Below are positions 1 to 17,239 of a stretch of DNA of 17,239 nt, piece after piece (position 1 is the stretch's first letter; each line of letters begins with the position of its first letter). The translations under genes were made by a program, and so were the position numbers. This stretch comes from Promethearchaeota archaeon. Lineage in GTDB: Archaea; Asgardarchaeota; Lokiarchaeia; Sigyniarchaeales; SOKP01. The notes under the pieces were generated by a model. It was given only the letters and a program-made list of their open reading frames with translations. It did not search any database and was not told the DNA's origin. Where the stretch lies: positions 1-17,239 of the forward strand of contig JAHLWP010000057.1 in assembly GCA_019057865.1 (NCBI GenBank), read 5' to 3'.

Positions 1-32
1 TGAAAATGAATTCAGCTCAATGGATTTCTAAC

Positions 33-52
33 ATCTAAATCCTTTGAGACTG
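33..52. repeat. Probable right terminal inverted repeat of a sister IS/MITE copy whose body lies left of the window
   Basis: 33-52 ATCTAAATCCTTTGAGACTG matches the right end of the 60..868 element (849-868 ATCTACTTCCTTTGAAACTG) at 17/20 and directly abuts the TTAGTAT at 53-59. Confidence 0.45.
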
Positions 53-59
53 TTAGTAT

Positions 60-868
60 CAGTATCTAAGGAAGTATTTTTTTTTCATTAAATTTTTCTT
101 TTTTTTATTCCGACATTATTCTTACTTTAATGGAGGATATTTACCAATTTTTTGTAATGCTCAAGAAATATATCAATTAAAAGAGCTTGAACATATTAAA
201 AAGTTCGCTTTTAGCATTTCCTTCCGTTTTTTATATATTTTTTGAGGTATCGTAGATTTGGGTTCGAAAAAGTGTAAAAAAACATCTGAGTACCTTAACC
301 TAACAATCCTCCCGGTTTCATAACTCCCCTCCCGAGAATCCTTCTATGATTTTAGTCGGAAAAAATCGCCCTATTAGTTCTCCCTTTTTAATAAAATTAT
401 AAAATGCGGGACGCTCAAGAGCTGAATTCAATTTTATATTTCTCGGGAATAGTTATCGTTAAAATTTTTCTCCCAGCATCGATTAAGGATAGATAGGAGG
501 TTGAAAAGATCTTATTAAGGAATAATCCAGAAATCTATCAAAAGAGAAATATCTTTATTATTTTAATTCCAAGCTCCCATGAACATTTAGGTATCCCATA
601 AAAGATTATCTCAAAATTTTTCTGAAAAATTGTGGAAGATAGTACGCAGATCGAAGAAATTTTATTCCAAGGTTAAGAAAAAAATCAAAAAAACTTCCAT
701 AAATTTTCATTCAAAAATATGTTGATATTTTTTCGATAAATCTTATGATGGCGAGCTAAAAATATCAAATAAAGAAAAATAATTTTTTAAAATAGGAGAT
801 TCGTGGCAAAATTTAATAAAGATAATTACAGGTTTATTAGATTTAGAGATCTACTTCCTTTGAAACTG
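60..868. mobile_element. Non-autonomous IS remnant / MITE (809 bp) with 17-bp imperfect TIRs and a 7-bp target-site duplication
   Basis: Left end 60-76 is CAGTATCTAAGGAAGTA. Right end 852-868 is TACTTCCTTTGAAACTG (reverse complement CAGTTTCAAAGGAAGTA, 15/17 identical). Identical TTAGTAT flanks sit at 53-59 and 869-875. The ORF track lists nothing inside. Family not assigned; 5'-CAG ends are reminiscent of ISH3/IS4-superfamily elements. Confidence 0.62.
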
Positions 869-1051
869 TTAGTATGAAAAAGATCATTTATATGTTTGTG
901 TTTGTACATAGGATATTGCTAAATCGAAATTGATATTATCAAAATTGAAAATAACAAGGAATGACAATAATTCTTCTAAAATCATTTAGATTTTTAAAAA
1001 ATTTTCTTTTTAGAAAATTCAAATATTTACTTGTTCTAAATCATTAAATCA

Positions 1052-1071
1052 ATGACTAAAAAAATTGTCAA
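1052..1071 (+). promoter_or_regulatory. Putative operator, ATGACT-N8-TGTCAA, upstream of module A
   Basis: Imperfect palindrome 139 bp upstream of ATG 1211, with the same 6-8-6 geometry as the sites at 6200, 11203 and 11340. The flank ATTGTCAAATTATTAATTC (1064-1082) resembles the minus-strand ATTGTCAAATTTATTAAATTC upstream of module B. Confidence 0.5.
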
Positions 1072-1210
1072 ATTATTAATTCGAAAATAATAATTTTGGT
1101 CATCAAATATAATAAAATTATGATTTTCAAATTGCTTTTATATCTTTGTAAGAATCTTATTCTTGAATAAAAAAATCAATTTAAAGTAAGTTAAAAAGTC
1201 AGTTAGGCTT

Positions 1211-1840
1211 ATGGAAGTCTTAGAACTAAAACCTGTAAAGGGAAAAAAAGTATATTTATATCTAATAAAAAAAGAAGATCGAGAATTATTTGAATCAGAA
1301 TATGAGGATCTTAAAGAAATTATAAAAAAAAGGAACTTCAGGTTTGCCATAGTTGATTTTAATGATAATGATTCAAAAGAGTTATATCAAACTGCTTTAT
1401 TAAAGTTTTTGAAAAAGTTTACACTCCCTTATTACAACATCGATATTCCTGAAAATGCTAAAAATTATTTATACCACGAAATTTTAAGGGAAGAGGTTCA
1501 AATCAGCGAATTAGAAGAGGAATATGAAAATCTTTATTTGAATGAACAACAAGATACATTTAAAGCTCAAAACTTGAAATCTTGGATTGATTTATTAAAA
1601 ATAGAAGTAGAATATAAGAAAAAACATTTGGAATTAATTATAAAACCTAAATGGATTGTAAAAAAAGTGTTAGATATTGTTAATGAAATTAAACATGATA
1701 AATTATCGATATTACATTTTGCTCCAGAAAAACTATTTTCTGAATTAAAAAGTTTATTTGAAGAATATAATATCAAGGTCATAAAATATGACATGAATAA
1801 AATAGATATGAAATCAATTGTAATACAAGAGAGGATTTAA
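1211..1840 (+). CDS. Uncharacterised alpha/beta protein with a helical-hairpin insert ('VLELKP' family, subtype 1); paralog of 10468..11082
   Basis: 209-aa ORF, collinear with the 204-aa ORF: MEVLELKPVK (both), FAIVDF/FVTVDF, IDIPENAKNYLYHEI/VDIPEYAMGYLYVEI, LKSWIDLL/LKNWIDMI, PKWIVKKVLDI/PQWIVKKMLDI, LSILHF/ISFLHL. Confidence 0.85.
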   Translation: MEVLELKPVKGKKVYLYLIKKEDRELFESEYEDLKEIIKKRNFRFAIVDFNDNDSKELYQTALLKFLKKFTLPYYNIDIPENAKNYLYHEILREEVQISELEEEYENLYLNEQQDTFKAQNLKSWIDLLKIEVEYKKKHLELIIKPKWIVKKVLDIVNEIKHDKLSILHFAPEKLFSELKSLFEEYNIKVIKYDMNKIDMKSIVIQERI

Positions 1841-1844
1841 AGAA

Positions 1845-3506
1845 ATGCAAGTTTTAGAATTAAAACCTTTAAAAAATAAAAATTTGAAATTAATTCTAAT
1901 TGAAAGTGAATTTCCCATAGATTGGGTTTTCGAATTACCAAAAGAAGAAAATATTCTTGGAAACTTATTTTTTGTATCTAAGGAATATATTGATTTTATT
2001 AAGGGTTTAGTGAATCAACATCATCCTGATTTTGTGGTGGACGATAAAAGAATGCGCTCAGATAACGAAATTGCTATAGAAGATGAATTTGGCTTTATTT
2101 TTAGAGAAACAGGAATCCCCTATCAATTTGTTGATATTCCAGATTATGCATTAAATATTATTTCAACACCTTTAATGGATAAAAAGGCTTTTATTAAAAA
2201 ATTCTCAGATGAAATTGAAAATTATAGGAAAAGGGGTAGAGTTCACTATAATGATCCTCATTTTCAACAATTAGTTATATGGAGAGAATTTTTAAAAGAT
2301 GATTTTAAATCACAAGAAGATGAGATAAGATATAAAATACGTGAATCATGGATGATGATGGGGATTTTAGAATTAGCAAAAAAGCAGGAGAAAAAACAAA
2401 TAAAAGCTTTTTTCATATGCGATAAAAGACATTTTGATGAGATTGTATTCTTAGCTAATGAATTGAATATTAGTACTGAAATAATTAATATCAAAAAAAT
2501 TGCTAAAGATCTCGATGATACAACTTCAATTAAGGATTTAATGAAAAAATCAGTTCTTGAAATAATACCTATCAAAGTAAAGAAAAAAGAAAAAGAAGAG
2601 AAAATTTTATATTTTTTTGATACAGATGATTACTGCTCTCCTTTTGATACCAATATGGGATATGATGCTGGTTTTAATGTTGTTATACCTTATTGTAAAA
2701 TGACAGCAGATAGGGTCACTAAGTTGGTACAAGATGCTATTTTTTCTAGAAAAGCGGGAGCTCCAACTGTTTTTTTTGTAGGCGGGTCAAATGTTGAGGA
2801 AAGTGAAAAAATAGCAAAAGAAGTATTAAAAGCAATTGTTCCACCCTTTGAATCTCCGGTTATAATAGATCCAAGGGGAGCACATACAACTGCATCCGCA
2901 ATAGTTGCTAAAACTCTACAAGTGGCAAGAAATCATGGGACAACATATATTTCAGGAAAAAAGGTAGTTTGCTTAGGTGGTACTGGTCCGGTAGGCCAAA
3001 TATCTGCTTTAATTGCCTCAAAACTAAATGCAAATGTAGTAATAATTTCTAGAAGAGAACAATTTGTAAAAGAATTAGCGAAATCACTAACAAAGAAAGT
3101 AGGTAAAGGGGCAAACAAAATAACAGGTGAAGTGGCAAAATCAGAGGAACAATACTATAAAATTGTAAAAGATGCAGATGTAATTTGGTCGGTTGGTAAA
3201 GCAGGAGTTCAAATGCTATCTAGAGAAGTAATTAAACAGTTAACATCAAATAAAATAATAGTAGATATTAATCTAGTCCCACCCTATGGTTTAGAGGGGA
3301 TTAAACCAGAATTTGATGATGTTGAATTCTATCCTGGTATTTATGGAATTGGTGCTTTGGGTATAGGGCGGTTAAAGTATAAAGTTGAGAGGAAAATTTT
3401 CACAATGGCAATTAGGACAAAGGGTAAGAAAATTTTTGATTATAATATCGCTTTTGAAATTGCTAGTAAAATATTATTTGGCGAAGAAGTTAAAATTTCA
3501 ATTTAA
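1845..3506 (+). CDS. mtdB: Fusion of a 'VLELKP' family (TraB/PrgY-like) domain (aa ~1-230) to a NAD(P)-dependent methylene-tetrahydromethanopterin dehydrogenase, MtdB-like (aa ~250-553)
   Basis: C-terminal part has MtdA/B motifs: SPFDTNMGYDAGF, VQDAIFSR, FVGG, DPRGAHTTASAIVA, GGTGPVG, DINLVPPYGLEGI, GALGIGRLK. N-terminal part is collinear with the 241-aa ORF at 9719..10444. GAGAGG RBS lies at the end of the upstream gene. Confidence 0.85.
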   Translation: MQVLELKPLKNKNLKLILIESEFPIDWVFELPKEENILGNLFFVSKEYIDFIKGLVNQHHPDFVVDDKRMRSDNEIAIEDEFGFIFRETGIPYQFVDIPDYALNIISTPLMDKKAFIKKFSDEIENYRKRGRVHYNDPHFQQLVIWREFLKDDFKSQEDEIRYKIRESWMMMGILELAKKQEKKQIKAFFICDKRHFDEIVFLANELNISTEIINIKKIAKDLDDTTSIKDLMKKSVLEIIPIKVKKKEKEEKILYFFDTDDYCSPFDTNMGYDAGFNVVIPYCKMTADRVTKLVQDAIFSRKAGAPTVFFVGGSNVEESEKIAKEVLKAIVPPFESPVIIDPRGAHTTASAIVAKTLQVARNHGTTYISGKKVVCLGGTGPVGQISALIASKLNANVVIISRREQFVKELAKSLTKKVGKGANKITGEVAKSEEQYYKIVKDADVIWSVGKAGVQMLSREVIKQLTSNKIIVDINLVPPYGLEGIKPEFDDVEFYPGIYGIGALGIGRLKYKVERKIFTMAIRTKGKKIFDYNIAFEIASKILFGEEVKISI

Positions 3507-3574
3507 ATAGCATCTCTAACAAAATAAACTTTATTTTTTTTCTTGAAATTTTTTAAAAAAATGAGAGGATTTGA

Positions 3575-4000
3575 TTGCCTTATAAGATTTTAAAAAAGAA
3601 AGAAATTGGGTCAAATGGAATTTTATTTGAAATTGTATTAGATACGCCATCAATTGCTAAAAAAGCGCATGCCGGAAATTTTATAATAATTAGAATTAAT
3701 GAAAAAGGAGAGAGGATTCCTTTAACTATAGCAGATTATGATAGAGAAATTGGAACAATAACAATTGTTTTTCAGGTTGTAGGTAAAAGTACTAAATTGC
3801 TTTCATTTATAGAGGTTGGTGATAAGATACTTGATGTTGTTGGGCCATTAGGAAACAATATCCACATTCAAAAATTTCATTATCCAATTGTTATAATAGG
3901 TGGGGGTGTAGGAATAGCTCCATGTTATCTACAAGTAAAAGAATTAAAGGAAGCTGGAAATAAAATCATCTGTATATTGGGGGCAAGGAATAAAGAATAA
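3575..4000 (+). pseudogene. nfnA: Truncated NfnA/SudB-type FAD/NAD-binding subunit of NADH-dependent reduced-ferredoxin:NADP oxidoreductase
   Basis: Motifs AGNFIIIR, GERIPLTIADYD, VVGKST, DVVGPLG, GGGVGIAP, LGARNKE. TTG start after GAGAGG. Stops at 141 aa, about half the usual length, before the [2Fe-2S] cysteine region. I see no continuation in other frames and no nfnB in the window. Confidence 0.75.
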
Positions 4001-4330
4001 AAAAATTCATTATAATTTATTATTAATCCAGAAATATTAAAAAACAATTATTTAAATTTTTTATAAATTTATTAAATATGATCATATTATTATTGATATC
4101 AGTAACATATTAACCTATCTATAGAAATATTAATTAGGAAATCTCTATCAAAATTTACAATTTCGAATAAATTACAAGATCTCTAAAAAAAAAGTTACAT
4201 AGACGAAAATATTAATAATTAAATTGAAAAAACATAATACGTAAAAGATTGTTATAATCTATGTGAATTATAATATTTAATAAAAAATGTAAAAATTAAA
4301 AAAATTTTTAATTTAATGAGGTAAAAAATA

Positions 4331-5782
4331 ATGGAAACAAAAGAAGATATAATTGATTATTTACAATCTATTGATATGGGCATTGGTTTTCAAGATTTGA
4401 ATGAGCATGTGATAAGTAAAAATGCCTGTATTTTTTGTGGAGCATGTATATCACTTTGTCCTCGCATTGGGGTTAGAGATAATAAACCTGTGTTATTAGA
4501 TAGTGACCCAGAGTGTTCTATGTGTTTTAAATATTGTGCGAGGACATACTTTCCAGAAGAAATGTTTGAACAAGATCTTTTTAATGGTAATATTCCTAAA
4601 GACTTTTTAATAGGACATTATCAAAAGATTATTGCTGCAAAAAGCACAAATAAAGAGATTTTGATGGTTGCTCAAAATGGTGGTGTGGTAACTACCTTAC
4701 TTATTCATGCTTTAAATACAGGATTAATAGATGGTGTTCTTCTTGCAGATAGAGATGAAAATTGGGTGCCAAAACCAACAGTAGTACGGACTCCTGAGGA
4801 AATAATGCTCGTTGCTGGTTCAATATACACCATGACACCAACTCTACTTTCTTATTCTGATGCTATTAATAAATATAAACTTAAGAAATTAGCATTTGTG
4901 GGAATGCCGTGTCAAATTCAAGCAGTTCGTAAAATACAATTATGGCCGCCCCTTTCTGAAGAATATGGTAAATTTTCATTAATTATTGGGCTTTATTGTA
5001 CTTCAAATTATTCATATGACTTAATGGAAAAGCTTGTTCAAGAAAAGCTTAAAATAGAAATGAGGGATGTAAAGAAATTTGACATCTCTCGGGGTCAATT
5101 TATCGTTTACACTAAAAATGGTCAATACTGGCAAGTCCCAATACAAGAAACTAAAAAATATAATTGGTCTAGCTGTCAATATTGTAAAGATTATACTGCG
5201 GAATTTGCTGATATATCAGTAGGAAGTGTTGGGAAACCTGAAGGAAGTTGGAATAGTGTAATCATACGTACAGATATAGGTAAAAAGTTATTTGATGATG
5301 CGGTTACCTCTAAAAAAATGATTGTTGCCAATAATGTTAATCTGTCAAAAATTAAAGAAGAAGCAATGAAAAAGAAATCAAAAATCAAAAAATTGGATGA
5401 AAAAGTGTTTTCAGCTATGAAATTCTTAAAAATATCTGATCTTGAAATAAGAACTTATGCAATTCTAGTTTCTCTAGGTAACGCTGACCTACCAATGCTA
5501 AACAGAGTCATGAAATTAGAAAAAGAGGTTATCGATAATACCCTTGATTCATTAGTAAAACGTAAATGGGTAAAATCAACTGATGGATTTTATAAACCAA
5601 TAAATCCAACTAAAGTTATTAAGGATGAGATATATAAATTTAAGAAGGATATTAGGCGAAACATTGAAAGAATTAAAAAAGAAGCTATGGTTGATTTAGA
5701 GACATTATTTGAACAAAATAATCTTATGTATGTACGCTATGAAGAATATTTTGATCAAATTCTATACAAAGAAATACTGTAG
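4331..5782 (+). CDS. Coenzyme F420 hydrogenase/dehydrogenase beta-subunit family (FrhB/FpoF-like, N-terminal ferredoxin) fused to a C-terminal TrmB-like winged HTH and helical tail
   Basis: Ferredoxin motifs CIFCGACISLCP and CSMCFKYC. FrhB motifs AQNGGVVTTLL, GSIY, VGMPCQ, IGLYC, CQYCKDYTAEFADISVGSVG, GSWNSVIIRT. From about nt 5417, LKISDLEIRTYAILVSLG...IDNTLDSLVKRKWVKS..GFYKPINP fits the TrmB N-terminal wHTH pattern. GAGGT RBS. Confidence 0.85.
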   Translation: METKEDIIDYLQSIDMGIGFQDLNEHVISKNACIFCGACISLCPRIGVRDNKPVLLDSDPECSMCFKYCARTYFPEEMFEQDLFNGNIPKDFLIGHYQKIIAAKSTNKEILMVAQNGGVVTTLLIHALNTGLIDGVLLADRDENWVPKPTVVRTPEEIMLVAGSIYTMTPTLLSYSDAINKYKLKKLAFVGMPCQIQAVRKIQLWPPLSEEYGKFSLIIGLYCTSNYSYDLMEKLVQEKLKIEMRDVKKFDISRGQFIVYTKNGQYWQVPIQETKKYNWSSCQYCKDYTAEFADISVGSVGKPEGSWNSVIIRTDIGKKLFDDAVTSKKMIVANNVNLSKIKEEAMKKKSKIKKLDEKVFSAMKFLKISDLEIRTYAILVSLGNADLPMLNRVMKLEKEVIDNTLDSLVKRKWVKSTDGFYKPINPTKVIKDEIYKFKKDIRRNIERIKKEAMVDLETLFEQNNLMYVRYEEYFDQILYKEIL

Positions 5783-5856
5783 TAATACTTGGTTTTAAGT
5801 ATAAAAGAAGTTTTAACAAATTATTATATATAAGAGAGAATAGGAAAAGATATTTT

Positions 5857-6090
5857 TTATTTTGTAATTTCTGCTTTTAATATATCAATTAAAGTTTTTA
5901 AATACTGAGCATTAAATGAATCTTTATTTTGTATTTCTTGATACGCATTAATGTACTCAGCTAATTGTTGTTTTTTCTTTTCTATTTCCCAATAAAGAAA
6001 TCCTTTTTTAAGTTCTTCCGCAAATTCATTATATTCAATATTAGTCATTTTAACTTCATTTTTATGTTTTAATTCAGCAATAATTTCCAT
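5857..6090 (-). CDS. 77-aa mini-paralog of the 'VLELKP' family (helical hairpin only)
   Basis: GFLYWEIEKKKQQLAEYINAYQEIQNKDSFNAQYLKTLIDILKAEI aligns with GYLYVEIGEKEDLLNLLFEEYVSMDNKDSYKGESLKNWIDMIREEI (204 aa) and NYLYHEI...QDTFKAQNLKSWIDLLKIEV (209 aa). Has its own upstream palindrome at 6200-6219. Confidence 0.75.
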   Translation of the reverse strand: MEIIAELKHKNEVKMTNIEYNEFAEELKKGFLYWEIEKKKQQLAEYINAYQEIQNKDSFNAQYLKTLIDILKAEITK

Positions 6091-6199
6091 TTTAATAATA
6101 CACTTCTAATTTTATAATCTTTAGTTAAGTATCTTTACTCTAATTAATTACAAACTAATAGGTAATTTAAAAAATTTGATAAGAGAATTTTTATTTATT

Positions 6200-6219
6200 T
6201 TGACAATTTTATTTATCAA
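6200..6219 (-). promoter_or_regulatory. Putative operator, TTGACA-N8-TATCAA, upstream of the 77-aa gene
   Basis: TTGACA attttatt TATCAA, about 110 bp upstream of the minus-strand ATG at 6090. Arms are identical to those at 11203-11222. Confidence 0.55.
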
Positions 6220-6318
6220 TTAATTTTTTTAAACAATTTTTTTAAATGTTAATTATAACGCCAGAAATATAAAATGATTAAAAATTATGAAGAGAATATA
6301 GCAATTCTTTGAAAAAAA

Positions 6319-8580
6319 TTACCCATAAAGGGAAGGCTCTTTAATGTCTTCTTCATAAGACATTTTTGCCCTTTTAGCGTCTTTAGTTATTTTTTCTATA
6401 GCTTTTTTAAAATCATCTTTGGTAATTTTTGTTTTTATAAATGTTGATATGTCATAATCATTTATTTGATTTTCAATAATACCTCTTCTAATTGCTAAAA
6501 TAGTAGCTTCCTCACAAATGCCTTGAATATCTGCACCAGTATATCCATCTAATTTTTCTGCTAATTCATCAATGCTGATATCCTCATCTATAGGACGATC
6601 TCCTAAGTGAATTTTAAAAATTTTAACTCGAGAGTCTTTATTAGGCAAAGGTATTTCAATATGTCTCCCAAATCTACCTGAGCGTAACAAGGCAGGATCC
6701 AATAAATCGGGTCTATTGGTAGCTGCTATTAATATGACATCTTTTAATCTCTCTAATCCATCCATCTCAGTTAACAATTGTGCAACTACTTGTTCACTAA
6801 CACGAGAACCAGATGATTTACTTCGTTTTAATGCAATTGCATCTATTTCATCGAAGAAAATAATACATGGTGCTGCTGTTCTTGCTTTTCGAAAAGTCTC
6901 TCTAACTGCTTTAGCACTCTCACCTACCCACTTAGATAAAAACTCAGGACCTTTTACTGAAATAAAATTTAATTCTGTTTCATGAGCAAGTGCTTTAGCC
7001 ATTAGAGTTTTACCTGTTCCTGGAAGCCCAAACATTAAAATTCCATTCGGAGGATTTGATTTCATATGTTTATAAAAGTGTGGATACTTGAATGGCCACT
7101 CAATTATTTCTCTTAATTGTTGCTTAGCATTTTCTAATCCTCCAATATCCTCCCATGTCTCTGTAGGTTGAGTAATAAGTACTTCTCTTAAAGCAGATGG
7201 TTCAATACTATTTATAGTTTTAACAAAATGTATCATCTTAAGCTTAAGTTTATTTAAAATTTCTTCTGGGATTGGTATATCTAAATCAATTTGTGGGAGT
7301 ATCTCTCTTATTGCAAGCATAGCTGCTTCTTTACATAGAGCTTTAATATCAGCCCCTACAAAACCGTGGGTTTTTTCAGCAATTCTTCTTAAATTTACAT
7401 CGTTATCCAAAGGAATTCCACGTGTATGAATTAATAAAATTTCATAGCGTCCATTAGTATCAGGAACTTTAATCTCAATCTCTCTGTCAAATCGTCCTGG
7501 TCTTCTTAATGCAATATCAATATTATTAACTTTATTTGTTGCTCCAATTATTATAATTTCACCTCTTCCTTCTAGGCCATCCATAAGGGAGAGTAATTGA
7601 GCTACAACTCTTGATTCTACCTGGCTTTTACCTTCCTCTCTTTTAGGAGCAATCGAATCTAACTCATCAAGAAATATTATTGAAGGTGCATTTTTTTTTC
7701 CTTCCTCGAAAACTTTCCTGAGATTTTCTTCGCTTTGACCAAAAAATTTACTCATAATTTCTGGACCACTAATACTAATAAAATGTGCATCTGTTTCAGA
7801 TACAACTGCTTTAGCAAGTAAAGTCTTTCCTGTTCCTGGTGGTCCATGAAATAAAACTCCTTTGGGAGGGTCAATGCCTATCCTTTCAAATAATTCAGGA
7901 TGTCTTATAGGAAGTTCAATCATTTCTCGAATTTTTTGGATCGATGCTTTCAGACCTCCTATATCTTCGTAAGTAATTCTTTCACGGAGTTTCTGTAACT
8001 TTTCTTTTAAATCTCTGATCTCCTCATATCTTAACTTTGGTTTGCTAACTATATCAAATTCTTGATGTTTTTCTGTAAAAATTATTTTAGTATTAAGATT
8101 AATTTTAACAGCTTCAACTGAAGGAGTATAATCTATTACAACTAAATCAATCCGATGCGCCATAGCGTAAAAACTTAAACTATCACCTTTAGTAATAACT
8201 CTGTGTTCTAATTTTCTTGCTAATGCTTGAGGGTCTCGTGGTATCAATGAATCGTCTAATCCAGCAAATGTAATATTTTGGGCTAAAATAGCCTGAATTT
8301 TTATTATATCAACTAGATCATCGATTGAAGCTCCAATATTTCTTCTAAGAGATGGATCCATACGTATTATCTTCTTATTTTCATCTTCAATTTTTCCAGT
8401 AGACAATAATGCAGCAGTCTTTTTCCTATTTAATGGATGGGTTATTTCAATAACATCCCCCACTTTTAGATTTAATTCATTAATCACATCAGGATCGATC
8501 CTTACAATACCTCTGCCAGCATCTTCTTTAAAAGCATCCTTTATCCTTACCTTCATATTTGCGTTTATATTATCAGACAT
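6319..8580 (-). CDS. cdc48: CDC48/VCP-family AAA+ ATPase (753 aa from the likely start MSDNINAN)
   Basis: N domain ([11 protein letters not shown]). D1: [29 protein letters not shown]2: [32 protein letters not shown]-terminal HbYX (LYG). Start moved from 8649 to ATG 8580 because AAGGTGG precedes it and the extra N-terminal residues translate an A/T tract. Confidence 0.95.
7924..8037 (-). repeat. Diverged in-frame tandem duplication (2 x 57 nt) at the N-D1 linker of Cdc48
   Basis: [19 protein letters not shown] (8037-7981) directly precedes the canonical [19 protein letters not shown] (7980-7924). Confidence 0.7.
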
Positions 8581-8668
8581 TCTATCCACCTTATTTACCC
8601 TTACAAAACTCCTGTATTTAAATAAAAAAGAAAATAAAAAAATTAACACATATTAATAATTAATTTTA

Positions 8669-9667
8669 TTATTTAGATAATAAATTTTTAGCAATCTCGA
8701 AAGCATAATTATAGTCAAAAACCTTTAAACCTTTTGTATTAGCTGCTTCTTTAAGTATTTGCCCTTCAGAATTTGCTTTAAGACGCCCTATTGCTAATGC
8801 TCCAATTCCGAAAATTCCTGGATAAATTTCTTCATTATCATGTTTTGGTTTTATACCTTCAATTCCATAAGGTGGAACTAAGTTGATATCAATAACAATT
8901 TTTTTACCTTTTAGTCTTATCATCAAATCTTCAGGTAATACCTCAATACCTGCTGCAGCTAAAGACCAAATAATATCAGCGTTTTGAGCAACTTCAAATC
9001 TTTTCTCAGGATTTGGGGCAAAAATCCCCTTTATTGGAAGAACTCCTTCTCCAGCTTCTTCTGTCAATTCTTTAGTCAAATTTACAATAAATTCTTTATT
9101 TGATTTATCCCATGTTTCTACTATATACATATCACATCCAATTTTTGCTCCTAATATAGCTGCAATTCTACCAACTGGACCTGCACCATAAATTACCACT
9201 TTTTTCCCCTTCAAATCTGAAATATTATGCATTTTTTTAGCAACATCAACAGTCATTGCAACTACTGCAGATGCAGTAGTATGAGAACCACGAGGATCAA
9301 TTATCACAGGACATTCAAAAGGCGGAACAAGCGATTTTTTAACTGCTTTTGCAATTTTCTCACCTTCTTTTACATTTGACCCCCCAATAAAAAAAGTGGT
9401 AGGCGCTTTGGGTTTTCGTGAAAAAATGGCATCTTGAACTAACTTTGGAACTTGATCAGCACTCATTCTGCTAATTGGTACAACAATATCAAAGCCAGCA
9501 TCATAAGCCATATTGATATCGAATGGAGATGCATTATCATCAGTATCAAAAAAGTAACAAATCTTATCTGAACTATCTTTTTTCTTGATAATAATTGGAG
9601 TCAATTCGATTATTGATTTTCTTCCAAGAATAGATTTAATTTCCTCTTCTATATCTCCCTTTTGCAT
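8669..9667 (-). CDS. mtdB: NAD(P)-dependent methylene-tetrahydromethanopterin dehydrogenase, MtdB-like (stand-alone copy with N-terminal extension)
   Basis: ASPFDINMAYDAGFD, VQDAIFSR, FIGG, DPRGSHTTASAVVA, GAGPVG, DINLVPPYGIEGI, GALAIGRLK. GAGGTG RBS at 9683-9678. Confidence 0.88.
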   Translation of the reverse strand: MQKGDIEEEIKSILGRKSIIELTPIIIKKKDSSDKICYFFDTDDNASPFDINMAYDAGFDIVVPISRMSADQVPKLVQDAIFSRKPKAPTTFFIGGSNVKEGEKIAKAVKKSLVPPFECPVIIDPRGSHTTASAVVAMTVDVAKKMHNISDLKGKKVVIYGAGPVGRIAAILGAKIGCDMYIVETWDKSNKEFIVNLTKELTEEAGEGVLPIKGIFAPNPEKRFEVAQNADIIWSLAAAGIEVLPEDLMIRLKGKKIVIDINLVPPYGIEGIKPKHDNEEIYPGIFGIGALAIGRLKANSEGQILKEAANTKGLKVFDYNYAFEIAKNLLSK

Positions 9668-9718
9668 TTTTTTCTTACACCTCTTTAAATTTTTTTAATT
9701 ATTAATTAAAGTAATTAC

Positions 9719-10444
9719 TCAGAGCTCCAATACAATATCTTTTTCAAGCTCTTCTTTTACTTCTTCTGTCTTAATAGTACGTTTAATCTTGATCTTTTCA
9801 GTATCAACATCTAAATCAGTGGCTAGTTTTTCTATGCCATTGAAATGTCTTAAATCACATATAAACAGACCTTTTAAATTTTTACCCTCTACCTTTTTCG
9901 CGAGATTTAAAATATTCATCATCATCCAAGCTTCTCTAACACTGTATCTGACTTCATTCTCTTGTTGGTCATAATCATTTTGTAAATATTCTTTCCATAA
10001 AACTAACCTCTGAAATAGTTCGTCATTTTCAGGAACTCTTCCTTGCTTTTCAAGAATTCCTCTTATTCTGTCTTCAAGTTTTTGGATAGTAGATCTATGC
10101 TCTTCTAAAGCAGTGGATAGATAATCTTGAGCATTTTCATCAATATCTACATGCTTAAATGGGATGCTTTTTGTCTTAAATAATTCTTCTAATGGATTTT
10201 TTGAGTTTGTAAACTCATCCCAGTTTGTAGGTTTTTCTTCTGCTCCAAAATCAGGTTTATATTTAGTAATAAGGTCTTCAATAAGTTGAAGATACTCTTT
10301 TGAAATTAAATGTAAATTCCAAACAAGGTCATCTTTTATTTTTTTCGGAGCTTCAAACCACCAATCAATTGGAAATTCACTTTCAACCATTATTAATTTT
10401 AAATGCTTTTCTTTTAAAGGTTTTAATTCTAAAACTTTAGGCAT
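9719..10444 (-). CDS. 'VLELKP' family subtype 2, TraB/PrgY/GumN-like fold suspected; paralog of the N-terminal domain of 1845..3506
   Basis: Collinear motifs: VLELKPLK, ESEFPIDW, SKEY, PDF, IPFKHVDIDENA/IPYQFVDIPDYA, FQRLVLWKEYL/FQQLVIWREFL, RYSVREAWMMMNIL/RYKIRESWMMMGIL, FICDLRHF/FICDKRHF. AGGAGG RBS. Confidence 0.85.
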   Translation of the reverse strand: MPKVLELKPLKEKHLKLIMVESEFPIDWWFEAPKKIKDDLVWNLHLISKEYLQLIEDLITKYKPDFGAEEKPTNWDEFTNSKNPLEELFKTKSIPFKHVDIDENAQDYLSTALEEHRSTIQKLEDRIRGILEKQGRVPENDELFQRLVLWKEYLQNDYDQQENEVRYSVREAWMMMNILNLAKKVEGKNLKGLFICDLRHFNGIEKLATDLDVDTEKIKIKRTIKTEEVKEELEKDIVLEL

Positions 10445-10467
10445 TTTTATTTTTCCCTCCTATTCAA

Positions 10468-11082
10468 TTAAAATTCAATATTAATTATATTATGTTTTTT
10501 AACATATTGAATAACCTTTACATTTAACGCTCTAAGTTGTTCTGTCACTTCTGAGCATATATCCTCACAGATATCTTCTTGTACTAAATGAAGAAATGAA
10601 ATTTGTTGCTTTTTATAGTTCTTTGCAATATCTAACATCTTTTTGACAATCCATTGGGGTCTTAGTTTCAAGCTAATAAATATCTCTTTTGCTTGAATCT
10701 CCTCTCTTATCATATCTATCCAATTTTTAAGACTTTCTCCCTTATAAGAATCTTTATTGTCCATACTTACATATTCTTCAAATAATAAATTCAATAAGTC
10801 TTCTTTTTCACCAATTTCTACATATAAATATCCCATTGCATATTCAGGGATATCTACTTGATGATATTTTATCCCTAATTTTTCTAATGCTTGTGCCAAT
10901 TCGGATTTTCTAAATTCTCTCATATTAACAGTAAAATCGACAGTAACAAAATCAATCCTTTTCTTTTTCAAAAAATCACTCAATTTTGGAATATCAAAAT
11001 CATGAAAATCACCTTTACTTCTCTTGGCAATATATGCACAGATTTGTTTTTTTTTTACTGGTTTTAATTCCAAAACTTCCAT
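10468..11082 (-). CDS. 'VLELKP' family subtype 1; paralog of 1211..1840
   Basis: 204-aa ORF with GAGGT RBS, collinear with the 209-aa ORF over its full length. Confidence 0.85.
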   Translation of the reverse strand: MEVLELKPVKKKQICAYIAKRSKGDFHDFDIPKLSDFLKKKRIDFVTVDFTVNMREFRKSELAQALEKLGIKYHQVDIPEYAMGYLYVEIGEKEDLLNLLFEEYVSMDNKDSYKGESLKNWIDMIREEIQAKEIFISLKLRPQWIVKKMLDIAKNYKKQQISFLHLVQEDICEDICSEVTEQLRALNVKVIQYVKKHNIINIEF

Positions 11083-11178
11083 TCTATTTTCTACCTCTTA
11101 AAAAAAATTTACTTTTCTTTTTAATTAAAAATTGTATTAATTCTAAGATAATATTCCTTGAGATGGAATTTAATAAAT

Positions 11179-11222
11179 TTGACAATAAAAATTATGTATA
11201 TTTTGACAACATTAATTATCAA
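11179..11222. promoter_or_regulatory. Tandem putative operators in the divergent promoter: TTGACA-N8-TATGTA (11179-11198) and TTGACA-N8-TATCAA (11203-11222)
   Basis: Read directly from the sequence. A TATA-like TTTATTAA on the minus strand lies immediately gene-proximal (about 11170-11177). Confidence 0.55.
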
Positions 11223-11339
11223 GATCTTATTTTAACAAATTTTTTAATTATAGAAATCCGTAACTTAATTTATGGTATATAGAAAAAATCTCCCATATAG
11301 ATCATTACATTTAAATTCTTGATCACTATAATTATTATG

Positions 11340-11359
11340 ATGATTAATTAATTTATCAA
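11340..11359 (+). promoter_or_regulatory. Putative operator, ATGATT-N8-TATCAA, upstream of the wHTH-hdrA-mvh operon
   Basis: Same 6-8-6 geometry, 73 bp upstream of ATG 11433. Very AT-rich, so a weaker match than the others. Confidence 0.35.
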
Positions 11360-11432
11360 AATAATTTATGTTGAATTTTTTTTTTTTTAAATTTTAAATT
11401 CAGTTTAATAAAAAAATGGAAGGGATAGACAA

Positions 11433-13979
11433 ATGGATTTATACTCTATATTATCTCACGAATTTAGAAGAAAAATTTTATTACTTCTTGAAAAAGAAGG
11501 ATATATTTCTTACACAGATTTAATGGTTAAACTTGGTCTGGATCAAACTGGTCAATTAAATTTTCATCTTAAAAAACTTGGATCTCTGATAAATAAAAAT
11601 AATAAATCCTATTATTTAACTGAAGATGGGAAACGTGTATTAAGAATATTAAATCTTAACAAACGTATTCTTTCTGGTGAAGAAATTGATTATCTCGATT
11701 CTAAAGGTAGTGGGATCAATAGAATTGGTGTTATTATTTGTAATTGTAATACAGAGATTTCGAATGTAATCAATATTAACCATTTAGAAAATTATGCAAA
11801 TAAATTAACTAATGTAGTTTCAGTAAAGATTCTTGAAAATCTATGCCAAGAGAAAAATTTAGATAAAATTGCCAACTGGGTTAAGAATAATTATTTAAAT
11901 AAGGTAGTTATTGCTGCTTGTTCTCCAAAAACGCATCAACATATTTTTGAGAGAATTTTTCAAGAGGTTATTGATAATGCAAATATTGAAATAGCAAATA
12001 TTAGAGAACAATGTTGTTGGGTTCATCATTCTAACATGAGAAATATAGATCATTTATTAGCATTAAAAAAGGCTCATTTACTTATTGAAGCAGCAGTTGA
12101 ACGTGTTAAACTTCAAAAAGAGGTCAAAATAAAAAGAGTTGAGGTAGAAAAAAGTTGTGCTATACTAGGAGGTGGTATCGCTGGGATGACACTAGCATTA
12201 AATTTAGCAAGAGCAGGAATAAAAGTATATATTATAGAAAAAACACCTACATTAGGAGGAAAAGTAGCGAGATGGCACCGAATTTATAAAATGGGAGATT
12301 GTTCAATTTGTTTTATTTCAGAATTAATTGGGGAGATTGTAAAAGAAAAAAATATTGAAATTTTTACCAATACTGAGGTGAAAAATGTCTCTGGTGAGGT
12401 TGGAAACTTTATAATTGATTTAATAAGAAAACCGCGATATATTGATGAAAAAAAGTGTACTGGGTGCAAACAGTGTATTGAAATTTGTGGGATAGAAAAA
12501 GTGAATCAATATGAATTTGGTTTAAACAATAGAAAAGTTATCTATATTCCATTTCCTAATGCATATCCTTATGCTCCTATTATTGATGAGGAAGATTTAA
12601 AAAATTGTTTAAATTGTAGAATATGCGAACGAGCTTGCGTGAATAGTGCGATTGACTTGAATCAAAAATCTGAGGATATTAAAATCAAAGTAGGAGCAAA
12701 GGTAATTGCGATTGGGGCTGATCTTTATTCTGAATTAGATGCTTACCATTATAATCCAAAAAATAATATTATTACTTCATCTGAATTTGAAAGAATATTA
12801 TCCTCAGATGGAATTACAGATGGTAACATCTTGAGAATCTCAGATAAAAAACCTCCAAAAACAATCTCAATCATTCAAAATGTTGGACCTTCTAAATCTA
12901 AAGAAAATTTTATGGATCCTGTTGCCTATAAATATTTAAGTTGCATAAAAGTAAAAAATCCTGATTGTAAAGTGAATGTATTCTACGATTTAAGTAAAAT
13001 TAAAAATAATGATGAGTACATTCTTAAATCTACAGACCCTAAATTTCACTATTCAAAAAATATTAAAATTGAAAATGAAAATAATCAAAATATTGTGATT
13101 ACTAACTCAGAAAAATTTCCAAGTGATTTAATAATTTTAAATCTAAATTTAATACCAAATAAAGATCTAAAAAAATTCCGTAAAACAATGGATTTTACCT
13201 TAGATGATAGGGGGTTCATGAGTGAGGAGACTTTAGCTTCTGGTATTTATGGAGTAGGTACAATTTTTGGACCATTGAACTATCATTCCACTATCTCTAC
13301 AGCTAATAATGTAGCAGTAGAAATTATCTCACTTCTATCACAAAATTATTTAATATCTGAATTTGCAGGAATAGAAATTAATGAATTGAAATGTGGTTTA
13401 TGTAGATTATGTGTGCAATCTTGTCCATATAATGCCATAATAATTGAAGGAGATAAAATAAATATCGATAAATTTAAATGTAAAGGCTGTGGAACATGTG
13501 TAAGTGTGTGTCCTACAAATGCTATTGATTTGAATATTGATACTTCCGAAAAAATACTTAAAACAATAGAAGTTTTTTCTAAATTCAATAAAAAACCAAA
13601 GATTATTACTTTTTGCTGTAAATCTTGTGGTTATGCTGCTGCAGATGACGCGGGATTAAAGAAATTATTCTATCATCCAAATGTGTTTATAATTAAAGTT
13701 CCATGTACTGGTCGTATTGATACAGAATTTATACTTAAATCTTTTGAGGTCGGATTTGATGGTGTAATGGTTATTGGATGTAGAAAAGATGCATGCAGAT
13801 ATATCGATGGAATTCAAAAAGTTCAGAAAAAAGTAAACCTGTTAAAGAAAGTATTAGGTCCACGATTAAGTAGAAGGATTATTATCAAAAATCTGAATGC
13901 TGTAGAAGGTGCCAAATTTTCAAATACAATAAATAAATTTTATAACGTATTATCGGAAGAGATCAGGTTTGAAACTTAA
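11433..13979 (+). CDS. hdrA: Triple fusion: ArsR-like winged HTH + heterodisulfide reductase subunit A-like (partly degenerate) + MvhD [2Fe-2S] domain
   Basis: aa 1-75 (LSHEFRRKILLLL..GYISYTDLMVKLG..TGQLNFHLKKL...YYLTEDGKR) is a wHTH. HdrA motifs: RIGVIICNC, AACSPKTH, NIREQCCWVH, GGGIAG, EKTPTLGG, DCSIC, four CxxCxxCxxxC, ITSSEFER. MvhD motifs: FCCKSCGYAAAD, VPCTGRID, GFDGVMVIGCRKDACRY. Confidence 0.9.
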   Translation: MDLYSILSHEFRRKILLLLEKEGYISYTDLMVKLGLDQTGQLNFHLKKLGSLINKNNKSYYLTEDGKRVLRILNLNKRILSGEEIDYLDSKGSGINRIGVIICNCNTEISNVININHLENYANKLTNVVSVKILENLCQEKNLDKIANWVKNNYLNKVVIAACSPKTHQHIFERIFQEVIDNANIEIANIREQCCWVHHSNMRNIDHLLALKKAHLLIEAAVERVKLQKEVKIKRVEVEKSCAILGGGIAGMTLALNLARAGIKVYIIEKTPTLGGKVARWHRIYKMGDCSICFISELIGEIVKEKNIEIFTNTEVKNVSGEVGNFIIDLIRKPRYIDEKKCTGCKQCIEICGIEKVNQYEFGLNNRKVIYIPFPNAYPYAPIIDEEDLKNCLNCRICERACVNSAIDLNQKSEDIKIKVGAKVIAIGADLYSELDAYHYNPKNNIITSSEFERILSSDGITDGNILRISDKKPPKTISIIQNVGPSKSKENFMDPVAYKYLSCIKVKNPDCKVNVFYDLSKIKNNDEYILKSTDPKFHYSKNIKIENENNQNIVITNSEKFPSDLIILNLNLIPNKDLKKFRKTMDFTLDDRGFMSEETLASGIYGVGTIFGPLNYHSTISTANNVAVEIISLLSQNYLISEFAGIEINELKCGLCRLCVQSCPYNAIIIEGDKINIDKFKCKGCGTCVSVCPTNAIDLNIDTSEKILKTIEVFSKFNKKPKIITFCCKSCGYAAADDAGLKKLFYHPNVFIIKVPCTGRIDTEFILKSFEVGFDGVMVIGCRKDACRYIDGIQKVQKKVNLLKKVLGPRLSRRIIIKNLNAVEGAKFSNTINKFYNVLSEEIRFET

Positions 13980-14727
13980 ATTTTTGATAACATCACTTAC
14001 ATCCTGTAGTGGATGTATTTCTACATTAATCTCGAGTGATATATTTCCTCAGTTTTTAGAAAGAACAAATATTTCTTACTTTCCCTTTATCTCTGATGAG
14101 GATAAAATTGAAGAATGCGATATTGCTTTAATAGAAGGTTGTATTTCGATGGATTCACAAATTGAATTATTAAAAGATATTAGAAATAATGCAAAAAAAG
14201 TATATGCTTTAGGTACTTGCGCTGCATTTGGGGGAATTTTAAGTTTATCTAAAAAGAAAAAAGCGGGTGCAATATCAGATATTGTTCAAATCGATGGTAT
14301 TATACCTGGTTGTCCTCCTCCTTTAAAACTAATAGGAAATTGTTTAATAAGATTAATAGAAAATAAAAAAATAGAATTATCAGAAAAAAATCTATGCTCA
14401 ACATGCCCTCTAAGAGGAAATAATAATATTCCTTTTGAAAAACAAATTTATAAATTGAATCCTTCTGGTGATGAGATAGCAACTCTTGATGAAATTTCAA
14501 ATTGCTTTTTAAATAATGGAATTTTATGCTTAGGACCAATAACTAGGGAGGGTTGCGATCATATATGTATAGAATATGGAATACCCTGTGAAGGATGTTT
14601 AGGGCCGGTATCTAAAGATTATACCTCAAATTTGATAAATTTCTTAAGTCTTTTTAATCTCTCTAAAGATTTAAGAAAATACAAAGGAATCTTTTATAGA
14701 TTCTCGAAACCAAAAATACGATGGTGA
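13969..14727 (+). CDS. mvhG: [NiFe]-hydrogenase small subunit, group 3 (MvhG-like)
   Basis: SCSGC, IEGC, GTCAAFGG, IPGCPP, CSTCP, CFL..GILCLGP, GC..IC...GIPCEGCLGP. TTG start overlaps the end of hdrA-mvhD. Confidence 0.9.
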   Translation: MKLKFLITSLTSCSGCISTLISSDIFPQFLERTNISYFPFISDEDKIEECDIALIEGCISMDSQIELLKDIRNNAKKVYALGTCAAFGGILSLSKKKKAGAISDIVQIDGIIPGCPPPLKLIGNCLIRLIENKKIELSEKNLCSTCPLRGNNNIPFEKQIYKLNPSGDEIATLDEISNCFLNNGILCLGPITREGCDHICIEYGIPCEGCLGPVSKDYTSNLINFLSLFNLSKDLRKYKGIFYRFSKPKIRW

Positions 14728-14731
14728 TATT

Positions 14732-16030
14732 ATGCAAAAAGTTATTGATGTTTGTACAAGGGTTGAGGGTCACGGTAATGTAAAAATTTTTATTCAAAAT
14801 GATGAGATTTCAAATGTGGAATTTGAAATTTTAGCCTTCAGGGGATTTGAAAATATTTTAATAGGTAAAAAGTTATCAGATGTTCCTAAAATTGTTTCTA
14901 GAATATGTGGATTATGTCATGCATCCCAAACTATAGTAAGTTGTAAAAGCATTGAAGATATGTATAATATAAAAGCCAATCACCAATCTGTTCTAATAAG
15001 AAGGCTCTTGATGGCAGGAGAGCTATTAAAATCGCATAGTATGCATTATTTTTTTCAATCTTTTCCAGATCTTTTAAATATTTTTAATATTTATACAAAA
15101 CCTATTGATATTTATGATTTAATAAAATATAATCCACAATTAACCTCACACATATATGATATAATTAAAATCGGAAATAATATAGACAAGATTTTTGGAG
15201 GAAGATCAATCCATACAATTACACCTATCCCTGGTGGAGTTATTTATAGACCATCACGGAAAAGGAAAAATATTGCTGAGAAATATTTTGCAAAGGTAAT
15301 AAGTAATTTAGAATGGATTATGGAAAATTTCATCGATTTATTCTCAGAATTTACTCCTCCAGAAGATTTTATGCTCCCAAATGTTAAATTTCTTTCATTA
15401 AATAACAATAGATCTTATGATAGATATGATGGTATTTTAACCATGAAAAAGGGCTTAACTAAATATCAGGATTTTAGGTTAGAAGAATATCTCAATTATT
15501 TTGATAAAGATCCTACAATGTGGGGTATTGATTTTGTTGATAAAAATCAGAATTATTTAGTCGGACCAATTTCTCGAAATCAAATTGTAGAAACTTATGG
15601 ATTAGATGAAATTTCCGGATATTTAAATCTTTTTGATAAAAAATGGAGAAATAATATTTTATTTGCAAACTTTTTAAGATTACTTGAAATGTTTGTAGAA
15701 TCACAGAATTCATTAAAAATTTTGAAGGATCCTATTTTAAAAAGTACCATTCCTCTTCCAAATTTTAGTTCGATTATTTCTCGAGAAGGGATCGGAGTTG
15801 TGGAAGCCCCTAGGGGGACACTTATTCATCATTATCGAATTAATAAAAGAAATATTCTTGAAGAGGCTAAATTATTTATAGCAACAGAAATAAATATACC
15901 ACTTATTAACGAAATGATTAGTAATTATGCGCGAAAACTTTATGAAAAAGAAGATATACATTCAGTTAAGAAAAAAATTCAAAAAATTATAAGAGCTTTT
16001 GATCCATGCATATCTTGTGCAACACATTAA
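14732..16030 (+). CDS. mvhA: [NiFe]-hydrogenase large subunit, group 3c-like (MvhA), without C-terminal extension
   Basis: TRVEGHG, RGFE, L1 SRICGLC, EAPRGTLIHHY, L2 RAFDPCISCATH-stop. GGTGA RBS overlaps the mvhG stop. Confidence 0.92.
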   Translation: MQKVIDVCTRVEGHGNVKIFIQNDEISNVEFEILAFRGFENILIGKKLSDVPKIVSRICGLCHASQTIVSCKSIEDMYNIKANHQSVLIRRLLMAGELLKSHSMHYFFQSFPDLLNIFNIYTKPIDIYDLIKYNPQLTSHIYDIIKIGNNIDKIFGGRSIHTITPIPGGVIYRPSRKRKNIAEKYFAKVISNLEWIMENFIDLFSEFTPPEDFMLPNVKFLSLNNNRSYDRYDGILTMKKGLTKYQDFRLEEYLNYFDKDPTMWGIDFVDKNQNYLVGPISRNQIVETYGLDEISGYLNLFDKKWRNNILFANFLRLLEMFVESQNSLKILKDPILKSTIPLPNFSSIISREGIGVVEAPRGTLIHHYRINKRNILEEAKLFIATEINIPLINEMISNYARKLYEKEDIHSVKKKIQKIIRAFDPCISCATH

Positions 16031-16073
16031 TATATCAAAAAATTAAATTTTCAATTAAAAGGAATAAAACAAT

Positions 16074-17102
16074 ATGTCAGATTTCTTTTCTGGAAATCAG
16101 AAGGATAGTAGCAAAGTTGCACAATTATGCGAGTTTTTTTTACTCTATTTTGATGAGAAATTAGGTCACATTCCCCTTTTAATTTCTCCTGATGAATCTT
16201 TAAAAGAAAATCGTGAAGTAATGCATTTAATTAGAATACATTCAATTTGGTTTCTTGATATTAGTGATCAAGCATCTCCTGATCGTATGGATATAGAATA
16301 TAGCGGTAAAATGTATTTTGCAAAAAAATTTTTAATTCCTTCTGAAAGAACTAAAAGAAGGGCCGGATTAGAAGAGGATATTAATGATACTATCGTATTA
16401 ATTCTTGCTTTACCGATTGACATGGATATCTTTGGAGGGGCATTATTAAAAAAAATGGCTGAGCGAATAACAAAACATTTTAAATCTAAAATTTATCATT
16501 TAATTGAGGCTGAAATTGCTAAACTTGATGTCATAAAGACTCCAAAAACTGAAGAACTAATCCAAAAAGGTGAAGCTCTCAAAAAAAGAATAAAAGCTTT
16601 AATTTATAATACTTGCTCACAATATTTTCAGTTGGTCATTAAACAAACGGATTCTACAACATTTAAAATTCAAAAAGCAATTTCTTATCTTTCTTTGAAG
16701 GGAGTTCCGATTAGTTATGTTATTAGTGAAAATAAGGAAATTGGATTTTCTAATATAAAATTATTTGATTCTAAAAATCTATCTCAGTATTCTTTTGAGC
16801 TGGGCAAAAATTTTAAGATTTTGCGTGTAAATGTTGATTCTGAAACTCAAGAAGTAGAAATAATAATTAAAAACAATACTAAAAATGAATTTAAAAATCT
16901 CTCTGTGAAAGTAATTACAATTCAGGATTACTTTGAAAAAGATATTTTTAACCAAATTATAGATTTTTGGCTTTCTGAAGAGGAATTAAATTTTGTTTTA
17001 CCACTTTTCCCTCAAATTAATGAATATTTTTTATATATTTTTGATGAAACTAATAAGGAAAAATTGCTTTCAAAAAAAATTGATATAAATTTGATTATTT
17101 AA
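16074..17102 (+). CDS. Hypothetical protein; N-terminal longin/uDENN-like domain and C-terminal beta-sandwich suspected
   Basis: 342-aa ORF. LLYFDEKLGHIPLLISP ... YFAKKFLIP..R..RRAG ... IVLILAL resembles the FDxxxG..P longin/uDENN pattern common in Asgard proteins. The C-terminus has alternating beta-strand pattern (VEIIIKNNT..FKNLSVKV). The fold call is inference. Confidence 0.6.
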   Translation: MSDFFSGNQKDSSKVAQLCEFFLLYFDEKLGHIPLLISPDESLKENREVMHLIRIHSIWFLDISDQASPDRMDIEYSGKMYFAKKFLIPSERTKRRAGLEEDINDTIVLILALPIDMDIFGGALLKKMAERITKHFKSKIYHLIEAEIAKLDVIKTPKTEELIQKGEALKKRIKALIYNTCSQYFQLVIKQTDSTTFKIQKAISYLSLKGVPISYVISENKEIGFSNIKLFDSKNLSQYSFELGKNFKILRVNVDSETQEVEIIIKNNTKNEFKNLSVKVITIQDYFEKDIFNQIIDFWLSEEELNFVLPLFPQINEYFLYIFDETNKEKLLSKKIDINLII

Positions 17103-17239
17103 TAAGATTATTTTTAATAATCCCTAATCAAATGGGTATGATTGAATAAATTATTACTTGAAAATTTTAAATTACTTTTAACCTTAGCCTTTATATAAAC
17201 TAAAAGAATTTAGAATCATTTGAACTTGGATATAATCTA

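Follow-up and report, generated by a model that had tools for sequence, protein, structure and literature searches.

The gene at positions 4331 to 5782 of the DNA analyzed here encodes an F420 oxidoreductase-like protein that ends in a TrmB-type winged helix-turn-helix (wHTH), which raises the question of whether it is a transcription factor that reads the redox state of the cell or an enzyme in which a DNA-binding fold has taken on a structural role. The stretch analyzed (here referred to as the window) is a contig of 17,239 bp in full, from an Asgard archaeal genome of 4.26 Mb with 29% GC.

Architecture and occurrence of the FrhB-TrmB fusion

The initial annotation described a gene standing alone that encodes a complete ferredoxin plus FrhB module with an in-frame TrmB-type tail. 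Pfam domains and the fold of the C-terminal ~125 aa agree with this architecture (Table 1), and no frhA, frhG, fdh, or fpo neighbor is present within the 17,239-bp window. The gene is monocistronic, with an intergenic region of 330 bp upstream, and the N terminus (METK...) is kept in an alignment of FrhB-TrmB homologs. Pfam analysis of the whole protein places Fer4 at aa 27-44, and the FrhB domains PF04422 and PF04432 score 81.4 and 148.9 bits, passing their gathering cutoffs of 22 and 23.3, respectively. The TrmB domain (PF01978, aa 364-425) scores 25.0 bits on the whole protein, under its cutoff of 25.6, and 27.9 bits, above that cutoff, on the isolated tail.

TABLE 1 Positions of the FrhB-TrmB gene, its domains, and upstream elements in the window
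Feature	Residues (aa)	Position (nt)	Strand	Remarks
12-bp palindrome ATATGATCATAT		4076-4087	+	About 250 bp upstream of gene; overlaps mini-ORF start; weak lead
11-codon Ile/Leu-rich mini-ORF		4078-4113	+	Such ORFs expected in 29% GC DNA
GAGGT, ribosome-binding-like		4318..4322	+	8 nt 5' of ATG; read directly
Ferredoxin-FrhB-TrmB-tail gene		4331..5782	+	Open frame, ATG start, 483 aa + stop
Ferredoxin-like domain	27-75	4409..4555	+	C33, C36, C39, C43, D59, C62, C65, C69; aligns with two-cluster ferredoxin domain of 8RIU_B
FrhB_FdhB_N	101-172	4631..4846	+	Pfam E 5e-23
FrhB_FdhB_C	185-332	4883..5326	+	Pfam E 1e-43; invariant C194, C223, C282, C285; structure match 8riu_B
FrhB C-terminal helix + Lys-rich linker	338-356	5342..5398	+	K348, K349 invariant; aligns with end of 8RIU_B
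TrmB-type winged helix-turn-helix	357-425	5399..5605	+	Pfam, profile, and AF2-model matches
Putative recognition helix	398-410	5522..5560	+	HMM alignment with TrmB, TrmBL2; D402 is the TrmB Tyr50 equivalent
Long amphipathic helix (40 residues)	426-465	5606..5725	+	Hydrophobic seam; ends in invariant N463-N464

The same combination recurs well beyond this contig. More than 120 near-full-length Asgard homologs (472-497 aa, >590 bits) were found, most of which carry PF01978, PF04432, and PF04422, the FrhB_N, FrhB_C, and TrmB set proposed for this gene. Their submitter labels include Promethearchaeota, Lokiarchaeota, Hodarchaeales, Thorarchaeota, and Heimdallarchaeota, the closest named ones being Promethearchaeota/Lokiarchaeota. 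Among 151 sampled genomes of the phylum, full-length orthologs are patchily distributed: they occur in 2 of 5 genomes of genus g1 (host genome included, with one further partial copy at a contig edge), 3 of 3 of g3, 1 of 12 of g4, 2 of 2 of g6, and, in another family, 4 of 5 of g22, where one more copy is truncated. No description of an FrhB-TrmB fusion family was found in the searchable literature.

The core resembles plug-in F420 reductases

The cofactor ligands of the core are intact. In 40 homologs, the ferredoxin-domain residues C33, C36, C39, C43, C62, C65, and C69 are invariant, as are the FrhB cluster cysteines C194, C223, C282, and C285. D59, at the site of the eighth cysteine (the first of the second ferredoxin motif), is at least 90% conserved in the same set, and homolog P0005 has a cysteine at this position. 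Judged from these sequences, the ferredoxin domain would hold 2x[4Fe-4S] with one Asp ligand.

In NCBIfam, the core passes the FrhB subfamily model PRK09325 (283 versus 269 bits) and does not reach the cutoffs of the frhB equivalog TIGR03289 (259.8 versus 331.5 bits) or the curated FpoF model NF040616 (188.9 versus 475 bits). The protein shares the FrhB fold and cluster ligands with FrhB of F420-reducing [NiFe] hydrogenase (3ZFS/4OMF, 6QGR, 9R51) and with FpoF (Z about 30, 34-37% identity) but falls below both equivalog cutoffs and has no frhA/frhG neighbors. A full-length AF2 model (pLDDT 80, pTM 0.79) identified 8RIU_B as the closest solved relative (Z 41.5, rmsd 2.3 over 339 residues, 37% identity), other structure matches being 8RJA_E (Z 34.2), Fsr (Z 33-34), and FrhB (Z about 30). 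A phmmer comparison of the core with the plug-in F420 reductases 8RIU_B/8RJA_E gave an E value of 8e-69, and the alignment to 8riu_B spans residues 4-375, including the N-terminal two-[4Fe-4S] ferredoxin domain before FrhB.

These two structures are the zeta subunit of F420-reducing CO dehydrogenase (CODH)/ACDS and FwdI of formylmethanofuran dehydrogenase, both from Ca. Ethanoperedens thermophilum. In each, a two-cluster ferredoxin domain comes first and an FrhB-type F420 reductase carrying FAD and one [4Fe-4S] second, the same order as in FrhB-TrmB (PMC11493965). In zeta, the ferredoxin domain anchors the subunit and wires it to the CODH core, and a C-terminal extension (residues 350-370) forms a homodimer interface (PMC11493965). 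That extension occupies the position where the FrhB-TrmB tail begins; it is about 20 residues long, in contrast to the 125-residue TrmB-type wHTH and coiled-coil helix found here. Two further differences are that Asp59 replaces one Cys cluster ligand and that zeta and FwdI bind CODH or Fwd and are encoded together with it, whereas FrhB-TrmB has no partner gene beside it.

F420 biosynthesis genes score over cutoff in the host genome (CofH, 456 bits; CofD, 310 bits; CofE, 257 bits), indicating that F420 is available. No FrhA scores over cutoff in the genome (best match, 153 versus 392.5 bits), and the FrhB-TrmB protein therefore does not belong to a canonical Frh hydrogenase.

The tail has a TrmB-type fold

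The C-terminal tail is a genuine TrmB-type DNA-binding-domain fold. Searched against PDB sequences, a profile of the tail matches TrmBL2 (E 1.5e-5) and TrmB (E 4.5e-4). An AF2 model of aa 350-483 (pLDDT 87.8) begins with a helix, followed by a wHTH of three helices, a wing of two strands, and a single 57-residue helix; its top Foldseek match is TrmBL2 (E 2e-4, TM 0.64, rmsd 2.2-2.8). VIA on the same model returned TrmBL2 at Z 12.5-12.7 (rmsd 2.5 over 111 residues) and TrmB at Z 10.1.

TrmB (P. furiosus, 3QPH), TrmBL2 (5BPD/5BOX), and members with a DNA-binding domain (DBD) only, such as MreA, likewise have a wHTH followed by an amphipathic dimerization helix. The TrmB domain is the N terminus of a regulator, whereas the tail is the C terminus of an enzyme and lacks the TrmB effector domain: no Pfam match to the TrmB C-terminal sugar/effector domain (PF11495) was obtained, and the protein stops 18 residues past the long helix. 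We read the tail as the fusion of a whole mini-TrmB (wHTH plus coiled-coil helix) onto FrhB. Language-model neighbors of the tail are stand-alone TrmB-domain proteins of 109-147 aa, a lead only at scores of ≤0.87. A phmmer search of 1.84 billion representatives yielded 18 matches only, with no close stand-alone or split relative of the tail; all 18 are full-length members or fragments of the FrhB-TrmB family.

The DNA-reading face is variable and the long helix is conserved

The initial annotation cautioned that the recognition helix lacks the R..VY signature of TrmB, and alignment with TrmB and TrmBL2 confirms this. The Tyr50/Asp51 recognition pair of TrmB is replaced by Asp/Asn, and the wing loop is 3 residues shorter. 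Among 120 homologs, the position equivalent to Tyr50 (Asp402 here) is most often R (23), I (22), N (19), Q (14), K (11), or Y (10). This tyrosine is essential to DNA recognition in TrmB, TrmBL1, and TrmBL2 (PMC4158304). MreA, a DBD-only TrmB regulator, nonetheless regulates without it (PMC4158304), and so the missing tyrosine does not exclude DNA binding.

The variability extends over the whole reading face. The highest entropies in the tail (2.4-3.2 bits, 120 homologs) fall at exposed recognition-helix positions 398, 399, 400, 402, 403, 406, and 407 and at wing positions 415-417, 420, and 422, while the core residues Y376, L379, L405, L408, and W413 are invariant or nearly so in the same alignment. 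A same-genus ortholog already differs at most exposed positions of the recognition face, a face that, compared with the TrmB DBD, is variable among orthologs. K395 and R411 are conserved basic residues, and R411 aligns with a residue that is also basic in TrmB and TrmBL2. Averaged over the 120 homologs, the wHTH has a net charge of +0.9 (standard deviation, 2.9; range, -7 to +8), and the recognition helix of the protein encoded at 4331-5782 carries a charge of -1.

We compared pairwise identities in seven genomes carrying both FrhB-TrmB and a second fusion, wHTH-HdrA. In the FrhB-TrmB protein, identity was lowest for the recognition helix and wing (tail H3 plus wing, 38%), rose to 45% for the whole tail wHTH and to 60% for the FrhB core, and was highest for the ferredoxin domain (65%). 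The HdrA N-terminal wHTH reaches 72% identity in these genomes and has a near-invariant helix, TGQLNFHLKKL. On these sequence comparisons, entropy, loss of the tyrosine, identity, and charge argue against a conserved sequence-specific DNA reader.

The long helix has a different pattern. Thirteen positions (429, 430, 434, 437, 441, 445, 448, 452, 453, 456, 459, 460, and 465) are 94-100% hydrophobic in the 120 homologs, and in the isolated-tail AF2 model this seam is solvent exposed on the single long helix. Either the core or another chain must therefore cover the seam, and, going by the model, its conservation would be the pattern expected for a pairing device.

A dimeric oxidoreductase as the preferred reading

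The reading that we prefer, and to which we give an even chance, is that the protein is a plug-in F420 oxidoreductase that works as a dimer, with the TrmB-derived tail serving to pair or dock the enzyme. F420H2/F420 would react at the FAD of the FrhB module, F420 being the probable substrate, and electrons would pass from FAD through the FrhB [4Fe-4S] cluster and the two ferredoxin-domain clusters to a partner. That partner may be soluble ferredoxin or an iron-sulfur enzyme complex, the latter probably of the HdrA/MvhD type. The tail would have been captured by gene fusion from a mini-TrmB regulator and would have retained a mainly structural job: the long helix would make the enzyme a homodimer and perhaps aid docking, and the tail would read no specific operator.

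The architecture, intact cofactor ligands, fold, conservation pattern, and F420 biosynthesis genes are features of the sequences and models themselves. Likeness to zeta, the invariant ligands, the F420 genes, the conserved seam, the variable reading face, D402, and the near-neutral charge support the dimeric oxidoreductase with moderate confidence. Because the DNA-reading face is the fastest-evolving part of the protein, enzyme pairing is likelier than a redox-sensing gene switch. Counting against the dimeric oxidoreductase are the MreA precedent, the conserved K395 and R411, a monocistronic gene behind a 330-bp intergenic region, and the lack of a conserved partner gene. Moreover, the full wHTH is kept across several Asgard classes although a coiled coil suffices for dimerization, and it probably does more.

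Upstream sequences and the case for a redox regulator

Trigger enzymes and redox repressors such as PutA and Rex have an enzyme or cofactor module fused to a DNA-binding domain, and DNA binding by PutA is under control of its flavin redox state. By analogy, the FrhB-TrmB protein might be a one-component redox regulator or trigger enzyme, in which the FrhB module senses F420H2/F420 or the ferredoxin redox state through its FAD and clusters, and a redox-linked conformational change modifies how the dimeric TrmB tail binds DNA, so that redox or C1 genes are switched. We rate this possibility below the dimeric oxidoreductase. PutA and Rex differ from FrhB-TrmB in having other folds and other cofactors.

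Of the redox-sensing transcription factor proposed in the initial annotation, the parts that stand are the TrmB-type wHTH and dimerization helix in frame with the module and the presence of F420 genes, while the variable reading face, D402, and a charge averaging +0.9 weigh against it. In its favor, the tail is homologous to and folds like TrmB/TrmBL2 DNA-binding domains, its language-model neighbors are stand-alone TrmB-domain proteins (again only a lead), the wHTH core, K395, and R411 are conserved, and, as is common for regulators, the gene is monocistronic and preceded by a long upstream stretch. On the other side, the recognition helix and wing evolve faster than the rest of the protein, Tyr50 has become Asp, the charge is near neutral, and a pure sensor has no need of a complete ferredoxin wiring domain, the best conserved part of the protein.

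The palindrome TTGACA-N8-TATCAA occurs at 6200 and 11203 in the window, and two of the three intergenic regions named in the initial annotation, 6091-6318 and 11083-11432, thus hold the palindrome conserved upstream of wHTH-HdrA. Its degenerate form, TTGAYA-N8-TRTCAA, has 3 exact copies in 4.26 Mb, versus about 5.6 expected, and no site within 2 mismatches in 4001-4330. In 16 of the 17 genomes from f1, the family to which the window belongs, a copy with 0-1 mismatch (consensus TTGAYAA-N6-TTRTCAW) is found 85-390 bp upstream of wHTH-HdrA-MvhD, and nine of these genomes have no FrhB-TrmB ortholog. Since the palindrome is kept in these nine genomes, the FrhB-TrmB protein is not its necessary reader, and we rejected TTGAYA-N8-TRTCAA as the FrhB-TrmB operator on this ground and on its absence from 4001-4330. 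The wHTH of HdrA itself, or another factor, is a better candidate reader. The neighboring wHTH-HdrA looks like a DNA binder with a conserved operator, so that enzyme-regulator fusions may be real in this lineage, a point in favor of a regulator. In genus g3, an exact copy of the palindrome lies 140 bp upstream of the FrhB-TrmB ortholog, which suggests that the ortholog is coregulated with the HdrA operon there.

A second candidate, GATCAT, has four copies in L058 and three in L060 in the divergent region of the g6 orthologs, and GATCAT/ATGATC occurs once in the g1 and g3 promoters. The g6 copies sit in a region common to another wHTH-FrhB gene; the motif is absent from the g22 and G065 ortholog promoters and is not enriched genome-wide. 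We therefore set aside GATCAT/ATGATC, which is clustered only locally, as a shared operator and keep it as a weak lead. The recurrence of GATCAT-type motifs upstream of same-family orthologs and the palindrome ATATGATCATAT at 4076-4087 speak for a regulator; that no operator common to all ortholog promoters was found, together with the lack of GATCAT enrichment, speaks against one. The putative leader at the mini-ORF has no Rfam match.

In its most specific form, the regulator would be an F420/ferredoxin-sensing trigger enzyme in which reduction of the FAD and Fe-S centers changes DNA binding by the dimeric tail, and the variable recognition helix would reflect lineage-specific operators. We regard this form as somewhat unlikely. 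If true, it would be the first transcription factor to read the F420 pool directly and one instance of a broader tendency among Asgard archaea to fuse DNA-binding heads to electron-bifurcation subunits.

Winged helices on other redox subunits

A wHTH-HdrA-MvhD fusion lies at 11433-13979 in the window, and the initial annotation took two oxidoreductase-wHTH fusions about 6 kb apart as a sign of a redox-regulatory island. The host genome contains at least six redox subunits with winged helices, of three kinds, on five contigs. With at least six fusions spread over five contigs, an island of two is too narrow a description, and linkage to wHTH-HdrA is found only in two related genera; winged-helix fusions are instead a genome-wide theme. 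In all, 12 FrhB_C matches are present, and at least four other FrhB paralogs have a winged helix at the N terminus. Three of these, of ~500 aa, and an FrhB-GltD fusion of 917 aa are extended N-terminally by 120-160 aa, and the profile of this extension matches the wHTH regulators PH1932 (E 8e-5), an ArsR-type protein (1e-3), and MJ223. Compared with the TrmB tail, the N-terminal wHTH of the FrhB paralogs gave an hhalign probability of 3.5%, indicating that the two are independent acquisitions and not one module.

Across 12 loci, no conserved neighbor or partner gene stands beside FrhB-TrmB, and Hdr/Mvh-type genes are nearby in g1, g6, and g22 only. The gene and a wHTH-HdrA-MvhD-MvhG-MvhA cluster are 5-14 kb apart in g1 and g6, and the g6 ortholog is oriented divergently to an FrhB paralog of ~490 aa. 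The g22 ortholog is faced by an HdrA-MvhD-FrhB-HdrD cluster and is followed 3' by another FrhB, a GlcD-like FAD oxidase, and an HdrD-like protein. In g3, an MFS transporter gene comes after the ortholog. The g22 ortholog beside HdrA/MvhD/FrhB/HdrD, and paralogs that have their own N-terminal wHTH and lie behind hdrA-mvhD, also support the dimeric oxidoreductase.

The tail might, without homodimerizing, be an adaptor that binds another winged-helix redox subunit, such as either the wHTH-HdrA-MvhD at 11433-13979 or the FrhB paralogs with an N-terminal wHTH, and so gives that complex an F420 port. wHTH-HdrA-MvhD is present in all sampled genomes with FrhB-TrmB except one, which is 76% complete; such co-occurrence, the proximity in g1 and g6, the coregulation suggested by the g3 promoter, and the number of winged-helix redox subunits in the genome would fit hetero-docking. 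However, wHTH-HdrA is far more common than FrhB-TrmB, being found without it in 11 of 12 sampled g4 genomes and in families f12 and f19; the genes are unlinked in g3, g4, and g22; and the three wHTH types are mutually unrelated by hhalign. We consider hetero-docking improbable.

TrmBL2 is a nonspecific chromatin protein. That the FrhB-TrmB tail, by analogy, parks the enzyme on DNA or the nucleoid independently of sequence is more doubtful still: TrmBL2 is its best structural match, and conserved K395 and R411 beside a variable base-reading face might fit backbone-only contacts, but the average charge is near neutral and widely spread across homologs, an F420 enzyme would gain no obvious benefit, and the DBD of TrmBL2 is itself highly conserved (PMC4158304).

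If winged helices such as these are adaptors, they would point to modular assembly of electron-bifurcating complexes; if some bind DNA, genes would be under the direct control of redox enzymes. No known prokaryotes are more closely related to eukaryotes than the Asgard archaea, whose redox metabolism (hydrogen, F420, and Hdr-type bifurcation) is central to models of eukaryote origin. FrhB-TrmB offers a clean test case, being a single soluble protein that has one set of cofactors and a single tail.

Three of the FrhB paralogs with an N-terminal wHTH in the host genome lie directly behind MvhD-like genes (hdrA-mvhD). Two of these MvhD genes have in-frame TGA codons at Cys positions.

Local sequence motifs around the FrhB and HdrA fusion genes

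The palindrome TTGAYAA-N6-TTRTCAW is kept 85 to 390 bp 5' of the gene for wHTH-HdrA-MvhD, the neighboring winged-helix fusion, in 16 of the 17 genomes of the window's family, and its conservation there holds in genomes with and without FrhB-TrmB, the FrhB protein with a C-terminal TrmB-type winged helix (TrmB tail). Genus g3 carries an exact copy 140 bp 5' of its FrhB-TrmB ortholog. The start of an Ile/Leu-rich, 11-codon ORF upstream of FrhB-TrmB falls within the ATATGATCATAT palindrome; this mini-ORF is probably a chance ORF of AT-rich DNA.

GATCAT/ATGATC showed no genome-wide enrichment, its clusters being local. In genus g6, three to four copies occupy the divergent region separating FrhB-TrmB from a wHTH-FrhB paralog; in the window's genome, a cluster lies 5' of MvhD-FrhB493, and eight copies fall in one intergenic region of contig C54.

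Coordinates of the features (C, contigs of the window's genome; L, loci)
Feature	Position	Remark
Mini-ORF MIILLLISVTY	window 4078-4113	~250 bp 5' of FrhB-TrmB
Palindrome copies	window 11203-11222, 6200-6219; L062-L081	L062-L081: upstream of wHTH-HdrA
Exact palindrome, g3	L051:9571-9590	
GATCAT/ATGATC, g6	L058:7776-7994, L060:5575-5794	
GATCAT/ATGATC, C1	C1:363-386	
GATCAT/ATGATC, C54	C54:40728-40965	
Asp59 codon	window 4505-4507	
FrhB with N-terminal extension	C37:10862-12367, C23:4301-5803, C1:1030-2511, C25:30654-33407	L041, L043, L044, L042
608-aa, 710-aa FrhB fusions	C23:100450-102276, C18:1-2130	
MvhD-like ORFs with in-frame TGA	C37:~10400-10830, C23:~5830-6250	minus strand
g22 HdrA ORFs	L057:5674-7584	L056 equivalents

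Ferredoxin domain of FrhB-TrmB

In its second ferredoxin motif, FrhB-TrmB has Asp59 in place of the leading Cys. Asp occupies this site in at least 90% of 40 aligned homologs and Cys in one (P0005), a pattern that suggests a [4Fe-4S] cluster with an Asp ligand.

FrhB paralogs and their operons

Three FrhB paralogs of ~500 aa and one 917-aa FrhB-GltD-like fusion in the window's genome bear an N-terminal extension of 120 to 160 aa, whose profile hits winged-helix regulators of the ArsR/PH1932 type (1uly, E 8e-5). This extension is unrelated to the TrmB tail. The genome has two further FrhB fusions, of 608 and 710 aa; the shorter carries an NAD-binding/Fe-S domain of the PyrK type, the longer a polysaccharide pyruvyl transferase.

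On C37 and C23, HdrA-like ferredoxin motifs precede MvhD-like ORFs that are followed directly by wHTH-FrhB paralogs, an order that defines hdrA-mvhD-frhB operons. The two in-frame TGA codons of these MvhD-like ORFs occur at Cys-motif positions and probably encode selenocysteine. HdrA of g22, a genus of another family, seemingly lies in two same-strand ORFs (181 and 449 aa); instead of being two genes, these may be a single gene with a further in-frame stop that encodes selenocysteine.

Follow-up and report, generated by a model that had tools for sequence, protein, structure and literature searches.

We describe a three-gene module in a lokiarchaeal genome (Promethearchaeota) which is best read, with a probability of roughly 60%, as a one-component H2/redox repressor wired to its own hydrogenase. 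Its first gene carries, in a single frame, an ArsR-like winged helix-turn-helix domain (wHTH; DUF7347), HdrA and MvhD; genes for the small and large subunits of a [NiFe] hydrogenase follow. The module lies on a contig of 17,239 nucleotides that was analysed in its entirety (the window; Table 1). The fusion, its synteny, the conservation and loss of its motifs, and a palindromic operator that is enriched, characteristically positioned and travels with its target genes are all established here.

Table 1. Positions in the window of the module, its predicted operators and its predicted target genes.
Feature	Position	Strand	Remark
wHTH-HdrA-MvhD fusion gene	11433-13979	+	848 aa, single open frame
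ArsR-like winged HTH (DUF7347)	11433-11672	+	residues 1-80
Flexible linker	11664-11711	+	residues 78-93; pLDDT <50; joins wHTH to HdrA N-terminal (mobile-arm) domain
HdrA core	11721-13574	+	
HA4 [4Fe-4S] cluster site	12876-12932	+	0/4 Cys left
MvhD domain	13593-13955	+	[2Fe-2S] ligands retained
mvhG-like small subunit	13969-14727	+	cluster Cys retained
mvhA, group 3 [NiFe] large subunit	14732-16030	+	
TATA-like box (11310-11316), then two tandem operators	11310-11358	+	fusion's own promoter
Tandem predicted operators, fusion promoter	11320-11337, 11341-11358	+	2 mismatches, 1 mismatch
Predicted operator, perfect	11204-11221		genome's best intergenic score; 122 nt before divergent 204-aa gene
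Weaker predicted operator	11180-11197		2 mismatches; tandem with 11204 copy
Predicted operator, perfect	6201-6218		genome's second-best; ~110 nt before broken 204-aa family gene copy
Predicted operator	1053-1070		1 mismatch; genome's third-best intergenic; 158 nt before second target operon copy
Predicted target, 204-aa protein, unnamed family	10468-11082	-	alpha/beta core, long helical hairpin
Predicted target, 241-aa paralogue of 204-aa family	9719-10444	-	many relatives have it fused to the Mtd-like enzyme
Predicted target, MtdA-like NAD(P)-dependent methylene-H4MPT dehydrogenase homologue	8669-9667	-	
Second predicted target operon	1211-3506	+	209-aa family member and 553-aa family-domain/MtdA fusion
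Broken copy of 204-aa family gene	5860-6090	-	

A preliminary description of this DNA had noticed the intact wHTH in frame with HdrA-MvhD and its close coupling to the two hydrogenase genes. Both observations hold: the domain is real, conserved, intact and under selection, and the gene order is conserved, with mvhG overlapping the fusion gene by 11 nt and ending 4 nt before mvhA. An assembly artefact can be rejected, as contigs from two other studies cross the wHTH-HdrA junction, one from an independent 2015 study with zero differences and a depth of 92 (X5, 10691-11873) and one in a related strain (X7, 11434-11860), and the fusion recurs in many homologues and genomes. It occurs in 117 full-length homologous clusters, in 121 of 400 Asgard genomes from nine families, and in some Bathyarchaeia, which removes the suspicion that it was peculiar to this assembly. 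Behind it, mvhG and mvhA follow in every uncut locus except one, and hdrBC is not adjacent. Judged from its genes, the module would be a second hydrogenase in many Asgard archaea and some Bathyarchaeia, one whose flavin partner has a predicted DNA-binding head of its own. A 342-aa open reading frame behind mvhA was rejected as a further member because it is present after some f1 loci only; the CDC48 gene (6319-8649) has no operator site of its own and adjoins f1 loci only.

That the N-terminal domain is a wHTH is borne out by a profile match to DUF7347 (PF24038) over residues 2-72 (E 1.1e-11; 45.3 bits, cut-off 27.6), by a match to PDB 1Y0U (E 3.3e-6), and by an AlphaFold2 model of the fusion (pLDDT 87) in which residues 3-80 adopt the winged-HTH topology. 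The best-conserved part of the domain is the recognition helix (residues 39-48), where T39-H45 are invariant among 66 lokiarchaeal homologues, and residue change per codon is 0.18 in the wHTH against 0.25 in HdrA, with silent change equal. A complex prediction of two wHTH copies scored 0.23, under the mark of 0.42 needed for an answer. The domain has the winged-HTH sequence and fold in common with ArsR/SmtB-like regulators, as well as, in presence and position, a predicted inverted-repeat operator on its own promoter.

The preliminary description had reasoned that an HdrA dimer would suit a palindromic binding site, and a candidate does exist. The predicted operator is an 18-bp palindrome, TGAYAA-N6-TTRTCA, found upstream of 26 of 63 orthologues in perfect form and of 43 of 63 with at most one mismatch (shuffled sequences, 0.03 and 0.87), counts in which related genomes are not independent draws and for which the consensus was derived from the same upstream regions, so that only the later tests are independent. 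Enrichment is seen with a spacer of 6 only. Among 56 sites there are 31 instances of a TATA-like box that starts 9-11 or 31-32 nt ahead of the operator. Another palindrome, ATCATA-N5-TATGAT, was absent from the top-ranking spaced palindromes. Three held-out tests followed. Across the 4.26 Mb genome, the three intergenic copies with the best scores all fall inside the window, before MtdA-linked operons. In the loci of families f19 and f31, where the Mtd-linked gene is located downstream of mvhA, the operator precedes that gene in 11 of 11. It also lies ~180 nt before the detached target operon in 5 of 5 fusion genomes, as opposed to 1 of 14 genomes without a detected fusion. The operator thus accompanies its targets across lineages. 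The predicted regulon, consisting of the module's own promoter plus a few one-carbon and redox genes, appears small and local. Fold searches with its 204-aa member matched mainly the helical hairpin and gave a weak ChaN/TraB-like lead, the whole chain being covered by ChaN 2G5G only (Z 8.0, rmsd 4.2, 147 aligned), and the hits of an Atlas search with the family were limited to Promethearchaeota clusters without a name and a weak lead to TraB/GumN.

The enzymatic part of the fusion consists of HdrA (residues 97-714; PDB 8RVU and 5ODC, E 1e-112 and 5e-106), the fold of which was also matched by Foldseek (E 4e-59, TM 0.83 by target), and an MvhD/FlpD domain (residues 721-841). HdrA retains the ligands of its N-terminal cluster (C103, C105, C138 and C163), the FAD motif, C290/C293, and the inserted and C-terminal ferredoxin domains; G246/G248/G251, E453 and K500 are invariant in a multiple alignment, and two extra cysteines, C194/C195, are present. 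By alignment, E453 and K500 correspond to E356 and K409 of canonical HdrA. None of the 117 lokiarchaeal homologues has all four HA4 cysteines, and all four are kept in the orthologues of f19, f28, f31 and Bathyarchaeia. In canonical Hdr, HA4 is the high-potential route to HdrC and HdrB (PMC13580544), and its loss from the lokiarchaeal HdrA would remove the exit to HdrBC. The preliminary description had also pointed to the absence of hdrB and hdrC from the window, which is the entire contig. This is correct, but it is weak evidence alone because hdrBC genes are present on other contigs (C54, C3) of the same genome, which encodes a canonical Vhu and HdrBC set apart from the module, and because HA4 is retained in the four groups just named.

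The large subunit retains the four Ni ligands, E12 and the canopy Arg. In its L1 motif (C59, C62), Gln66 replaces the His four residues past the second Cys, and L2 stops at the final His with no C-terminal extension; MvhA is tail-less in 33 of 33 complete f1 loci, and the Gln is found in 38 of 38 lokiarchaeal loci. Since f19, f28, f31 and Bathyarchaeia keep HA4, the L1 His and the C-terminal tail, the loss of HA4 and of the tail and the Gln are all specific to the lokiarchaeal copies. We presume Q66 to occupy the same position as the Gln of sensor hydrogenases; group 4 hydrogenases likewise lack a C-terminal tail. The H2 sensor hydrogenase of R. eutropha has no C-terminal extension and a Gln for the conserved His (PMC8229454, PMC5665086), a residue seemingly uninvolved in H2 sensing itself (PMC5665086). 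The best PDB matches of the large subunit (7T2R, 5ODC) and its best NCBIfam matches are group 3 enzymes; a tree of the large subunits carries long-branch warnings and holds no named references, and hence no subgroup is given.

How such a complex might operate can be sketched by analogy, the electron path, the dimer, the mobile arm and the meaning of HA4 being taken from known biochemistry. MvhA and MvhG would exchange electrons with H2 at low throughput, and these would travel through the [2Fe-2S] cluster of the fused MvhD into the flavin and Fe-S chain of HdrA. In the lokiarchaeal copies this chain would equilibrate with the potential of H2, and probably also of ferredoxin; with the HA4 exit gone, it could not bifurcate to a disulfide. 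An arm that includes the HdrA N-terminal domain moves between states in canonical Hdr (PMC12350162). The wHTH is attached to that domain, and either the redox state or the arm position would decide whether an HdrA dimer can seat its two wHTHs on the 18-bp palindrome. From a position directly behind the TATA box, the complex would repress its own operon and the MtdA-linked operons, and in Bathyarchaeia that of a hybrid hydrogenase. Since the matching palindrome lies on the module's own promoter and on one-carbon and redox genes, the enzyme probably switches genes directly by H2/redox state; we infer that the wHTH binds the palindrome, that binding depends on redox state and that H2 is the input.

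The rival that survives best, unlikely as we hold it to be, is an autoregulated metabolic enzyme similar to PutA, a trigger enzyme that uses the redox state of its flavin as the switch of DNA binding. The wHTH of the module would then repress its own and partner genes by assembly state, cofactor loading or reduced ferredoxin instead of sensing H2 as such, and the complex would be mainly a non-bifurcating ferredoxin:H2 valve, bifurcating with borrowed HdrBC where HA4 is kept. An invariant electron chain, FAD site, E453 and K500, the Glu, canopy Arg and four Cys retained by the lokiarchaeal MvhA, the HA4 retained elsewhere, the genomic hdrBC and the small, local regulon would all suit such an enzyme, but the genome has a separate canonical Mvh/Hdr, in the lokiarchaeal copies HA4 is gone and two traits of the sensor type have been acquired, and some of the predicted targets are not subunit genes. 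Moreover, the module is kept in f31 although the large subunits there have neither the catalytic Glu nor the canopy motif, which is a better fit to signalling than to flux.

This same damage, together with the loss of the L1 Arg and the last His in f28, means that H2 sensing may not hold across the whole family, and it lends something to a second, improbable alternative in which HdrA itself is the sensor (of ferredoxin, of thiol/disulfide state, or of a ligand at C290/C293 plus C194/C195) and MvhGA has a structural role or remains as a relic. The fusion persists in both families, in f31 with its operator, and the Cys pair of canonical HdrA binds an unknown ligand (PMC13580544); yet every catalytic residue is kept in the lokiarchaeal MvhA, including that of the window, and the gene triplet is intact in nearly all loci. 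Finally, it is highly improbable that the wHTH serves protein contacts or is a relic, with the palindrome being read by a co-occurring regulator such as the 204-aa family, for although that family accompanies the fusion in 114 of 121 fusion genomes, one genome (G256) has the operator with no fusion detected, and f4 and f28 have the fusion with no good operator site, the model of the 204-aa protein contains no HTH, f9 and f20 genomes have this family with neither fusion nor operator, a Bathyarchaeia locus (L126) has the fusion and the operator core ahead of a hydrogenase operon, and it is the recognition helix that is best kept.

One close known relative of the proposed hydrogenase-wired repressor is MvhAGD-HdrABC, the group 3c electron-bifurcating complex of methanogens (PDB 5ODC, 8RVU, 9SW2; PMC12350162, PMC13580544), with which it shares the HdrA fold, FAD site, N-terminal and ferredoxin clusters, MvhD with its [2Fe-2S] cluster, MvhG with its clusters, and MvhA with its Ni ligands; the domain order is identical to that of HdrA2-type HdrA-MvhD fusions (NF040770). 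The module differs from both by its N-terminal wHTH and promoter operator, its non-adjacent hdrBC, two deletions within the second segment of the flavin domain, an identity of ~30% with every NCBIfam score far under cut-off and, in the lokiarchaeal copies, absent HA4 ligands and a tail-less MvhA. In the group 2b systems HoxBC-HoxJ-HoxA and HupUV-HupT-HupR (PMC5665086, PMC8229454) a [NiFe] enzyme controls transcription, as is predicted here, and the missing C-terminal extension and the Gln for His are common to the lokiarchaeal MvhA. The large subunit of the module, however, is group 3-like and outside the group 2 clade, so these common traits would be convergent, and its output is a DNA-binding domain within the complex rather than a kinase and response regulator; neither of the latter was found in the window or conserved beside 62 loci, whose unlabelled neighbours are partly unannotated. 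PutA and RbkR, the latter an archaeal wHTH-enzyme fusion with operators that vary by lineage (PMC5397151), also join an enzyme to a DNA-binding domain governing its own regulon and resemble the module in architecture and predicted operator, but they are single-chain enzymes acting on small molecules, whereas the module would form a metallo-flavo complex of several subunits whose substrate is a gas. HydS, of the group C putative sensory [FeFe] hydrogenases (PMC8924675), is likewise a slow hydrogenase proposed as an H2 reporter, but of another enzyme class, bacterial, with a PAS domain and an unknown output. HdrR of Methanosarcina barkeri (PMC11218639) is likewise an HTH regulator linked to hdr genes, but a stand-alone activator of hdrBCA, unfused to HdrA and without a hydrogenase. 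Our literature search, with most subscription papers and among them the HdrA classification reviews outside its reach, returned no description of a wHTH-HdrA-MvhD protein wired to mvhGA. What is new is this wiring, the parts and the principle of enzyme-repressor fusion being already known, and the novelty rests on the proposed switch.

How archaea sense H2 and adapt the expression of their genes to it is still unsettled, and models of the Asgard partner at the origin of eukaryotes give H2 exchange a central place. The module offers a defined, testable candidate: it comprises three genes, its predicted operator is 18 bp long, its predicted regulon is small, and the residues in question can be named. 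The chances seem to us evenly balanced that H2 sensing arose independently here in archaea, with a group 3 [NiFe] hydrogenase and a de-bifurcated HdrA using a repurposed conformational gating arm to move DNA-binding heads, so that in Asgard archaea and Bathyarchaeia H2 acts directly on the promoters of hydrogenase genes and of one-carbon genes. If so, an electron-bifurcating scaffold would have been converted to a signalling device, and the lineages with and without HA4 would be its natural intermediates. Genome surveys likely assign these copies to metabolism, as HdrA and group 3 hydrogenases, and the metabolic capacity of their hosts would then be overstated.

The window is contig C72 in its entirety, part of a genome of 4.26 Mb and 29% GC; its nearest homologues carry the labels Promethearchaeota/Lokiarchaeota. 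The open reading frame at 11433-13979 is a single frame of 848 aa. The preliminary description had claimed an in-frame fusion of a winged helix-turn-helix (wHTH) head with HdrA and MvhD, and this stands: residues 2-72 match DUF7347 above the family cut-off, residues 97-714 match HdrA and residues 721-841 match MvhD. The wHTH-HdrA junction, flagged as a possible assembly artefact, is spanned by contigs from two other studies. In the AlphaFold2 model (pLDDT 87), residues 3-80 adopt the proposed winged-HTH topology, the linker (residues 78-93) is disordered and the HdrA part has the fold of 8RVU/5ODC; ArsR-like 1Y0U was the top match in a profile search with the head (E 3.3e-6). The start of mvhG overlaps the fusion stop by 11 nt, and mvhA begins 4 nt after the end of mvhG.

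The concern that the fusion might be peculiar to this assembly is dispelled by its recurrence in 121 of the 400 genomes of the phylum and in Bathyarchaeia. It is carried by 117 full-length clusters (90% identity) and occurs in 92/135 genomes of its own family (f1), in families f2, f4, f5 and f6 of the same class and in f19, f21, f28 and f31 outside it; it was found in none of the 14 genomes of f3. Among 1.84 billion representatives searched, no more than a few clusters span both domains, one of them from Bathyarchaeia. The anticipated synteny was also recovered: among 62 fetched loci, mvhG and mvhA follow the fusion wherever the contig is long enough, the lone exception having a shortened fusion. 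The 342-aa gene after mvhA, which has no Pfam or NCBIfam match, is found there in part of f1 only.

Judged from its residues, the HdrA part of the fusion has been rewired. The flavin-domain cluster has lost each of its four Cys; by alignment this cluster would be HA4, which conveys the high-potential electron to HdrB (PMC13580544). The full set of four HA4-site Cys occurs in 0/117 Loki homologues; f21 has one Cys at the site, and f19, f28, f31 and Bathyarchaeia retain all four. The FAD motif, E453, K500, C290/C293 and the ligands of the N-terminal, ferredoxin and MvhD clusters are invariant. The wHTH is attached to the N-terminal HdrA domain, which in canonical Hdr is part of a mobile arm gating electron transfer (PMC12350162).

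The most likely reading, to which we give a probability of roughly 0.6, is a complex that equilibrates with H2 and converts its redox state into binding or release of an 18-bp palindrome. Electrons would pass via MvhA, MvhG and MvhD and could not be discharged to HdrBC; the flavin or cluster redox state would move the mobile arm, and the two heads of an HdrA dimer would read the palindrome. The module would work partly like a group 2b H2 sensor and partly like a trigger enzyme of the PutA/RbkR type; it differs from canonical MvhAGD-HdrABC in the loss of HA4, and from group 2b sensors in clade and in having no kinase in the module. No paper describing this architecture was found in a literature search that covered few subscription journals. 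An autoregulated metabolic valve is a less probable explanation.

The hydrogenase itself looks like a second, sensor-type copy. A search with the window's MvhA found only two [NiFe] large subunits in the genome; the other, on contig C54, is of the split selenocysteine Vhu type and adjoins hdrC-hdrB and hypFDE. This canonical hydrogenase (C54 14440-18756, VhuA/VhuU, followed by hdrC-hdrB) includes a small VhuU-like ORF with an in-frame TGA. The window's MvhA is group 3-like and retains Glu12, four Cys and the canopy Arg. It terminates at the L2 His without a tail (33/33 complete f1 loci), and Gln66 replaces the usual His (38/38 Loki loci). Both traits are shared with the R. eutropha regulatory hydrogenase, which they mark (PMC8229454, PMC5665086), although a role of the Gln in H2 sensing has been doubted (PMC5665086). 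Outside Loki, tail and His are retained. A maturation protease is encoded elsewhere in the genome. Large subunits of f31 (L055-L060) lack the Glu and canopy motif, and those of f28 (L044-L047) lack the L1 Arg and last His; fusion and small subunit are intact in both. A sensor that responds to ferredoxin or a thiol ligand as its input seems improbable.

The predicted operator, TGAYAA-N6-TTRTCA, is enriched upstream of 63 orthologues, at spacer 6 only: 26 have a perfect site and 43 a site with at most one mismatch, where shuffled upstream regions give 0.03 and 0.87. The count of 43/63 is partly circular, the consensus having come from the same regions, and the operator was therefore tested on data outside its definition. 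With a matrix built without the own genome, the three best intergenic sites of that genome (11204, 6201 and 1053) all lie in the window, each before a gene of an unnamed 204-aa family. A predicted operator directly precedes the Mtd-linked gene downstream of mvhA in 11/11 f19 and f31 loci, precedes the FrhB-like gene where that heads the operon, and lies ~180 nt upstream of a detached target operon in five fusion genomes. Of 14 genomes in which the fusion was not found, only G256 carries a strong site, with a weak one in G180. In Bathyarchaeia, a hybrid [FeFe]-type hydrogenase operon next to the module is preceded by a perfect palindrome that shares the core of the predicted operator. At that locus (L126:1378-11443, GCA_038882875.1) the module stands directly behind a NuoE/F/G-like and HyhS-HydA operon, a group F-like hybrid hydrogenase, and one and the same 18-bp palindrome is found at both 1313 and 12070. 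For 56 sites there are 31 instances of a TATA-like box whose start lies 9-11 nt ahead of the site, or 31-32 nt ahead where the site comes second in a tandem pair; such a box is rare elsewhere, and given archaeal promoter layout, this spacing would suit a repressor.

The head is under selection, as its codons suggest, since among close relatives it shows fewer residue changes per codon than HdrA (0.18 versus 0.25) at equal silent change. Its recognition helix (T39-H45) shows no variation among 66 Loki homologues and hardly any across classes. That the wHTH does not read the palindrome at the predicted operator is very improbable. Two further DUF7347 heads occur in the genome, at C27 23750-23974 on a ~659-codon frame and at C23 224621-225502 on a 294-aa protein.

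Features of the window around the fusion module
Feature	Position	Strand	Remark
204-aa family members	10468-11082, 9719-10444, 1211-1840, 1845-3506		
FrhB/FdhB-like F420-binding protein with C-terminal TrmB-like HTH	4331-5782	+	
Broken 204-aa family copy	5860-6090	-	stops in 5' part
TATA-like box, fusion promoter	11310-11316		before predicted operators 11320 and 11341
342-aa protein	16074-17102	+	one paralogue at C37:21046-22077

The broken copy retains a perfect predicted operator (6201-6218); its position is occupied in L062, L063 and L081, beyond CDC48, by a ~160-aa gene with an aminotransferase-like start, also preceded by a predicted operator. The FrhB/FdhB-like protein, whose HTH (residues 364-425, E 1.8e-5) falls just below the cut-off, is a second redox-enzyme/HTH fusion, which loci L077 and L088 also have close to the module. 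Positions 1-1050 hold no ORF of at least 80 aa and are possibly a decayed gene.

The divergent operon, a predicted target of the regulator, comprises two 204-aa family members and a homologue of MtdA-like NAD(P)-dependent methylene-H4MPT dehydrogenase (6TGE/1LU9, E 1e-31). The 204-aa family, modelled at pLDDT 86 with a weak ChaN/TraB-like resemblance, is often fused to the N-terminus of the MtdA-like enzyme and occurs in 114/121 fusion genomes versus 32/279 others, kin among them not being independent. Because the genome also encodes an F420-dependent Mtd, the regulator may select the electron carrier for the methylene step by H2 or redox state.
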